The position numbers and the translations under genes were made by a program. A stretch of 64,000 bases of DNA from a virus: IMG/VR virus record IMGVR_UViG_3300042454_000021, positions 48,926 through 112,925 of that record; one strand, given 5' to 3'. Each line of letters opens with the position of its first letter. Position 1 is the stretch's first letter. The notes under the pieces were generated by a model that worked only from the letters and a program-made list of their open reading frames with translations, was not told the DNA's origin and searched no databases. Below, piece by piece: positions 1-64,000 of this stretch.

Positions 1-1
1 A

Positions 2-568
2 CCAGATGGTGTGATTGCACAGATCCCTGATACAGCTGCACGTTTTGGTATTACAAACAACTTACGTCTTGCGCACTTCTTATCACAATGTGGTCATGAG
101 AGTGGAGGCTTTAAAGCTGTACGTGAGAACTTAAACTATTCAGTTAAAGGATTAGTAGGTATCTTTAAGAAATACTTTAGTCCTACATTAGCTGTAGCAT
201 ATGAAAGACAACCTGATAAGATAGCTAACAGAGTTTATGCTGGTCGTATGGGTAATGGTGATGAGAATTCAGGTGATGGATATAAGTTTAGAGGCAGAGG
301 ATATATACAATTAACAGGTAAAGAGAACTACACAAGGTTCGACGCCACAGTTCCTGAGAACATAATTGCAGATCCAGATTTAGTTGCTACTAAATACCCA
401 CTGGCATCAGCAGCTTTTTTCTTTAATAGTAATAAGTTGTGGTCTATATGTGATAGAGGTGCTACGCCTGAAGTAGTAACAGCAGTGACTAAGAGAGTTA
501 ATGGAGGAACTATTGGTCTTGCAGATAGAAATAAACATTTCAATGAATATTATAACCTCCTAAAATAA
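2..568 (+). CDS. Endolysin, glycoside hydrolase family 19 (probably 5'-truncated at the window edge)
   Basis: AHFLSQCGHESGG, FRGRGYIQLTGKENY and VTKRVNGG..GL.DR motifs; the frame is open from the window start. Confidence 0.92.
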   Translation, partial: PDGVIAQIPDTAARFGITNNLRLAHFLSQCGHESGGFKAVRENLNYSVKGLVGIFKKYFSPTLAVAYERQPDKIANRVYAGRMGNGDENSGDGYKFRGRGYIQLTGKENYTRFDATVPENIIADPDLVATKYPLASAAFFFNSNKLWSICDRGATPEVVTAVTKRVNGGTIGLADRNKHFNEYYNLLK

Positions 569-699
569 TGGCTAAACCATCAAAAAACGCTGAGAACAGA
601 AAGATTGTCTTTGGTGTAAGACGTAAAGGCAAACATCAAAAGAACTTTGGACCTAAAGCTTCTCCTAGAAAAAAGAAGTATAGAGGACAAGGTAGATAA
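568..699 (+). CDS. Small basic protein, 43 aa (MAKPSKNAENRK...KKYRGQGR)
   Basis: Translated manually; TAATG overlap with the endolysin stop codon. Confidence 0.6.
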   Translation: MAKPSKNAENRKIVFGVRRKGKHQKNFGPKASPRKKKYRGQGR

Positions 700-710
700 A
701 TAACCAACCA

Positions 711-809
711 ATGAAAACATTTAAACTAACTTTGTGGATTGTATCTACAATCGTTGCAGTATCATTAATGATTCAACTATTGTACATATACAAACATTTT
801 ATAATGTAA
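711..809 (+). CDS. Small membrane peptide, 32 aa
   Basis: Translated manually: MKTFKLTLWIVSTIVAVSLMIQLL...; one hydrophobic helix. Confidence 0.45.
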   Translation: MKTFKLTLWIVSTIVAVSLMIQLLYIYKHFIM

Positions 810-810
810 A

Positions 811-1212
811 ATGATGCATACACAAGAAGAAAAAACAGCAGAGCTAGAAAAAATAATTGCAGTAGATAGAGGCAAGTCTGACTTAGTTGAGAAGCTAGTG
901 TATATATTGTTTCCTATTTGTGTTTCTGCAATTGGATGGTTGTTAACGCAGGTTAGTGAGCTTGATTCAAAGGTGAGCGTGTTAGAAAATAAAATGGCTG
1001 TTGTTGTCAACGCTGAGAACAAAGCTATACCTCCACAAGGAACAACTATTGAACTAGAAGAACTAAGAGCTGCTGCTATGCAAGCAAGATCTGATTTAAA
1101 GTTTGAGATAAGTGATAAGATAAATAACATTAAAGAAGGTGCTATGACTGAAAGAGCTGATATAAAAGCAAGACTATCAGTTATAGAAGATAGATTAAAT
1201 CGTAGAAGATAA
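811..1212 (+). CDS. Membrane-anchored coiled-coil protein of the lysis cassette
   Basis: One TM segment plus coiled coil, downstream of the endolysin. Confidence 0.5.
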   Translation: MMHTQEEKTAELEKIIAVDRGKSDLVEKLVYILFPICVSAIGWLLTQVSELDSKVSVLENKMAVVVNAENKAIPPQGTTIELEELRAAAMQARSDLKFEISDKINNIKEGAMTERADIKARLSVIEDRLNRRR

Positions 1213-1215
1213 AAA

Positions 1216-1500
1216 ATGACAGCTAGAAAAATATCCACAAACCCTTTACCTATTTCGTTTAAAGATTTTTCTAAAAATCCTATAGTGGGTACGTTATTTG
1301 TTGTTCTTATAGGAATATCTTATTTGTATATTGATGTACGTAATACATTCACTGATCAAATCTCTCGTCAGAATGAGAAGATAGATAAGATGGAGGTTAA
1401 AGTGGATGCTTGTACAAATCAATTAAGAAAGTCTGATAGTTTACTTTCAGCAAGTGCTAGTAAAATAATGGTGTTACAACAACTAGGGAAGATAAAATGA
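1216..1500 (+). CDS. Membrane protein, holin or i-spanin candidate
   Basis: One TM segment plus coiled coil, in the lysis region. Confidence 0.45.
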   Translation: MTARKISTNPLPISFKDFSKNPIVGTLFVVLIGISYLYIDVRNTFTDQISRQNEKIDKMEVKVDACTNQLRKSDSLLSASASKIMVLQQLGKIK

Positions 1501-1853
1501 GACTCTTAATTATTTTTTCAATTTTCTTGTATGGTTGTTCTACAACTATTGCAGAAACAAATACATCAATAAATGATAAACCTAGAAATATACAAAAAGA
1601 AGATTTTGAAGCTATTATGGCCCAATCTCAGAAGACTGGAATCCAAGCTGATGCTGCTTCTAGAAAAGCTGATCAAGCAGTAGAGAAGAAAGTGGATGTT
1701 ACGATCAATAAGATAGAAACATTAAAGGAAGAAATTAAAGACTTAGTTAAAGAAAATGAAACCTTACAAAAAACTATTAATGTTAGTGGTGAGCCTTTTG
1801 TTATTTTCTCAATCAGCGATAGCACAATATCCAACAAAGAAAATAATAGGTAA
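1497..1853 (+). CDS. Lipoprotein, o-spanin candidate
   Basis: Lipobox FLYG-C at residue 14; coiled coil; overlaps both neighbours. Confidence 0.55.
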   Translation: MRLLIIFSIFLYGCSTTIAETNTSINDKPRNIQKEDFEAIMAQSQKTGIQADAASRKADQAVEKKVDVTINKIETLKEEIKDLVKENETLQKTINVSGEPFVIFSISDSTISNKENNR

Positions 1854-2181
1854 TGATACAGTGGTTATCATTACAGAGAAGCAAGCTAACGATATAAATA
1901 ATATTTTTAAAAATATAAAGGGCGATAGGATTAAGTTTGATAGCTTAGTGGTTTCATTTGATAAAGCAAAAAAACTAAATAAAGAACTAGACGCTAAGCA
2001 AGCTAACTATTATTCATTACTTGCTGAATCCAATAACAGGACTTCTGTTGTAGAAGAAAAAAATAAAAATTTAACACTAATAAATACATCATTAGGTAAA
2101 GCTAAGTTGTCAATTGATTTGTCAACACTTTCACTTATGTTTGCACTTGTTAGTATTTTAGCGATATCATTTAAACCATAA
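1756..2181 (+). CDS. Exported coiled-coil protein with a C-terminal TM segment (spanin-like)
   Basis: Signal peptide (AIA-Q) and a hydrophobic C-terminus. Confidence 0.5.
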   Translation: MKPYKKLLMLVVSLLLFSQSAIAQYPTKKIIGNDTVVIITEKQANDINNIFKNIKGDRIKFDSLVVSFDKAKKLNKELDAKQANYYSLLAESNNRTSVVEEKNKNLTLINTSLGKAKLSIDLSTLSLMFALVSILAISFKP

Positions 2182-2185
2182 ATAT

Positions 2186-2524
2186 ATGTTAGAGAAAATA
2201 GCCATCTATGCAGGAATAGCAATAATGTTATCTGTATACCCAGCAATTAAGATTAGAAAAGCCAACGCACTATCTAGATACCAAAATAGAGTTAGTGTAT
2301 TAGAACACAAGATTGATGAAATCAAAATCATAGAGCAAGATCCTGCTACAAGGTTTGTAAAGATTGGTAAGATAGAAGCCAAGATTGTAAAGGTGAGAGA
2401 GAAAGCTGATGAAACTATGAAGGTTTTAAAGCTACGTGCTAAGTGGGACTATCAGAAAGACCTAATAAAACTTAAGCGTAAACAGGTTTATCTTGATTCT
2501 ACAATTGTATTACCTGCTAAATAA
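2186..2524 (+). CDS. Membrane-anchored coiled-coil protein
   Basis: N-terminal TM segment. Confidence 0.5.
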   Translation: MLEKIAIYAGIAIMLSVYPAIKIRKANALSRYQNRVSVLEHKIDEIKIIEQDPATRFVKIGKIEAKIVKVREKADETMKVLKLRAKWDYQKDLIKLKRKQVYLDSTIVLPAK

Positions 2525-2601
2525 TCAATTTGATTAGAGTTGCTAATACAAATCATTAAAGTAAATTTTAATACTAATAATATATATTGTTTAAACTAAT
2601 A

Positions 2602-2609
2602 TATATTTG
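2602..2609 (+). promoter_or_regulatory. Bacteroidota-type -7 promoter box TAnnTTTG
   Basis: TATATTTG in the AT-rich gap just upstream of the 2636 ATG. Confidence 0.55.
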
Positions 2610-2635
2610 TAACATTCTATAAAAATATTCATACA

Positions 2636-3847
2636 ATGGCTATACCATCTAGACAAATAGGTTGGGGAACAGAGGAAAATCTGTTATGGCAAATCTCTAA
2701 GCAATTAGAGTATTTGTCAGGCATTACATACAATAGTGGTGGAGGATCAGGTTCAGGAACAAGTGGTTCCTCAGGAACTAGTGGTGGATCAGGTACTTCA
2801 GGATCAGCAGGTACTGCTGGATTAAGTGGATCTTCAGGAAGCTCAGGCGTAGCAGGTACATCTGGTTTATCTGGTGATAGATATAAAACAGAATCTGTTA
2901 CAGAGTTTACATTAGGAACTGGTGGAACTATAACTGTAGGTACAGGTTTATCATACACTACAGCCCAAGACATCATTATATCATATGATTCTACTCATCA
3001 TCAAGTATCGATGGTTACATCATATGATTCTGGTACAGGTATATTAGTATTTGGTGCACCTTCAGAAACTACAGGAACAGGAGCATACAGTGACTGGACA
3101 GTTAACCTTAATGGTGCTGCAGGTGGTAATGGAACTAATGGAACGTCTGGATCTGCTGGAACAAGTGGACTATCAGGAACATCAGGTGTTGCTGGTACGT
3201 CAGGCTCTGCTGGTACTTCAGGTGCTACAGGAACTAATGGGTCCTCAGGAACTTCTGCATCTAGTGGCACAGCTGGTACAGCTGGTGTAGCTGGAACTGC
3301 AGGTACGTCTGGCACAAGTAGTGGTCCTACTACATCTTATGGTTTATTTGCTCAAACAGCTGATAGTACACCTGTAACTGCTACTACTGTAGAAACAACA
3401 ATAGTAGGACCAGGAGTGGGTGGATTATCTGTTCCTGCAAATGGATTCTCTATTGGAGATTCTTTTACTTGTTTATTAGATGGTCAGATGTCTTGTACAA
3501 GTTCATCAACAGTACATATTCGTGTTAAAACATTATCAGGAGCACTTCTTGCTGATACTGGTATAATTGACTTGGCTGCTGCAACTAATAAAGCTTGGAT
3601 AATGAATTTGTATTTTACAATTAGAACATTAGGAGGAGCTGGTACTGCATCACTTTCATCTGGAGGATTGTTTTCTTACATTAGAAATGGAGGAACTCAG
3701 TTTGAAGGATATAATTTAAGTACAGTTAATACCACTACGTTTGACACTACAATAAGTAACACATTGGTAATCACTGCACAATGGGATAGTAATAGTGTAG
3801 ATAATTCAATAATTTCTCGAAACTTTACATTAACTAAAGTTTACTAA
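2636..3847 (+). CDS. Gly-Thr-Ser triplet-repeat (collagen-like) fibre or decoration protein
   Basis: G-X-Y repeats rich in S/T; N-terminus shared with 3849; central module shared with the 56540 fibre. Confidence 0.7.
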   Translation: MAIPSRQIGWGTEENLLWQISKQLEYLSGITYNSGGGSGSGTSGSSGTSGGSGTSGSAGTAGLSGSSGSSGVAGTSGLSGDRYKTESVTEFTLGTGGTITVGTGLSYTTAQDIIISYDSTHHQVSMVTSYDSGTGILVFGAPSETTGTGAYSDWTVNLNGAAGGNGTNGTSGSAGTSGLSGTSGVAGTSGSAGTSGATGTNGSSGTSASSGTAGTAGVAGTAGTSGTSSGPTTSYGLFAQTADSTPVTATTVETTIVGPGVGGLSVPANGFSIGDSFTCLLDGQMSCTSSSTVHIRVKTLSGALLADTGIIDLAAATNKAWIMNLYFTIRTLGGAGTASLSSGGLFSYIRNGGTQFEGYNLSTVNTTTFDTTISNTLVITAQWDSNSVDNSIISRNFTLTKVY

Positions 3848-3848
3848 C

Positions 3849-4262
3849 ATGGCAATTCCATCAAGACAGATAGGCTGGAGTACAAAGAGTAATTTGCTTT
3901 GGCAGATTTCTAAGCAATTAGAAGCTTTATCAGGCATTATGTATGCTAGAGGTAATCCATCAGTTACTTACTATAATGTAGCTGGTTGTGAAAGAATGGA
4001 ATACCATGTAATTAAATACACTGGTGCTGGCACATTAGCAGAAGGTACCATTGTTAATAATGCTACTCCTGAATGTTGGACTATAATAGATGCAGCAACA
4101 GGTCCTGAAGATGTAGGAACTATTGCCTATGTGTGGAACACTCCTAGTGATTGTCAACCTTGTATAGATTCTCATACAACTACTACTACATCTACTAGCA
4201 CATCGACTACAACATCCACCAGTACGTCGACAACAACAACTACGACTACTGCTGCACCTTAA
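3849..4262 (+). CDS. Putative virion protein with a MAIPSRQIGW N-terminus, a Cys domain and a Thr/Ser tail
   Basis: First ~32 aa closely match 2636; C-terminal run TTTTTSTSTSTTTSTSTSTTTTTTT. Confidence 0.7.
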   Translation: MAIPSRQIGWSTKSNLLWQISKQLEALSGIMYARGNPSVTYYNVAGCERMEYHVIKYTGAGTLAEGTIVNNATPECWTIIDAATGPEDVGTIAYVWNTPSDCQPCIDSHTTTTTSTSTSTTTSTSTSTTTTTTTAAP

Positions 4263-4286
4263 GAATTAAATTAAACCAACAACTAC

Positions 4287-5303
4287 ATGAAGGAATTAAA
4301 ATTTATCTGTGCCCAACCAGATGACACCTACTACACTTGGCAGGTACATCTATGGTTAGAAAGCTTAAGAAACATTGGACATTCAGATAAGGCTATTGTC
4401 CTCATCTTTATCCCATCGTTTAGAGATAAGAATGAGAAATGGCAACAGGTCGTAGACCTCTATCCAGAAGCAGAGTTTGCTTTCTATAAGGATCAAGATG
4501 GCGTAAGTGAAAAGTTAGGAATCTATATTCCTGTATTACGACCTTACTCATTGATGCGCTACTGGCAGGATCATCCAGACATGAAAGACAAAGCAGTGTT
4601 CTACTGCGACTCTGATGTCTTGTTTACAGATAAATTTAATGTTGATGCATATATTGATGACGATATAAACTATTTATCAGACACCAATAGCTACATTAAC
4701 GCTTCATACTTCGATAGTAAGATACACCAAGTGCTTCCTGAAAGGTTGCATGGATATAAAAAAATAGATGTTCTAGCTCAGGCTACAGAGATGTGTGGTA
4801 TCACACGTAAAATAGCAGAGGAGAACAACGACCACTCAGGAGGCGCTCAATATTTGTTAAAGAATATTGATGTTATGTTCTGGGAGAAGGTACTAAGAGA
4901 TTGCATTACAATACGTAGTTATTTATTAAACATAAACAGACTATATTTCAAGGATGAATCTGCAGGCTTTCAAAGTTGGTGTGCTGACATGTGGGCTGTC
5001 CTCTGGGCTATTTGGTTTAGAGGTGGGGTCACTAAGAATTTACCTGAAATGGAATTCTCTTGGTCGTCAGATCCTATTGACAAGGTCCACAGGTTAGGTA
5101 TATTACATAACGCTGGTATTGTCAATAAAGATATGGGTGACTACCCAGCATTTTACAAAGGTGAGTATCATATGGGTAAAGATCCATTTCAAGATCCTCA
5201 TTTAGAATTAGTATTCAATGATCCAAGAGCTCAACAAAAAGGTACACACTACTACGTTGAGCAAATGATGAAGTTAAAATATAAGTATAAATTAAATTAT
5301 TAA
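4287..5303 (+). CDS. GT-A glycosyltransferase resembling plant peptidyl-serine galactosyltransferase / hydroxyproline arabinosyltransferase (GT96/GT95-like)
   Basis: D..YYTWQ, YIPVLRP, DSD (DxD), GG, WCADMWA and ILHN motifs in the same order as recalled for SGT1/HPAT. Confidence 0.72.
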   Translation: MKELKFICAQPDDTYYTWQVHLWLESLRNIGHSDKAIVLIFIPSFRDKNEKWQQVVDLYPEAEFAFYKDQDGVSEKLGIYIPVLRPYSLMRYWQDHPDMKDKAVFYCDSDVLFTDKFNVDAYIDDDINYLSDTNSYINASYFDSKIHQVLPERLHGYKKIDVLAQATEMCGITRKIAEENNDHSGGAQYLLKNIDVMFWEKVLRDCITIRSYLLNINRLYFKDESAGFQSWCADMWAVLWAIWFRGGVTKNLPEMEFSWSSDPIDKVHRLGILHNAGIVNKDMGDYPAFYKGEYHMGKDPFQDPHLELVFNDPRAQQKGTHYYVEQMMKLKYKYKLNY

Positions 5304-5307
5304 TAAC

Positions 5308-5580
5308 ATGGCAATTCAGAGAGATTTAAAAGCATTTGTTCGCTACGATGGTAGTGGAAGGGTTGTTGCAGGCAGCCTTATTCTGAGAAAGAACAAGCCA
5401 AAAGTGGGAAGATGGCAAGAGATTCCAGCATATGAGTGCTGTAATTACATTCCTACAACTACGACTACTACTACAGCTAGTCCAACAACAACGACTACTT
5501 CTACTAGCACGTCTACTTCTACGACTACGTCAACTAGTACATCTACGTCTACAACTACTACAACGACAACTATTGTATAA
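5308..5580 (+). CDS. Small domain with a mucin-like Thr/Ser tail
   Basis: ~48 aa domain ending ECCN, then ~40 residues almost all T/S; paralog of 5583. Confidence 0.8.
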   Translation: MAIQRDLKAFVRYDGSGRVVAGSLILRKNKPKVGRWQEIPAYECCNYIPTTTTTTTASPTTTTTSTSTSTSTTTSTSTSTSTTTTTTTIV

Positions 5581-5582
5581 TC

Positions 5583-5885
5583 ATGGCAAATAGCAATAAT
5601 CAATTAAAAGCATACGTTCGTTTCGATGGAACAGGACGTATAGTACCAAGCAGCTTAATCTTACAAAGATTCAAGCCTAAGGATGGTAACTGGCAAGAGA
5701 TAGATGCAAAAGAATGTTGTAATTTTGTTCCAACAACTACAACAACTACCACTGCAACTCCTACTACTACAACTACGTCGTCTTCAACAAGTACGTCAAC
5801 ATCTACTAGTACTTCAACTAGTACAAGTACTTCAACGTCAACGTCTACTAGTACAACTACAACCACTACAACAGCAGCACCATAA
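5583..5885 (+). CDS. Small domain with a mucin-like Thr/Ser tail
   Basis: KA.VR.DG.GR.V..SLIL...KPK.G.WQEI.A.ECCN shared with 5308; T/S tail of about 47 residues. Confidence 0.8.
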   Translation: MANSNNQLKAYVRFDGTGRIVPSSLILQRFKPKDGNWQEIDAKECCNFVPTTTTTTTATPTTTTTSSSTSTSTSTSTSTSTSTSTSTSTSTTTTTTTAAP

Positions 5886-6298
5886 TGGCTAAATCATTAT
5901 TTCCACAAGAAATGTTAAGTAAAGCAAGTGATAGCGAGCTCTCGTTAGAGAGCATCGCTGCTAAGCTTACTTATTTTCATGAGCAATTACATTTGACTCA
6001 TTGGCAAACAAAAAGTTATGCAGAACATCAAGCCACAGGGGCATTGTACGATTATGTACATGATTTCAAAGATGGATTGATTGAGAAGCTTATGGGCTAT
6101 ACAGGTAAAAGACCTGGAGTTTATAAAATAGAACCTCTTACAGATTGTACAGCTGAAAAATGTGTAGCAGATATAATGTCATTTGCATCATCATTAAAGA
6201 TGTATGGAGAAAAGAATGCTTATCATGATGTATGTAACTTAGCTGATGCATTGTCTGGAGAGGCAGCAAAAACTAAATATCTATTAACCTTGTCTTAA
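5885..6298 (+). CDS. Ferritin/Dps-like four-helix protein (DUF5856-like)
   Basis: HWQT.SYAEH.A...LYD.....D.LIE..MG and C-terminal KYLLTL pattern. Confidence 0.75.
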   Translation: MAKSLFPQEMLSKASDSELSLESIAAKLTYFHEQLHLTHWQTKSYAEHQATGALYDYVHDFKDGLIEKLMGYTGKRPGVYKIEPLTDCTAEKCVADIMSFASSLKMYGEKNAYHDVCNLADALSGEAAKTKYLLTLS

Positions 6299-6582
6299 TG
6301 CAAGTAGAGAAGAGATTCTTTCCCAAAATAATGGCTGACAATGATGCAATATATTTCTCGCATCTAGAAGGCATTATAGATTCAGTTGATGAATTATCTA
6401 GTATGGAAGTTGTAAAACATCCTAAGCACTATTCATTCAGGATTGCACCTTCTCTTCCTATGTATACAAACATGTTAATAGAGGAACTATTTAAGTTCCA
6501 CAACAGATTCCAGATCAAACTAAATATGAGTAAAAGCATTAAAACAAATGCAGTTATTTCTTTTGAAATTGATTTGGGATGA
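6298..6582 (+). CDS. Hypothetical protein
   Basis: ORF translationally coupled to the upstream gene. Confidence 0.6.
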   Translation: MQVEKRFFPKIMADNDAIYFSHLEGIIDSVDELSSMEVVKHPKHYSFRIAPSLPMYTNMLIEELFKFHNRFQIKLNMSKSIKTNAVISFEIDLG

Positions 6583-6583
6583 T

Positions 6584-6591
6584 TATATTTG
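6584..6591 (+). promoter_or_regulatory. Bacteroidota-type -7 box with an upstream TTTG
   Basis: TATATTTG; TTTG at 6562-6565. Confidence 0.5.
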
Positions 6592-6613
6592 TTCAAACTA
6601 AACCAAAAATAAA

Positions 6614-6874
6614 ATGCAAATAGTAAAAGACGATGAGACAGGCGCTTCAGAAGTTCCTGCATACGATCCTTCAAAGAAATACACTTGGCATCAAGATGCT
6701 CAATTCATTCTTTCAGGTAACGAATTTGGAATGCTTTTAAACTCATTACGTGGAATTGTTTCTACGCCAGAGGCTAGAGTTATATTACGTGCTGCTGATG
6801 CAGCTGACGCTATTGAAAGTATAATGGCTAGGGCTGTTGAATCAGGATTAGTTATTGAATATCAAGAACAATAA
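6614..6874 (+). CDS. Hypothetical protein
   Basis: ORF with an A-rich leader. Confidence 0.6.
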   Translation: MQIVKDDETGASEVPAYDPSKKYTWHQDAQFILSGNEFGMLLNSLRGIVSTPEARVILRAADAADAIESIMARAVESGLVIEYQEQ

Positions 6875-7300
6875 ATGAACATTAAAGAATTCGATATGGG
6901 CAAGTACATCTTACTGATTGGTAAGGATGCTACTGACATATTCAATTACTATAAAGTTAAAGAAATGCATGGGCTAAATCTTAAAGATGCCCAAGCAGAA
7001 GAGGTTGATAAGACAAAAGGTAATGGTGTATACATCTATGGATTGACAAACTACGATCCTGCAGATAAAAAGCTAGTAGCTAAAGCTCCTTATAAACCTT
7101 TTCTTTTTTTAAACATGGGCACTTTTAAAAGATATAGTGCTGATGAACAGAAAACAGCTATAATGCATGAAACAATGCACATGGCTCTTCTCCTATACAA
7201 ATGGGATGCTGAGAAAAAATCAGAAGAAATAGTAACAATGGCTGAAGATGAGGCTAATAAAATCATCAAAAAACTCAAAGGTATTAAAGTTATAAAATAA
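6875..7300 (+). CDS. Putative zincin metalloprotease
   Basis: HETMH (HEXXH) followed by EE. Confidence 0.6.
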   Translation: MNIKEFDMGKYILLIGKDATDIFNYYKVKEMHGLNLKDAQAEEVDKTKGNGVYIYGLTNYDPADKKLVAKAPYKPFLFLNMGTFKRYSADEQKTAIMHETMHMALLLYKWDAEKKSEEIVTMAEDEANKIIKKLKGIKVIK

Positions 7301-7497
7301 TGGCAAAGGCAAACAAATCATTAGGTAGTCTTTCAGGACTAAAGGCTTCTAACAAACGTGTAGGACCTGTAGATCCTAAAGGTGCTTGGACAAAGGTTCA
7401 AGAGAAAACTTTAGCAGGAGCTAAAAGTGGTAAACCTTCATTGAAAAAAGATAAAGAACTTGGTGCTACCAAGATGGGTGCTAAAAAGAAGAAGTAA
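7300..7497 (+). CDS. Lys-rich small protein
   Basis: Coupled ORF, highly basic. Confidence 0.65.
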   Translation: MAKANKSLGSLSGLKASNKRVGPVDPKGAWTKVQEKTLAGAKSGKPSLKKDKELGATKMGAKKKK

Positions 7498-7733
7498 TGA
7501 TCTTTGAACCTGTTAACAGAATAGATGTATCTACACCTAAAGGTGATGGAGTCATCTGGCTTGTTACAGAATATGGTCATGAAACTGATACAATGTATAC
7601 AGTTATTATTAACGCCACAGGGGAGCTCTGGCAATTTATTCATAGAGATATTAGGGTAAAACCTAATGTAACATTTAGAAGATATGGCAAAGGCGAAAGA
7701 CAAGAATTGGATTCAGAAGGCAGTAAATCCTAA
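7497..7733 (+). CDS. Hypothetical protein
   Basis: Coupled ORF. Confidence 0.6.
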   Translation: MIFEPVNRIDVSTPKGDGVIWLVTEYGHETDTMYTVIINATGELWQFIHRDIRVKPNVTFRRYGKGERQELDSEGSKS

Positions 7734-7839
7734 ACATAAAGGTTTCTGCACCCCTATGACAAAAGCTACATGCACTCCCAAGCGCAAAGCATTAGCTATG
7801 ACATTTAAGAAAATGGCTGCAAAGCGTAAGGGTAAATAA
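7684..7839 (+). CDS. Lys-rich small protein, 51 aa (MAKAKDKNWIQKAV...)
   Basis: Translated manually; below the ORF-track length cutoff. Confidence 0.65.
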   Translation: MAKAKDKNWIQKAVNPKHKGFCTPMTKATCTPKRKALAMTFKKMAAKRKGK

Positions 7840-7841
7840 CT

Positions 7842-8165
7842 ATGGCTAAGTCATCACTAAAATCTATGGTGAAGTCTGGTCTTAGAGCTGGATTACGTAA
7901 CACACAACCTCAGAATGTCACTAGAGGTAATGGTGTTAAGAATCCACAGAAGGCTACAGCTTATGTAGGTAAGGGTGTCCTTAGAAATGGTGATAGTATA
8001 CCAGCAATCAAAGGAGCCATAACACCTGTACCTAATGGTCATCTTATAAAGAAAGATGGCACATCATTAAAGAATGGTGGTAAGATAAAGTGCTGGACTG
8101 GCTATGTGAAGAAAGGTACCAAGAAGAAAGGTGGTAGAACAGTTAATAACTGCGTTAAGAAATAA
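7842..8165 (+). CDS. Basic protein with a CWxGY...NCV module
   Basis: C-terminal KCWTGYVKKGTKKKGGRTVNNCVKK. Confidence 0.65.
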   Translation: MAKSSLKSMVKSGLRAGLRNTQPQNVTRGNGVKNPQKATAYVGKGVLRNGDSIPAIKGAITPVPNGHLIKKDGTSLKNGGKIKCWTGYVKKGTKKKGGRTVNNCVKK

Positions 8166-8293
8166 TGAGAAAGACTACTAAACTAGATGCTTTCAGCAAG
8201 GTTAAGAAAGCCATGAAGCCTAAAAAAGAAAAGATGTGGATGGATAAGGTTAAGAAAAATTTATCTAAAGTTCAATCTATTAAGAAAAGATAA
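8165..8293 (+). CDS. Lys-rich peptide, 42 aa
   Basis: Translated manually: MRKTTKLDAF...; coupled to neighbours at both ends. Confidence 0.6.
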   Translation: MRKTTKLDAFSKVKKAMKPKKEKMWMDKVKKNLSKVQSIKKR

Positions 8294-8553
8294 TGGCAAA
8301 TAAAGCTATTGTTAAAGCTGGTGGTCAAACTCATAAAGTTTTCAAAAAGAAAACTGATAAGGGTATAGGTGATAAGGGAGACATCGTTGTAGATCATACA
8401 GCTGGAATACCAGCAGGTAAATGGGATAAGATTAATCTCACTGCTAAATCTAGAGCTAAAACTGTTAAACAAGGTGTTGCTTCAGTTAAGAAGTGGCACA
8501 AAGACAATCCTGACTATGGCAAAAAGCGAAGCATGGCAAAGAAAGGAAGGTAA
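8293..8553 (+). CDS. Lys-rich small protein
   Basis: Coupled ORF. Confidence 0.65.
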   Translation: MANKAIVKAGGQTHKVFKKKTDKGIGDKGDIVVDHTAGIPAGKWDKINLTAKSRAKTVKQGVASVKKWHKDNPDYGKKRSMAKKGR

Positions 8554-8770
8554 GAATCCTTCTGGTGGCCTAAATGCAAAAGGTAGGGCTTCCTACAACA
8601 GAGCTAACCCAGGTAAACCTGGTCTTAAAGCTCCACAACCTGAAGGTGGTCCTCGCAAGAAATCATTCTGTGCTAGGATGTCAGGCATGAAAAAGAAACT
8701 AACGTCTGCAAAAACTGCAAACGATCCTAATTCTCGTATCAATAAATCTCTACGTAAGTGGAAGTGTTAA
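8516..8770 (+). CDS. Conserved basic phage protein (DUF6321-like)
   Basis: AWQRKEGKNPSGGLNAKGRASY...RKKSFCARM...DPNSRINKSLRKWKC; start reassigned to the ATG at 8516. Confidence 0.7.
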   Translation: MAKSEAWQRKEGKNPSGGLNAKGRASYNRANPGKPGLKAPQPEGGPRKKSFCARMSGMKKKLTSAKTANDPNSRINKSLRKWKC

Positions 8771-8771
8771 C

Positions 8772-9227
8772 ATGAAAAAATTAAAGAAAGCTCAAGTTGG
8801 AAGTTTAGTAAAAGGACTATTTAAAGGTGCAATTAAAGGCACTGGAAAAGCTGCAGCTAAAACAGCTCCTAAAGTATTAACTTTAGCTGAAAAAGTAGAG
8901 GCTAAAAAATTTGCACAAACACCATTAGAAAAGAAAATAGGAAAAGATGCAGATAAAACTTTAAAAAAGTTAAACATTAATAAGTACAATGAAACTCCTC
9001 CACCAGCATTCAAATTAACAGCAGAACAAAAAGCTAATAATGATAGAATTCTTAAGAATGCTAACAATAATATGAAGTCTGGTGGTATGATTAAACGTGC
9101 TGATGGTTCTATGTCTAAGCGTGGTTTATGGGACAACATTCGTGCTAACAAAGGCTCAGGTAAGAAACCTACAGCTGCTATGTTAAAGCAGGAGAAAAAA
9201 ATTAAAGCTCAAACTAAAAAGAAATAA
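8772..9227 (+). CDS. Lys/Ala-rich basic protein
   Basis: KKAQxG and MKSGG motifs; GLWDNIRA module. Confidence 0.7.
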   Translation: MKKLKKAQVGSLVKGLFKGAIKGTGKAAAKTAPKVLTLAEKVEAKKFAQTPLEKKIGKDADKTLKKLNINKYNETPPPAFKLTAEQKANNDRILKNANNNMKSGGMIKRADGSMSKRGLWDNIRANKGSGKKPTAAMLKQEKKIKAQTKKK

Positions 9228-9229
9228 CA

Positions 9230-9625
9230 ATGAAAACAATGAAAAAAGCACAAGCTGGTGCATCTGTTAAAATTAAAGTTAAAGCTAAACCATTACCTAA
9301 AGCAGGTAAACAAACTCCTGCAGACTTCCTTCCAGGATCTTATGATAAGTTACCACGTACAAAAAGTGGTGGAGCTAATTATGATGGACCTAAAGCTGGA
9401 CCTCGTGAGATGAATCCTAAAGGTATGTCTAAAAATGGTAGTATGATGAAAAAAGCTAAAGTTGGTGGAGAATTTGGTATGTTATCAGTGAAAGCTGGTA
9501 TCGATAAGAACCCTAATCCTACAGCTGCTGATCGTATTGCAGGTGCTACTAAAGGTAAGGCTAAATCAGGAGCTATGATGAAAAAAGGTGGTGCTATGAA
9601 AAAATGTAAATATGGCTGTAAATAA
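9230..9625 (+). CDS. Lys-rich basic protein
   Basis: Repeated MKKAxxG and KxGG motifs. Confidence 0.7.
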   Translation: MKTMKKAQAGASVKIKVKAKPLPKAGKQTPADFLPGSYDKLPRTKSGGANYDGPKAGPREMNPKGMSKNGSMMKKAKVGGEFGMLSVKAGIDKNPNPTAADRIAGATKGKAKSGAMMKKGGAMKKCKYGCK

Positions 9626-9626
9626 T

Positions 9627-9809
9627 ATGAAAAAGAAAGCTCAATCAGGTGCAGCTGTTTCTAACAAGTTCACCATCACTGCAAAACAAGCTCCAGATAA
9701 ATTAGGTAAAAAACCTTCTAAGGTTGATACTACAAAATCATTTGAGAGTAATAAATTCACTATACCTAAGAAGACTATGAAGTCTGGAGGTAAAATGAAA
9801 AAGAAATAA
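9627..9809 (+). CDS. Lys-rich basic peptide
   Basis: MKKKAQSG...MKSGGKMKKK; internal SNKFTI repeat. Confidence 0.65.
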   Translation: MKKKAQSGAAVSNKFTITAKQAPDKLGKKPSKVDTTKSFESNKFTIPKKTMKSGGKMKKK

Positions 9810-9976
9810 TGATTAAGAAAAAAACAAAGCCTGTGCTTAAAATGCACAAGCCTGCAAAGGCTCCTAAAGTGGCACCTCCTAAACCAGTTGATGCTAACTA
9901 TATGAAGGAGGCTGATACGCCATCACGTCTTAAGAGTAAGATGTGGCCTTTGAAACAAAAAAGACTTTCTAAATAG
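9809..9976 (+). CDS. Lys/Pro-rich peptide, 55 aa
   Basis: Translated manually: MIKKKTKPVLK...; TAATG coupling. Confidence 0.6.
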   Translation: MIKKKTKPVLKMHKPAKAPKVAPPKPVDANYMKEADTPSRLKSKMWPLKQKRLSK

Positions 9977-10018
9977 ATTTTTGTTCGTTTCGATTAAATT
10001 TGTGATTTTGGGTTAAGT

Positions 10019-10050
10019 AAAAAGGGAACCATTTGGCTCCCTTTTTCTTT
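10019..10050. terminator. Bidirectional intrinsic terminator at the convergence point
   Basis: aaaaagggaacc-attt-ggctcccttttt, flanked by A and T tracts. Confidence 0.8.
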
Positions 10051-10586
10051 TATGGTTGTAGTGAATTATAGGTAGATAGCACTTTATTAATGTAATATTT
10101 GTTCTTTGCTTTATTATAACAGTTTTCAGCAAATATACCATCTGCATCTCTTCTACTTAAAACAAATCTTTCATTACCTACTAATGATGTATGTAAAATA
10201 AAGTTATGACTATCTACATAGCTTAATTTAACTATGTTTCCATACAATCTATGTACACCACTGGTCCATACTTGATCAAATGATATAAAGTCATTATCTA
10301 AATCTTTGATATTATCCCATAAGTCTGGATGCATAGTTGTATCATCATCATTAAAGTATATCCAACCTTCTGTTACTAGATCGATTGCTAAGTTTCTTTG
10401 TGCATTTCCACACACGCTGTTTATATCTTTAATGCAATAAGCTTCACATTCTGGGATGTTTTCTGGAATAGTCTCTGAATCAAAAACAACAATCCACCTG
10501 TAGTTATCTTTAGGGATATTGATGCTTTTTGAAACAGCATCTAAAAACTCTGGTCTACTACAAGGGGTGATAATATTTAAGAACAT
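10050..10586 (-). CDS. GT-A fold glycosyltransferase (GT2-like)
   Basis: IITPCSR, GNAQRN.A.D and YFNDDD motifs. Confidence 0.8.
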   Translation of the reverse strand: MFLNIITPCSRPEFLDAVSKSINIPKDNYRWIVVFDSETIPENIPECEAYCIKDINSVCGNAQRNLAIDLVTEGWIYFNDDDTTMHPDLWDNIKDLDNDFISFDQVWTSGVHRLYGNIVKLSYVDSHNFILHTSLVGNERFVLSRRDADGIFAENCYNKAKNKYYINKVLSTYNSLQP

Positions 10587-11230
10587 TCTTTATCATTTCT
10601 ATGTAACACCAATAACTTATCATTATCCCATCCTGGAGAAAACTTTAACTCATGATCAGCCATAATAAATGTAGCTGATGAGAAGTATTCTTTAATACCA
10701 TCTATAGCTTCTATATATCTATTCTCATCTTCCTTAAGGAAAATGTCTTCGATAACAATTATACCTCCTGGTTTAACACACTTATATGCTACGTTTAGAA
10801 ATCTAATCTGATCCTCAAATACATGTGTAGAGTCTTCTATGATTATATCAAAGAAATCATTCTTGTTAAATACGCTCTTAATAGATTCTTCATTGGTAAC
10901 ATCTATATGAATGTATGTAGCATTTCTCAGATTATCACGTATTCCTTTTTGCAATTTATCATCATGATATTCATATCCAAATAAAGCTGCATTAGGAAAG
11001 TATTCTCTCCAACATAACATTGAATGGTTGTCCAATATTCCCACTTCACCTATTGTAATTTCCTTATAACGAAGTTGCGAGAACAATAGGTTATATATAG
11101 ATGTATAAGCATGTCTATGCAAATGAGATTCATTGTGATAAGGACACTTATCTGTAGGATACTTAACAGCAAGTTTACACAAATCTGTATTAGCATGTGT
11201 AGAGTCAATACTTATTCTATTTATTTGCAT
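10577..11230 (-). CDS. Class I SAM-dependent methyltransferase (sugar O-methyltransferase-like)
   Basis: EVGI...S...W..YFP, FDIIIEDSTH and VKPGGIIVIED motifs. Confidence 0.8.
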   Translation of the reverse strand: MQINRISIDSTHANTDLCKLAVKYPTDKCPYHNESHLHRHAYTSIYNLLFSQLRYKEITIGEVGILDNHSMLCWREYFPNAALFGYEYHDDKLQKGIRDNLRNATYIHIDVTNEESIKSVFNKNDFFDIIIEDSTHVFEDQIRFLNVAYKCVKPGGIIVIEDIFLKEDENRYIEAIDGIKEYFSSATFIMADHELKFSPGWDNDKLLVLHRNDKECS

Positions 11231-11969
11231 TGATGAAATCTTTTAACATTTGATTATAATCTTTATCCCAATGAGGATTAAGTGTGACTTCGCCTACAGG
11301 AACATTTCCTTTGCGTCTTTCTCTTTCTATATGAGCACTATGTCTTTGTATAGCGTTGAGTTTTCCAGAATGATCTGTACCCTCACCACTCATATGATAT
11401 CCTCTACCACCCCACATATAGAACCAACTAGCTTCTTCTTTAGGTGGCTTAGCAAACAGCCTTCCCCCATAAGCATTGATGTTTTCAATAAAAGTCATAT
11501 CATATCCAGCATTCTCAAGAGGATGCCCTCCTATAGCTTTCCAAGCTGACTTTCTAAAAACAATACCAGAGTTACCTATCCAACCAACTTGTTCAATACC
11601 TGTAATGTGACATAGTACACCTACTTCCCAATGAATAATGTTTACATCATTAGTCATGTATTTAACTACATTCTGTAAATGATTTGGTAGGGCTACATCA
11701 TCATCATCCCATTGACATATAATTTCTCCTTGACACATCTCTGTTGCATAGTTTTCTTTTTCTCCTATGGTATCAAAAGTTTTGTCTAGGTTAACTATCT
11801 TAACTTGTGGATGATCAAATACAAGAGTTTGTAAAGGATAATCATTAACTATGATAAGCTCACACTTGTCAGCAGGATAGTCCTGCTTGAGGAAAGATTC
11901 TACACTCTCCTCAAGCGTGGACACTCTACCATAAGTTATACACTTACATGAAATGAAAGGTAGTTCCAT
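11217..11969 (-). CDS. Glycosyltransferase family 2
   Basis: SFLKQDYP, ELIIVND, IGEKEN and QWDDDD motifs. Confidence 0.85.
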   Translation of the reverse strand: MELPFISCKCITYGRVSTLEESVESFLKQDYPADKCELIIVNDYPLQTLVFDHPQVKIVNLDKTFDTIGEKENYATEMCQGEIICQWDDDDVALPNHLQNVVKYMTNDVNIIHWEVGVLCHITGIEQVGWIGNSGIVFRKSAWKAIGGHPLENAGYDMTFIENINAYGGRLFAKPPKEEASWFYMWGGRGYHMSGEGTDHSGKLNAIQRHSAHIERERRKGNVPVGEVTLNPHWDKDYNQMLKDFINANK

Positions 11970-11970
11970 A

Positions 11971-12258
11971 TTACCAAACTAAAATCACATCAAATGGTGT
12001 AACTAATAACTTATTCTCATCACCAATAGGAATCACTGGGGCTTTACCTAATGCTCCTGGATCAACTAAGATCTTATCACCTATGTTAATGCTAGTAACA
12101 AGATCACCTACAGCATGTACTGTAAGCTTATTAAGTTTCTGCATCATCTCTCTTTCAAGAGCTTCTTTTGTGTTCTCGTCCACAATAAGTTTACCTTCAT
12201 CTTTCTTAGGAAGGTCTAAAAGGATTCTATTTCCTAGTAATTTTTTAAAATCTGCCAT
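11971..12258 (-). CDS. groES: GroES-like co-chaperonin
   Basis: LGNRILL, VHAVG, IGDKIL and DVILV pattern; 95 aa. Confidence 0.75.
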   Translation of the reverse strand: MADFKKLLGNRILLDLPKKDEGKLIVDENTKEALEREMMQKLNKLTVHAVGDLVTSINIGDKILVDPGALGKAPVIPIGDENKLLVTPFDVILVW

Positions 12259-12533
12259 TATGCTTCAATGTTTGTTAGTTTTTTAAATCTTATAATGTCA
12301 TCACCTTTCAAATGAATATCTGATTGGAAGATGTCACGCTTACGTTGTACACCTATCACCTTATTAGTCTTAGGATTAAGTGTAGGAACCTCTTCAACAC
12401 GCTCATGGATATCATCTAGTAATACTACTAGCTCATCATCAAATGCAATGCTGCGAATTACTTTATTCACATTGAAAGAGTCTGTAAACTCTTTGTCACC
12501 CTCTTTACGAGTGTAGAAAAATTGATTTGTCAT
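12258..12533 (-). CDS. Hypothetical protein
   Basis: Coupled ORF. Confidence 0.65.
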   Translation of the reverse strand: MTNQFFYTRKEGDKEFTDSFNVNKVIRSIAFDDELVVLLDDIHERVEEVPTLNPKTNKVIGVQRKRDIFQSDIHLKGDDIIRFKKLTNIEA

Positions 12534-12943
12534 TGGTTTATTTTGTTTAAAATTGCAATACGTCTTCTGTTAACTTCTTCAAATCTGTACATATCATTCT
12601 CTACAGATTCATGTTCTGGTAAAGTTAATAAAATAATATTAGATTTATCATATTGTAGTTCAGGATATTTACTCTTAGGGAGGATGTGATGAAAGAATGT
12701 TGATAATGCTTCTCCTCCTAGATAATCTCCACTCACTTCTGAGTAATGTTTGCGTTCTTTCCAGATTTCTAAGAACAAGTTTCTCATTGTCTCTATCTTA
12801 GTCTTCTGCACAAACATGTCACGCTTAGCTGCTATCAGCCCACCTCGTTTAGGAGTGATGGGTTTACGCTTGATGTGACTCAAACATAAACCCTTACTCC
12901 ATACAGGCTTATCACAATTTTCTACAGAACATGATTTTGCCAT
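12530..12943 (-). CDS. HNH-like nuclease
   Basis: SEVSG...FHHILPK...NIILL...H; N-terminal C-x4-C...C-x2-H. Confidence 0.6.
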   Translation of the reverse strand: MAKSCSVENCDKPVWSKGLCLSHIKRKPITPKRGGLIAAKRDMFVQKTKIETMRNLFLEIWKERKHYSEVSGDYLGGEALSTFFHHILPKSKYPELQYDKSNIILLTLPEHESVENDMYRFEEVNRRRIAILNKINQ

Positions 12944-13217
12944 CTTGTTTTTCTATTAGAAGATTGAGATAAGTTTGGGCCTTCTTTAAATCTTCCAGCC
13001 CATTCTTACGTCTCCATCTCAGTAAATACTTTAACACATTACCTTCCAGAAAGTCTAATCCATACTCATTAGCTATATCGATTACATCAAAGGCATATCC
13101 TTTGTAATGATCTGGATGTACAGGTCTTTCCATCTGACCTATTTCATCCATTTCTAGTCTATTTTTTAATGTATTACCTTGTAGCCTATGCTCAATTTCC
13201 TGTTGATCCATGTCCAT
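12912..13217 (-). CDS. DUF3310 / T7 gp1.7-like nucleotide kinase (start uncertain)
   Basis: HPDHY, GNVLKYLLR..RKNG.EDLKKA..YL. Confidence 0.85.
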   Translation of the reverse strand: MDMDQQEIEHRLQGNTLKNRLEMDEIGQMERPVHPDHYKGYAFDVIDIANEYGLDFLEGNVLKYLLRWRRKNGLEDLKKAQTYLNLLIEKQDGKIMFCRKL

Positions 13218-13617
13218 CTGTTCCTCTTTGTGTTTCTGATAGTTCTTCTACTTCTACATATTTTGCTAATGGTACTGGTATAATTACTAGCTGAGCAATA
13301 CGATCACCTATTTTATATAGTTCTCTAGTATTGTGGTTAGTTTTAATATTAAATGTTACCATTATCTCACCTCTATATCCACTATCTATTACACCTACAG
13401 AGTTAGCCATACTTAGTGCGTAGTTACGTACAGAGGAACGTGGGAACACAAGTCCCACCATTCCTTCTGGTATCTCTACAGCAAGTCCTGTACCATATAC
13501 TATTTGAGACTCTGTTGCCCAAGCAACTGTAGCTACAAGATCTGCACCTGCATCTCCTGGTTTGCCAAACTTAGGCTTCTGTGCCTCTGGATTCAACTTC
13601 TTGAAGTGTATCTTCAT
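13192..13617 (-). CDS. dut: Trimeric dUTPase
   Basis: AGADL, RSS, GVIDSGYRGE, RIAQL and RG..G.GSTG motifs. Confidence 0.95.
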   Translation of the reverse strand: MKIHFKKLNPEAQKPKFGKPGDAGADLVATVAWATESQIVYGTGLAVEIPEGMVGLVFPRSSVRNYALSMANSVGVIDSGYRGEIMVTFNIKTNHNTRELYKIGDRIAQLVIIPVPLAKYVEVEELSETQRGTDGHGSTGN

Positions 13618-14638
13618 CTTCTGTTTCGTTTATTTCGTTTACGTTATTAATTTTATCCACAATATCCTGACGCAGTTTGTCAAAGAATTCTTCATTGTCT
13701 GTTAGTAGAGTTCTAAACTCGTCAAGCTCATACTTGATCTCATTGTATGTAATAGTCTTACCATACTTACGTAAGATTGCAAGGTCACTAGCCATGTCCA
13801 TGATCTCTAACATACGATCAATACCTACGCCAAACAATATCTCAAACTCTACACCCTTGAAAGGAGGAGCCATCTTGTTCTTGATAGTCTTAATCTTAGT
13901 TAGATTACCATAAGCTTCTGTACCTTCCTTAGCAAGAGTCTTACTAACTTCTACGCGCACATCACTATAGAACTTTAATGCATGACCACCTTGAGTTGTT
14001 CTAGGATCACCAAACATTACACCAATCTTCTCACGATATTGACTTACTACAATAACACATGTCTGGTGCTTAGATAGAATACCCTTTAACTTAGGATAGA
14101 CATCACTGTTAAGCTTAGCTTTTCTACCAATAGAACTATCACCCACCTCACCATCTAAGACTTTCTTAGGGATTAAAGATGAATCTGAGTCAATGATAAC
14201 AAGATCAATCTCTCCAGTGTTAATCATATCCATAGCAATTTGGAAACCCTCCTCGCCACAAGTTGGCTGAGAGATTAGCATACTTGCAATATCTACACCT
14301 AGAGCAGTGAAGTAGTTAGGATCAACAGCATGCTCGCCATCGATGTACAACACCTTACCACCATTAGATTGACAGTTAGCTACAGCATGTCCACAGATAG
14401 TAGATTTACCACTACCCTCCCAACCTACAAGTTCATAAAGTTTCCCTTTAACGAAACCTCCCACACCTAGAGCGATGTGGTCAAATGCAATAGATCCTGT
14501 AGAAATAAGATCATATTCATTGTGGTTTTTATCACCTAAGGATAAGATAGTACCCACGCCATACTTTTTGTTGAGCGCATCTAATGCGTCATCCAGCTTA
14601 GATTTACCTGAAGCTGCTTCTGTTTGCTTTTTTGCCAT
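13571..14638 (-). CDS. recA: RecA-like recombinase
   Basis: GWEGSGKST Walker A, IDGEHA, GGHALKFY, KNKMAPPF; start reassigned to MAKKQ. Confidence 0.95.
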   Translation of the reverse strand: MAKKQTEAASGKSKLDDALDALNKKYGVGTILSLGDKNHNEYDLISTGSIAFDHIALGVGGFVKGKLYELVGWEGSGKSTICGHAVANCQSNGGKVLYIDGEHAVDPNYFTALGVDIASMLISQPTCGEEGFQIAMDMINTGEIDLVIIDSDSSLIPKKVLDGEVGDSSIGRKAKLNSDVYPKLKGILSKHQTCVIVVSQYREKIGVMFGDPRTTQGGHALKFYSDVRVEVSKTLAKEGTEAYGNLTKIKTIKNKMAPPFKGVEFEILFGVGIDRMLEIMDMASDLAILRKYGKTITYNEIKYELDEFRTLLTDNEEFFDKLRQDIVDKINNVNEINETEDEDTLQEVESRGTEA

Positions 14639-14681
14639 TTCGTTTATTTTTTTGTTATATAAAGTTACAAATAATTCATTA

Positions 14682-14720
14682 AAAAAGAAATAGCCTAGAA
14701 GCAAAACCTCTAGGCTATTT
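14682..14720 (-). terminator. Intrinsic terminator
   Basis: 12-bp stem aaatagcctaga/tctaggctattt followed by a U tract on the minus strand. Confidence 0.75.
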
Positions 14721-14742
14721 GGAACTCTACACAATCTAAATA

Positions 14743-14895
14743 CTAATCTTTAGAGCCCTTCACCCACTTAGGAGTGTAAGGACAATTTGAACATTTACTG
14801 CCACAGCAGGAGCCTCTACTTGCTAAGAACTCCTTAGACAAGCTCGCAGGCACCTCCACCACAGGCAACTGATTCGTTGAAGTTAACTGTATCAT
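14743..14895 (-). CDS. Cys-rich miniprotein (DUF5522-like), overlapping the RNR 3' end
   Basis: Translated manually: ...EFLASRGSCCGSKCSNCPY... Confidence 0.65.
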   Translation of the reverse strand: MIQLTSTNQLPVVEVPASLSKEFLASRGSCCGSKCSNCPYTPKWVKGSKD

Positions 14896-16759
14896 CTATC
14901 TCTTTGATTTTAGTGATATCGATTTCTTTAAGTTCACCAATAAGTGAATTATATTTCTCTTCAGTGATGTCCTCAAAAGGAGCTTGCTGATAAGACCCAC
15001 CCCAATAAGGTAGTACAGACAAACCATTATAGAACTCACGATTCTCCCACATCCAATCACCTACAGCTTCCCACTCATCCATATATCCACCTTCTGCTGG
15101 ATTATACTGAGTGCCTTCACCATCATTCATATTAACTGCAATATACTTTCTAGTGCTATCAATAGAAATAGTAGCTGATACGTTGTGTGTATTGTCACCA
15201 TGTACATGTCCTGCATTAATCCAATCAGTAGAGAAATGTTTAACTCTTTCTAATGTATCAAGAGCAGTTTCTGTACGAAGGATAGAATCCTCTGGTGCCT
15301 TAACAGGAATGCGTACACAGATGGTATCTTGTGGGCGTAACACATCATCTTCTACTAACTCTGGATGATTAGTCATTAGATACTGTGCAATGTCTTCGTT
15401 CTTGTTAAAACGCATTGTACGTAAATAATAATCGTTATGCCAAGCATGAATACCAGATGCTGTTCCCAATACCAATGACGTTGTACCTGAAGGTTTAACA
15501 CAACTAATACGAGCTGCTTCATTAATACCAGTCTTCTCAGAAATCATTTGATTAACTTTCTTAGCTACATTAGCTGCCATCTTTAAGTCATACTTCATAA
15601 TCTCTCCACTTCCTATACCAGTCATACCAATACCTAATAAGGCATCGTGTTGAGTTGTTTTAGCCCAGATAGGACGAAGGTAGTGGAAGTCAGTAAAGCC
15701 TGCCTGTAATGTACCAAAGAACGCAGCTGCACCTACACGATTGTTAAGATCATACTGGTCTTCTATATCACTTACATTAACCTCACATAAGTTACAGAAC
15801 TGATAAGGACGTAGAGCAATCTCACAACATGGGTTGGTTCCCCAATCTTTGTTGTTACTCCAATACAATCCTGGTTCTCCACTTCCTGATGCTTCTATAC
15901 GTTTCCATAAAGCAAAGAACTCTTCTTGACTAACTTCTCCACGCTTTAATACAGCAGAGTTGTTAGCACGTCCACGTTGTTCGTTAGTCTCCCACCAGTT
16001 GCCATACTTACATGTAATCATTTCTTCTTCATCATGATCAAATAAAGAGATCATAGCTGAACGACGAATACCACCTGCAAGAACAGAGTTAGCGATATGA
16101 CATAAGATATCATGGCAGTCTAGTGGAGATAACTTCTCACCTTCAGCCTTTCTATCTAACATAGCCTGAACATGTGTAAGACATAACTTCAATGGCTCTG
16201 GTCCTGGTGCCTTACCACCAGCTGTAACTAGACGCGCACCTTTCTCACGAACAGCACGATAGTCAAACTTTGGTAAGAATGATCCTTCAAGATAGGCTTT
16301 CATTAACACCTTTACAGCATCAGCCCATCCCATGATAGAATCTTCAACTAGATAGGTACGACCTTTACCTGGTTTCTTGATAGCTGGTAGCTCAGCTACG
16401 TGATGACGTTGTACACTATATCCTACACCTGTACCACCTAATAATAAGAACATACTTTCAGAGAAACTATGTAAGCTATCAATAGGTAGGTAACAACAGT
16501 TGTAAATACGTGCGTTGTTTACTTCAGCAGCAGCACCAGCAAATTGTAGTGCTCTCATAGAAGGCAAGATCTTCTTGTCTCTAATCATTGGAATAGACTC
16601 CTTGATTGACTCCTCTAAATAAGGATACTTCTTGATCATCATTGCCTCATAACGACTAATGATTTCATCCCATGTCTCTCTCCTGTTCAGCTCAGGAATA
16701 AACTTTGCATACTTGCTGAATACTGTTATTTTACTCAAGGCTTCTAATCCTAAATCCAT
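14834..16759 (-). CDS. nrdJ: Class II (B12-dependent) ribonucleotide reductase
   Basis: YNCC, GGIRRSAMI, TNPCCEIAL, VKPSGT, C-terminal CGGGACE; no beta-subunit gene nearby. Confidence 0.92.
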   Translation of the reverse strand: MDLGLEALSKITVFSKYAKFIPELNRRETWDEIISRYEAMMIKKYPYLEESIKESIPMIRDKKILPSMRALQFAGAAAEVNNARIYNCCYLPIDSLHSFSESMFLLLGGTGVGYSVQRHHVAELPAIKKPGKGRTYLVEDSIMGWADAVKVLMKAYLEGSFLPKFDYRAVREKGARLVTAGGKAPGPEPLKLCLTHVQAMLDRKAEGEKLSPLDCHDILCHIANSVLAGGIRRSAMISLFDHDEEEMITCKYGNWWETNEQRGRANNSAVLKRGEVSQEEFFALWKRIEASGSGEPGLYWSNNKDWGTNPCCEIALRPYQFCNLCEVNVSDIEDQYDLNNRVGAAAFFGTLQAGFTDFHYLRPIWAKTTQHDALLGIGMTGIGSGEIMKYDLKMAANVAKKVNQMISEKTGINEAARISCVKPSGTTSLVLGTASGIHAWHNDYYLRTMRFNKNEDIAQYLMTNHPELVEDDVLRPQDTICVRIPVKAPEDSILRTETALDTLERVKHFSTDWINAGHVHGDNTHNVSATISIDSTRKYIAVNMNDGEGTQYNPAEGGYMDEWEAVGDWMWENREFYNGLSVLPYWGGSYQQAPFEDITEEKYNSLIGELKEIDITKIKEIDDTVNFNESVACGGGACELV

Positions 16760-16784
16760 ACATTTAATTGTTTATGTGTTGTTA

Positions 16785-16822
16785 AAAAAATAAGGGCTAC
16801 AAATGTAACTTTGTAACCCTTA
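16785..16822 (-). terminator. Hairpin terminator overlapping a TACATTTG -7 box
   Basis: taagggctacaaa/tttgtaaccctta stem plus a U tract. Confidence 0.6.
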
Positions 16823-16849
16823 CCAAACAACCACTTTTGAAAATTAACT

Positions 16850-17251
16850 TTAACCATTTTCCTTATCACTAACTGATTTAGTTAATGTTGATTCAAGTTG
16901 CTTAATTGCAGTTTCTACAGCAATTTTATCAGCTTCTTTTCTAGTCTTATAAACTTCACTTGACCCACTAGTACCTATATTAGCTATTATAGAATAGCTA
17001 AATGATCCATCAGAAAAAGGTGTAACATTTATATACATATTATGACTATCAAAGAAATCAAATAGGTTTCTAGGATTACCATCTATGATAGCGCCAACAT
17101 TATTATTGTCTATTCCTTCTTCTCTGATGCTTTCCTTAAAGTCTTCAGGTAATCCTTCATGCTTTAAAGATTCAATCATAATTTCCAAATAATAGCTACA
17201 TATAAGCTTAGCAGATTCTGGGTTCTGCTCTAATAATTCTTTTCCTTTCAT
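16850..17251 (-). CDS. Hypothetical protein
   Basis: ORF within the operon. Confidence 0.65.
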   Translation of the reverse strand: MKGKELLEQNPESAKLICSYYLEIMIESLKHEGLPEDFKESIREEGIDNNNVGAIIDGNPRNLFDFFDSHNMYINVTPFSDGSFSYSIIANIGTSGSSEVYKTRKEADKIAVETAIKQLESTLTKSVSDKENG

Positions 17252-17805
17252 ACTAATTCTTCTTGTTTAATTTTATCTAAATCTAAAACTTCATTATCTA
17301 TATCAAAGCCATTCCATACCTCCATATCTTCTGTAAACTGCATGTCGAGTCTATCTTCCCAATATGTACGTAAGTCATCTGTCTTTTTAAAGATTCTATA
17401 TTGTAAAGATATTTCATCTTTATGTAAACCACTTTTTATAATCTTAATAACTTTTGGAAAATCATCTTGAAACTCTTGAGATGTTTGAGAATACAAACCT
17501 TCTTTAACAAGTGCAAAATCTTTCTTCCATTTCTTATCTAATGTATACACTACCACTACAAAACCATCTTCATAATCATAATCATCGATGATTTGCTTTG
17601 TACGCTCAGCTTCACTGTCTAAGAATTCTCTAAATTGATCAATATTACGTGGTTGAAATAAGAGATATACAGCATTTTGATACTGTATGTCTCTTCTAAC
17701 GTCGCTCATATAACCATTTAGATAGCCATTTTCTTTCAGCTTATCTCTATTGATTTTAAGAGTGGGCACTATAAATATACTTGTGATTGTTTTCTTTAAC
17801 TCCAT
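17248..17805 (-). CDS. Hypothetical protein
   Basis: ORF within the operon. Confidence 0.7.
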   Translation of the reverse strand: MELKKTITSIFIVPTLKINRDKLKENGYLNGYMSDVRRDIQYQNAVYLLFQPRNIDQFREFLDSEAERTKQIIDDYDYEDGFVVVVYTLDKKWKKDFALVKEGLYSQTSQEFQDDFPKVIKIIKSGLHKDEISLQYRIFKKTDDLRTYWEDRLDMQFTEDMEVWNGFDIDNEVLDLDKIKQEELV

Positions 17806-18852
17806 TTATCCTTTTATGTTTACAATGCCACCATTTGAATAATTCTTACGAGATATATTCCATACGTCATTTTCAATAGCCCACTTAAGATCGTCTATTG
17901 TTTCTAATACGCCTGGATATTTATATCCTTTTAGATCAAATCCATCTCTAGCATTTGTCATGTCTTCTGTATCTAGTGTATAGATGAGAGGACTAAAATA
18001 GTTAGTGCTATCACAGACAATGAAGCTAGGATATTTAACTTTATATCCTGCATCTACTAAGTCTTGGAAATGAAAATGACCTGCATGCCAATACAAGAAT
18101 GCTTGGATGTAAGCTCTTCTATAAAGATAATATTCTTTATAGAAACCTTCAACACTCCAAGTACATTTTAAATCATAAATTTGTATTGTTTGTGTATGAT
18201 GATCTACAATAACTTTATCCATCATACTTTTAAATTTATGACCATGCACTTGATAGTTTTCTACCTGGAGCTGATTATGCACATCATATCTAGCTGTTTG
18301 ATCTTGATTAACTATAGATGCAGTGATAGGATTAGTCCTTAATTCTGTCACAATTCTTTCACAATTTGTGACATCATTAATGCTAACAACTGTCATGCCT
18401 TTTCTCCTAACCAACATAATCTCATCAAAATACGCCTCTGCTTCAGAGTCTATGAACTTCTTCATGACAGCTTCATACGTAATCTTGAATCCTGAATCTT
18501 TATACGCATCTTGTGCCACATCACTGAATTCACGAGTTATCTCTCCTGATTCATTTGTAGCTTCCTTCATATATTTATATAAAGCTTCTACAAAATCTAA
18601 CATTAATCCTGTTGGTACACTTTGACATGTAGATAGATAGAACTTCTCATCAAACAACTCTGGTTCCATAAGCTTAGTTTCTACTAACCTACCCATAGTT
18701 GCTGCCTTACTGTCCTCATCCTCCACTTTATCACCAAGTACATACTTACGATAATACTTCTTTCTGTCTTGTGAAAACTCTTTTAGACTAGAAGAGCTAT
18801 CCATTACGATAGCTCTATAACTTGCTTCTGTTTTAACTGATCCTTTAATCAT
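17806..18852 (-). CDS. PD-(D/E)XK exonuclease (RecE/exonuclease VIII-like)
   Basis: SSSLKEF, KSMMD...IYDLKCT, Y..QA..Y. Confidence 0.8.
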   Translation of the reverse strand: MIKGSVKTEASYRAIVMDSSSSLKEFSQDRKKYYRKYVLGDKVEDEDSKAATMGRLVETKLMEPELFDEKFYLSTCQSVPTGLMLDFVEALYKYMKEATNESGEITREFSDVAQDAYKDSGFKITYEAVMKKFIDSEAEAYFDEIMLVRRKGMTVVSINDVTNCERIVTELRTNPITASIVNQDQTARYDVHNQLQVENYQVHGHKFKSMMDKVIVDHHTQTIQIYDLKCTWSVEGFYKEYYLYRRAYIQAFLYWHAGHFHFQDLVDAGYKVKYPSFIVCDSTNYFSPLIYTLDTEDMTNARDGFDLKGYKYPGVLETIDDLKWAIENDVWNISRKNYSNGGIVNIKG

Positions 18853-19102
18853 TTTGTTTTTTGTTTTGTGATTCGTAATATGCTTCTACTATTTGGTCAT
18901 GCATTCCTCGTACCTCTACAGGAACACGTTTAAACCACCACTTAACTTCTACTTCGTATTCTCTACCCTGCTCATCTAATCCTCTAGGATTAACTAGCCA
19001 GAAGTTATACGTTTTACCATTAAACTCTACAGATCCTTCATACCATATCTCTGTGAATGAAGAATTCTTATTGATCGATACTGTTGCTTGTATTTCTCCC
19101 AT
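18845..19102 (-). CDS. Hypothetical protein
   Basis: Coupled ORF. Confidence 0.6.
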   Translation of the reverse strand: MGEIQATVSINKNSSFTEIWYEGSVEFNGKTYNFWLVNPRGLDEQGREYEVEVKWWFKRVPVEVRGMHDQIVEAYYESQNKKQND

Positions 19103-19353
19103 TATAGTTCGCTTATCTTTTTAGTTGGATTCCATAGGTAAGCAAACAATTCATACTGACGTCCTGAATCTGTCTTACCAACTATTTCATTTTGTAACTG
19201 ATGTGGTGTCAAGATCATAACATCTTCTTTATGAATAATTATAAAGTCTTCACCTAACTTATAACATTTCCTAACCTCATCTGAAGTTAAGTCTGCCCAT
19301 TGTACTTTAGAGTCCATTTCTGGCTTGTACAACTTTTGTAGCTCCTTTTGCAT
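19102..19353 (-). CDS. Hypothetical protein (start uncertain)
   Basis: Coupled ORF. Confidence 0.55.
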   Translation of the reverse strand: MQKELQKLYKPEMDSKVQWADLTSDEVRKCYKLGEDFIIIHKEDVMILTPHQLQNEIVGKTDSGRQYELFAYLWNPTKKISEL

Positions 19354-19747
19354 CTTTTTCTGATTTTGTTTTAGCATTGTGACATGTTTCACATAATACC
19401 TGTAGATTATCTACTTCACAAAACAGCCTCTCAATAAAATCAGGCAGGTCTTGTGCAGAATTAAGACTTCCTGCTGGGCAAATATGATCCACATTAATCT
19501 TCTTATCAGGAAACCAATTCTTACATTGATTACACTGGTATTCAAACTTCTGTCTCTTCAAAGGCCCTTTGTATAGGCGCTTTGCTTTAGCTTTAGCTTC
19601 AGAGATAGGTTTCCACCATCTTGACTTCTGTCTTAGTGCACTTCTAATGAAGGACCAAAACGCTGATTCTGTCAAAGTACCAGAGTTCCTTGTTTTAGGA
19701 ACCCTGGATCTTTTTACTGGTATCTTTTTTACTATTCTCTTAGCCAT
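19307..19747 (-). CDS. HNH endonuclease
   Basis: CNQC...VDHI...NLQVLCETCHN.KT. Confidence 0.85.
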   Translation of the reverse strand: MAKRIVKKIPVKRSRVPKTRNSGTLTESAFWSFIRSALRQKSRWWKPISEAKAKAKRLYKGPLKRQKFEYQCNQCKNWFPDKKINVDHICPAGSLNSAQDLPDFIERLFCEVDNLQVLCETCHNAKTKSEKDAKGATKVVQARNGL

Positions 19748-19766
19748 GTTATTGTGTTGTAAGTTA

Positions 19767-19774
19767 CAAAGCTA
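19767..19774 (-). promoter_or_regulatory. Bacteroidota-type -7 box TAGCTTTG
   Basis: About 20 nt upstream of the HNH start codon. Confidence 0.45.
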
Positions 19775-21304
19775 CACAATAACTACTCTTCCTCCAATAA
19801 CTTGCTTCATTTCATCAAGACTAGCAATGATGTTATCTACAGTTTTAGGATTGATAGTAGGGAAATTAAAGTTGTACTTCTTAGCCTCAGCTGCGAATCC
19901 TTCTTTAACTTTCTCTGCTAAGTTATCAAGCTCCTGGATAGCATAGGCGTCATCCAACTGCATAGTATCAAAGTCTAGATCATGCAATATAGATGTAGCC
20001 TCCTCACGTGGTACAGTCATGATTGGTAGATACTCATAACATCTACCTTTGTGCTCACCAATGCCCACAACCTTCATAGGATTGATTAACACTAACATAG
20101 ACTGATCACCACATCCTACATAGTGAATCTGATCTGCTGTAAAGTGTAAACCTGCTGCTGCACAATCTTGTGTAGACCAGTTACACTCTTCCATAGGCAT
20201 CTTTACAGGAACGCCTACACGAATGTCAAACGTCTTAGTCCAGTCGTCTGTGAAACGATTCTCTGCACGATTAGGGAGATCAAGATATAAATCTGTCAAG
20301 TTACCAATTCTCTCACCATGATCTACAGTCCATGTATTAGTGTGCTCATACTCATCTACCTCTCCTGATCCACCACATTGCTCACATTCTAGCCATCTGT
20401 CATCATCAAAATCATAGAATTCACGATCTTCATCATCAGCATCCCAACCACCTTCTCCTAGACAATCTGGACATGTTGTAGTTTTATGAGTTTCCTCTTT
20501 AAAATAGTCATCATGATGTACAAGTTTGTACTCACCATTTTGTAAGAATACGCCATAATTATCAGGGCTCTTCTTCCACACAGCTTTCACCTTGTTGTAG
20601 CTATTGCTAATAAAGTGTACAAGCTCTGCACCACCATGCAATGTAACTACATTACGTAATGCAACAAAGAAACCTTGCTTAGTGATTCTAAAGCTGTTGT
20701 CTTTTAAGAATCGAAATAACTCATCAGCTACCTCAGCACGTGGATTTAAACAACACCACATCCAGAAACGCTTTAAGCCTTCCCAACGCTCATTAACTTC
20801 GTCATCATTCCAATCTTCTTGAAACAAGATGATGAATTCCTCAATCAATAACTGAGGCATGCTGCGATCAATACCTGTCATATACAAAGCACCATCACGC
20901 TCTTCAAACTCATCTTCTGCAAAATCGATTAAACTCTTGATACCTGCTGATAATGATTCATTGCGCTTAACTTCTTCTTCAAACTTACGTTTCTCTTCTA
21001 GTCCTTCTTTAGAACTACATACAGTGAATAGCTCCATTTCAGTTTTTGAGTTACGAGCACGATTGAAATCATCAATTGTAGCAGGATATTTACTAACGAT
21101 GTTACCATCATTAAGAATAATAGTTAATACGTCATTTACAAACTTGATGTTTGAATATGGCTTAAGAAGAATTGTACTACTAGTATCGCTAGATGTAGTA
21201 GTAAGAGTGTACCCAGGAGCTGTTGTTTCTTTCAACAACATCTCTGCTAATTTTGTGTCTCTATCAATAAGAGACTTGAAAAACTCTAAACTTGCATTGT
21301 TCAT
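19772..21304 (-). CDS. rIIB: rIIB-like protein with an inserted CxxCxGxG zinc finger
   Basis: FW..C.LNP, LF.FL, IT..G.FVA.R, C..GLH and KGRCYEY motifs; adjacent to rIIA. Confidence 0.8.
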   Translation of the reverse strand: MNNASLEFFKSLIDRDTKLAEMLLKETTAPGYTLTTTSSDTSSTILLKPYSNIKFVNDVLTIILNDGNIVSKYPATIDDFNRARNSKTEMELFTVCSSKEGLEEKRKFEEEVKRNESLSAGIKSLIDFAEDEFEERDGALYMTGIDRSMPQLLIEEFIILFQEDWNDDEVNERWEGLKRFWMWCCLNPRAEVADELFRFLKDNSFRITKQGFFVALRNVVTLHGGAELVHFISNSYNKVKAVWKKSPDNYGVFLQNGEYKLVHHDDYFKEETHKTTTCPDCLGEGGWDADDEDREFYDFDDDRWLECEQCGGSGEVDEYEHTNTWTVDHGERIGNLTDLYLDLPNRAENRFTDDWTKTFDIRVGVPVKMPMEECNWSTQDCAAAGLHFTADQIHYVGCGDQSMLVLINPMKVVGIGEHKGRCYEYLPIMTVPREEATSILHDLDFDTMQLDDAYAIQELDNLAEKVKEGFAAEAKKYNFNFPTINPKTVDNIIASLDEMKQVIGGRVVIV

Positions 21305-21321
21305 TTTGTGATTGTTTTAGT

Positions 21322-21365
21322 GTAGAATCTGTCACAAATATACAACATATTTGTGACAAATCTAC
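21322..21365. repeat. Long inverted repeat overlapping a TATATTTG box
   Basis: tgtcacaaatat-acaac-atatttgtgaca with a gtaga/tctac extension. Confidence 0.7.
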
Positions 21366-21400
21366 GTGAAATTTTTGATATAACTAATTGATAATCAAGT

Positions 21401-23752
21401 TCATGCAGCCTCTTCTAGCTCGCTAACCTCTTTTTTTTCAACAAGACGATAGTTAGATAGATTCATTCGCATATTCTTGTAACGACACATGTCTTTCATG
21501 ACATCTAATAAACCTTTATAATCAAAAGCATTTCCATAACTACCATGCATTTTGTTACATAACTTCTTCATGAAAGGATGTTTAGAAAAGAGTTTATCTG
21601 TACGATTGAGTTTAGTAAACATCTCTAAGTCATAAAGATTATGCTTAGAGGCATATTCATCAAGCTTAAGATCAGTATTAGTTTCTTTAGCCCATGTATG
21701 AATCATCTTCTCTTGATAATTATATAGATCATCAAGATCTTTCTTTAAACCTGAGTTAACTTCATCTAATACATTACGAACATCAAACACTCTAGTGTAT
21801 AATCCTTTAAACATGAAGATTAACTTAGCTGTCATCATTCTCTTGAATGGTTTGTTATGACCTTTTAAGAATGTAGCTAGAGGCATAAAGTTGTGAAGAT
21901 TGTATATCTCTAACACTTTAATCTCTCTATCAGACATGATGACAAACTTTACCTCATTCTCTACTTTCTTAAACATTCCAAATAGATGATCAAGAGATGA
22001 GCGCTCTTCTTCTTTAGCATAAACAGTGAGCATCTTTCTTTTATGAAGAGTTTTACCATCATACACTGTAGGAACAAACTTAGCATTAGTTCCTGTCTCT
22101 CTTTCTGGAGCTGTTGCTTGCTTAACATTAACGTCACCCTTCTCCTTTATTCTACCATTCTTGGCAGCTTTAGGTTTAGGCTTGTGGTTCTTAGCTTTGT
22201 CAGCAACAATCCATGCTTCAGGAATATCAATAGTATCAAGATCTATAAAGTTATCTGTAACCTTCTTAATACAGGTTTGGAATTCAGTTATCACCTCTCT
22301 CCATTGTGACTTAGGATAGTTATATAACTTTAACAAGTCATGATAACAACGCATGTCTGGATTAGAATAATGAGTAGTTGTTGCCCAACCTTTATCTTTA
22401 GAAAACAATGTAAAAGGATGAGACTTCTTAAGAAACTTTGCAGACTTCTTAGCCCATAGTTCTTTGATGTAACGACGTTTGCGATCACCAAATATTCCTG
22501 TGAATATAACAATCTTATCAGCTCTATGTAAAGATGTGAAAGTTACATCTGAATCCCATCTACTACGAGACTCAGATATTCTAGCCCTGTAATTACTTAG
22601 CTCATATTTACATTCATATTCATTAAGCATATAGTCTCTTATTTTATAAAGACTTTCTGCTGTAAAATACTTACATCCTATTAATGTAGGCGTACGTGCT
22701 GGTATTGTAGCATGCTTTAGTATTTCAGATATCTCCCACTTATCACCATTGTGATCTGTAATGTGTCTAAATCCAGTAGAGAAATGATCCACCACTGCAC
22801 GTACGTCATCTGTATCAGCAATAGTTTCATTATACTTAGTCATGAACTCATTAGCCAGGGTTGTAATCTTACTCTTGATGAGTTGCTTAGCTTCCTGAGT
22901 GTATCTTAACGATTCTCTATTTGGCGTAGGAAACAATCCATCTGTAAGACTAAACCTTAATCCTATTCTAGAATGATAAATTCTACTAATACCAAGCTTA
23001 TCAAAGTCTAATGGATAATATACATTGTCTAGACATACGTGCATTTCATGATCAGGACATACGTCTGAGATTTGATAGTGCTCACTTCTATAGATGTTGA
23101 ATGTATTGCTCATATCAGGAACATCAAAATAAACATTCTCAAAATAAGCAAGCTGTTCCTTAATCTTCTTCTTGAATTCATAGGCATCAGTCCACTTAAC
23201 AGGAATGATAATCTTAACACCATTACCTTCAGAAGTTGCACTATCAGACAACAAGTCAATCGAGTTGACTTCTTCTCCTTCATACATCATATACTTACGC
23301 TCTCTTCCATCTTTACGTGCAATGAAATAGAAGCTAGAAGCATATGCAAGAGGGGCTTTGAAACCAAGGCCCATCATACCAAGCTCTGTGGTAGAGTTAC
23401 GCTTTGTGCTCTTACCATACTTGCTAATGATGTTCTCTACATCATCAGCATCTAAACCAATACCAAAATCCTCAACAGAGAATTCATAGCTATTATTAGT
23501 AGACTTAAAGCTAACAATAATAGGATGATTGTCCTTACCTGCTCTACGATGAGAGTCTAGTGCATTACTAGCACACTCTCTAACAGTTGAACCAATTGCG
23601 TCTGCATATAGGTTCTTACTTAACATCTGCATCAAAACCTGTGCACTGTCAAGATCTAACGACATACCAATAGTACCTTGTGTACTACCAACTTCTTGTA
23701 TTAACGATTGTGTTTGTTTTTCTAAGATCATATCTCTACTTTTTCTAGCCAA
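21401..23752 (-). CDS. rIIA: rIIA-like protein (GHKL ATPase)
   Basis: RE..SNALDSH, DFGIGL, STK, G.MGLGFK, PNRESLRY. Confidence 0.88.
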   Translation of the reverse strand: MARKSRDMILEKQTQSLIQEVGSTQGTIGMSLDLDSAQVLMQMLSKNLYADAIGSTVRECASNALDSHRRAGKDNHPIIVSFKSTNNSYEFSVEDFGIGLDADDVENIISKYGKSTKRNSTTELGMMGLGFKAPLAYASSFYFIARKDGRERKYMMYEGEEVNSIDLLSDSATSEGNGVKIIIPVKWTDAYEFKKKIKEQLAYFENVYFDVPDMSNTFNIYRSEHYQISDVCPDHEMHVCLDNVYYPLDFDKLGISRIYHSRIGLRFSLTDGLFPTPNRESLRYTQEAKQLIKSKITTLANEFMTKYNETIADTDDVRAVVDHFSTGFRHITDHNGDKWEISEILKHATIPARTPTLIGCKYFTAESLYKIRDYMLNEYECKYELSNYRARISESRSRWDSDVTFTSLHRADKIVIFTGIFGDRKRRYIKELWAKKSAKFLKKSHPFTLFSKDKGWATTTHYSNPDMRCYHDLLKLYNYPKSQWREVITEFQTCIKKVTDNFIDLDTIDIPEAWIVADKAKNHKPKPKAAKNGRIKEKGDVNVKQATAPERETGTNAKFVPTVYDGKTLHKRKMLTVYAKEEERSSLDHLFGMFKKVENEVKFVIMSDREIKVLEIYNLHNFMPLATFLKGHNKPFKRMMTAKLIFMFKGLYTRVFDVRNVLDEVNSGLKKDLDDLYNYQEKMIHTWAKETNTDLKLDEYASKHNLYDLEMFTKLNRTDKLFSKHPFMKKLCNKMHGSYGNAFDYKGLLDVMKDMCRYKNMRMNLSNYRLVEKKEVSELEEAA

Positions 23753-24444
23753 TCAATTTTATACCCATTGGTTTCTTTGATTAGCGTGTTGATTTTTGTG
23801 AATACTCCTTCTGTGTCCCAATGACTATTCCTGTAAGAAGCTGATGCTGGATGACTCACCTCAAAATGAAATGTAAATGGTGAGACATATCTTTTAAGCT
23901 TACCTGCTTCTTTACCAAAGAACACTATTGGTATACCTGTAAATGAAAACACTTCCTCTAACAGATATTGCATAAATGGTTCCCATATCTTTAGATGAGA
24001 TCCTGCTTTATGAATTTCTGTAGTGAGAGCTGCGTTACATAATAACACTCCTTGCTTAGCTAGGAATGTTAAATCTGGGTTTCTATCTCTATCCATACGA
24101 AACCCACCATACACTTCTCTTTCTATGCCTTGATATAATTGAAACAAGCTTGGTTGTAACGAATTAGTTACAGAACAACTCATCATCAATCCATCAGCCA
24201 CTGGTTGTCCACTTACCATTGTGTGATAAGGACATAAACCTATGAGAATAACTTTAACATCTTGAAAGCGTGTTTCTTTAAAACATCTCCAAACATTCTG
24301 AGAGAGAGGAGCAATCATCTTGCCCCTCTTACTATCAGCTTTTAGTTGTTCGTAGATTTTATCACACGCCTCGCTCTCTATGAAAGGCTTCATCTTAGGA
24401 TGCCAGCTTTCATGAAATAAATCTTTAAACTTTTCCCAATTCAT
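23728..24444 (-). CDS. ung: Uracil-DNA glycosylase family 1-like protein with an altered catalytic motif
   Basis: VKVILIGLCPYH, QGVLLCNAALT, GSH..IWEPF, HPAS. Confidence 0.85.
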   Translation of the reverse strand: MNWEKFKDLFHESWHPKMKPFIESEACDKIYEQLKADSKRGKMIAPLSQNVWRCFKETRFQDVKVILIGLCPYHTMVSGQPVADGLMMSCSVTNSLQPSLFQLYQGIEREVYGGFRMDRDRNPDLTFLAKQGVLLCNAALTTEIHKAGSHLKIWEPFMQYLLEEVFSFTGIPIVFFGKEAGKLKRYVSPFTFHFEVSHPASASYRNSHWDTEGVFTKINTLIKETNGYKIDWLEKVEI

Positions 24445-25229
24445 TATAATGATAGTTCTAATTGTCTATATTCTACTTGTGGTACACTGATGATAGCTGG
24501 TCTCTGACTAGCTACTAGTTCACCTTGAGCGTTTACAAAGAAATCATGAGCACTCATATGATCACTCATCCATGTTGCTGGATGTAGTTCTTTCATTGAA
24601 TGCGTTGTGTGTTGATACAAATCCCACAGTGTGCCTTCTACACCATAATCATAAGAAGGTTTAACTATCTCCTTACGAATGATGTTAAGCTGCATTGTGC
24701 TAATGATTTGTTCTTCTACCACCATACGTCCTAATAGCTCACCTTGCTGACGCTTAGTAAGTTCTACTTGTTTCATCATCTCACGTTGAATCTGAATCTC
24801 TCTAAAAGCATCACCTGCGCTCTTGATGTATTCAGTGATGGCTGATGGTGTAAACTCTTGAATAGAGCCCTTATGAGCTTTCTTGAATGTACCCATGTCA
24901 CCAGACACTACACCATTAGAACATATCATGATGTTTACACCAATAGCAAACTTCAAACTAACCTGACGATTATAACTGTTCTGCCATCCAATCTGGATTT
25001 GCATCTCACTATCCATAATATTAGATAGTGTAAACTTACCTGTGGCCACTTGGCCATCAGCTGCAAGCGTATATGCTTCCTTACCTAATGTAAAGCCTGC
25101 ACCATCAATAGCTGCTAGTGTAAGATCAATTAATTGTGCATTGCTTACAGGTTTGTAAGTTGCTGTTTGTGCTGGCACTGGTACATCTGTTACTAAGTGC
25201 TTCAAGCTTGTGTAATCTGTTCTTTTCAT
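24444..25229 (-). CDS. DUF932-like protein
   Basis: NSY.......F..G...ICSNG and TLWDLYQ..T motifs. Confidence 0.7.
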   Translation of the reverse strand: MKRTDYTSLKHLVTDVPVPAQTATYKPVSNAQLIDLTLAAIDGAGFTLGKEAYTLAADGQVATGKFTLSNIMDSEMQIQIGWQNSYNRQVSLKFAIGVNIMICSNGVVSGDMGTFKKAHKGSIQEFTPSAITEYIKSAGDAFREIQIQREMMKQVELTKRQQGELLGRMVVEEQIISTMQLNIIRKEIVKPSYDYGVEGTLWDLYQHTTHSMKELHPATWMSDHMSAHDFFVNAQGELVASQRPAIISVPQVEYRQLELSL

Positions 25230-25408
25230 GATTGTGATATCTTAAGTTTAAATCCAAAAAATCTGTTTAATATTCCTTCTAGGTTTTCTATACCTATACA
25301 TTCTATAGAGTCTCCTTCTGTAGTCTCTAACCATTCTGTCTCTTGTTGTATCTCATACACAAGATCTTCTACAGCTGCTGCTAATTCTTCTACGTCTTCT
25401 ACGTTCAT
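25226..25408 (-). CDS. Hypothetical acidic protein
   Basis: Coupled ORF. Confidence 0.5.
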   Translation of the reverse strand: MNVEDVEELAAAVEDLVYEIQQETEWLETTEGDSIECIGIENLEGILNRFFGFKLKISQS

Positions 25409-26418
25409 AGTAGTTGTTTTTCTTTTAGATAATTTTCGATTGTTTGCATACCATGGACTCTTGCTAGATCAGCCCAATCCTTAATGCCCTCAGATAAATA
25501 CTTCCTAGGTACATTACAATAATCAAAGTCAAATATCTTGGTGATCTGTTGTGAATTCTCTACGCCTGTTACGTCGCTATCAAAACTAAGAATCTGACTA
25601 GCAGAATTACTCTTGATATATTCAACGTTCTCAGGAGAGAAACAACCTAGTCCCTCGTTCTGTACAGCACAGCTACATGGAAAGAGTTTCTTCATCACCA
25701 TATAATCCTTCTTTGATTTGTTGATAAATGCTACATCGCATTGTTTGATGTCATCTTTACCATCCATCGCAGTTATGGGTACATTGTTTGGTACCCATTT
25801 ACTCTTCTTATCCTTAGCGTGTGGACGATATATCTTCCATTTATCATCATACAAATAACCAAACCTTAGCTCACTAAGAGGAGCTGGGAATAGTTGTTTG
25901 TTAAGATAAACCTTAGATATACTATAAACATTATTTGCTTTCAGGTCATCAAGACTTTGATGATACTGATTCCAATAGGCCAATTCATCATTAGTGAATG
26001 CTTTTACAACCACTTGAATGTTAGAATATGCTTTGACAGCACGTACTGGTTGGATGTATTGTGAGACAATACGTTTGTATTGTTCTGTATTGGTTTCTCT
26101 GGAGAATCCTAGTCCAAAGTCTCTATCAATTAGTGCTAAGACTTCTTTTAAATCTTTAAGATTAAAAGACATTTTAACAAAATCAAAACAAGAACCTCTC
26201 TTACTAGTATCTGCAAAATCAATAAACGTTAATCTTCCTTGCTTATTTCCAATCATGAATGATGGATTACGCTCGTTTCTAAATGGAGAAAACGTCACAA
26301 CATTTGGCTCCCAATCAGTATTGGGCATATAATATTTAAATATGTCATACTCTGTTATCTTCTCGAGTATCTTTTCTGGCGTAAGGAAAGAAGGTTTTAA
26401 TCTTCCTGTTATTCCCAT
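25405..26418 (-). CDS. DNA primase (crAss-type TOPRIM)
   Basis: SPFR.E.NPSF, DF...G.CFDFV, KS.KD.MV, FDSD.TG, KDWAD. Confidence 0.8.
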   Translation of the reverse strand: MGITGRLKPSFLTPEKILEKITEYDIFKYYMPNTDWEPNVVTFSPFRNERNPSFMIGNKQGRLTFIDFADTSKRGSCFDFVKMSFNLKDLKEVLALIDRDFGLGFSRETNTEQYKRIVSQYIQPVRAVKAYSNIQVVVKAFTNDELAYWNQYHQSLDDLKANNVYSISKVYLNKQLFPAPLSELRFGYLYDDKWKIYRPHAKDKKSKWVPNNVPITAMDGKDDIKQCDVAFINKSKKDYMVMKKLFPCSCAVQNEGLGCFSPENVEYIKSNSASQILSFDSDVTGVENSQQITKIFDFDYCNVPRKYLSEGIKDWADLARVHGMQTIENYLKEKQLL

Positions 26419-26436
26419 TTAATTTGTTTAGTTTAG

Positions 26437-26470
26437 AAAAGAAAGCCCAATCTAAGATAGACTGGGCTTT
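26437..26470 (-). terminator. Intrinsic terminator
   Basis: aaagccca..tgggcttt stem plus a U tract. Confidence 0.7.
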
Positions 26471-26498
26471 ACTATAAAAATTATGTATAAAATGAATC

Positions 26499-27356
26499 TT
26501 AATAATCTGCATCATCAGTTGCAATCACTTTGTCTGACTCTACTAAATTTGAATCAGGGTCATAATCATGTAACTCTTTGAATGTATAATAGTCTTTACA
26601 ACCATACTCACCTGTTACATTAACAACGAAACGCTCATGCATCTTTAACTCAGCAGACTTTCTGAATGCTAGTCCACGCACTACATCAGGATTGTTGTAA
26701 TCAATCAAACGCATGCTTCTAATAGAATAGCCTGGAAAGAATGATTTAACAAAGATGTTTTGAAATGATTTAGGACCATCTCCTTTATCACTAGTTTTAA
26801 CTGTAGCTAATGCACCAACAGTTTGTGTAAACTCACCATCAATTTGATCTTTCAAATCAGATAGATTATTTTTCATAACCTTATCCCAATTCAAGAATAT
26901 CTCAGTTTCTGGATCAGAAAAGTCAAGACCACCTAACCATATACGTACAAATCCTAAAAATTCTTCCTCACCTATATGTGCTACGCGTTTATCACGCTTA
27001 ACAAACCAACTAGGAAGAGTTTCTTCACTACTAGCCCAGCTACACACACCAATGTTATTGATGTATTGTTTCTTTGTGCCATCCTTATTAACTTTCTCAC
27101 CATGTTCTAACCAGAACGTAGCATTGGTTTTAAAGTCACTGTTTACATCTTGTAACCATACATTAACGCGTAACTTCTTTGCAACGTCATCATAATAATT
27201 AGTTGCCTTACTGTCCTCTTTCAAATCAATCCCTAAGATTTCTTTGTACTCTTGTGCAGTTGGATTGATAGCGATTACTTTCGCTTCAAATATACCAACC
27301 TTCTTTACAAAATCTCCACCTTGTGGGATTTCTCTCTTTGATCCACCTATTGCCAT
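26499..27356 (-). CDS. Putative ssDNA-binding replication protein
   Basis: Lies between the AAA_24 gene and primase; acidic/aromatic C-terminus (DDADY). Confidence 0.5.
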   Translation of the reverse strand: MAIGGSKREIPQGGDFVKKVGIFEAKVIAINPTAQEYKEILGIDLKEDSKATNYYDDVAKKLRVNVWLQDVNSDFKTNATFWLEHGEKVNKDGTKKQYINNIGVCSWASSEETLPSWFVKRDKRVAHIGEEEFLGFVRIWLGGLDFSDPETEIFLNWDKVMKNNLSDLKDQIDGEFTQTVGALATVKTSDKGDGPKSFQNIFVKSFFPGYSIRSMRLIDYNNPDVVRGLAFRKSAELKMHERFVVNVTGEYGCKDYYTFKELHDYDPDSNLVESDKVIATDDADY

Positions 27357-27364
27357 GTTTCTAG

Positions 27365-28036
27365 TTATTTATAATATTCGTCAATTGTATCTGCAACTTG
27401 TTGTAAATTATTAGGAATCTTGATGTCTGCAAACATACCATCAGGAGTCTTGGCAGGGAACTTTCTAAACCTATTGGTTACAAAGTTATACGTACAAGTG
27501 CCATCTTTGTTCTCTTCTACATAAGTGTAGAGACACATAGTTAATAGGCCCTCTAATAAGATTTGATTGTCAATCAGCTTGCCTGCTGTCTTGATTTTGT
27601 ATCCTATAATCTCTCCACCTTCTTCAATAGTTTCTGGGTGAGTGAAATAGAACACTTTCAAATCGTCACGTAGTTTACGAGCTTCTTGAAACAAGGCCAC
27701 CATATCTCTAGCCATGATGCTAAATTTAGTGAACCCAACTTCTGTTGCTCGTGACACAATGTTAAAACCCATGATGTAGTTTGAATCCTCAATCACGATG
27801 TTCTTAATGTGTGGTGCTTTCTGAGAAATGTTTTGTAACAATCGAGTGATCTCAACTGCGTCATCAACTTCTCTGTAGTTCTTCTTCTCTGCATTATACA
27901 AAGATTCAGAACCTTTAAAAGGTAATTCCTTTTTCGCTACATTGATAATGTAGGTTTCTTCTGGATTTAGGTGCTTAATCGATGTCGATTTGCCAGTTCC
28001 AGTGGATCCAACGATCCCAATCAGTTTACTTGCCAT
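27365..28036 (-). CDS. AAA_24 / Sak4-like ATPase
   Basis: GSTGTGKST, IVIED, AKTPDGMF..I.N.L. Confidence 0.85.
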   Translation of the reverse strand: MASKLIGIVGSTGTGKSTSIKHLNPEETYIINVAKKELPFKGSESLYNAEKKNYREVDDAVEITRLLQNISQKAPHIKNIVIEDSNYIMGFNIVSRATEVGFTKFSIMARDMVALFQEARKLRDDLKVFYFTHPETIEEGGEIIGYKIKTAGKLIDNQILLEGLLTMCLYTYVEENKDGTCTYNFVTNRFRKFPAKTPDGMFADIKIPNNLQQVADTIDEYYK

Positions 28037-28073
28037 GTTTAATTTATTTAGTTAATTTACTTACTCTAAGTTA

Positions 28074-29165
28074 CTAAATTCCAGGAACATTAACAACTTT
28101 AATCTTGTCTTTGTCAAAGAATTCTAGTGCCTTATTCAACCACTTTTCCTCTACTGCTTCATTGGTGGAAATGATATAAATCTGTGCTTTCTTGTCTGGA
28201 TTATTGTATTCCATAGCCATGCACCTATTCACCTTTTGAGCTAGATTCTCAGCGTTACTGTCAAAGTAATTCAAGATCACTTTGTTTAAAGGTTTGTATG
28301 TAACACCTGTATTACCAATCTTTACAACAGCCATGTGGCTTCCTTCTCCTTCTGCAAACCTTTTGAAGCCCTCTTTGTCAGGCGATTTGCTATGGTGTGA
28401 AGGTATACCTAAACTATCTGCAGCATCAGTAGTACCACAAAATACAAGTATGCGCTCATTGCTATACTTGTTTAATATTGCCTTAGTCATGTTTAACTTA
28501 GCAATACTTCCTTGGACGATTCTCATTCTCTTTAGGCGTAACATCATTGTGTCTTTACCTTGAGAGCTGAGCTGTTCAATCACCCAACTACACGCGTCAA
28601 AATGTTTCTTCTCTGTCCTGGCTTTACCCTTAACAGTTGTAACAATTTTATTATCCAAAGGTACTTTAATCACTGTGATTTGATAATCAACAATAACGCC
28701 TTCTTGGATAGCTTGTTCAATAGGATAGTGTGCCAATACAGGAAGATCTAATCTCATGTCAAGCTCAGACTCTGTTGAGGTTGATAGAGTGCCTGTCAGT
28801 CCTAGCACTTGATGATTAAGTAATGTTAAATCTTGTAAAGCATCAATCTGTGCATCACTTAACAAATGTATCTCATCAATGATCACCACATCATACTCAT
28901 TGTTTACATGTTTATGTAAAGATAGGTGTGTTGTATAGGTGATGTTTGAATTGTTGTATCCACGTTCTTTGAAATCCTCCTCCCAAGAATCCTTGATCTT
29001 AACATCAGGATAGGCGATTAGTATAGATATATCATCATTCATCTTTTCCAAGATGTTAATTGTTGTATATATCTTACCAAATCTTGGACACAGATTTAGG
29101 ATACCCCATTTCTTATCAAGCCATATCTGTGCAAACTCTTGTTGCCTTTGATCTCTTAAACTCAT
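28074..29165 (-). CDS. Superfamily 2 helicase-like protein
   Basis: LRDQ.Q Q-motif, FGKI, DEIH, GLTGT. Confidence 0.8.
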   Translation of the reverse strand: MSLRDQRQQEFAQIWLDKKWGILNLCPRFGKIYTTINILEKMNDDISILIAYPDVKIKDSWEEDFKERGYNNSNITYTTHLSLHKHVNNEYDVVIIDEIHLLSDAQIDALQDLTLLNHQVLGLTGTLSTSTESELDMRLDLPVLAHYPIEQAIQEGVIVDYQITVIKVPLDNKIVTTVKGKARTEKKHFDACSWVIEQLSSQGKDTMMLRLKRMRIVQGSIAKLNMTKAILNKYSNERILVFCGTTDAADSLGIPSHHSKSPDKEGFKRFAEGEGSHMAVVKIGNTGVTYKPLNKVILNYFDSNAENLAQKVNRCMAMEYNNPDKKAQIYIISTNEAVEEKWLNKALEFFDKDKIKVVNVPGI

Positions 29166-30232
29166 GGTTCTAAAAAGAATGTTTTATTTACTATTGATTG
29201 ATAATCATACTCTGATATATTCTTAACTCTTGGTAGTTCTTTGAACATACCCACTTGACCTAGGAAACCTAGACCAATACGAATATCATCTTCACCATAA
29301 CTATTTTTGATTAGTCTTAGTGAACGATAATACTTACCACCAAATTCATCTTTAAGCCTATCAAGATCATAACCACTAGGGTCTGTAACTTTATAACGCA
29401 TAGGATCAAATAGTGCTAACACAACATCAGCATCGTCCTGTGTAGATGAGCTGTCCTTGAAATCTTCTAGCTGTGGTTCTACGTCACCATTCTTAATCCT
29501 CATAGGATTAGCAATGTCACGATTGAACTGACTTACAACTATTGGTGAATATCCATACATGTCACGAGCATATCTCAGCTCTTCAGACATCTTATCGATG
29601 GCTGCCTTCTTTGTATTATAATCCTTGGTAACTTTTAATAGACCAATGTGATCGATAACAACCAGGGTCACTGTGTTATCTTCATCAGGAATATAAACTC
29701 TGTTATACTTATCGATTTCTTCTATTCTACCATTAGCTTCAGCATGATCTTTCAAATGCTTAGCTACGCCTATTGGATTATCTGGACCATCAATGATTGT
29801 AATGATTTCTGACATGCTGCCAATATAATCTCTCTGTGCTAGAAATAAATCATGCTCATCATGCGTCATCTTCTCCTTCTGCCAACCCAATAGTTTACTA
29901 ACAGGAATGATTATACCAGAATCTAAGAATATCTTCCTAGCTACCCATTTAGCCATCTTGTATGTCTTACTACGCTCCATGGATCTATATATAATCTTTA
30001 GCTTGATATCAGAGTTCTGACCATACTTAGATATATACCAATCAAATGGATTAAGGACATATGCATCATCTATAAAAGATGTCTTACCAGAACCTGTTAG
30101 ACCACCCACAAGAGTATATATAGACTTCCTGATACCAATGTATCTGTTAAGTCTATCAAACCCCATAGGTATACCACTGTTCTTACCATCAATACCATCT
30201 TGTACTGCCTTGGCTAAATCTTGAAATATCAT
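29162..30232 (-). CDS. dnaB: DnaB-like replicative helicase
   Basis: GLTGSGKTS, SME, VIDHIGL, VSQFNR, DADVV, IKN. Confidence 0.88.
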   Translation of the reverse strand: MIFQDLAKAVQDGIDGKNSGIPMGFDRLNRYIGIRKSIYTLVGGLTGSGKTSFIDDAYVLNPFDWYISKYGQNSDIKLKIIYRSMERSKTYKMAKWVARKIFLDSGIIIPVSKLLGWQKEKMTHDEHDLFLAQRDYIGSMSEIITIIDGPDNPIGVAKHLKDHAEANGRIEEIDKYNRVYIPDEDNTVTLVVIDHIGLLKVTKDYNTKKAAIDKMSEELRYARDMYGYSPIVVSQFNRDIANPMRIKNGDVEPQLEDFKDSSSTQDDADVVLALFDPMRYKVTDPSGYDLDRLKDEFGGKYYRSLRLIKNSYGEDDIRIGLGFLGQVGMFKELPRVKNISEYDYQSIVNKTFFLEP

Positions 30233-30438
30233 AGTTTCTCTATTTCTTGTTTAACTTCTTGCCAATATATTTTTTCTAATTCATAATCGTAACTTCCAAT
30301 TATAACATTTAATATTTCATCTACTGCAATTAATGCACATTGTTTAGCAAATTGTTGTCTACTTTCAACATGATGTGGATGAGTAGATGTATTGTAGAAA
30401 TTATTATAGAGTTCTATTGCTTTTTCTTTTGGTGTCAT
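30229..30438 (-). CDS. Small phage protein (MTPKEKA...CALIAVDEI type)
   Basis: Coupled ORF with a recurrent phage sequence pattern. Confidence 0.65.
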   Translation of the reverse strand: MTPKEKAIELYNNFYNTSTHPHHVESRQQFAKQCALIAVDEILNVIIGSYDYELEKIYWQEVKQEIEKL

Positions 30439-31061
30439 ATATCTGTTGTTCCTACTGGTTTGGGTTTTTCTTCAATTGTGATTCCTTGCTTAACAAGCTC
30501 GATGAATGGTTCAAAGCTTCTCTGTGTTAGATATGTAAGACTATTCTGCATGTATTTAAGTTTATTCTCTCCTGATTTGTATGAGTTCTCTTTCTTTTGA
30601 AGAACATCAAACTCAACAGCAGCGACTAAATCATCTGCAGTGTATTCTCCTTCTGACAAAATGGCATTGAATTTAAGCCTACAGTTCTCTACATCTCTAC
30701 GTAAAGATCTAGAGCCTGAGAAGCTTTTATCTTTATGCTTGAATGTATCAGTTCCTGGGAATGCTTTCCACCATCTTTGAAAATCTTCAGTGGCAGGCTT
30801 CTTCTTGATAATCTTATCTTTAGGAGCTTCCTCTTTAAGAAACTTAAGAACATTCTTACCTGTTAGTGTGATTTTGTTATCTCCTGATATCAGTCCTTTA
30901 CGATAAATACCTTGAGCAAGGATCTCCAGTTTAGGATCTCCATTACATGCGTCTTTTAGATCATGGCCCTCCTCCACTAGTTTGAGGAGAAAGACCATGT
31001 CTAATGTAAAACCATTCTTGAGTAGCTCTTTAAAATGATAGAGCGTCAATTTTACGTTCAT
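30435..31061 (-). CDS. Putative replication initiation or helicase-loader protein
   Basis: F..WW..FP and YMQN..TYL..R.FE; upstream of DnaB. Confidence 0.5.
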   Translation of the reverse strand: MNVKLTLYHFKELLKNGFTLDMVFLLKLVEEGHDLKDACNGDPKLEILAQGIYRKGLISGDNKITLTGKNVLKFLKEEAPKDKIIKKKPATEDFQRWWKAFPGTDTFKHKDKSFSGSRSLRRDVENCRLKFNAILSEGEYTADDLVAAVEFDVLQKKENSYKSGENKLKYMQNSLTYLTQRSFEPFIELVKQGITIEEKPKPVGTTDI

Positions 31062-31296
31062 AATTTCTAATTATTCTGTGATCTATTTTAGCAATTAAAC
31101 TTTGAGGAATGCACACATTAATCTTAGCCCTCTCTTGTAGAGATTCTAGATCTTTTAAATGAACTTTATCGCTCATAAAAGCTTCAATTTGAGCGATACC
31201 TGGGTCATTTAGTGAGCGATAAAATAGCTCCTTCTCCTCTTGCAAATATACTAAATCTTTCTGAGCTTCACGCTCGTAGTCTTCTATATGTATCAT
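31030..31296 (-). CDS. Hypothetical protein
   Basis: ORF within the operon. Confidence 0.55.
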   Translation of the reverse strand: MIHIEDYEREAQKDLVYLQEEKELFYRSLNDPGIAQIEAFMSDKVHLKDLESLQERAKINVCIPQSLIAKIDHRIIRNYERKIDALSF

Positions 31297-31300
31297 AATT

Positions 31301-31489
31301 TTACATTGAATTTGTGTTTAAACCATATATTATTCTAGGCTTGGGCTTTTTAATAACTTTACGTTTAGGCTTAGGTTTATTCATCTCAGCCATCATTTCT
31401 TCTTTTGTTATATAACCCTTTTCAACAGCCAATTTTAATGCTTGTCCTTTAGTAGGATAAGGATTATCAATGATTTTTTTCTTACTCAT
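31301..31489 (-). CDS. Basic hypothetical protein
   Basis: Start reassigned to MSKKK. Confidence 0.5.
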   Translation of the reverse strand: MSKKKIIDNPYPTKGQALKLAVEKGYITKEEMMAEMNKPKPKRKVIKKPKPRIIYGLNTNSM

Positions 31490-31688
31490 TATCATTATAG
31501 TTCTCATACTCTCTAAACTTTGGGTCCAAGGTACGTCCTTCGTTATCCCAATAACTTTCACATTTATCCCCCTTACGAGGTGATTCAGCAAAGACAGATT
31601 GTCTAAACTGATTCCATGGTGCTGTGTGCCTGTAGCACTTAAATTTCACAGGACATTCCATGTCCCTACACATTGCTATATCAGCCAT
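31482..31688 (-). CDS. Cys-rich small phage protein
   Basis: MADIAMC...CP....C.R......QS.F...P....C..YW. Confidence 0.65.
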   Translation of the reverse strand: MADIAMCRDMECPVKFKCYRHTAPWNQFRQSVFAESPRKGDKCESYWDNEGRTLDPKFREYENYNDNE

Positions 31689-32061
31689 TGTCTTGTTGTT
31701 TAGATAGTTTAATTAACTCATCAATACACGCTTGCTCTGCTTGCTCATAGCTATCAATATATAATTGAAAATGAGTGTGACCTTTTATCAAATCATTAAT
31801 GTGATAAGAGTATTCAATGCCATATTCTTGCGTATCAGAATCAACATATCCTAATAGGTTATGTTTCTCTCTAAACCATCTAAATACTTGTTGTTTAAGT
31901 GGAGCTTTGAGTTCAAAGGATGAGTAGTACTGACTATCCTCAATAGATACATAGGATACATACATAGATTTGTTCAAATCATATCCAGCTAAACAGGGTT
32001 CATCAAACCCTAATTCCTTTAAGGCTAATGCTTGTTCGTATGTTACAAATTCTTTATTCAT
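31681..32061 (-). CDS. Small phage protein (EFVTYEQALALKELGFDEPC type)
   Basis: Recurrent phage sequence pattern; start reassigned to MNKEFV. Confidence 0.7.
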   Translation of the reverse strand: MNKEFVTYEQALALKELGFDEPCLAGYDLNKSMYVSYVSIEDSQYYSSFELKAPLKQQVFRWFREKHNLLGYVDSDTQEYGIEYSYHINDLIKGHTHFQLYIDSYEQAEQACIDELIKLSKQQDNG

Positions 32062-32299
32062 TGTCTTTGCCATAAGTTTCGTTGTAATATTTTTCTTTTG
32101 GCTCATAAGCATCAGGAGTACAAATAGTTGCTCCATTAGTTTGTCCACATAACCAAGCATCTTTTATCTGCTCTTTCTCCATTTCTTTAGTTTTATTGTA
32201 CACCATCTCTAGATAGTCAAACAAGTTATCAGGCAGGAATGATTTACTTTCTTTTATTTCTTGAAATAGAATGTCTAATGCTGTTCGTTTATTTGCCAT
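32054..32299 (-). CDS. Hypothetical protein
   Basis: KEMEKEQI.DA...G pattern. Confidence 0.6.
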   Translation of the reverse strand: MANKRTALDILFQEIKESKSFLPDNLFDYLEMVYNKTKEMEKEQIKDAWLCGQTNGATICTPDAYEPKEKYYNETYGKDNE

Positions 32300-32534
32300 T
32301 TTTATGTTTTAGATTATAATTTATTTTCCACTCTGGTTTGAACTGATTAAATGAATAAAATCCACTAGGAGAGAAACGTGCTATTAGTTTCTTATTACAT
32401 GCTTTACAATAATATGTTACAGCAGAAGAGTTGCCTGTTTTATCAAACAACTCTTCTATTATTGATACATTTTGTATATCTCCACAATAAAGACAGTGCA
32501 TCTTATCTTCCAATAATTTAGGTTTCTTTGGCAT
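32289..32534 (-). CDS. Zinc-ribbon protein
   Basis: CLYC and CKAC pairs. Confidence 0.55.
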   Translation of the reverse strand: MPKKPKLLEDKMHCLYCGDIQNVSIIEELFDKTGNSSAVTYYCKACNKKLIARFSPSGFYSFNQFKPEWKINYNLKHKNGK

Positions 32535-32535
32535 A

Positions 32536-32763
32536 TTAATACAGTTCTGATTCGTTCTTAGTTACAGGTGTTACATTATTTACATAATCATAATGTAATA
32601 ATGTGTAGGCCAGCTTATCTGGCCACACATAAAATACTCTCATTTTAAGAGAGTCAGGCTTTGTATACACAATATCATTCTTCTTGTATTTGTGTACAAT
32701 AATAGGAGCCATCTCTTTAGATGTACATCCCATCAATAACAATAAACAAACTATTCTTAACAT
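32536..32763 (-). CDS. Small lipoprotein
   Basis: Lipobox LLMG-C. Confidence 0.6.
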   Translation of the reverse strand: MLRIVCLLLLMGCTSKEMAPIIVHKYKKNDIVYTKPDSLKMRVFYVWPDKLAYTLLHYDYVNNVTPVTKNESELY

Positions 32764-33308
32764 GCTGCGTAGCCAAAGAATATATACGTTCCTTCTCTTT
32801 CTTGTGTAGATTTCTTGTATTTAATACAAGCTACATTAGCATCTTGATTAGTAAGAATCTTCTCCATACGTACAAACGTGGTGTTCTGTGATTTCTCTGT
32901 ATACTCACGAGCATACTTCACAGCATCAGTCTTGGTCTTGAAAGACTTCAACTGTCTGTCATCCCAACCTGTATATACATTGTAACGAAGCTCCCATTTA
33001 CTGGTGCCTTTAACAACAGTGTGATCAACAACAGATTTAATCTTGTTGTTATTCTTTACTGGTGATTCTTCTTCAATGACATAACATTCACGCTTACCTG
33101 CATTCTCTAACATGTCATCAATAAACTGACGTCTTTCTTTCTTACTCTTACGAAATTCAGCAGTTACATCTCTAAAGCTAGTTGTTGTACTGATTGTACC
33201 ATTGTAGAGATTTCTACCATGTTCTGATTCTGCTGCTTCTACAGCGTGTGTGTACGCTTCGCTAGCATTCATTCCTCTTTGTCTTGTAATAAAAGCTTGT
33301 GCTCCCAT
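32757..33308 (-). CDS. Hypothetical protein
   Basis: E.G...YNGTIST and C-terminal Y.FFG.A.C. Confidence 0.7.
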   Translation of the reverse strand: MGAQAFITRQRGMNASEAYTHAVEAAESEHGRNLYNGTISTTTSFRDVTAEFRKSKKERRQFIDDMLENAGKRECYVIEEESPVKNNNKIKSVVDHTVVKGTSKWELRYNVYTGWDDRQLKSFKTKTDAVKYAREYTEKSQNTTFVRMEKILTNQDANVACIKYKKSTQEREGTYIFFGYAAC

Positions 33309-33310
33309 GA

Positions 33311-33607
33311 TTATTTGATTAATGTGTAAATTAATGATGTAAGTGCTACCAATAATGTTAATGTTGCCATAATTCCTAGCATAATCAATGCTCCAATATT
33401 TTCATCAACAAAATCATAATATACATCTTTTTTAAACAGTTGTCTAATAGATGTAAATACAATCCATAATAATGATAGAATAATTATTGATAATCCTACA
33501 GCTAATAGCTGTGTTCCTTCATCAGGACTATGCTGATGGTGATGATGATTGTTTGCATTGTTCATTGCGTTCATTGTTGCAATTGTCATTGCTGTTGATG
33601 CTCCCAT
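33311..33607 (-). CDS. Two-TM membrane protein with a His tract
   Basis: HHHHQH plus two hydrophobic helices. Confidence 0.6.
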   Translation of the reverse strand: MGASTAMTIATMNAMNNANNHHHHQHSPDEGTQLLAVGLSIIILSLLWIVFTSIRQLFKKDVYYDFVDENIGALIMLGIMATLTLLVALTSLIYTLIK

Positions 33608-33609
33608 GA

Positions 33610-33834
33610 TTATTTTACCTTTTCTAAGTTATACGATACTTTATACTTGCCTAATAGTTTAATCTCATACAGATAAATTTCTGTCATGTATGGTTCATTC
33701 TCCTTAACATAATTGATAGCAGCGTCTGCTGTCAGTTCTGGATATAATTCCATCTCTGGCTCAATAGGTGAAGTTGATGCAACATAATACATTTGCTCTT
33801 CTGTTGATTCTTGTTGTTTTTTAGGACGTCCCAT
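33610..33834 (-). CDS. Hypothetical protein
   Basis: ORF preceded by the CACATTTTAAA leader motif. Confidence 0.6.
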   Translation of the reverse strand: MGRPKKQQESTEEQMYYVASTSPIEPEMELYPELTADAAINYVKENEPYMTEIYLYEIKLLGKYKVSYNLEKVK

Positions 33835-33923
33835 GTTTTTGTGATTTAAAATGTGTAAAAATTATAATATGTAAAACTATAAATTACCAATAAACACCTA
33901 AAAGTGGTAAAATTGAGTAATAG

Positions 33924-34149
33924 AAAAGCCCCAGATTTCTCTGAGGCTAAAAGCGTTACAAATTGTAACAGTTTAGATAATTAATAAAAGTAGTAGTAAT
34001 ACTACTGATTTACAATGTTAAATTACATCGTCTAATTCGACGATAATTCGAATTATCGTGTATTTTATGACACTTTTTGTCAAATTTTATACCCTTTCAC
34101 GTATAAATTTTGGAAATAGTGCAATATTATACCCTTTCGCATATAATTT
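33924..34149. repeat. Intergenic array of short palindromes and inverted repeats
   Basis: Terminator-like hairpin at 33926-33948, then about seven inverted repeats including a perfect 20-bp palindrome at 34040-34059. Confidence 0.75.
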
Positions 34150-34164
34150 AACTAACATCAAGTG

Positions 34165-34545
34165 TCAATCATAATACCCTCTAAAGAACTTCTTCATCTT
34201 TTGTAAGAATGTAGGCTGTTGATCTTTAAGAATATGTGCTTCAGGTGGTATTGTTGTGTGGATGTGTGTTGTATCAACCTCTTCTGGATTATACTCACGC
34301 AATCCTAAATTAAGCTCGAACCAACTCATTGTTGACTGTGCTCTTGTCTTATTACACTTAAAAGTTTTCTTAATAAGTGGAAGAGCAGCCTTACGCCATT
34401 CTAATGTTTGTTCTGTTGTCAATGTATACACTCTCCAGAATTCTGGTGTGTCCACTGCGTCCTGATAGGTTAGTCCTATCATTTCCATTTGCATAGTGAC
34501 TAACTTTCTGTTAATCTCTTCTCGTTGTTTATCTGATCCTGCCAT
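34165..34545 (-). CDS. Hypothetical protein
   Basis: Coupled to the DNA polymerase gene. Confidence 0.65.
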   Translation of the reverse strand: MAGSDKQREEINRKLVTMQMEMIGLTYQDAVDTPEFWRVYTLTTEQTLEWRKAALPLIKKTFKCNKTRAQSTMSWFELNLGLREYNPEEVDTTHIHTTIPPEAHILKDQQPTFLQKMKKFFRGYYD

Positions 34546-36494
34546 TAAAATAAATTTAGTTGGTTCGCGATTATTACAGGTCTTTTCTTACCATTGTAAT
34601 TAATCTTGTTAATAATTCTTTCTGCTTTCTCTATGTAATAAGAATGATTAATATTATCTAGAGAATGATCCTTAGATAGCTTATTACACACTGTCATTAG
34701 CCACTCACCTGCTTCCACTTGTGATATTGGTGCAGCGTTGGATAGACATTCTGGGTTCTTCACTTTCAATAGCTTCTCACCAGTGTTAGATACATAATAT
34801 CTAATTAGTTTATTATACACAGTAGTCTTGCCATTGAACTTGCCTTCATAATGAAAGTCTCTGCTAGCCTTCTGTCTGAGACAAAAATCAAAGATGTTAC
34901 TATGATTACTGATACTATCAGCAACAGGAATACCATCGCAATAATAACGCTCAAGAGCAATAGGCACCACTCTAGCAGATTTGTTTTTATGTAATTCAAA
35001 ATCTGTAAGGAAATCACCTTTCTTCTTAACTTCTCCATTGGTCTTAACTGCTAGATAATCATTAACTGTTGAGAATATAATCTTACTGTAATCTGTACGC
35101 TCAAGCTCATATTTCGTTAAGTTAGACCACCATGCATTAATCTCATGCATCTCATCAAGATGTGTCTTTTCTATTCTAATTGTAACACCATCTGTATTAG
35201 CTGATATAACATGTATACCTGCTAGTTCATAAGCTTCAATAAGCATAAGCAAGCTAAGCTCTCCAGTAATAGTAGTGAACATAGTAAGCTGTCTATCGTA
35301 GATCCACGACTGCATATCAGAAGACTTACCATATACAGAATTGACAGCAAGCTTAAGGGCACCAACAATGCCTGCAATGCGTTTGCTCTTTTTAGCCTGT
35401 GGCTTGAGTTCAAGACGCCTTTCAAACATGCGCTTATAACCAGTAAGAAACTCTTTACCAAGGTGGCTAGGATAGCGACCATTATTGATAATAATAGCAG
35501 GATAGTAACTAGAGACATCCCAATCAATAATTTCAAAATGCTCATCAGTTTCGAATACCTCTGGTTTGTTCTCTGTGTGTAAGCCACCTTTAGCGAACGT
35601 ATAAGTGTTGCCATAAAAATGTATACTTTCTTTAAAGTCATCATTAAGTCCTAATACTAGTTTATCTATGTACTTTTTAAACTCAATGAGCTGGTTAGTT
35701 TGAAACTTTAGATAATCAGGTCTACATTGTGATACAGTTATCTTCTTTCTAAAGAATCCTGTGCGAGGTAGATTAGCATATGTAATTTTCTTCTCTTCAC
35801 AATAATACTTTTTAATCATCTCATCACCAATCTTACTATCAGAATAATTAATACAGTTAATACCAAACTCTTCTTGTATGTCTAGTCTTAATTGTAATTG
35901 ATTATTTCCTTTATACAAGGGATGTTCTGTATCACCTGTTGTAACCTTAAAGAACTCATAGGTTGCCATTACATCATTCACACAATAGTTCATTGTAACA
36001 TCTATCTCTTCTTGAGTCATGTTACGCTTTGTGTGATGTATAGGCATTTCCTCAATGTTCTCAAGGTCCATCTCAAACTCTAGACGTTTAAGGCTAACCA
36101 TACGATTCTTATTATCATAATGATTAACCTTAAACAAATCTATCTGTTTGAACGACAAATCCTCTTCTCGATATTCTGGGAACTGTTCGTAATTAGCATC
36201 TTCAATCACATCTTGAGCCTTCTGTGCAATTTTAGCACATATTTCTAGCCCTCCAAGTTCATGCCAATTATCATGATTACGTAACACCCATTCTACCACT
36301 TGAGCATCAAAACGAAGATTATTATAACCCACCCAATAATAGTCTGGCTTATCATGCATTAGTTTTGTAAATGCATCAAAGTTATTCTGCCATTGGCTAA
36401 TCAGGAAATCATAATGCTCATCTTCTTTTGGATCGTAGACATGTATCAGGAATAACTCCTGCATTGTCTCGATATCATAAATTAATACGTCCAT
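34545..36494 (-). CDS. polB: DNA polymerase family B (crAss-type)
   Basis: ExoI YDIET, GYNN..FD, YC.NDV; DVSSYYP, KL..NS.YGK, NTDG. Confidence 0.93.
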   Translation of the reverse strand: MDVLIYDIETMQELFLIHVYDPKEDEHYDFLISQWQNNFDAFTKLMHDKPDYYWVGYNNLRFDAQVVEWVLRNHDNWHELGGLEICAKIAQKAQDVIEDANYEQFPEYREEDLSFKQIDLFKVNHYDNKNRMVSLKRLEFEMDLENIEEMPIHHTKRNMTQEEIDVTMNYCVNDVMATYEFFKVTTGDTEHPLYKGNNQLQLRLDIQEEFGINCINYSDSKIGDEMIKKYYCEEKKITYANLPRTGFFRKKITVSQCRPDYLKFQTNQLIEFKKYIDKLVLGLNDDFKESIHFYGNTYTFAKGGLHTENKPEVFETDEHFEIIDWDVSSYYPAIIINNGRYPSHLGKEFLTGYKRMFERRLELKPQAKKSKRIAGIVGALKLAVNSVYGKSSDMQSWIYDRQLTMFTTITGELSLLMLIEAYELAGIHVISANTDGVTIRIEKTHLDEMHEINAWWSNLTKYELERTDYSKIIFSTVNDYLAVKTNGEVKKKGDFLTDFELHKNKSARVVPIALERYYCDGIPVADSISNHSNIFDFCLRQKASRDFHYEGKFNGKTTVYNKLIRYYVSNTGEKLLKVKNPECLSNAAPISQVEAGEWLMTVCNKLSKDHSLDNINHSYYIEKAERIINKINYNGKKRPVIIANQLNLF

Positions 36495-36652
36495 TTATCT
36501 TCTATTATATCAATTAAATCTTTCATATTGGTTGAAAATAAACAGTTGTCTTTATTACCATTCCAATAGTCATTACAACTCTCTCTTGGAATAGCCCACC
36601 ACAATCCCTCATGGTGATTGTAATGGAATACATAGTTATATATTAATTCCAT
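36482..36652 (-). CDS. Hypothetical protein, 56 aa (MELIYNYVFHYNHH...)
   Basis: Translated manually; fills the gap between genes. Confidence 0.55.
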   Translation of the reverse strand: MELIYNYVFHYNHHEGLWWAIPRESCNDYWNGNKDNCLFSTNMKDLIDIIEDKWTY

Positions 36653-36918
36653 TGTTCTAAAGCTGTTCTGCTTTTATTAACTTTAATCTCACGTAAGCCA
36701 TATTTCTCAAGATATTGTTTCTTGCTACGCATATGCTCAATTTGTAATTCATTATCAACAGATTTAAATACATTGACAATTGCTTTAATCACCTCTGGTG
36801 ATTCTATTTCTGGTGCTTTGTTGTTCATAGTTCGATTAATTATAGCAGACACCACCACGATGCCTGCAAAGGTTAAAACATAAAATACTGGATGTAGGTT
36901 AATCTTCATCGTCTCCAT
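36643..36918 (-). CDS. Membrane-anchored hypothetical protein
   Basis: N-terminal TM segment. Confidence 0.55.
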   Translation of the reverse strand: METMKINLHPVFYVLTFAGIVVVSAIINRTMNNKAPEIESPEVIKAIVNVFKSVDNELQIEHMRSKKQYLEKYGLREIKVNKSRTALEQWN

Positions 36919-37168
36919 AATAATCCATTGGGTCTATTGCTTCATATATATCATCAAGACTCACCCAATCAGGCACCTCCATCTTGTTGACATATTCACC
37001 ACAATATGTGATTAGTTTAGTATCCTCAATGACCAAATCATCATCACCTGGCTGTTCTAATGTAGCTTGTGATGTATGATGAGCCCATTTAATTTCTACA
37101 CTACAAAATATATCATCCTGTGTTGGATGATAGAAATCTGCAAGTGTTCTGCCTCTTGTTGTGCTCAT
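36899..37168 (-). CDS. Acidic hypothetical protein
   Basis: Overlapping ORF within the operon. Confidence 0.6.
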   Translation of the reverse strand: MSTTRGRTLADFYHPTQDDIFCSVEIKWAHHTSQATLEQPGDDDLVIEDTKLITYCGEYVNKMEVPDWVSLDDIYEAIDPMDYYGDDED

Positions 37169-37581
37169 AATACTATAATTGCTTTATCGTTTAAAATTAC
37201 TGGTTTACCTGCTGAGTCTATTTGAACATTAACTTTTTCACCTATAAACTCTGCAAGTGTTGAAGGTCTTACATTTTTTATTGCGCCTTCTTTATTAACT
37301 ACCCATGCCATACGATGGGATGGTACAATAACATTGTTTTCATCATCTACTAAGACTGGATTACTATTATCTAGCACTATCAACTTTAATTTGATTGTTT
37401 TCATAGCTTTTAAATCTATAGGTTTATCTAATTCTGAATAATTGTGATGAATAGTTTCAGCAGGAATAAATTTAGAAGCAGTCATTATTTTAACTGTTCC
37501 ATATATCACTGCAAATACTCTTATAGTAAAATACAATATTACAATTGTAAATATTCCTGCTGTTACCCTATCCTTTATCAT
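37165..37581 (-). CDS. Membrane-anchored hypothetical protein
   Basis: N-terminal TM segment. Confidence 0.55.
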   Translation of the reverse strand: MIKDRVTAGIFTIVILYFTIRVFAVIYGTVKIMTASKFIPAETIHHNYSELDKPIDLKAMKTIKLKLIVLDNSNPVLVDDENNVIVPSHRMAWVVNKEGAIKNVRPSTLAEFIGEKVNVQIDSAGKPVILNDKAIIVL

Positions 37582-37582
37582 T

Positions 37583-37852
37583 CTATTCAGATTTTGTTAT
37601 TAACCTACCATACTTAGTATACTTACCCTTTTCCATGTTATCTATATAGATGTCTTCTTGTGTTACTATTCCAAACCTTTCTGTTTTATTTTGCATAAAC
37701 CTACTTTTATTTGGAACTCCCTCATTGTGTGAGTTATAACTAACAAAAATCATAAGTATAAATATTGATAAGGTCACTAAGATAACAATAAATGTTAGAA
37801 AAAATGATAATAGTTTTCTTTCTACTCTATCTTCTCTATTTTCTGGCTCCAT
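37583..37852 (-). CDS. Membrane protein
   Basis: Long hydrophobic helix. Confidence 0.55.
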   Translation of the reverse strand: MEPENREDRVERKLLSFFLTFIVILVTLSIFILMIFVSYNSHNEGVPNKSRFMQNKTERFGIVTQEDIYIDNMEKGKYTKYGRLITKSE

Positions 37853-38079
37853 TAGTCCAAGATTTTAGATATTACACTACGTTCCACTTGATCTTCAGTG
37901 TTCTTACGAGCTCTCTCGTATGCTACAGTAATCTCTACATCTGTAAACAGATAAGGATTATACTGTCCATTGCTATTTAAAATTACAGCTTGATAAGTAT
38001 TATTAGCTGCTTTTTTCTTGTCCTGGTTCTTAACCTTTACAAGTTTACCCACTCTAGTTTTAATCGACATAATATTCAT
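37852..38079 (-). CDS. Hypothetical protein
   Basis: Coupled ORF. Confidence 0.6.
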   Translation of the reverse strand: MNIMSIKTRVGKLVKVKNQDKKKAANNTYQAVILNSNGQYNPYLFTDVEITVAYERARKNTEDQVERSVISKILD

Positions 38080-38668
38080 TTATATTTATTGGTTTAATTG
38101 TACTTCTAAATGTTAAAAACCATCTATCATCTTTTACATCCATTTTGGATAAAGAGTTTTCTATATGGCTAGGAAATAATAATATTTCATTATTAGAAAC
38201 AAGAATAATCTCTTTAGTTTGAGCATAAGGATTATTTACTAATAATTCAGAATTAATAAATGGCTTTGTGGATTTTATATTAGGCTTATAAAAGTTAACA
38301 ATTGCTCTATTATCTGGTATATCCATATAATACACACCTGACACTAAATAACCATCATTATAATCTATATTTGTTTCACCACCATTCATATTTCTATTAA
38401 TTCTACTCTCTGTAATCATGATATCTCTATCAATAGCTAATGCATTTACATAGAAATCCTTAAGTTGTTTCTCTATGTATGCTTTAAGCTTCTCCATACC
38501 TGGTAAATCTAAACAATATGATTCAACTGATTCAAAATGATTACCATTTTTATATCTAGGTTGACTATCAAGCTGTTTTAATTGTAACAGCTCATCTTCA
38601 AAATACTCCTGCACTCTAACTCTTTGCACTGGTGTAGGAAATAAACTTATGATTTCTAAATTCTGCAT
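38060..38668 (-). CDS. 2OG-Fe(II) oxygenase-like protein (TIGR02466 type) lacking the metal ligands
   Basis: LFPTPV, SGVYY, LLFPS; no HxH/D...H triad visible. Confidence 0.7.
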   Translation of the reverse strand: MQNLEIISLFPTPVQRVRVQEYFEDELLQLKQLDSQPRYKNGNHFESVESYCLDLPGMEKLKAYIEKQLKDFYVNALAIDRDIMITESRINRNMNGGETNIDYNDGYLVSGVYYMDIPDNRAIVNFYKPNIKSTKPFINSELLVNNPYAQTKEIILVSNNEILLFPSHIENSLSKMDVKDDRWFLTFRSTIKPININEYYVD

Positions 38669-38669
38669 A

Positions 38670-39113
38670 TTAAATCATTTCTTCATTATTAAACTTTGAT
38701 GATTCATCTTCGTAGTCATCTTCATAATCATCATACTCTTGATCAATATAAAATACTACACTGTCATCCTTTTCTAAAACTAATTCACCATCGCTATATG
38801 CAAGCACCTCAACATAACCTCTAGCAGAACAAAAATTCATTTGTTCTACAGATAGATTTATCTGATCTGGATATGCTACAATGATTGGTGCTACATCAGG
38901 ATTGCTACTTGTTCTCATGATGAGATGAGGCTGGACAGGAAGTCCATGCTTTTGAATATATGCTCCTTGATCTCTTGGTATTTTATCAAGTTCATATATA
39001 TGAACATATGGATGCTCTTGAACGAGTCCATCCATTGATACAAAATACATACCTTTCTCTAATTGGTCAGGATGGTACTCTGGGAATATTAGTTGTACGT
39101 TTACGTATTTCAT
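38670..39113 (-). CDS. Hypothetical protein with an acidic tail
   Basis: ORF within the operon. Confidence 0.6.
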   Translation of the reverse strand: MKYVNVQLIFPEYHPDQLEKGMYFVSMDGLVQEHPYVHIYELDKIPRDQGAYIQKHGLPVQPHLIMRTSSNPDVAPIIVAYPDQINLSVEQMNFCSARGYVEVLAYSDGELVLEKDDSVVFYIDQEYDDYEDDYEDESSKFNNEEMI

Positions 39114-39381
39114 TTGATTTCAAAGTTAATGATTTTTTCTTTTTCTTCACCTTTTGTATCACAAAATGTTTATTGAATATGGTTTTGTTGATATTATATG
39201 ACAACAAATCATTAACATACACTTTATAATATATACCATGAACACCACGTGGATGATATTCACAGATGTACGTACTGTCCTTACGATAGTATGTATCACA
39301 GTTGTATACATTACAATCTTCAATACATTTACATCTATCTATCTTTAATCCTTTTATCTTGATTGGCCTCTCTACACGCAT
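39067..39381 (-). CDS. Hypothetical protein
   Basis: ORF within the operon. Confidence 0.5.
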   Translation of the reverse strand: MRVERPIKIKGLKIDRCKCIEDCNVYNCDTYYRKDSTYICEYHPRGVHGIYYKVYVNDLLSYNINKTIFNKHFVIQKVKKKKKSLTLKSNEIRKRTTNIPRVPS

Positions 39382-39389
39382 ATCTGATT

Positions 39390-39773
39390 TTATCTACTAT
39401 CTTTTTGTAGCTCTTGTAGTTGATTTTGAAGCTCTGCAATCTTATTTAGTCTTCGTTGCTCACTAGACTCATCTGATTTTGCAATAAAGTCAATGATATC
39501 CTGTTTAGTACGCAAAATGATTTGATCTAATTCAGCATCACTGAGGTTTTCTACATCAATACTAACACCATTACTGATATAATCACCCTTTTGATAAAGA
39601 GTTATTTCCAGCTTTTTATTATTCATGAATGAAATAGCATAATATTCTATACCACTTCTTCTTACAGTTATCCAAGTGGACACGTCAATATATTGGTCAT
39701 CTATATTGTTGACCTGAATTGTACTACGTAATTGCTTAGCTAGTTTTAATAGCTCATTTAATTGATCTCTCAT
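39390..39773 (-). CDS. Hypothetical coiled-coil protein
   Basis: ORF preceded by the CACATTTTAAA leader motif. Confidence 0.6.
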   Translation of the reverse strand: MRDQLNELLKLAKQLRSTIQVNNIDDQYIDVSTWITVRRSGIEYYAISFMNNKKLEITLYQKGDYISNGVSIDVENLSDAELDQIILRTKQDIIDFIAKSDESSEQRRLNKIAELQNQLQELQKDSR

Positions 39774-39795
39774 GTCTATGCATGTTTAAAATGTG

Positions 39796-39834
39796 AAAAA
39801 ATAAAAGAGCTCAAGGACAATGTCCAAGAGCTCT
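39796..39834 (-). terminator. Intrinsic terminator
   Basis: agagctc..ggaca/tgtcc..gagctct stem plus a U tract. Confidence 0.7.
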
Positions 39835-39854
39835 ATGCATTCAACCTTTTAACC

Positions 39855-40016
39855 CTAATTCATAACTTTATAGCCTGTTGTTAATAGTTGTTTTAATAGG
39901 CTAATTTTAATCTTTACTACCACATAGTTATTGGCATAAACATAGTCATGCATCACTAATGGATAGTTCTTACACCAACACATATATTGTTGTAAGGGTA
40001 CGTTAAATGTTTTCAT
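39855..40016 (-). CDS. Hypothetical protein, 53 aa
   Basis: Translated manually; CACATTCTAAA leader motif. Confidence 0.45.
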   Translation of the reverse strand: MKTFNVPLQQYMCWCKNYPLVMHDYVYANNYVVVKIKISLLKQLLTTGYKVMN

Positions 40017-40063
40017 CTTTTTGATGATTTAGAATGTGTGAATAATTTATGTATTAGTGGCAG

Positions 40064-40216
40064 TTATTTCTTTGAACGTTCAAGTATGGCTATGGATATA
40101 CATACAAATGATATAAACATACATAACATTGTCATCCATATACTTCTTTGTTGTAATGATGCACCAAATGATAGCACTCCCACTGCCATTGGTAATATAT
40201 AATCTAATTTCTGCAT
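40064..40216 (-). CDS. Small two-TM protein, 50 aa
   Basis: Translated manually: MQKLDYILPMAVG... Confidence 0.5.
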   Translation of the reverse strand: MQKLDYILPMAVGVLSFGASLQQRSIWMTMLCMFISFVCISIAILERSKK

Positions 40217-40218
40217 AA

Positions 40219-40479
40219 CTAATTAGTTTCAAAGAATTCTATTTTACTAGGAGTACTAGTCATCTTCTTATAAATCAATTGAGCTTTAACAGCATTGATA
40301 GCTGTAGCATAAGCACTAACAGCAGCTTGTGCAGCTTTGATGTCTGCTGTCTTGTTGTATGTCTTGGTTAACTTGTCACCAATCTTCTGACATGCAATAC
40401 GTACATCATCCACTGTTACTGTTTCAGTATTGATTATTACTAACTCTAATACTTCTTGTTTTTTTACTTGCTTTTTCAT
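40219..40479 (-). CDS. Hypothetical helical protein
   Basis: ORF directly downstream of the zinc-finger repeat gene. Confidence 0.6.
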   Translation of the reverse strand: MKKQVKKQEVLELVIINTETVTVDDVRIACQKIGDKLTKTYNKTADIKAAQAAVSAYATAINAVKAQLIYKKMTSTPSKIEFFETN

Positions 40480-40487
40480 AATTGTTT

Positions 40488-41207
40488 TTATTTTTTAATT
40501 TGACGTGATAATAAAACTTGTTTTCTTTTAATTTCAATTAACTCTGGTGGTATATCTGCTCTTTTAATAGTTGTATTACCAGTTAACAAACCTTTAATAT
40601 AACTATCACCTACATTCTCTCTTATTTTATTCCTATGAGTACGATAACGATTATTAACTTTTTCTTTATTCTCGTTATAATATACTCTTGATCTTATTTT
40701 ATTATACTCATTATAAACTTCTTTTCTACGTTTTATTATAGGTTCCATGTGACATTTTTTACAGTGATGCATACCTTTGAGATATTCTATAACTGGTTTA
40801 TCAATAAAACATTTTGAACATTTTTTTATACCATCTATAATAGGAAACTTATAATTTTTCTTCATTCCCATCACTCTTCGATTTTTTTCATGATACTCAA
40901 GTGTACATAAAGAACAGTTAGCATATATTTTTCCATCTGCTTTCATATAATACTCAGAAACATGTTTATTTATATTACAAGCTGTACATTTTTTGTGATC
41001 ATCTATAATTGGATATCTTTTATTAACTTTTGCTCCTCTTGATCTACGTAAGTTATTAATATATTCAGCTTTACATTTTCTACAATTAGCCTCTGGTGTA
41101 GAAGATCCATTTTTATTATTTCTAATTTGATAGTCACAAACAGGTTTTATAATATGACACTTAGTACATTCTTTGTGACCATCAATAACTGCATATAATA
41201 GTTTCAT
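40488..41207 (-). CDS. Repeated CxxC zinc-finger protein (putative DNA-binding)
   Basis: Three IDxxKxCxxCxIxK...CxxC repeats; C-terminal DSYIK...DIPPELIE.KR. Confidence 0.7.
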   Translation of the reverse strand: MKLLYAVIDGHKECTKCHIIKPVCDYQIRNNKNGSSTPEANCRKCKAEYINNLRRSRGAKVNKRYPIIDDHKKCTACNINKHVSEYYMKADGKIYANCSLCTLEYHEKNRRVMGMKKNYKFPIIDGIKKCSKCFIDKPVIEYLKGMHHCKKCHMEPIIKRRKEVYNEYNKIRSRVYYNENKEKVNNRYRTHRNKIRENVGDSYIKGLLTGNTTIKRADIPPELIEIKRKQVLLSRQIKK

Positions 41208-41435
41208 AATGCTATATATTTACAAGGTTAAAAAAATTGATAGTTTTAAAAAGCCAGGTCTATCAACTGAGCACAATGATACAGATGGTGATGAAATACT
41301 TGTTAGTAAGACTTTCTTTCATCACCCTTCTTGTATTAACTTTTAGTTTTGGACACTACTGGTGGAAAGTTATTAAACCACCTCACGCATAGTACACTCA
41401 TCTAAGAACTACCAAAGACTTATGTCTAACTGTCG

Positions 41436-41535
41436 TAGTCAGGACAGGATTCGAACCTGTATGATGGTTGCTTTAAGATTACGTTTTCACCCTTCTTTCC
41501 ATCTAAGCTAGCGTCTACCATTTCGCCACCTGACT
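41436..41535 (-). tRNA. tRNA-like element (Leu-type D and T arms, non-canonical anticodon arm)
   Basis: AGTCAGG/CCTGACT acceptor stem, TGGCGAAATGGTAGACGC D-arm, ACAGG-TTCGAAT-CCTGT T-arm. Confidence 0.75.
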
Positions 41536-41548
41536 ATATAATATCCCT

Positions 41549-41666
41549 CTGCATTCAATTGTAATATAATAAGCTACCTCTAACATTTAGTCTTTTGAAC
41601 TAAACAGTCACTGTCCTGACCTATTACATTACAATTGCTATCCCTTGGGAAGATAGAATGATGCAT
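41549..41666. ncRNA. Candidate structured RNA upstream of the tRNA-like element
   Basis: Long caattgtaat.taatag/ctattacattacaattg stem plus a ctatc..gatag side hairpin. Confidence 0.4.
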
Positions 41667-41671
41667 TAAAT

Positions 41672-41693
41672 AAAAGGGAGAACAAGTCTCCCT
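41672..41693 (-). terminator. Intrinsic terminator
   Basis: agggaga/tctccct stem plus a U tract immediately after the stop codon. Confidence 0.6.
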
Positions 41694-41896
41694 CAATAAT
41701 ACTCCTCGTCTTGGTCAACATAACCAACTTCAGGAGACACATACCTCAATCCTTCTTGATTAGGCATATCATCAGAAACTAATCTCCAATGAAATGAACC
41801 AAGAGGAGATGAATTAATTATATGTTGAGCTTCTTCTATTGAATAGACAAACATTATATGTCTACCCATGTAATCATATATTTGATAAGTACTCAT
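41693..41896 (-). CDS. Small early protein
   Basis: ORF with an A-rich leader. Confidence 0.55.
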   Translation of the reverse strand: MSTYQIYDYMGRHIMFVYSIEEAQHIINSSPLGSFHWRLVSDDMPNQEGLRYVSPEVGYVDQDEEYY

Positions 41897-42222
41897 GTCT
41901 TTATTATTTAAAAGGTTAATGCTATATATTTTCAGTGTTCGTCACTATTATAGCGTTGGTTAAAAGGATATTATTACCTGTGATGGGTTACACTGCACTA
42001 TTTTTACACACAGATATATATAATTCTGATGCTATTTTACCATAAAAGTTTATTTCTCCCTAGGGACAAAGTGCAAAATAGCATTAGTTTATATACATCA
42101 GTGTAAATCCCACCCAACGTGCTACACTTCGTTCTTCACCCACCCTTATATATAAGGACTGTAATGGTAGGAGAGAGAACTTTCCCTCGAAGGTGCATTC
42201 CTTCTCTCTCCTATTATTCCAA

Positions 42223-42603
42223 TTACAATGTCACTGCAAGTAAACTGTCGATTGCTGATTGGCTTAATCCTGACTTACTTGCTTGCTCAGCTACTGCTTG
42301 CTTGATCTCGATGTCTAAGAATGCAGAATCAGCGTGAGCTTGCTTAATCTCATCACGAGTTTTGAATACTGACAATGCTGTTAAGCGTGAGCTTGTTGCA
42401 GTGATAGCACCATTAGCATCGATAGTGTCAATGTCCTTCTCTGTTGCAATAGCAAAGATTGGGAATTTAACATCAGCATCAGCTGTTGCTCCAATGGCTT
42501 CCATCTGACGTCCAAAAATGTGAACTCTTTCTCCTAATGCTGTGTAGCCTGAGAAATTGCCTGCTGTTGAGAACTTGCCATTGTTGATTACGTAATTTTT
42601 CAT
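42223..42603 (-). CDS. First gene of the minus-strand block (hypothetical early protein)
   Basis: Clean ORF with an A-rich leader. Confidence 0.7.
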   Translation of the reverse strand: MKNYVINNGKFSTAGNFSGYTALGERVHIFGRQMEAIGATADADVKFPIFAIATEKDIDTIDANGAITATSSRLTALSVFKTRDEIKQAHADSAFLDIEIKQAVAEQASKSGLSQSAIDSLLAVTL

Positions 42604-43054
42604 TTTTAATTATTTAGATTGTTTTCGTGTGCACTTTAACATGGGGGGCACACTCCATTCCCTAAAATCTCCTAGGGGTTGTGATATGATGTAACCTACC
42701 CTCTCACAGACACGAGGGGTGTGGGGGCTATAAAAAATTTTGGGTGGGAGTTAGCCAATGAAAAATTTCCTCTTGACAAATTTTTTATTTCAAAAAAGTT
42801 TCCTCATCTTTGGGGGGGAAAGGGGGGGCCTTCCTTTCACGTAAACAGAAACATCATGATAGATATTCGTTTTAATAATATTTCTAAGTTTGGACTAGGG
42901 TTTGAATATAGAGCTAAGGAGTTACATTATTATTCTATGAAGAGACTTGACATTCATCTTTTAATAATCACTATTTCATTTGTAATTACAAAATTTAATA
43001 TATAATATAGCAATGGAGATTATTCTCAGTGATTGAGATTCCAAGAATAATACA

Positions 43055-43062
43055 TATATTTG
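43055..43062 (+). promoter_or_regulatory. Bacteroidota-type -7 box TATATTTG
   Basis: 13 nt upstream of the first clear gene of the virion block. Confidence 0.55.
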
Positions 43063-43075
43063 CCACAAACTAAAT

Positions 43076-43438
43076 ATGGAAAACAGTAGCAAGAAGATTA
43101 TTGTCCAGAAGTTTCTTAGGAAAATAGAAGATAATTATGCTATGGCTGAAAAGTATTATAGTGTATTGTCTACAATTAATAATTTGAAGCTTACACAGAG
43201 AGAGGTGCAGCTTGTAGCATTCACAGCTATACGAGGGAACATTTCTTATTCTTCTATCAGAGAGGATTTCTGTAAGAAATACAATAGCACATCTCCTACA
43301 ATTAACAACATTATATCAAAGCTGAAGAGAATTGGTGTGTTTGTTAAGGATGGCTCGAAGATAAAGGTGAACCCAGTTATAATTCTTAATTTCTCTAATG
43401 ATATAACGTTAGAGGTAAAGATGGAGCATAATGAATAA
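43076..43438 (+). CDS. Winged-HTH-like protein
   Basis: LT.RE..L; S...INN.ISKLKR.G...K. Confidence 0.55.
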   Translation: MENSSKKIIVQKFLRKIEDNYAMAEKYYSVLSTINNLKLTQREVQLVAFTAIRGNISYSSIREDFCKKYNSTSPTINNIISKLKRIGVFVKDGSKIKVNPVIILNFSNDITLEVKMEHNE

Positions 43439-43784
43439 GCCACAGAGTATGTCACATAAGGAGTTTCTCATAAGGACATTAGCTGTAAAGCTGTCTGTAA
43501 ATGAGAAGGTGATAGAGGCTGTTGTTAATCATCAATTCCAGAGTGCTAATGAGGCTATGGATTTGAATCATTCTATAGAGCTTTCAGGATTTGGTAAGTT
43601 TATGCTGAATGTAAAGAAGGCACACAGAAAGATGGCTAAGCTTATAGGGAAAAGAGACACGTTTCAAGCTACAGTGGATGATGAAACGAAGACAGAAGCT
43701 GAAAGACTGAAAGCAAGTGTTGTAGTTAGTAAAACAATTGATCAAATAAATCTATTAAAACCAACAATAGACGCTCATGATTAA
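43431..43784 (+). CDS. HU/IHF-like DNA-binding protein
   Basis: LI..LA.K......IE.V......SIELSGFGKF. Confidence 0.75.
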   Translation: MNKPQSMSHKEFLIRTLAVKLSVNEKVIEAVVNHQFQSANEAMDLNHSIELSGFGKFMLNVKKAHRKMAKLIGKRDTFQATVDDETKTEAERLKASVVVSKTIDQINLLKPTIDAHD

Positions 43785-44070
43785 CTTTAAACAAGTTTAT
43801 GAGGGATATAAAAACCTCATTATTCCATCTGCTGATATGAAGGTGGCAATTAGTCAAGTGAGACAGGAAAGATTAAACCAATGTTTTGATTGTCCCTTTC
43901 ATTCTAAGTTCCATAAAACGCCTTTAAGGCCAGATGATCATTGCACAGAATGTGGATGTAATTTAGATGCAAAAACGTCATGTTTAACATGTGAATGCCC
44001 TAAGCAAAAATGGTTAGCTGTGGTTAGTACGATTGAAGAAGAAGCAGAGTTAAAAAAACAAACCATATAG
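43777..44070 (+). CDS. Cys-rich zinc-binding protein
   Basis: R...C..CP...C..CGC.L.AK......CP..KW. Confidence 0.7.
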   Translation: MINFKQVYEGYKNLIIPSADMKVAISQVRQERLNQCFDCPFHSKFHKTPLRPDDHCTECGCNLDAKTSCLTCECPKQKWLAVVSTIEEEAELKKQTI

Positions 44071-44071
44071 G

Positions 44072-44305
44072 ATGGCTATTATAAAGAAGGTTCCTCTTGA
44101 TGAAATTATAGATGTCTTTATGGACTTATATAATAAGGGTGTAGATTTTATTGATTTAATAGCCTCTGAAAAAGACAATAGAATCTCTGTCATATTCACA
44201 GAAGAATACATCAATCAAGAAGCTAAAGATGATTTCGAATTAGACAACAATGAAATCGATATAAACACTAAGCTGACAGATGAGGATTTTAACCAACTTA
44301 TATAA
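44072..44305 (+). CDS. Hypothetical acidic protein
   Basis: ORF within the operon. Confidence 0.6.
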   Translation: MAIIKKVPLDEIIDVFMDLYNKGVDFIDLIASEKDNRISVIFTEEYINQEAKDDFELDNNEIDINTKLTDEDFNQLI

Positions 44306-44583
44306 TGAAACCAAACTACTATGAAAAAATTCTTGCAGTTCTTACAGAATTAAAAGAAACATTCCCAACGTATAACCTAGGCAGACACATAGAAACAGCT
44401 CTAGATGGATATAAAGATGTGTGGGGAATGACAGATAAAGAGATGCATTGGGCACTCATCAAATACAAAGCACAAATCACGATGGATGTTCCTCATCCAG
44501 ATGAATCAGAGATAGATAAGATTATAAAGGATGGAATGCAGTTACACAATATACTGCATGAAGACGAAGAAGACCTAGACTAA
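44305..44583 (+). CDS. Hypothetical protein
   Basis: Coupled ORF. Confidence 0.6.
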   Translation: MKPNYYEKILAVLTELKETFPTYNLGRHIETALDGYKDVWGMTDKEMHWALIKYKAQITMDVPHPDESEIDKIIKDGMQLHNILHEDEEDLD

Positions 44584-44584
44584 C

Positions 44585-44926
44585 ATGGCAGCACCAAAGA
44601 AAACTACATATATTAATACAGAGCTCGAATGGGCTGAAGAACAATTAAAATCTTGGAGACAGTATGTGGATGCAAATCCCATGCATGAGCTAAAAGATAG
44701 AATTGAGTGGAAACCAACAGCAAAAGGTGGTGTAATGCCCATGGTTATTGCCTCTATTGAGGCTCAGGGCAAGTTCATCCAAGAGACAATGAAGAACTAT
44801 TTAGCTCTTCTCGAAGTGGTGGATAAACTACGTGAGAAAGAAGAGGCTAAAGTGGAAGTGAGGGGTGGTGTAAGTATGAGCTCTAAAGCTGAGAAATGGT
44901 TAAAGCAACGTAATGAAACTACATAA
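44585..44926 (+). CDS. Terminase small subunit candidate
   Basis: Helical protein overlapping the TerL start; C-terminal VRGG. Confidence 0.45.
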   Translation: MAAPKKTTYINTELEWAEEQLKSWRQYVDANPMHELKDRIEWKPTAKGGVMPMVIASIEAQGKFIQETMKNYLALLEVVDKLREKEEAKVEVRGGVSMSSKAEKWLKQRNETT

Positions 44927-46937
44927 GGTTGATTATAAAGATTGGTTGATGAATCAGAAGCGTCTACCCACACCTGGCAGTGTTGAGTATGATGCTTTTT
45001 ATGCATTTCATGAGGAGCTTTGTAAGAATGGTTGTATGATGGGAGACACCTACATTAACCCATTCCTCTACTGGCATCTTAATGCATGGCATACAGAGAT
45101 TGACGTTATAGATGATTATGGTAGAATAGCACAGAAATATGCTAACCCATCCTTAAGAGATAATGAGTGGATAGTGAGCTCTGAGATTGATAGAGCACAG
45201 AAGGAGAAAAAGGGCTTAGTTATCCTTGGTATTCGACGTTTTGCTAAGTCTGTTCTAGAGGCATCGTATGTGTCACATGGGGCAACGTTTGATGAGAACT
45301 CACAGAACATTATAGCTGGCCTAAATGCAGCTGATATAAAGCTAATTACAGACAAGATTGACAAAGGATTAAACTATCTACCAGAGGCATGGAAATGGCA
45401 ACGTGTAGAGGATAATTGGAAGAACCAAGTGACGCTTGGTATAAAGACAAGAGGAGGAGAACGTATTCCCTTCTCACAAATATTAATACGTAACTTAGAC
45501 GAAGGTAATAACGAAGAAGCTATTGCTGGTACAAAACCTAGAAGATTAATTATAGATGAAATTGGTAAAGGAAATTTCCTACGAGGCTTTCAAGCAGCTG
45601 TCCCTGGCTTCACAACACCCTTTGGTTGGGGCTGCTCACCAATTCTTACTGGCACTGGTGGGGATATGAAGAAATTTATGGATGCCAAGAGCTTAATGTT
45701 CGATGTTGGCAACTATAACTTCTTAGAGTATAATAATGCTAAAGATGAAAAACGTATACATGGACTATTCATCTCTCACAAGTTTAGAATGGAAGCCAAG
45801 TATGAAAGTTCTCTTGGTGCATATTTAAATCTACCAAAGAAGAACGATTTACACAATGTAAAGATGATGGTGAGTGATGAAGAACTTGCCACAAAGATAA
45901 CTAATGACAATCTCGAAAGGCTTAAGAAAGCTGGAGATAGACTTGCATATTTAAAAGAGAAGATGTACTATCCACAAGAAGTGGATGATATATTCTTAAA
46001 CGAGGATAGTAACATATTTGATATAGAGGGAGCAAAACGACAAAAGGCCAGACTTCTAGCTAATGAACGTACTGGTACGCCTGTTGTGCTATATGATGAT
46101 GGTGATGGTATAAAGCATGAGTTTACAGACAAAATGCCCATCACCAACTTCCCTCTTAAGAATACAGATCATAAGGATGCTCCTATAGTTATATATGAGT
46201 TTCCTGTAGAAAATCCTCCTTATGGGTTATATGTAGCTGGAGTCGATCCATATCGTCAAGGTAAAGCTGCTTATTCAACATCATTAGGAGCTGTATACAT
46301 CTATAAGAGGATGCATGCAATCACAGGTGAGAAGTATCAAGATATGTTTGTAGCTTCGTATTGTGCTCGTCCTGATAAGAAGGAAGTTTGGGAAGAACAA
46401 GCTAGACTCTTGATTAAATATTATAATGCTAGAGCATTGTGTGAGAATGATGAGGTTTCGTTTATTGATTACATGATTTCTAAGAACGATGCTCACTATT
46501 TAGAGAAGCAGCCTGAGTGGTTGAAAGAAGTGGTACCTAACACTACTGTGAGACGTGACTATGGTATACATCGTTCAGCAGAGAAGATTAGAGACTTCTT
46601 ACATGGATGTCTTAAGAAGTATACAGAACAAACTCTCCTTGTTGAAAAGAATGAAGCAGGGGAAATAACTAATGAGAAGAAAGGTATGGTGAAGATATTC
46701 GATCCTGTCCTTTTGGAAGAAATGATTCAGTATAATGAAGATGGTAACTTTGATAGAATCATCGCAGCTGAATTAGCAGTAGCATTAGCTATGAAAATGG
46801 ATCCTATTATGGGAAGAGTGGGATCTTCAGGAGATGCTAGAATAATGGCTATGCATCCAAGAATTAAGAAAAATAAATTGTTTGATGAGTCCAGAGGGCT
46901 TTTCAATAATAGACCTAAACAAAAACTGTTTACATAA
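44913..46937 (+). CDS. terL: Terminase large subunit
   Basis: RRFAKS Walker A variant, IIDEIG, GTGG, YYP, AGVDPY, GNFDRI. Confidence 0.92.
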   Translation: MKLHKVDYKDWLMNQKRLPTPGSVEYDAFYAFHEELCKNGCMMGDTYINPFLYWHLNAWHTEIDVIDDYGRIAQKYANPSLRDNEWIVSSEIDRAQKEKKGLVILGIRRFAKSVLEASYVSHGATFDENSQNIIAGLNAADIKLITDKIDKGLNYLPEAWKWQRVEDNWKNQVTLGIKTRGGERIPFSQILIRNLDEGNNEEAIAGTKPRRLIIDEIGKGNFLRGFQAAVPGFTTPFGWGCSPILTGTGGDMKKFMDAKSLMFDVGNYNFLEYNNAKDEKRIHGLFISHKFRMEAKYESSLGAYLNLPKKNDLHNVKMMVSDEELATKITNDNLERLKKAGDRLAYLKEKMYYPQEVDDIFLNEDSNIFDIEGAKRQKARLLANERTGTPVVLYDDGDGIKHEFTDKMPITNFPLKNTDHKDAPIVIYEFPVENPPYGLYVAGVDPYRQGKAAYSTSLGAVYIYKRMHAITGEKYQDMFVASYCARPDKKEVWEEQARLLIKYYNARALCENDEVSFIDYMISKNDAHYLEKQPEWLKEVVPNTTVRRDYGIHRSAEKIRDFLHGCLKKYTEQTLLVEKNEAGEITNEKKGMVKIFDPVLLEEMIQYNEDGNFDRIIAAELAVALAMKMDPIMGRVGSSGDARIMAMHPRIKKNKLFDESRGLFNNRPKQKLFT

Positions 46938-49522
46938 TGGCAATTATTAGATATACCAAAGATGCGACTATTAGGTATGCGTACCTAAACATCTTCCCTG
47001 ATCAGTTCAAAACTGAGAAGGAGAAAATGGATGAGAGTTGGATCAAGAATACAATGGACTATTTTGCTAATAAGTCCTATGCTGAGTACGTAAAGAATAG
47101 AGATACGTTTGTTAAGAACTATGATCTTGTTAAAGGCATCCTTCGTATGGAGGACTTTTATCAGTCAGCTCCTCAGGTGAAAAGCTTCACAGATATGTTG
47201 ACAGCTGATCTAGAATTACCAGCTTATGTAAAGATGTATTCTATCATCACCACTCCTTTAAATGAGTTAGTTGGTGAGATATCAAAACGTCCTGATGCAT
47301 TTAGAGTTAAAGCATTTGATGATGATTCTAAATCAGAAGAACTAGAATTTAAGACAGGTATTCTACAGGAGTTTGTAATCAATCAAGCTAGACAACAAAT
47401 AATTGAGAAAGCTCAATTACAAGGAGCTGAGATAGATGATGAGCAACTACAACAAATGACAATGGAGGAAGTTCAAGATGAACTTGATTCATACACATCT
47501 GTAGCAGAGAAATGGGCTAATCATGTACTTACATGTCAGAAAGCAGACTTCACATTGAAGGAGAAGAGTGAGGATGCATTTAGAGATATGTTAATATCTG
47601 CTCGTGAGTTCTATCATATATATGAGGATAACTCTAAGCTAGGATATAATATAGAAGTAGCCAACCCTAAGAACACTTGGTTCCTATCTACACCAGATCG
47701 TAAATATGTATCAGATCCAACAGGACGTGCTCAAGGTGCGTATGCTGCTGGTACTGTGCAGGTTATGGAACTCTCTGAAATCATTGAGAGTATTCCTGAT
47801 CTTACTAAAGATGAGATTGATCACTTAAGATCATCATTACAAGACTATGGACTTATTAACGTTCGTGAGTCTAACCTTGGTAATCCTAATGCAGGTAATG
47901 GTATTGATTCAATTCAATATGATACATATGATCCTCTTGTTCTTCAGACACGTATGATGATTGAGTCTGAGATGAAGCAGAACGATGATGGCTTACAAGA
48001 CTTCTTAGGACTTACATCAAATGTGTCTTCATTTGGATACAAGTATGTAGTGGTACGTGCTTATTGGATCTCTAAGAAAAAGATTGGTAAGCTCATCTAT
48101 ACAGATGAAATGGGCAATGAGCAATCTATGCTTGTTGATGAGAATTACAAAAGCAACACTATGCCTACTCAGATCTCATTAGAGTGGGGATGGATTAACC
48201 AATGGTATCAAGGCATTAAAATTGGACCAGATATTTATCATATCAAGCCATTCAAGTTATTAAACTACTGCCCTATCATTGGGCTAGTGCATGAGATTAA
48301 GAACACAGAGGCAAAGTCTTTAGTAGACTTAATGAAACCATTCCAGGTTCTTTACAATGTTTGTATGAATCAGCTTTACAAACTTCTTGAGAAAGAAATT
48401 GGTAAGGTGCAATTAATGTCTATTAGACATATTCCTATTCCTAAAGATGGAGATGCACAAGATGCTCTTGATATCTGGGAGATGGAAGCACGTAACAGAG
48501 GTGTTGTATTTATTGATGACTCTCCAGAGAACTTAAAATCCCCAAGCTCATTTAATCAGTTTAGGGATATTGATATGACACGTACGCAAGAGATTCAATC
48601 TCGTTACACGTTAGCTCAACAATTAAAGAATGAATGTTGGGAACTGATTGGTATGTCTAAACAACGTTTAGGGTCTGTCTCAGCCTCTGAATCTGCTACA
48701 GGTACCAATGCTGCAATTACACAAAGTTATTCGCAGACAGAGCCATTGTTTGTAGCACACGAGTATTTATTAGGTCAATTATATCAAGCTATTATAGATG
48801 CATCGTTATATGTAGAAAGTCAAAAACCACAATCTACTATTTCATATATTACTAATGAAGGTGAGAGTGCATTTGTACAAGTTAATGGAACAGATCTTAA
48901 GTTTAGAGATCTTAAAGTGTTCTTAACTAATCGTCCAGAAGATCAGAAAATGTTCCAAGAGGTTCGTGGATTGTCTCAAGCTGTTATTCAAAATGGTGGA
49001 AGCTTACATGACATCATTGAGCTTTATTCTACAAACTCTGTTCGTCAGATGAAGAAGGTGTTTAAGACTCTTAAAGATCGTCAAGAAGAACTTGAAAACC
49101 AGAAGATGCAACAACAGCAACAACAAATTGAACAACAGCAACAAATTGCTCAAGCTCAGATTCAACAAGTTGCTCAATCTCAACAAGAGAAGATTGCTAA
49201 CGATAACTATCAAGCAGAACTAGATCGTATCAATAAGGTACAGATTGCGATGATTGCAGCTGAATCTAAAGCAGGTCCATTGTCAGATGTTGATACATCT
49301 GGAACTGCTGATGTTCTTGAGATGAGTAAGTTAACTACAGAGCAGAACAAAGCAAGTAAAGATTATGAAGCTAAGATGAAAGATATTCAAAGCAAGAACA
49401 ATATTGCTGCTCAAAAACTAGCTATAGATAACAGAAAGATAGATGCTGAGTTAAAGAATCAAGATAATGATTTACAAATAGCAAAGATAAACGCAAGTAA
49501 TAGAGCTTCAAAGAGTAAGTAA
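46937..49522 (+). CDS. Portal protein
   Basis: 861 aa, directly after TerL; L.GE..KRP, SLVD.MKP.Q..YN, G.S.QR.G and a Q-rich coiled coil. Confidence 0.9.
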   Translation: MAIIRYTKDATIRYAYLNIFPDQFKTEKEKMDESWIKNTMDYFANKSYAEYVKNRDTFVKNYDLVKGILRMEDFYQSAPQVKSFTDMLTADLELPAYVKMYSIITTPLNELVGEISKRPDAFRVKAFDDDSKSEELEFKTGILQEFVINQARQQIIEKAQLQGAEIDDEQLQQMTMEEVQDELDSYTSVAEKWANHVLTCQKADFTLKEKSEDAFRDMLISAREFYHIYEDNSKLGYNIEVANPKNTWFLSTPDRKYVSDPTGRAQGAYAAGTVQVMELSEIIESIPDLTKDEIDHLRSSLQDYGLINVRESNLGNPNAGNGIDSIQYDTYDPLVLQTRMMIESEMKQNDDGLQDFLGLTSNVSSFGYKYVVVRAYWISKKKIGKLIYTDEMGNEQSMLVDENYKSNTMPTQISLEWGWINQWYQGIKIGPDIYHIKPFKLLNYCPIIGLVHEIKNTEAKSLVDLMKPFQVLYNVCMNQLYKLLEKEIGKVQLMSIRHIPIPKDGDAQDALDIWEMEARNRGVVFIDDSPENLKSPSSFNQFRDIDMTRTQEIQSRYTLAQQLKNECWELIGMSKQRLGSVSASESATGTNAAITQSYSQTEPLFVAHEYLLGQLYQAIIDASLYVESQKPQSTISYITNEGESAFVQVNGTDLKFRDLKVFLTNRPEDQKMFQEVRGLSQAVIQNGGSLHDIIELYSTNSVRQMKKVFKTLKDRQEELENQKMQQQQQQIEQQQQIAQAQIQQVAQSQQEKIANDNYQAELDRINKVQIAMIAAESKAGPLSDVDTSGTADVLEMSKLTTEQNKASKDYEAKMKDIQSKNNIAAQKLAIDNRKIDAELKNQDNDLQIAKINASNRASKSK

Positions 49523-49664
49523 TTCTAACCATCTTGGTTAGAGAAGATTTTATTAATGCTATATTATCTAGAATATTCAACCATTTTGGGCATATTCTAT
49601 TTGTTATTAAATTAAAGCAACATATTTTTATATCGAAAAACCAATTCAAAAAAACAAACTACGT

Positions 49665-50903
49665 ATGGCCAATGACTTAGAAACCCCAAATATTGGGAAC
49701 TTCAGCATTCAGGATACCATGGAAATGGGTATGGGGAGTACAGAACTATTAAATGATTTATTAGGTCCTGATACAGCCTCAGCAAGTCCTGATGATATTA
49801 AAGATATTAAAGCTGAAGAAGCTCAAGCTCCTAAAGCAACTAAAGCTTCTGCTAAAGTTGAAGAAGAAGAAGAAAAGAAAGAAGATACTTCTCGATCAAT
49901 CACAGACTTTTTATTAGGAGGTGATGAAGAAGAAGAGGAAGAAGAAGCAGCTCCAGCAGCAAAAGCTAAAGAAGCTCCAGTAGCAGAAGCATCTGATGAA
50001 GAAGAAGATGATGATGCTATTAATCCTTTCGCAGCATTTTCTAGAGACCTTTTTAAATTAGGAGGTTTCACAAAGGATGAAGACGAAGAAGATGTACAAA
50101 TCAACACAGCAGAAGAGTTCTTAGAACGATTTGAATCTGAGAAGAAGAAAGGTGCATCTGAGATTGTAGAAAACTTTATAGGACGTTTTGGTGAAGATTA
50201 TCAAAATGCCTTCACTGCAATATTTGTAAATGGAGTTGATCCTAAAGATTACTTTGGCACATACAACGCTATTCAATCATTCACTGATCTAGATTTATCA
50301 GACGAAGGAAACCAAATAGCAATTATTAAACAGACTTTAGCAGATCAAGATTATGATCCTGAAGATATAACAACAGAGATCGAAAGACTCAAAAATTATG
50401 GTGATCTAGAAAGCGTTGCTGCTAAACATCATAAAGTGTTGGTTAAAAAAGAAGCTGTAAAGCTTCAAAAACTGGAGCAAGAGAAAGCTGCCCAATTACA
50501 ACAACAAAGTGCTTACAAGCAACAATATTCAAACAATGTCAATGCGATATTGCAAGATAAGCTTAAAGCAAAGGAGTTTGATGGCATCCCTCTTAATCCA
50601 AAGTTAGCAACTGAACTACAAGATTTTTTAATAACAGAAAAGTGGAAAACAAACTCTGGTGAAAATTTAACAGATTTTGATCGCACTGTTCTGGAACTTA
50701 AGCGTCCTGAGAACCACGAAATGAAAGTGAAGGTTGCTCTACTTCTAAAGATTTTAGAAAAAGATCCAACACTATCAACCATTCAGAAATCAGGAGTTAC
50801 CAAGAAGACAGATAGTCTGTTTGGTGAAGTCGCAAGACAAGCTACTAAAAGTTCAGTAAAATCTTCCAAGTCAGATAAGCCTAACTCATGGTGGAGTAAT
50901 TAA
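49665..50903 (+). CDS. Acidic scaffolding-like protein
   Basis: Very acidic; lies between portal and MCP. Confidence 0.65.
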   Translation: MANDLETPNIGNFSIQDTMEMGMGSTELLNDLLGPDTASASPDDIKDIKAEEAQAPKATKASAKVEEEEEKKEDTSRSITDFLLGGDEEEEEEEAAPAAKAKEAPVAEASDEEEDDDAINPFAAFSRDLFKLGGFTKDEDEEDVQINTAEEFLERFESEKKKGASEIVENFIGRFGEDYQNAFTAIFVNGVDPKDYFGTYNAIQSFTDLDLSDEGNQIAIIKQTLADQDYDPEDITTEIERLKNYGDLESVAAKHHKVLVKKEAVKLQKLEQEKAAQLQQQSAYKQQYSNNVNAILQDKLKAKEFDGIPLNPKLATELQDFLITEKWKTNSGENLTDFDRTVLELKRPENHEMKVKVALLLKILEKDPTLSTIQKSGVTKKTDSLFGEVARQATKSSVKSSKSDKPNSWWSN

Positions 50904-50931
50904 CAATTATTAAATTAAACATAAACAAAAA

Positions 50932-52485
50932 ATGGCAATTCAAACTATCCCTGGTTTAACTGGCTTTACTTATGCTCGTGTAGCGTCTATGGACAAACGT
51001 GCAGTAGGTAAATTAACAGACTCTAACCACTTGGAAAGCTTTCACTCAACTGAGCCAGCAGACTACGATAAGAAGATTATCAGTTTGTACACTCAGAGCT
51101 CGTTGTACAGCAATGACTTCTTGGACATGATCAACAAGTCAACTCCTTACTACATCGACAACAATAGTGATGCTTGGAAGTGGCAAGTACAAGTTCCTTA
51201 CAAATTCCCTAAAATCATTGACATTCCTGATTCCACTTTAGCGTTGGATAAGCCAGGTATCGATGGTCAAGAATTTCAAGTGATTATTGACACTAACGAA
51301 TTCTCTAAGAACGCAATCGTTTCTGTAGGTACTCGTCAGTATGGTCCTCGTTGGTATGCGATCAAAGATCCTCAACCATGGAACATGGGTTATTTATACA
51401 CTTTCACATTAGTAACTGACAACCCTCAAGTTGACTTCGTATCACCTGTATTCTTACAGATTGGTTTAGAGTTAGAATTGGTTGATGCTGCTATTGGTGA
51501 ATTTGATCAAGACCTTTTAGGATTGCCACGTTTAGGTGAGCAAATCACTATGTTTGAATCATTGAGTTCTGCATATGGATATGAGCACAAAATTACTGAA
51601 TGGGCTGATGACAAGATGTTAGTTAATGCTGATGGTTCAGCTTTAGATATCTTAGTATATGCTCCACAACGTCGTAACCAACTTCCTTTAACTCGTAATG
51701 ATGTTAAGTGGGAGCCATTCGTTGAGTTCTGGATGCGTAAGTCTATGTTAGAATTAAAGGTTAAGCGTATGATCTGGGCTCGTCCAGGTACTGTTAAATC
51801 TAATGGTTCTAAGCAAGAATTAAAGCGTACATCTGCTGGTGTTTATCACAGAATGCGTAACAATGGTAACTTAGTTCAATACAATCGTGGAGAATTCACT
51901 GCTAACTTGATTCGTTCAGTATTTGGTGATTTATTCTATCGTCGTGTGGATGTTAAGGATCGTCGTGTTAAAATGTACACTAACGAAGCTGGCTTCGACG
52001 TGTTCCAACAAGCACTTAAAACTGATGCATTAAATTCTGGTTTAACTTTCATGGCTGATTCAGGTAATCGCTACATGCAAGGAGAAGGACAACACATCAC
52101 TTACAACTTTGCATTCGATGCAATGGTTACTCGTGAGACTGGTCGTGTTGAGTTAATTCACTTAAAAGAATTAGACCTTCCTCAAACTAACTTAGAATTT
52201 GGACAAAACAAGAAATCAACTCCAGTATTTATGGTGTTTGACGTTTCTCCAATGTCTGATGGATCTATGGTTAATAACATTCGTGAGGTACGTATGAAGG
52301 GTGCTCCTTCTATGACTTGGGGTTATATCGATGGTACTCGTCATCACTTAGGATTTGCAAAATCTCAAGGTATGTCAAGTGCTAACAAATTCCCAGGATA
52401 CGAAATCTGGATGAAGGATCGTTGTGATGTGTTCATTGAAGACTTGTCTCGTACAGTCTTGATCGAAGAAATCCCTCAGTTCTAA
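50932..52485 (+). CDS. Major capsid protein (crAss-type)
   Basis: 517 aa; LTDSNHL; strongly biased codon use; synteny. Confidence 0.9.
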   Translation: MAIQTIPGLTGFTYARVASMDKRAVGKLTDSNHLESFHSTEPADYDKKIISLYTQSSLYSNDFLDMINKSTPYYIDNNSDAWKWQVQVPYKFPKIIDIPDSTLALDKPGIDGQEFQVIIDTNEFSKNAIVSVGTRQYGPRWYAIKDPQPWNMGYLYTFTLVTDNPQVDFVSPVFLQIGLELELVDAAIGEFDQDLLGLPRLGEQITMFESLSSAYGYEHKITEWADDKMLVNADGSALDILVYAPQRRNQLPLTRNDVKWEPFVEFWMRKSMLELKVKRMIWARPGTVKSNGSKQELKRTSAGVYHRMRNNGNLVQYNRGEFTANLIRSVFGDLFYRRVDVKDRRVKMYTNEAGFDVFQQALKTDALNSGLTFMADSGNRYMQGEGQHITYNFAFDAMVTRETGRVELIHLKELDLPQTNLEFGQNKKSTPVFMVFDVSPMSDGSMVNNIREVRMKGAPSMTWGYIDGTRHHLGFAKSQGMSSANKFPGYEIWMKDRCDVFIEDLSRTVLIEEIPQF

Positions 52486-52488
52486 TAC

Positions 52489-52633
52489 ATGGGACTTTGT
52501 CCCACGCTTATCAATCGATAAGCACAAGAAGACCTCCTCATTCCTCCCTCCTAAAATGGGGAGGCTCTTCTTGACACAGAGTGCTTGGATTGGGGTGTCC
52601 CTGGTCGCTATTCCTTCGATGGATAGCACTCTG
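52489..52633 (+). ncRNA. GC-rich three-hairpin structure downstream of MCP
   Basis: tgggac/gtccca; aagaagacctcctcatt/aatggggaggctcttctt; cagagtgct/agcactctg. Confidence 0.5.
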
Positions 52634-52663
52634 CTAAAAACCAATTATTAAATTAAACTACAT

Positions 52664-53632
52664 ATGGGTAAGATAGGCAAAATTTCTACTATTAAGAAAG
52701 ATTACAACAATTCGCAATTGCAGACAATGCAAGGTGGACTTTCACGTGAAGGTTTGACACGAGTTCCAGGTACAGGTGTTTTTAAATATCCTTACAAGGA
52801 AATGGATGGTCAGTATCGTACAGGATTAAATGCTGAAGCTGCATACATCAGACGTATAGCTGATCCTACAGAACGTGAATTAGAAATCGAACGTGTAACA
52901 TCTTTACGTCAACGTTTAGAATATGCATTAGGTGATGTTGATTTAGGTCCTCGTTCTAAGTTTTGGAACTATGGATTATCTCAAGGCATTGATGATATGA
53001 TGCACGTGCAACCAGTGAAACTATTAGATGGTGATAACTTTTTTGATTTCACTAATCCAATGCAAGAATTAGCATTTTCTTGGTTGAGAGTTCATCCAAC
53101 AATTGCAAGTTCATATCAAGCTTGGGAGCGTGGAGAGTTTCCAGCAGATACACAATTCTATGTTGTAGATGATGAAATTGAAAACGCAGTTCTTTACAAG
53201 AAGAAGCAAGTGATAAACAAGGCAATTGTCAAGTTTGATTCTATGTCTCCTGATAAGAAGAAGAAAGTAGCAAGGATGTTAGGCTTACCTGTAACAGAAG
53301 AAACTAAAGAAGAAGTTGTTTATAACCAAGTGGATAACTTGTTAAAACAAACAGAATTCAAAGATGGAAAATACCAAGGGTTATCTCCAATTGAAGTCTT
53401 CAATAGATTCGCAGATATGAAAGACCAATTGCTTGCAATTAAAGATTTGGTTAAACAAGCAATTACACATTCTATTTATCGTATAAAACCTAATGGTAAG
53501 GTTTATATGGGAGAACTAGAAATGGCAGTTGATGAAGAAGAATTAGTTAAATACCTTGCAGATGAAGATCATCAAGATGATTTACTAATCTTAGAACAAA
53601 AGTTAAAAGGTAAAAAATTAGCAACAGTATGA
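52664..53632 (+). CDS. Conserved crAss-like post-MCP protein
   Basis: Synteny; D..NP......WL...P.IA.S. Confidence 0.7.
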   Translation: MGKIGKISTIKKDYNNSQLQTMQGGLSREGLTRVPGTGVFKYPYKEMDGQYRTGLNAEAAYIRRIADPTERELEIERVTSLRQRLEYALGDVDLGPRSKFWNYGLSQGIDDMMHVQPVKLLDGDNFFDFTNPMQELAFSWLRVHPTIASSYQAWERGEFPADTQFYVVDDEIENAVLYKKKQVINKAIVKFDSMSPDKKKKVARMLGLPVTEETKEEVVYNQVDNLLKQTEFKDGKYQGLSPIEVFNRFADMKDQLLAIKDLVKQAITHSIYRIKPNGKVYMGELEMAVDEEELVKYLADEDHQDDLLILEQKLKGKKLATV

Positions 53633-54360
53633 TCCCAGTAGATAGTTTATTATATAAGATTGATCAGAAACTAAATAAACTATCTACTAACGAGCATCAA
53701 CAAATTGCATTAGAAGACAAGATCCTTGCACTCAATGAGGCACAGATTAAGTTAATTAAACAGAAAGTAGATGGCTTTAGCACTACTTCTGGTCTTGGTC
53801 TTGATGCGTTTAAGAAACGTTACGAAGACCTTCAAAGTTTAGTGGTAAGTTATAATGATGGTGTCTTACCACTAACCTTAGAGAATGCCCAACTAAATCA
53901 ATGGAAAGCATCTATCCATGATCTAGATCCTCAATACATGTTCTATATTGATAGTTATTTTATAGCTAACAAAGGAAGATGTGTAGGTAGAACAATCTGG
54001 ATTAATAGAGATCTTACAAAACATGGTGACCTATCGTTGTTATTAAACAACGTTCATTTTAGACCATCTTTTGAATATCAAGAATCTTTCAATTCTTTAT
54101 CTACAGATGAGATTAGTGTATTTACAGATGGTACATTTACACCAACTAATATATACATTTCTTACATGCGATATCCAGTTTACATAAATAAGACTGGATA
54201 TATAATGCTAGATGGAGATCCTTCCTTTGATCAAGATTGCGAATTAGAATTATATCTAGAAGACGAACTTTTAGATTTAACAGTTCAAAACCTCGCAATG
54301 TATACTGAGAACCAATCTGCTGTAGAAAGTTCCATATACAGAATTAAAACAAACGAGTAA
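53629..54360 (+). CDS. Tail ring / head-tail adaptor protein
   Basis: LNEAQ, KR.EDLQ.L, Y.RYP and CEL.....E..D..V patterns. Confidence 0.7.
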   Translation: MIPVDSLLYKIDQKLNKLSTNEHQQIALEDKILALNEAQIKLIKQKVDGFSTTSGLGLDAFKKRYEDLQSLVVSYNDGVLPLTLENAQLNQWKASIHDLDPQYMFYIDSYFIANKGRCVGRTIWINRDLTKHGDLSLLLNNVHFRPSFEYQESFNSLSTDEISVFTDGTFTPTNIYISYMRYPVYINKTGYIMLDGDPSFDQDCELELYLEDELLDLTVQNLAMYTENQSAVESSIYRIKTNE

Positions 54361-54381
54361 ACAATTAAACAATATATATAA

Positions 54382-55521
54382 ATGGCTGATTTTTCATTAA
54401 CCACCCTGTTCGTAGTTCCTGTAGGCAACACATTGCCTAGCTCTGGATCTACGCAAAACTTAACTGCTGGTCAGTTTGGTTTATTCTTGAACACGTATGC
54501 TGTTGCAACCACTGGTAACATTGCTGCTGCTCCATACTTCTATGCTGCTCAAGGACGTACTAATACGTATTTACAAGGCTCGAAGCGTTCTGACAAGATC
54601 TCTTCTGCTAATGTAACTGAATGGTACAAAGTTGTTGGTAACCCTGTTGCTGCTAACCAAGTAACTGACATTTCTGACTTCACTGTAAAACCAGGTGAAA
54701 TTGTAACTTTAACGTTACGTGGATTCTCTTCTTACATCAACACATTGTACTTCAATGGTTTCACTCGTAGTGTAACTGTTAATGCTCCTTGTTTAGCTTG
54801 TGGTGGAGATCCTTGTACTGATGTTGACGTTCCTGCATTGATCGATGATTTGATCTATCACTTAGAATTGAAAGCTCCAGGTAACAACCCTGACAACATT
54901 TCATTCTCTACGTTTTATCAATTCCAACGTATTGGTAATAATCAAAATGCAATCTTACGTATCTCTGGTAAGCCATTAACTGTTTATGGACAGCCATGTG
55001 ATATCGCTGCATTCCCTTGGGAGTATGATCGTATGTACTTTAGAACTTTCATCTTCTCTGGTCCAGCTACTACTGCTGACTTTATTGTAGCAGATCCTTG
55101 TAACAATGTGGCTCTAGTGGAAGTTACTCAACGTGCAACTTATCCATCTGGAACTTCTGCTGAGATTCAACAATTAGAGAAGAACTTCTATAGCTACCAA
55201 GCTGGATATTTGAAGCATCTATACAGAATGAATGGTTACAATGAGAACTTTGAGTCTTGGGTAACTGATGGTACTGTGTATGATACTTACTATATCAAGT
55301 TCAACGAATATGATAAGTCTGCTTATCAGTGGGGTGATTATATCCACGAAGATTCAACTGTTATCATTGCTGCTCCTCAAGCTTTAGCTGAAGACATCGA
55401 AGATATCTTAGTTGCTGCTTTAGGATTGCCAACTGATGATAGTGGTCCAATCACTTCAACTACTAGTACAACTACTACTATTTGGCCTTCAACTAGTACA
55501 ACTACTACCTTGCTTCCTTAA
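54382..55521 (+). CDS. Abundant structural protein (auxiliary capsid protein candidate) with a Thr/Ser tail
   Basis: MCP-like codon bias; position in the module; C-terminal TSTTSTTTTIWPSTSTTTTLLP. Confidence 0.65.
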   Translation: MADFSLTTLFVVPVGNTLPSSGSTQNLTAGQFGLFLNTYAVATTGNIAAAPYFYAAQGRTNTYLQGSKRSDKISSANVTEWYKVVGNPVAANQVTDISDFTVKPGEIVTLTLRGFSSYINTLYFNGFTRSVTVNAPCLACGGDPCTDVDVPALIDDLIYHLELKAPGNNPDNISFSTFYQFQRIGNNQNAILRISGKPLTVYGQPCDIAAFPWEYDRMYFRTFIFSGPATTADFIVADPCNNVALVEVTQRATYPSGTSAEIQQLEKNFYSYQAGYLKHLYRMNGYNENFESWVTDGTVYDTYYIKFNEYDKSAYQWGDYIHEDSTVIIAAPQALAEDIEDILVAALGLPTDDSGPITSTTSTTTTIWPSTSTTTTLLP

Positions 55522-55543
55522 TAAAAAGCGAGTCATATAACCT

Positions 55544-55590
55544 ATGCCAGAGGGTAAGAGGATAATCTCTGTCCTCTGGCATTATTTTTT
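55544..55590 (+). terminator. Intrinsic terminator
   Basis: atgccagagg/cctctggcat stem plus a U tract. Confidence 0.75.
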
Positions 55591-55596
55591 AACAGC

Positions 55597-56154
55597 ATGG
55601 CAACAACTTTAGATTTTCTAGTAATAAATACCTACAACACCTTAACATTAGGTGTTGCTGATATATCAGTATATGATAGTACGCCAGTGGCTCCAACTAT
55701 TGAAATAACCATACCTAATACTACAAGTGTAGTAAGTTTACCTTTTACTCCTAATGATTTCAACGTATTTAATTCTACATCATTAGGATTAACAGGTGTG
55801 GGTCAACCATTAGCTCCTTTGCCAGATGGTGTATATTTTATTGAATACTCGATATCTCCTGCTGAGACTTATCATGTAGAGCATAACATAATGCGTACTG
55901 CTAAGATTCAAGAGAAGTTTGATAATGCATTTATGAAACTTGATATGATGGAATGTGATGGTCCTATTAGAACACAAGCAAAGGTTACATTGAATAGTAT
56001 CTATTACATGATTCAAGGATCGATTGCAGCTGCTAATAACTCTGCTATTGCTACAGCTAATAAGCTATATACACAAGCAGACATGATGTTAAATAATTTC
56101 ATTAGAGCTAACTGTGGTTGTTCAGGAAATAACTACATAAATAACTTTGTATAA
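55597..56154 (+). CDS. Structural protein (tail hub candidate)
   Basis: LPDGVY.I.Y motif; C-terminal CGC. Confidence 0.55.
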   Translation: MATTLDFLVINTYNTLTLGVADISVYDSTPVAPTIEITIPNTTSVVSLPFTPNDFNVFNSTSLGLTGVGQPLAPLPDGVYFIEYSISPAETYHVEHNIMRTAKIQEKFDNAFMKLDMMECDGPIRTQAKVTLNSIYYMIQGSIAAANNSAIATANKLYTQADMMLNNFIRANCGCSGNNYINNFV

Positions 56155-56291
56155 TGGCTAATTGTAAAAGATGTCACACTAAGGTGGGATGTGGATGTCA
56201 ACTAACAAATGGATATTGCTCAGCATGTAATTATGCTGTTAAGCAAGAAGAAATAAAACAACAACAAGATGCTAACACCAAGGCTAACTAA
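56154..56291 (+). CDS. Cys-rich peptide, 45 aa
   Basis: Translated manually: MANCKRCHTKVGCGCQLTNGYCSAC... Confidence 0.6.
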   Translation: MANCKRCHTKVGCGCQLTNGYCSACNYAVKQEEIKQQQDANTKAN

Positions 56292-56535
56292 CTCCTTATA
56301 TTATGGAAGCATCCCTGTGTTGCTTCAAGATATTAATAATAAACTAGCAGAGCTAGCTAATTACGAATATAATAATATTGTATATTCCTTAAATCATTAT
56401 ATCTCTGGAGAGGTGGTTCAAGACTTATTGAACTATCAAAGAATACTAGAGTATAAGCAGTGTAACCCTGACTATTGTGTACACTTCACTGTAGAGATGA
56501 TTGGAAGTAAAGTAATAATCTTAATAAACAAATAA
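56269..56535 (+). CDS. Hypothetical structural protein
   Basis: ORF in the virion block. Confidence 0.6.
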   Translation: MLTPRLTNSLYYGSIPVLLQDINNKLAELANYEYNNIVYSLNHYISGEVVQDLLNYQRILEYKQCNPDYCVHFTVEMIGSKVIILINK

Positions 56536-56539
56536 TAAT

Positions 56540-58423
56540 ATGTCTTGTTTACCAGGAATGCCATGTTACAATGAAGTGATATACACTAACTCGCAGCAAG
56601 GTTGTGGGTGTTGTGGTGTATCTACTTGCAGTGGTCAATGTGGTTGTGACACCAACATAAATTGTGGAGTGAGTTCTAATGATGTAACTTACGTAGGGCC
56701 TAACCTTCCACACACAGGAGTACAAAATCTTACAGATCTAACCACTGCTCTTGAGCAGATGGATACTGCCATTGGCGATATACAACAATACAATGGTTCT
56801 AGTGGTACCTCTGGAGCTAATGGCTCTAGTGGTAGAAATGGTACTAGTGGTAGAGATGGCACAAATGGTAATGATGGAGATAGAGGATCAGCAGGTACAT
56901 CAGGTATAAATGGAACTAGTGGATCCTCAGGTGTTTCTGGTGCTACAGGTACTTCAGGTTCATCAGGAACCAATGGCTCTTCTGGCTCATCAGGATCTTC
57001 AGGATCATCTGGTACAAGCGCATCTTCTGGAACATCAGGTACAAATGGTACCTCTGGTACATCAGGATCTAATGGTATATCTGGAACTGATGGCTCATCA
57101 GGAACAGATGGATCAAATGGTACATCAGGAACTTCAGGAACTTCTGCAACATCTGGAACATCAGGACTAACTGGTACTGCTGGTACAAGTGGTCTATCAG
57201 GAGATAGATATGCTACAATATCATTAACACCATTAACTATTGGTACAGGTCTTGCAGTATTTGATGTTGAATCTGGTCTTGCTTATACAATTGGTCAAGA
57301 GGTTATAATAAGTTATGGTGTAGGAAATACTATGATTGGTACTGTTTCATTATATGAAGCTGATTGTGGTGAAATGATTGTAGATGTTGACACAATTACA
57401 GGATCAGGATCATATGAACCATGGTCAGTTAACTTAAATGGTATAGCTGCAGTTAATGGTACTTCTGGAACTTCAGGAATAACAGGAACTTCAGGAACAA
57501 GTGGTATTACAGGTACTTCAGGAACGTCAGGTACATCAGGATTATCAGGAACAGGTGGTACTTCAGGTACAAGTGGTTTAACAGGAACTTCAGGTACATC
57601 AGCTACGTCTGGTTTAACAGGTACAAATGGTACAACAGGTACAAATGGATCTTCAGGAACTTCAGGTGCTTCTGGATCAAGTGGTGTAAATGGAACATCA
57701 GGTTCTTCAGGTACAAGTGCTACTAGTGGTGCCAATGGTTCTGCAGGTACAACTGGTACAAGTGGAGCAAATGGTGCTCCAGGAGGCGTAGGTCCTACAG
57801 GTCCAACAGGTCCTACAGGTGGTGCAGGAGGTCCTGGTCCAACAGGTCCTATTGGTCCTCCAGGTACTGGAGGTGCTGCTGCTACAATTGCTGTTGGTCC
57901 AACTACTACAGGTCCTGCAGGTACACCTGCAAATGTTTCGAATAGTGGAACAAGTTCTGCAGCAGTGTTTAACTTTACAATACCTCAAGGTCCTACAGGT
58001 CCTCCAGGTACAGGATTTACAACGATTACAGGTAACCCTGGAGCATTAGGTACATATCAAGTATTAATGTCTACAGGTGCATCTAATACAGCATTTGCTG
58101 CTACCAACGTATATATAAGTGGTGGTTCTTACAATCAATTAAATGCTGATTCATTTTATCAAACGTCTTTAAGGGCTGCTAAAACTAATATTGAAACATA
58201 TGAAGGAGATGCTTTAGATTTAATATCTCGTACAACCATTGTTAGTTTTGCATACAAGAACGATCCTAGTGTAATTCATTATGGATTTATTGCAGACGAC
58301 ACTCCTGTAGAGATGGCCACTGTTGAACAAAACAGAATGGACACAAACTCTACAATTGGTATATTGATAAAGGCTGTACAAGAATTAGAAGCTAGAGTTA
58401 AAAAAGTAGAAGGCAATGACTAA
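56540..58423 (+). CDS. Collagen-like fibre with a C-terminal peptidase S74 intramolecular chaperone
   Basis: Long GTS and GPT triplet runs; TS.R..K.NI, YGFIA, KAVQEL..RV. Confidence 0.85.
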   Translation: MSCLPGMPCYNEVIYTNSQQGCGCCGVSTCSGQCGCDTNINCGVSSNDVTYVGPNLPHTGVQNLTDLTTALEQMDTAIGDIQQYNGSSGTSGANGSSGRNGTSGRDGTNGNDGDRGSAGTSGINGTSGSSGVSGATGTSGSSGTNGSSGSSGSSGSSGTSASSGTSGTNGTSGTSGSNGISGTDGSSGTDGSNGTSGTSGTSATSGTSGLTGTAGTSGLSGDRYATISLTPLTIGTGLAVFDVESGLAYTIGQEVIISYGVGNTMIGTVSLYEADCGEMIVDVDTITGSGSYEPWSVNLNGIAAVNGTSGTSGITGTSGTSGITGTSGTSGTSGLSGTGGTSGTSGLTGTSGTSATSGLTGTNGTTGTNGSSGTSGASGSSGVNGTSGSSGTSATSGANGSAGTTGTSGANGAPGGVGPTGPTGPTGGAGGPGPTGPIGPPGTGGAAATIAVGPTTTGPAGTPANVSNSGTSSAAVFNFTIPQGPTGPPGTGFTTITGNPGALGTYQVLMSTGASNTAFAATNVYISGGSYNQLNADSFYQTSLRAAKTNIETYEGDALDLISRTTIVSFAYKNDPSVIHYGFIADDTPVEMATVEQNRMDTNSTIGILIKAVQELEARVKKVEGND

Positions 58424-59321
58424 ACAAACCAATTATGTAGCTACTGTTACTGATGCGAATAGTGCATTCCCTTCTAAGCCAGGGGAAGCTGTTCCAAATA
58501 GTGATAGAGGAATAATTACAGATGAAACTGGTCAAACTCAAGGATCTGTTGGTGCAAAGAACACTTGGTATATTAAAACTGATATTGAACCAATTGCTTC
58601 CTATCCTAATAATAGACTTCCTAGATGGCAAGACTTAGTTCCATTAAGTTGTAATTTTACATTTAGTACAGTACAAGTTCCATATACAAGTCCACCAGTT
58701 TTAGATAGTAGTACAGGAATAACAATATTTTTTGATAGCTCAGGCAGTATGGCAGGAGTTCTTCCAGCACTAGAAACTATGAAAAATAGTGTATTAAAGC
58801 CTTGTTTACTTCCATTTTATAATAATAATAGTGCATTGTATGATGAAAGAGTTCAAATACTAAGTCTTAATAACGAACGTGCAATTGAGTGGTTAGGAAC
58901 ACTTCCTTTAGGTAGTGCAACAAAAACTATCAATTTAACTTTTTGTAATGAAGTTGAGCCTGTATATACTAATACATCAAATACTAATAGTAGTGTTAGT
59001 CCTTGGGTTTTTCTTCCAAATTCTCCTGTTACACTTTATTATACACAAGATATTAATTTTACAAATTCTAATTTGTCAGCTAACGTAAGAGCTATTGCAT
59101 ATAGAGTTATTATTAGTAATGCAAGTGCTAATTCTGTTACAAAAGGATTTTATAATGCAGTATTTAGTGGTACAGGTAATTATAGTGGAGCATCTGGATT
59201 ATCAACAAATGGTTATGCATATTTAATTGATGATGTATCTGACACTGGAACTGCTCAATATTATACAAATAAAGTTATTGAAGGAATGAACTTACTAGGA
59301 TATAATTTATCTCCCTGTTAA
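58416..59321 (+). CDS. vWA/MIDAS-like domain protein
   Basis: IFFDSSGSM (DxSxS). Confidence 0.6.
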   Translation: MTKQTNYVATVTDANSAFPSKPGEAVPNSDRGIITDETGQTQGSVGAKNTWYIKTDIEPIASYPNNRLPRWQDLVPLSCNFTFSTVQVPYTSPPVLDSSTGITIFFDSSGSMAGVLPALETMKNSVLKPCLLPFYNNNSALYDERVQILSLNNERAIEWLGTLPLGSATKTINLTFCNEVEPVYTNTSNTNSSVSPWVFLPNSPVTLYYTQDINFTNSNLSANVRAIAYRVIISNASANSVTKGFYNAVFSGTGNYSGASGLSTNGYAYLIDDVSDTGTAQYYTNKVIEGMNLLGYNLSPC

Positions 59322-59323
59322 TT

Positions 59324-61141
59324 ATGGCTAATATAAAAGTAAAACTAACGTTACTTACTACTGGAGGAAACTCTGGACCATTGTATAATGCTTATTATAC
59401 TACAGATGGTACTAACTATATAATAGCTGTAGATGGATCTAATGTGACATTAGCTTCAATAGGGTCTGAAGTAATTTTGACAGTGCCTGATAATTCAACC
59501 AATATTAAATTAGTAAATTTAACTGCAGGTTGTCAAGATAATTATTATGTTGTTCCTGTAGTTACAACAACAACTACTACTACACTAATTCCATTATCAG
59601 GAAATGGTACATACACTTGTGCAACAGCAGGTTCAAATAATGGAACATTTACAATATACAGTCTTTCAGGAGGAATTGGACCACCTTATCAAACAGCTTT
59701 TTTTTCTACACAGTTAGGAGAAACTGCTGTATGGAATAATTATCCACAGGTAAGTGCTTATGGTAATCTTTTTGCTGGTTATAGTCCAACAGTATATACA
59801 TTTGGTGTAAGAACAAGTAATGGATATACAGTTTATCTAGATAGTACTTTATGTACTACTACTACGCAACCTCCATCAACTGTAACAATAACTACATTAA
59901 ATGGATTAGATGTTAATTCATTTACAGTTTATATTAATGGAACTGCAGATACAGGTTGGAAATCAGGGAGTAGAACATATGCATCAGGAACAGTTATTAA
60001 TGTTACGTATAACTCTAATGCTTGTGGTGTAACAAAGAATGGTTCTGCTTATACATCAAATACTAATGTTACATTAAGTGGTGGAAGTGCTCAAAGCTTT
60101 TCTTTAAACAATGCAAATAGTTGGACAAATACAGGATTTGTTTGTATAGGAAATGTTTATTACACAAATCAAGTAAATCCTTGTGGGGGAACTCAACAAG
60201 TTCAAACATATCCAGGATCTACTTGTGATTGTGTATGTAATCAAAACTGTAATGGTACATATTATGGACCTAATGTTTGTGGAGGTGGAGTAGGTCTTGG
60301 TAATGCTCTTATTCAATATCAATATTATTCTTGTAATAATAATCCTACAGGAAATTATCAAGTAATTGAAAACTGTAGTTGTTCTTGTAATCAAGCATGT
60401 AATGGAACATACCAAGGACAGTCTTATTGTTCAGGTAATGAACTTCGAGTAGATAATTATTTTTCCTGTAACAATGCTTATGAAAGCACCACTATAATTA
60501 GTGCATGTAGTTGTGATTGTAATCAAGCTTGTTCTGGAGAATATTGGGGAGATCCTTATTGTGATGGAACTGGTATTCAAAAAAGAAATAGAAAATATGT
60601 TTGTAACAATGCTAATACAGGACAAGTTGAAACAATATCTACTTGTAGTCAAGCCTGTGGTGCATTTGTAGCTCCTATTTGGACTCCTGTAGGAAATCCT
60701 TATTGTGAGGGATGTTATCAAAAACAAGATGAGGTACAGTCTAATGTATGTTGTCCAGATCCTCCACAAGGAACTCCACGTACTATAGAATTAGGAGTTA
60801 ACTCTGCATGTGGAACTTGGGATCTTGAATACTATTGCGTAGGTTATGATAAGTGGAGTAGACAAAGAAACTCATGTACAAGTGCTACATGTTGCGATAC
60901 ACTAGTAGAAGTTAATAGTGCTTATTGTGGATATGTACCACCTCCAGCTTGTAGAACTTATCAAATAGTAGGAGATTATACAGATGAATCTGTAACTGGT
61001 ATTTATACTAATTGTTCTGGAGGTAGTGATAGCTTCTCATTCTTTGGTGGTCCAGGTACAGTGGGATATATATGTGCTCTAGCAGGTAGTGTATATGTTA
61101 CAAGTGGTAATGGATCTGCGAACGATGTAGGAGGATGTTAA
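59324..61141 (+). CDS. Cys-rich modular virion or adhesin protein with Thr tracts
   Basis: N-terminal domain plus TTTTTTT; three C.C.CNQ.C.G.Y repeats. Confidence 0.65.
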   Translation: MANIKVKLTLLTTGGNSGPLYNAYYTTDGTNYIIAVDGSNVTLASIGSEVILTVPDNSTNIKLVNLTAGCQDNYYVVPVVTTTTTTTLIPLSGNGTYTCATAGSNNGTFTIYSLSGGIGPPYQTAFFSTQLGETAVWNNYPQVSAYGNLFAGYSPTVYTFGVRTSNGYTVYLDSTLCTTTTQPPSTVTITTLNGLDVNSFTVYINGTADTGWKSGSRTYASGTVINVTYNSNACGVTKNGSAYTSNTNVTLSGGSAQSFSLNNANSWTNTGFVCIGNVYYTNQVNPCGGTQQVQTYPGSTCDCVCNQNCNGTYYGPNVCGGGVGLGNALIQYQYYSCNNNPTGNYQVIENCSCSCNQACNGTYQGQSYCSGNELRVDNYFSCNNAYESTTIISACSCDCNQACSGEYWGDPYCDGTGIQKRNRKYVCNNANTGQVETISTCSQACGAFVAPIWTPVGNPYCEGCYQKQDEVQSNVCCPDPPQGTPRTIELGVNSACGTWDLEYYCVGYDKWSRQRNSCTSATCCDTLVEVNSAYCGYVPPPACRTYQIVGDYTDESVTGIYTNCSGGSDSFSFFGGPGTVGYICALAGSVYVTSGNGSANDVGGC

Positions 61142-61159
61142 ACCAATAAATAAAATAAT

Positions 61160-61987
61160 ATGAATGTTTTAATAACTTTAACAACAGCTGGTGTGGATAC
61201 AGGTCCTTTTGACCTGTTTTCAAACAGCAATAATTATACAGTTCCTTTTGCTTCAACAATAGCTAGAGGTGTACTAGAGAATGGATATTTATCTAGTGTT
61301 GTACCAAACGATGCTACAATAATTCGTGTACAATCATTAGATGTATGTACTAATTACATTGACTTAACTATCAATACAACTACTACAACCACTAGTACAT
61401 CAACAGCTGTTCCTCAACAATGGTATAGAATAGTTAACTGTAATACATTAGTAACATTAAATAGTATTGCATACTCTCCTGGAACTTATGGATTAAATGC
61501 TAGGGTGACATATCAAAACTATCCTTATGTAGTTAATCAGATATACAATAATAATCCAGGTGGTAGTCAAGTTGCTTTAATTTCTACAGGTCAAATAGGA
61601 TGTCCTCCTCTTGGAGAATATTATTTATTGTTTAAATGCTCAGACGCTACTACTACTACTTCTCAAAAATATCCAGTGGGTACATTTGTTGTTGATGATC
61701 GTGTAGTTGATGATTCTGATATTTACACTTATACAATTGTATCAGCTAGTGGTAATGATCCAGGAGGAGCACAGATTTCAATATCAGCAACTGGTCAAAG
61801 AGAATGTCCTACAACTGTATACACTCAATATACAAAATGTACTGATGTAACTATTAAGTATTACATATTAGGATCTGGTTATCAATCGAGTATATTGATT
61901 GGAGATGATTGTTTTACAACTGCTGGAACTACACTTAATCCAGAAGGAACAGAGTTCTACTCTTACAGTGAAGGCTGTGAGTGTTAA
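61160..61987 (+). CDS. Modular virion protein with a Thr/Ser linker and a duplicated Cys domain
   Basis: N-terminal domain related to 59324; TTTTTTSTST; two PGG.Q...TGQ..CP repeats. Confidence 0.65.
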   Translation: MNVLITLTTAGVDTGPFDLFSNSNNYTVPFASTIARGVLENGYLSSVVPNDATIIRVQSLDVCTNYIDLTINTTTTTTSTSTAVPQQWYRIVNCNTLVTLNSIAYSPGTYGLNARVTYQNYPYVVNQIYNNNPGGSQVALISTGQIGCPPLGEYYLLFKCSDATTTTSQKYPVGTFVVDDRVVDDSDIYTYTIVSASGNDPGGAQISISATGQRECPTTVYTQYTKCTDVTIKYYILGSGYQSSILIGDDCFTTAGTTLNPEGTEFYSYSEGCEC

Positions 61988-61996
61988 GATATAAAA

Positions 61997-62059
61997 AATC
62001 CTGTTTGTTGGTTTACAGGATTTCTCCCAGAGTGTAAAATCTCTGGGAGTTTTCATTTT
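61997..62059 (+). terminator. Double-hairpin terminator
   Basis: aaatcctgt/acaggattt, then ctcccagag/ctctgggag plus a U tract. Confidence 0.75.
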
Positions 62060-62164
62060 TATAACCAATTTGATTAAACTATATAATTAACTCAGTTACA
62101 ATTATTTGGTAAATACAAAAATTAATTTATATATTTAGGACAATTTAACTAAACTACAACTAGA

Positions 62165-63394
62165 ATGACTGAGAATCAGGATATGCTTTCTCGTCTTGGA
62201 GCACTTCTAAGAATGAAGAAAAGCAAAACATTCTATGCTGAAAGGCTTGGAATCACTGAACAAGAAGTAGATGAATTGTTAAAAGAGATAAGAGAAAGAG
62301 ATCAAGAACCTAACAATACGTTGAAAACAACTGCATCTAATTATGATACAGTAAGGAAAGTTAATAATGAAAAAGGAACAATTGAGAGCACATTAATACT
62401 TGATTTTGAACCAAAGGATGATCTAGAGCTGGCTAAGTTACATAAGATTAATCTAGATAAATATGTAATCACTAACTACTGGTCTAAACTATTACCTAAT
62501 GGTAAGTTTACATCATCAGTCTTCTCTAAGAAAAAAGAGGCTAAAGATTACACAGCTGAAGACTTTGCAAAGTTTTTAGTTAATTATAAATCCAACTACA
62601 TACCCCATCCAGAACCTAAGCAAGAACGTGCTAAGACTGTAGATGTTGAATTATCATTGTCTGATTATCACTTAGCTAAGAGACATATTGATGGAGATAA
62701 TTCACCATATGAAAGATGTAAAAGATACTTTACTACAGCAGCAACTCTTATTTATAATGTGAAATCATTATACGATATTGATACTATTGTATTTCCAATA
62801 TCAAATGATTTCTTTCATACAGATAACTATCAGCATCAAACAACAAATGGTACTCCACAAGATACTATTGTTGATTATGCTCATGAATATGAACTAGGAT
62901 TTGAACTACTTGTAGACACGATTACAATGATGAAAAAGCTTTGTAATAACATACAAGTTGTATTAGTTCAAGGTAATCATGACAGAACAAAGTCTTATTA
63001 TCTTGCTCACGCTCTTGATGTTTATTTCAAAGCAGATCCTAATATCTTTTTTGAAAGAGAACATTCTACAGTGAAAGGGGTAATGTTAGGAGAAACATTT
63101 ATTGGTTATCATCATGGTAACTGCAAGATTGAGGATCTTCCTTTATTATTTGCAACCCATCCTGAGTATAGCCAACTGTTTGGATATGCTAAATACAGAG
63201 AGGTGCATACAGGAGATAAGCATCACTACATGGCTAAGGAAGTGAAAGGGGTAAGAATACAACAAATGCCTAGCTTGTCTGGTACAGATAGATGGCATCA
63301 AGATAACAACTTTGTTCATAGTGTTAGAGCAGCACTTGCTTTAGTTTATGACAAAGAGTTAGGTAAGATTTGTGAATTTGAAGAAAGAATATAA
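62165..63394 (+). CDS. Calcineurin-like metallophosphoesterase with an N-terminal HTH
   Basis: SDYH, NDFFH.D, GNHD, HHG, GDKHH. Confidence 0.85.
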   Translation: MTENQDMLSRLGALLRMKKSKTFYAERLGITEQEVDELLKEIRERDQEPNNTLKTTASNYDTVRKVNNEKGTIESTLILDFEPKDDLELAKLHKINLDKYVITNYWSKLLPNGKFTSSVFSKKKEAKDYTAEDFAKFLVNYKSNYIPHPEPKQERAKTVDVELSLSDYHLAKRHIDGDNSPYERCKRYFTTAATLIYNVKSLYDIDTIVFPISNDFFHTDNYQHQTTNGTPQDTIVDYAHEYELGFELLVDTITMMKKLCNNIQVVLVQGNHDRTKSYYLAHALDVYFKADPNIFFEREHSTVKGVMLGETFIGYHHGNCKIEDLPLLFATHPEYSQLFGYAKYREVHTGDKHHYMAKEVKGVRIQQMPSLSGTDRWHQDNNFVHSVRAALALVYDKELGKICEFEERI

Positions 63395-63396
63395 CA

Positions 63397-64000
63397 ATGG
63401 CAACAGTAAGAAAATTGGTTTCAGATGTACGTGCAATGCACAGATTATTATCAACAGATGCGATGATAACAGATAGGGCTATTGCTTCTGAATTAAAAAA
63501 CAATACAATCTTACTAGTTAAACGTGAAACAAATCTTCGTAGACTTTGGTCTACAGATACGTTATTTACAACAATCCCTTGTTTGGAATTAGAACAAGTG
63601 CCTATCACTGAATGTTGTGATTTTACAGATGATTGTACCATTGCTAGAACTAAATTAAAACTTCCACGTATATCAGAAGGTAACTATCAATATCTTATCC
63701 AAGGTGTTTGGTCTATCAATGCTATGGGTGGTATGGGTAAGAAGTTTAAAGATATATCAATAAACAGATATCTTAATTTACTTAAGTTACCAATCATCAA
63801 GAATGAGAGCTACTATTGGATTGTGAACGATTATCTCTACCTAACTGACCCATTGGTTCAGAAGGTTAGAATTGCTGCCTTATTCGAAGAGGATATCCCT
63901 AACGAAGTGAGATATTCAGGAGAGTGTGGTGCACAAGTTACTGATGCAGAGTGGTGCTTAAATCCTTTAGATAGAGAATCGTTTTGCCCAGGGTATTTAG
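63397..64000 (+). CDS. Tail ring-like structural protein (3'-truncated)
   Basis: Open frame MATVRKLVSDVR... runs to the window end. Confidence 0.6.
   Translation, partial: MATVRKLVSDVRAMHRLLSTDAMITDRAIASELKNNTILLVKRETNLRRLWSTDTLFTTIPCLELEQVPITECCDFTDDCTIARTKLKLPRISEGNYQYLIQGVWSINAMGGMGKKFKDISINRYLNLLKLPIIKNESYYWIVNDYLYLTDPLVQKVRIAALFEEDIPNEVRYSGECGAQVTDAEWCLNPLDRESFCPGYL

Follow-up and report, generated by a model that had tools for sequence, protein, structure and literature searches.

O-glycosylation of virions has been described for the mycobacteriophages Che8, Corndog, and Myrna (Freeman et al. 2023, Cell Host Microbe 31:1216, via PMC12619734; Corndog gene set, PMC4351075). In the parts of these accounts on which we draw, capsid and tail-tube subunits carry the glycans at their C-termini, and the glycosylating enzymes are produced in the infected cell but do not become parts of the virion. 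Among eukaryotic enzymes, the plant HPAT (GT95) and SGT1 (GT96) proteins are Golgi membrane proteins acting on Hyp or Ser of extensins. The polypeptide GalNAc-transferases (GT27) are retaining GT-A enzymes that prime dense O-glycans on Thr/Ser-rich tandem regions, giving these regions an extended, hydrated "bottle-brush" form.

Here, we analyzed a 64,000-nucleotide stretch of the genome of an uncultured lake phage (the window), in which a glycosyltransferase gene lies among genes for proteins with Thr/Ser C-termini. We read this locus as part of a phage-encoded protein O-glycosylation module, with a probability of about 0.65, and the phages that carry it probably sugar-coat their own proteins. 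As far as the mycobacteriophage accounts describe, that system has the same arrangement of phage-encoded glycosyltransferases and an O-methyltransferase in or near the structural module; in our phage, the glycosyltransferase gene stands beside structural genes, adjoining that of a collagen-like fiber. The hosts differ, being Actinobacteria for the mycobacteriophage system and Firmicutes, Bacteroidota, and the hosts of lake phages here. Our enzyme is from an unannotated family (phrog_4417, no Pfam). The tags also differ: here they are long and nearly pure poly-Thr/Ser and, in this phage, are on predicted dedicated mini-proteins.

A glycosyltransferase gene flanked by genes for Thr/Ser-tailed proteins

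Three same-strand neighbors of the glycosyltransferase gene encode proteins with Thr/Ser C-termini of 25 to 44 residues (Table 1); the preliminary description of this DNA had noted such tails. It had also held that the tails are not the product of a simple microsatellite. Their codons are indeed varied (ACT, ACA, ACG, ACC, AGT, AGC, TCA, TCT, and TCG), and Tandem Repeats Finder detected only degenerate periodicity in the tail-coding DNA, with 63 to 81% matches; therefore, the DNA is not a simple microsatellite. Only six segments with at least 15 Ser/Thr in 20 residues occur among all six-frame ORFs of the 112,925-bp genome. Because three of these six are within 1 kb of the glycosyltransferase gene, the clustering of tails there is not due to chance.

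Table 1. Positions in the window of the glycosyltransferase gene, its neighbors, and other genes discussed
Feature	Position	Strand	Basis
338-aa soluble GT-A glycosyltransferase, uncharacterized phage family phrog_4417	4287..5303	+	model, alignment, profile match
137-aa Thr/Ser-tailed protein, proposed acceptor	3849..4262	+	ORF list, composition
90-aa Thr/Ser-tailed protein, proposed acceptor	5308..5580	+	ORF list, composition
100-aa paralogue of 5308-5580, proposed acceptor	5583..5885	+	ORF list, composition
403-aa collagen-repeat tail-fiber-like protein	2636..3847	+	domain/profile matches
379-aa protein of head/structural module, further candidate acceptor	54382..55521	+	composition, conservation
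250-aa GT2-family glycosyltransferase, candidate glycan extender	11217..11969	-	linked only by analogy to fused family forms
217-aa SAM-dependent methyltransferase, candidate sugar methylase	10577..11230	-	phrog_21658 at 1.8e-12; Methyltransf_24/31 below cut-off
178-aa protein, possible third glycosyltransferase	10050..10586	-	weak GT2-like similarity, E 0.0026, below cut-off

The glycosyltransferase gene and the three tail genes are separated, in order, by 24, 4, and 2 nt, and the following gene (5885-6298) overlaps the last of them by 1 nt. Because the spacing is tight and no terminator-like site was found on the + strand in 2300-7000, co-transcription of the glycosyltransferase and the tailed ORFs is plausible. 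Promoter-like sites at the locus were not above shuffles. A contig from a lake metatranscriptome library, derived from a 90 to 95% relative, covers 2400-6131, although DNA carry-over is possible and the contig is no proof of transcription.

The tailed proteins are built of modules. The 137-aa protein begins with 38 aa that share 76% identity with the beginning of the upstream collagen-like fiber, followed by a small Cys-containing domain and a pure Thr/Ser run of 25 residues. This N-terminal similarity between the fiber and the 137-aa protein points to one site on the virion at which both would dock. The 90-aa protein has a conserved N-module of about 47 aa (KAFVRYDGSGR...ECCN), a T7 block, and a pure run of 29 residues; the N-module of the 100-aa protein is 66% identical to it, and here a T7 block accompanies a run of 37. 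In relatives, the N-module bears globular C-domains instead of the tail. Some N-module proteins adjoining the glycosyltransferase in relatives are without a Thr tail, which we count against the O-glycosylation reading.

The enzyme has a GT-A fold and belongs to a large phage family

The AlphaFold2 (AF2) model of the 338-aa protein (pLDDT 97.6, pTM 0.94) is a single compact soluble domain with no membrane-anchor-like part. It consists of one Rossmann-like alpha/beta/alpha nucleotide-sugar-binding domain, with a DxD motif, D108-S-D110, at the end of strand 103-106. D108 and D110, or the equivalent positions, are invariant in 138 relatives (two alignments), and Q229, H274, and K291 share this invariance in 62 relatives with 31 to 47% identity. 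The model, the fold matches, and the conserved residues support the reading of the ORF as a DxD-bearing GT-A glycosyltransferase.

The preliminary description had further called the enzyme GT95/GT96-like on the basis of a motif series, and QPDDTYYTWQ, YIPVLRP, CDSDV, WCADMWA, and ILHN are all present in this order. We take this series to parallel motifs of SGT1 and HPAT. The assignment as a glycosyltransferase was supported, and the kinship with GT95/GT96 was not. The fold search proposed as its check gave retaining enzymes of GT8, GT6, and GT24 as the nearest solved folds, with no GT95/96 structure among the matches in the libraries searched. In sequence, Pfam HPAT (PF23452) was matched by only 3 of the 138 relatives, at E values of 0.012 to 0.013, and none reached the gathering cut-off of 23.9 bits. 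HPAT was nonetheless the sole recurrent Pfam family among weak matches to the domain itself, with fused domains set aside, and 11 of the 30 nearest ESM-Atlas clusters (language model) had HPAT on 10% of their members. In the genome, neither the HPAT nor the DUF7164 model had a match, and the HPAT model had none in five phage records; no control genome was matched either, so these results carry little weight. Longer proteins were searched for SGT1-like eukaryotic relatives, and every match was a phage or bacterial fusion. HPAT and SGT1 would share a job with the phage enzyme, attaching the first sugar to a hydroxyl within an extended, repetitive stretch of protein, but the phage enzyme is predicted to be soluble and not a Golgi membrane protein. 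The resemblance to GT27 is functional only: GT27 enzymes have a lectin domain and a Golgi location, and no GT27 sequence match or top-ranked fold match was seen.

The best nine fold matches included glycogenin (top), 6mw8, LgtC, GlyE, and 3tzt, placing the fold with GT8. No sequence match to Glyco_transf_8 (PF01501) was found at E≤1 for the 338-aa protein, and this family was absent among the 138 relatives. GT8-type enzymes (glycogenin, LgtC, Skp1 alpha-galactosyltransferase, and GlyE of the pneumococcal PsrP pathway) are 10 to 12% identical to the phage enzyme, which differs from them in some 80 to 100 extra residues, present as helical insertions, and in its proposed acceptor, poly-Thr.

GlyE is the closest solved bacterial analogue acting on Ser-rich proteins, and it extends glycans and does not prime them, which counts against our reading. 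The tails might be glycosylated while this enzyme only extends a sugar first attached by a host enzyme or another phage enzyme, as the GT8 enzymes GlyD and GlyE do on streptococcal serine-rich repeat proteins. However, glycogenin, the top fold match, acts on a protein hydroxyl, and a common host priming enzyme is unlikely for a family that spans phages of Firmicutes and Bacteroidota and uncultured lake phages. Moreover, in five small siphophages that carry this glycosyltransferase, we found no GT2- or GT1/GT4-type enzyme, these being the sole other glycosyltransferase classes searched (controls matched in 14/14 genomes). A peptide-priming role fits with this result, and we consider a purely extending role quite improbable.

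The 338-aa protein matches phrog_4417 at an E value of 5.5e-50 (residues 4-329 against profile positions 1-290 of 293). The family comprises 748 clusters at 50% identity and is present in phages of Firmicutes, phages of Bacteroidota, and phages recurrent in lake metagenomes. Because relatives carry fused GT2, GT7C, GT6, GT25, GT29, GT32-like, and methyltransferase domains, the domain belongs in glycan assembly. Neither the protein nor its 62-member profile matched anything meaningful among PDB sequences, and no Pfam family matched the protein at E≤1. A search for related loci with a 14-member alignment returned only close relatives, with 63 to 97% identity. Our literature search found no paper on this enzyme family and nothing relevant on glycosylated Thr-tailed phage proteins or GT95/96-like phage enzymes.

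Thr/Ser tracts accompany the glycosyltransferase gene in other phages

The co-occurrence of enzyme homologs with Thr/Ser-tailed proteins, suggested as a check in the preliminary description, holds across phages of different host phyla. Among close relatives from IMG/VR (80 in number and not independent samples), 79 of the 79 that were evaluable had, no more than 1.5 kb from the gene, an ORF containing a run of at least six Ser/Thr. Tract density was 0.865 per kb near the gene versus 0.023 per kb from 3 kb outward. With a stricter threshold, 53/75 tracts were within the first kb downstream of the gene, and all 75 were on the same strand.

We then considered nine GenBank phage lineages, from phages of Enterococcus, Lactococcus, Lactobacillus, Staphylococcus, Clostridium, and Chryseobacterium, whose glycosyltransferases are 27 to 33% identical to ours. 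In all nine, either the immediate upstream neighbor or another gene no more than 2.5 kb upstream encodes a Thr-rich tract, and this gene is often that of a capsid or tail-tube protein. The product of the directly upstream gene has a Thr-rich tail in Enterococcus phiFL1A (the major tail protein), Lactococcus 1706 (the major structural protein), Enterococcus 4995_1 (a capsid protein), Clostridium phiCTP1 (gp18), Lactobacillus iLp84 (with further tails on capsid and tail proteins), Staphylococcus PMBT8, Enterococcus Planchet, and Levilactobacillus ENFP1. In Chryseobacterium MA9V-3, the directly upstream gene has internal tracts, and so does a gene about 1.7 kb further upstream. Tails are on capsid and/or tail-tube proteins in phiFL1A, 1706, iLp84, R3.3, 4995_1, and phiCTP1.

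In phiFL1A, 1706, iLp84, 4995_1, phiCTP1, and Planchet, the glycosyltransferase gene separates a capsid or tail-tube gene from the next structural gene. Phage glycosyltransferases often modify DNA (PMC12619734), and this enzyme might glycosylate hypermodified bases of the phage DNA against restriction, with the tails unrelated to it. Its gene, however, is found in structural/late modules, with the capsid or tail-tube gene on one side and the tail chaperones on the other in small temperate siphophages, and no base-hydroxymethylation genes were seen in the annotated stretches examined. The T4 DNA glucosyltransferases are GT-B enzymes, whereas the phage enzyme has a GT8-like GT-A fold. DNA modification would also leave the association with tracts unexplained, and we regard it as very improbable.

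The tails are gained and lost together with the enzyme. In a small sample of tail-tube orthologues (50 to 60% identity), the tail was present in both of those from genomes with the glycosyltransferase (phiFL1A and R3.3) and absent from all five from genomes without it (Javan47, Javan505, Javan311, Bassarid, and phiJL-1). In addition, a blind scan for poly-Thr DNA patterns gave 80 loci, 6 of which had a glycosyltransferase of the family immediately downstream of the tract-bearing ORF; the six are 29 to 34% identical to ours. None of 79 poly-Pro control loci had one (Fisher p = 0.03 versus poly-Thr).

The blind scan also bears on whether the tracts are plain flexible linkers or spacers, the glycosyltransferase acting on a host envelope polymer (teichoic acid, capsule, or LPS) or a small molecule and being adjacent through shared late expression. 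Poly-Thr tracts are frequent in viral contigs, and 60 of 66 poly-Thr loci were without a family glycosyltransferase in the sequence examined; therefore, such tracts exist apart from the enzyme too, which we count against our reading. In several large proteins, moreover, the tract is internal, between domains. Linkers alone do not account well for the placement of the glycosyltransferase gene, which in each of nine unrelated GenBank lineages and at six blind-scan loci adjoins a tract gene of its own strand, for tail-tube orthologues that lack tails in genomes without the enzyme, or for the empty poly-Pro linker control. Also, the compact, soluble model has no membrane-anchor look, unlike envelope-polymer enzymes. 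We find the linker explanation unlikely; the link between the glycosyltransferase and Thr/Ser tracts is strong.

Further candidate acceptors and accessory enzymes

Ser/Thr extensions are present elsewhere in this genome on a 379-aa protein and a 1,683-aa protein. The 379-aa protein ends in ITSTTSTTTTIWPSTSTTTTLLP. It is 94 to 100% conserved in the best 120 of 3,626 matches and had no match in isolated phages; its model, from a shallow alignment of 94 to 100% identity, has a pLDDT of 32. The 1,683-aa protein, which also bears a tract, has a match to virion structural PHROGs at 1.5e-97.

A methyltransferase domain like that encoded at 10577-11230 is fused to this glycosyltransferase family in other phages. 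As for the phage itself, the label "crAss-like" given in the preliminary description is acceptable in a loose sense, TerL being 26 to 33% similar to those of Cellulophaga phi17:2 and crAss-like phages. The first 20 kb had no megablast match among GenBank phages, and the sole match of the capsid protein was to Leptolyngbya phage Lbo-JY46.

Proposed mechanism and its significance

We propose that 4287-5303 most likely encodes a GT-A glycosyltransferase that works in the cytoplasm, depends on a metal and an NDP-sugar, and is probably of the retaining type. Late in infection, it would transfer a sugar directly onto the poly-Thr/Ser hydroxyls of phage-encoded proteins, with the three tailed neighbors, the 379-aa protein, and the 1,683-aa virion structural protein as the likely acceptors. 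The glycan may then be lengthened by the GT2 enzymes encoded at 10050-11969 and methylated by the methyltransferase from the same region. The small tailed proteins look like minimal fibers: the conserved N-module probably docks on the particle, and the C-terminal display part would, in this phage, be a mucin-like tail. Fold, conserved catalytic-type residues, gene adjacency, and joint gain and loss with the tails are what we observed. It is from these that we infer sugar attachment, the identity of the sugar, priming by this enzyme, and the presence of the products on the virion.

In a more general form, the module would be portable and have two parts, a poly-threonine tag written into the gene and a single glycosyltransferase, from a new GT-A family, dedicated to priming, so that phages of several bacterial phyla could O-glycosylate any structural protein by adding the tag. 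The boldest form adds common ancestry with plant GT95/GT96. We hold this general proposal to be an even bet.

Should the tails prove to be glycosylated, virion glycosylation would be no mycobacteriophage curiosity but a modular trait of wide occurrence, reaching dairy, enterococcal, and staphylococcal phages, which are used in fermentation control and therapy, as well as phages recurrent in lake metagenomes. Glycan coats can alter antibody recognition, stability, aggregation, adhesion to mucus or host capsule, and the masses seen in proteomics. Several carriers are in culture, which makes the idea directly testable. If one soluble enzyme recognizes a poly-Thr tag, then the large "hypothetical" family phrog_4417 would have a function, and such an enzyme would be a tool for glycoprotein production in bacteria.

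Thr/Ser tracts cluster around the glycosyltransferase gene

The window is the final 64 kb of a 112,925-bp IMG/VR record that CheckV estimates to be 98% complete. Six densely packed plus-strand genes span 2636-6298, with the candidate glycosyltransferase (GT) gene among them (see the table). The preliminary description had listed five motifs in the 338-aa GT and Thr/Ser-rich C termini on three flanking small proteins, encoded by varied codons rather than a microsatellite. All five motifs were found, in the order stated. The C-terminal runs measured 25, 7+29, and 7+37 residues, nine different codons encode them, and Tandem Repeats Finder detected only degenerate periodicity in their DNA. Genome-wide, just six ORF windows reached 15/20 Ser/Thr, and three of these flank the GT gene. 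The clustering of tracts around this gene is real and nonrandom.

Features of the window
Feature	Position	Strand	Remarks
Possible endolysin, 188-aa ORF cut by window start	2-568		GH19/chitinase-type lysozyme likeness by eye
Collagen-repeat, tail-fiber-like protein, 403 aa	2636-3847	+	Pfam Collagen 5e-11; tail-fiber PHROGs
Small Thr/Ser-tailed protein, 137 aa	3849-4262	+	
GT ORF, 338 aa	4287-5303	+	phrog_4417, 5.5e-50
Small tailed paralogue pair	5308-5580 and 5583-5885	+	
DUF5856 protein	5885-6298	+	phrog_858, labeled "starvation-inducible transcriptional regulator"; Dps/ferritin-like
Series of about ten adjacent small ORFs, 42-151 aa	7300-9976	+	Extremely Lys-rich, basic; many start MAK... or MKK...; candidates for DNA-binding proteins or internal proteins that are packaged
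Separate GT2, GT2-like, and methyltransferase genes	10050-11969	- (opposite to GT)	
GroES-like co-chaperonin ORF	11971-12258		By eye
rIIB and rIIA homologues	19772-23752		PHROG matches

The phage also encodes ribonucleotide reductase and DNA polymerase. The possible endolysin, the GroES-like ORF, and the rII homologues are unremarkable for a phage. It had been called crAss-like, a term that holds only loosely because its TerL is just 26 to 30% identical to those of crAss-like phages; Leptolyngbya phage Lbo-JY46 (40%) is a better match, and Cellulophaga phi17:2 stands at 33%. Many studies of lake and freshwater metagenomes have recovered the GT locus. Metatranscriptome-library contigs of 90 to 95% relatives also cover it, which is no proof of transcription.

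Tracts accompany the GT in close and distant relatives

We examined 80 IMG/VR loci with 63 to 97% identity. At the strict threshold, all 75 tracts shared the strand of the GT, and 53 of them lay within the first kilobase downstream. When runs of at least six Ser/Thr were counted, every evaluable locus (79/79) had a tract within 1.5 kb. Tract density was 0.865 per kb near the GT versus 0.023 per kb at distances of at least 3 kb. Because these loci form one lineage, they show conservation, not independence. The DUF5856 gene lies 3' of the tailed genes in this phage and in nearly all of the 80 relatives.

The proposed co-occurrence was also followed in independent lineages, whose GTs are 27 to 33% identical to that of the window. 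It held in all nine examined. In eight, a Thr-rich tract forms the end of the gene immediately 5' of the GT: Enterococcus phiFL1A (major tail protein, 27-residue end almost all Thr/Ser), Lactococcus 1706 (major structural protein ending T10-HHD), Lactobacillus iLp84 (upstream gene mostly poly-Thr; capsid and tail proteins ending T7-SK), Staphylococcus PMBT8 (17-residue run, S then T16), Clostridium phiCTP1 (gp18), Enterococcus 4995_1 (capsid protein), Enterococcus Planchet (small ORF after the capsid gene, plus the tail protein), and Levilactobacillus ENFP1 (TTVAP repeats). In Chryseobacterium MA9V-3, two upstream neighbor genes contain internal tracts. The Planchet ORF (positions 4742-4885 of that locus) is unannotated, 48 aa long, and largely poly-Thr/Ser. 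It lies just 5' of the GT, and in a different frame it overlaps the 3' terminus of the major capsid gene, which stops at 4772. Candidate explanations are a C-terminal capsid extension produced by frameshifting, an independent mini-gene, and a sequencing error.

The enzyme is GT8-like

The 338-aa GT matched no Pfam family at E<=1, and its PHROG is of unknown function. The family has 2,655 matches among 90%-identity clusters, the best 120 of which carried no Pfam domain and no label beyond "hypothetical protein"; at 50% identity it forms 748 clusters. It occurs in 77 GenBank phage records (Enterococcus, Lactobacillus, Staphylococcus, Lactococcus, Clostridium, Chryseobacterium, and others). A literature search found no paper on it. 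An AlphaFold2 model built from a 62-sequence alignment had a pLDDT of 97.6 and a pTM of 0.94, and retaining GT-A enzymes headed both fold searches (WbbM and UGGT; LARGE1). D108 and D110 of the DSD motif, Q229, H274, and K291 are invariant, and the equivalent columns are conserved in 76 further relatives. Their order resembles the DxD / Q / H...K site of GT8 enzymes, onto which they would map. The protein is almost certainly a GT-A, GT8-like glycosyltransferase.

In longer relatives the domain is fused to GT2, GT7C, GT6, GT25, GT29, GT32-like, or methyltransferase domains. Therefore, the phrog_4417 domain works within glycan-building sets. Radical-SAM enzymes with SPASM domains modify peptides, and a few longer relatives (P0277, P0278, and P0281) carry such a fusion, which hints that some phages or bacteria combine peptide modification with glycosylation.

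The suggested likeness to GT95 or GT96 was not confirmed. The Pfam HPAT model (PF23452) did not match the 338-aa GT and matched only 3 of 138 relatives weakly, under the cutoff (E of about 0.01). HPAT occurs on 10% of members in 11 of the 30 nearest language-model-atlas clusters, which is a lead only. We found no SGT1-like protein among the longer relatives and no GT95/96 structure among matches from the structure libraries searched. A published prediction has GT95 as GT-A-like and GT96 as possibly a novel fold (PMC8476585). The evidence supports an enzyme that works like a peptidyl O-glycosyltransferase, not membership in GT95 or GT96.

Tails and GT are gained and lost together

We compared orthologous tail-tube proteins with 50 to 60% identity. 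Both from GT-bearing genomes (phiFL1A and R3.3) were tailed, and all five from GT-lacking genomes (three streptococcal prophages, Bassarid, and phiJL-1) were tailless; whole-record searches of those five found no GT. In a blind scan, a ten-Thr-codon DNA pattern retrieved 80 viral loci, six of which had a family GT (29 to 34% identity) immediately 3' of the tract ORF, versus 0 of 79 loci retrieved with a ten-Pro control (Fisher p = 0.03). We put the probability that the 338-aa GT O-glycosylates poly-Thr/Ser tracts of phage proteins at about 0.65 to 0.7.

Five small siphophages with this GT had no GT2 or GT1/GT4 gene in searches that were positive in 14/14 control genomes. Thus, provided that tail modification is the work of phage enzymes, this GT must act on the peptide. 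We lean toward its being the priming enzyme.

Tails are carried by modular and structural proteins

Residues 1 to 38 of the 137-aa protein are 76% identical to the start of the collagen-like fiber, and the paralogue pair shares an N-module of about 47 aa (66% identity). Every IMG/VR relative of the locus has one to three N-module genes, in which the module precedes poly-Thr blocks (T7-8, with AAP or VAP spacers) or globular C-domains that reach about 320 residues. Capsid and tail-tube proteins neighboring the GT bear tails without the module. Because the enzyme would also serve these, a role in docking or assembly is more likely for the N-module than one as a recognition leader. In a 90 to 95% relative from a lake metatranscriptome library, unrelated sequence of different length replaces window positions 3277-3848 and 3955-4267, the C termini of the fiber and the 137-aa protein. 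The N-terminal modules that the two proteins have in common are retained, a pattern suggestive of modular exchange of display domains. Cys often borders the tracts, as ECCN-x-PTTTT in the window (4200-4262, 5440-5460, and 5715-5735) and as SCTTTT...AAPCEC or GSCTTTT...VTCG in blind-scan loci (L104, L117, and L137); these residues could be structural or part of enzyme recognition.

Two other tract-bearing proteins of this genome are a 1,683-aa protein matching virion-structural PHROGs (1.5e-97) and a very conserved 379-aa structural-module protein whose tail is conserved too. Among described systems, virion O-glycosylation in mycobacteriophages comes closest; there, according to a summary of Freeman et al. 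2023 in PMC12619734, glycans sit at the C termini of capsid and tail-tube subunits. The Corndog structural operon encodes an O-methyltransferase, two glycosyltransferases, and a GlcNAc-transferase, which were detected in infected cells but were absent from virions (PMC4351075). The candidate system in the window shares this logic but differs in enzyme family, hosts, its near-pure poly-Thr tag, and its dedicated mini-proteins. The chances are about even that the glycosylated products coat the virion of this phage.
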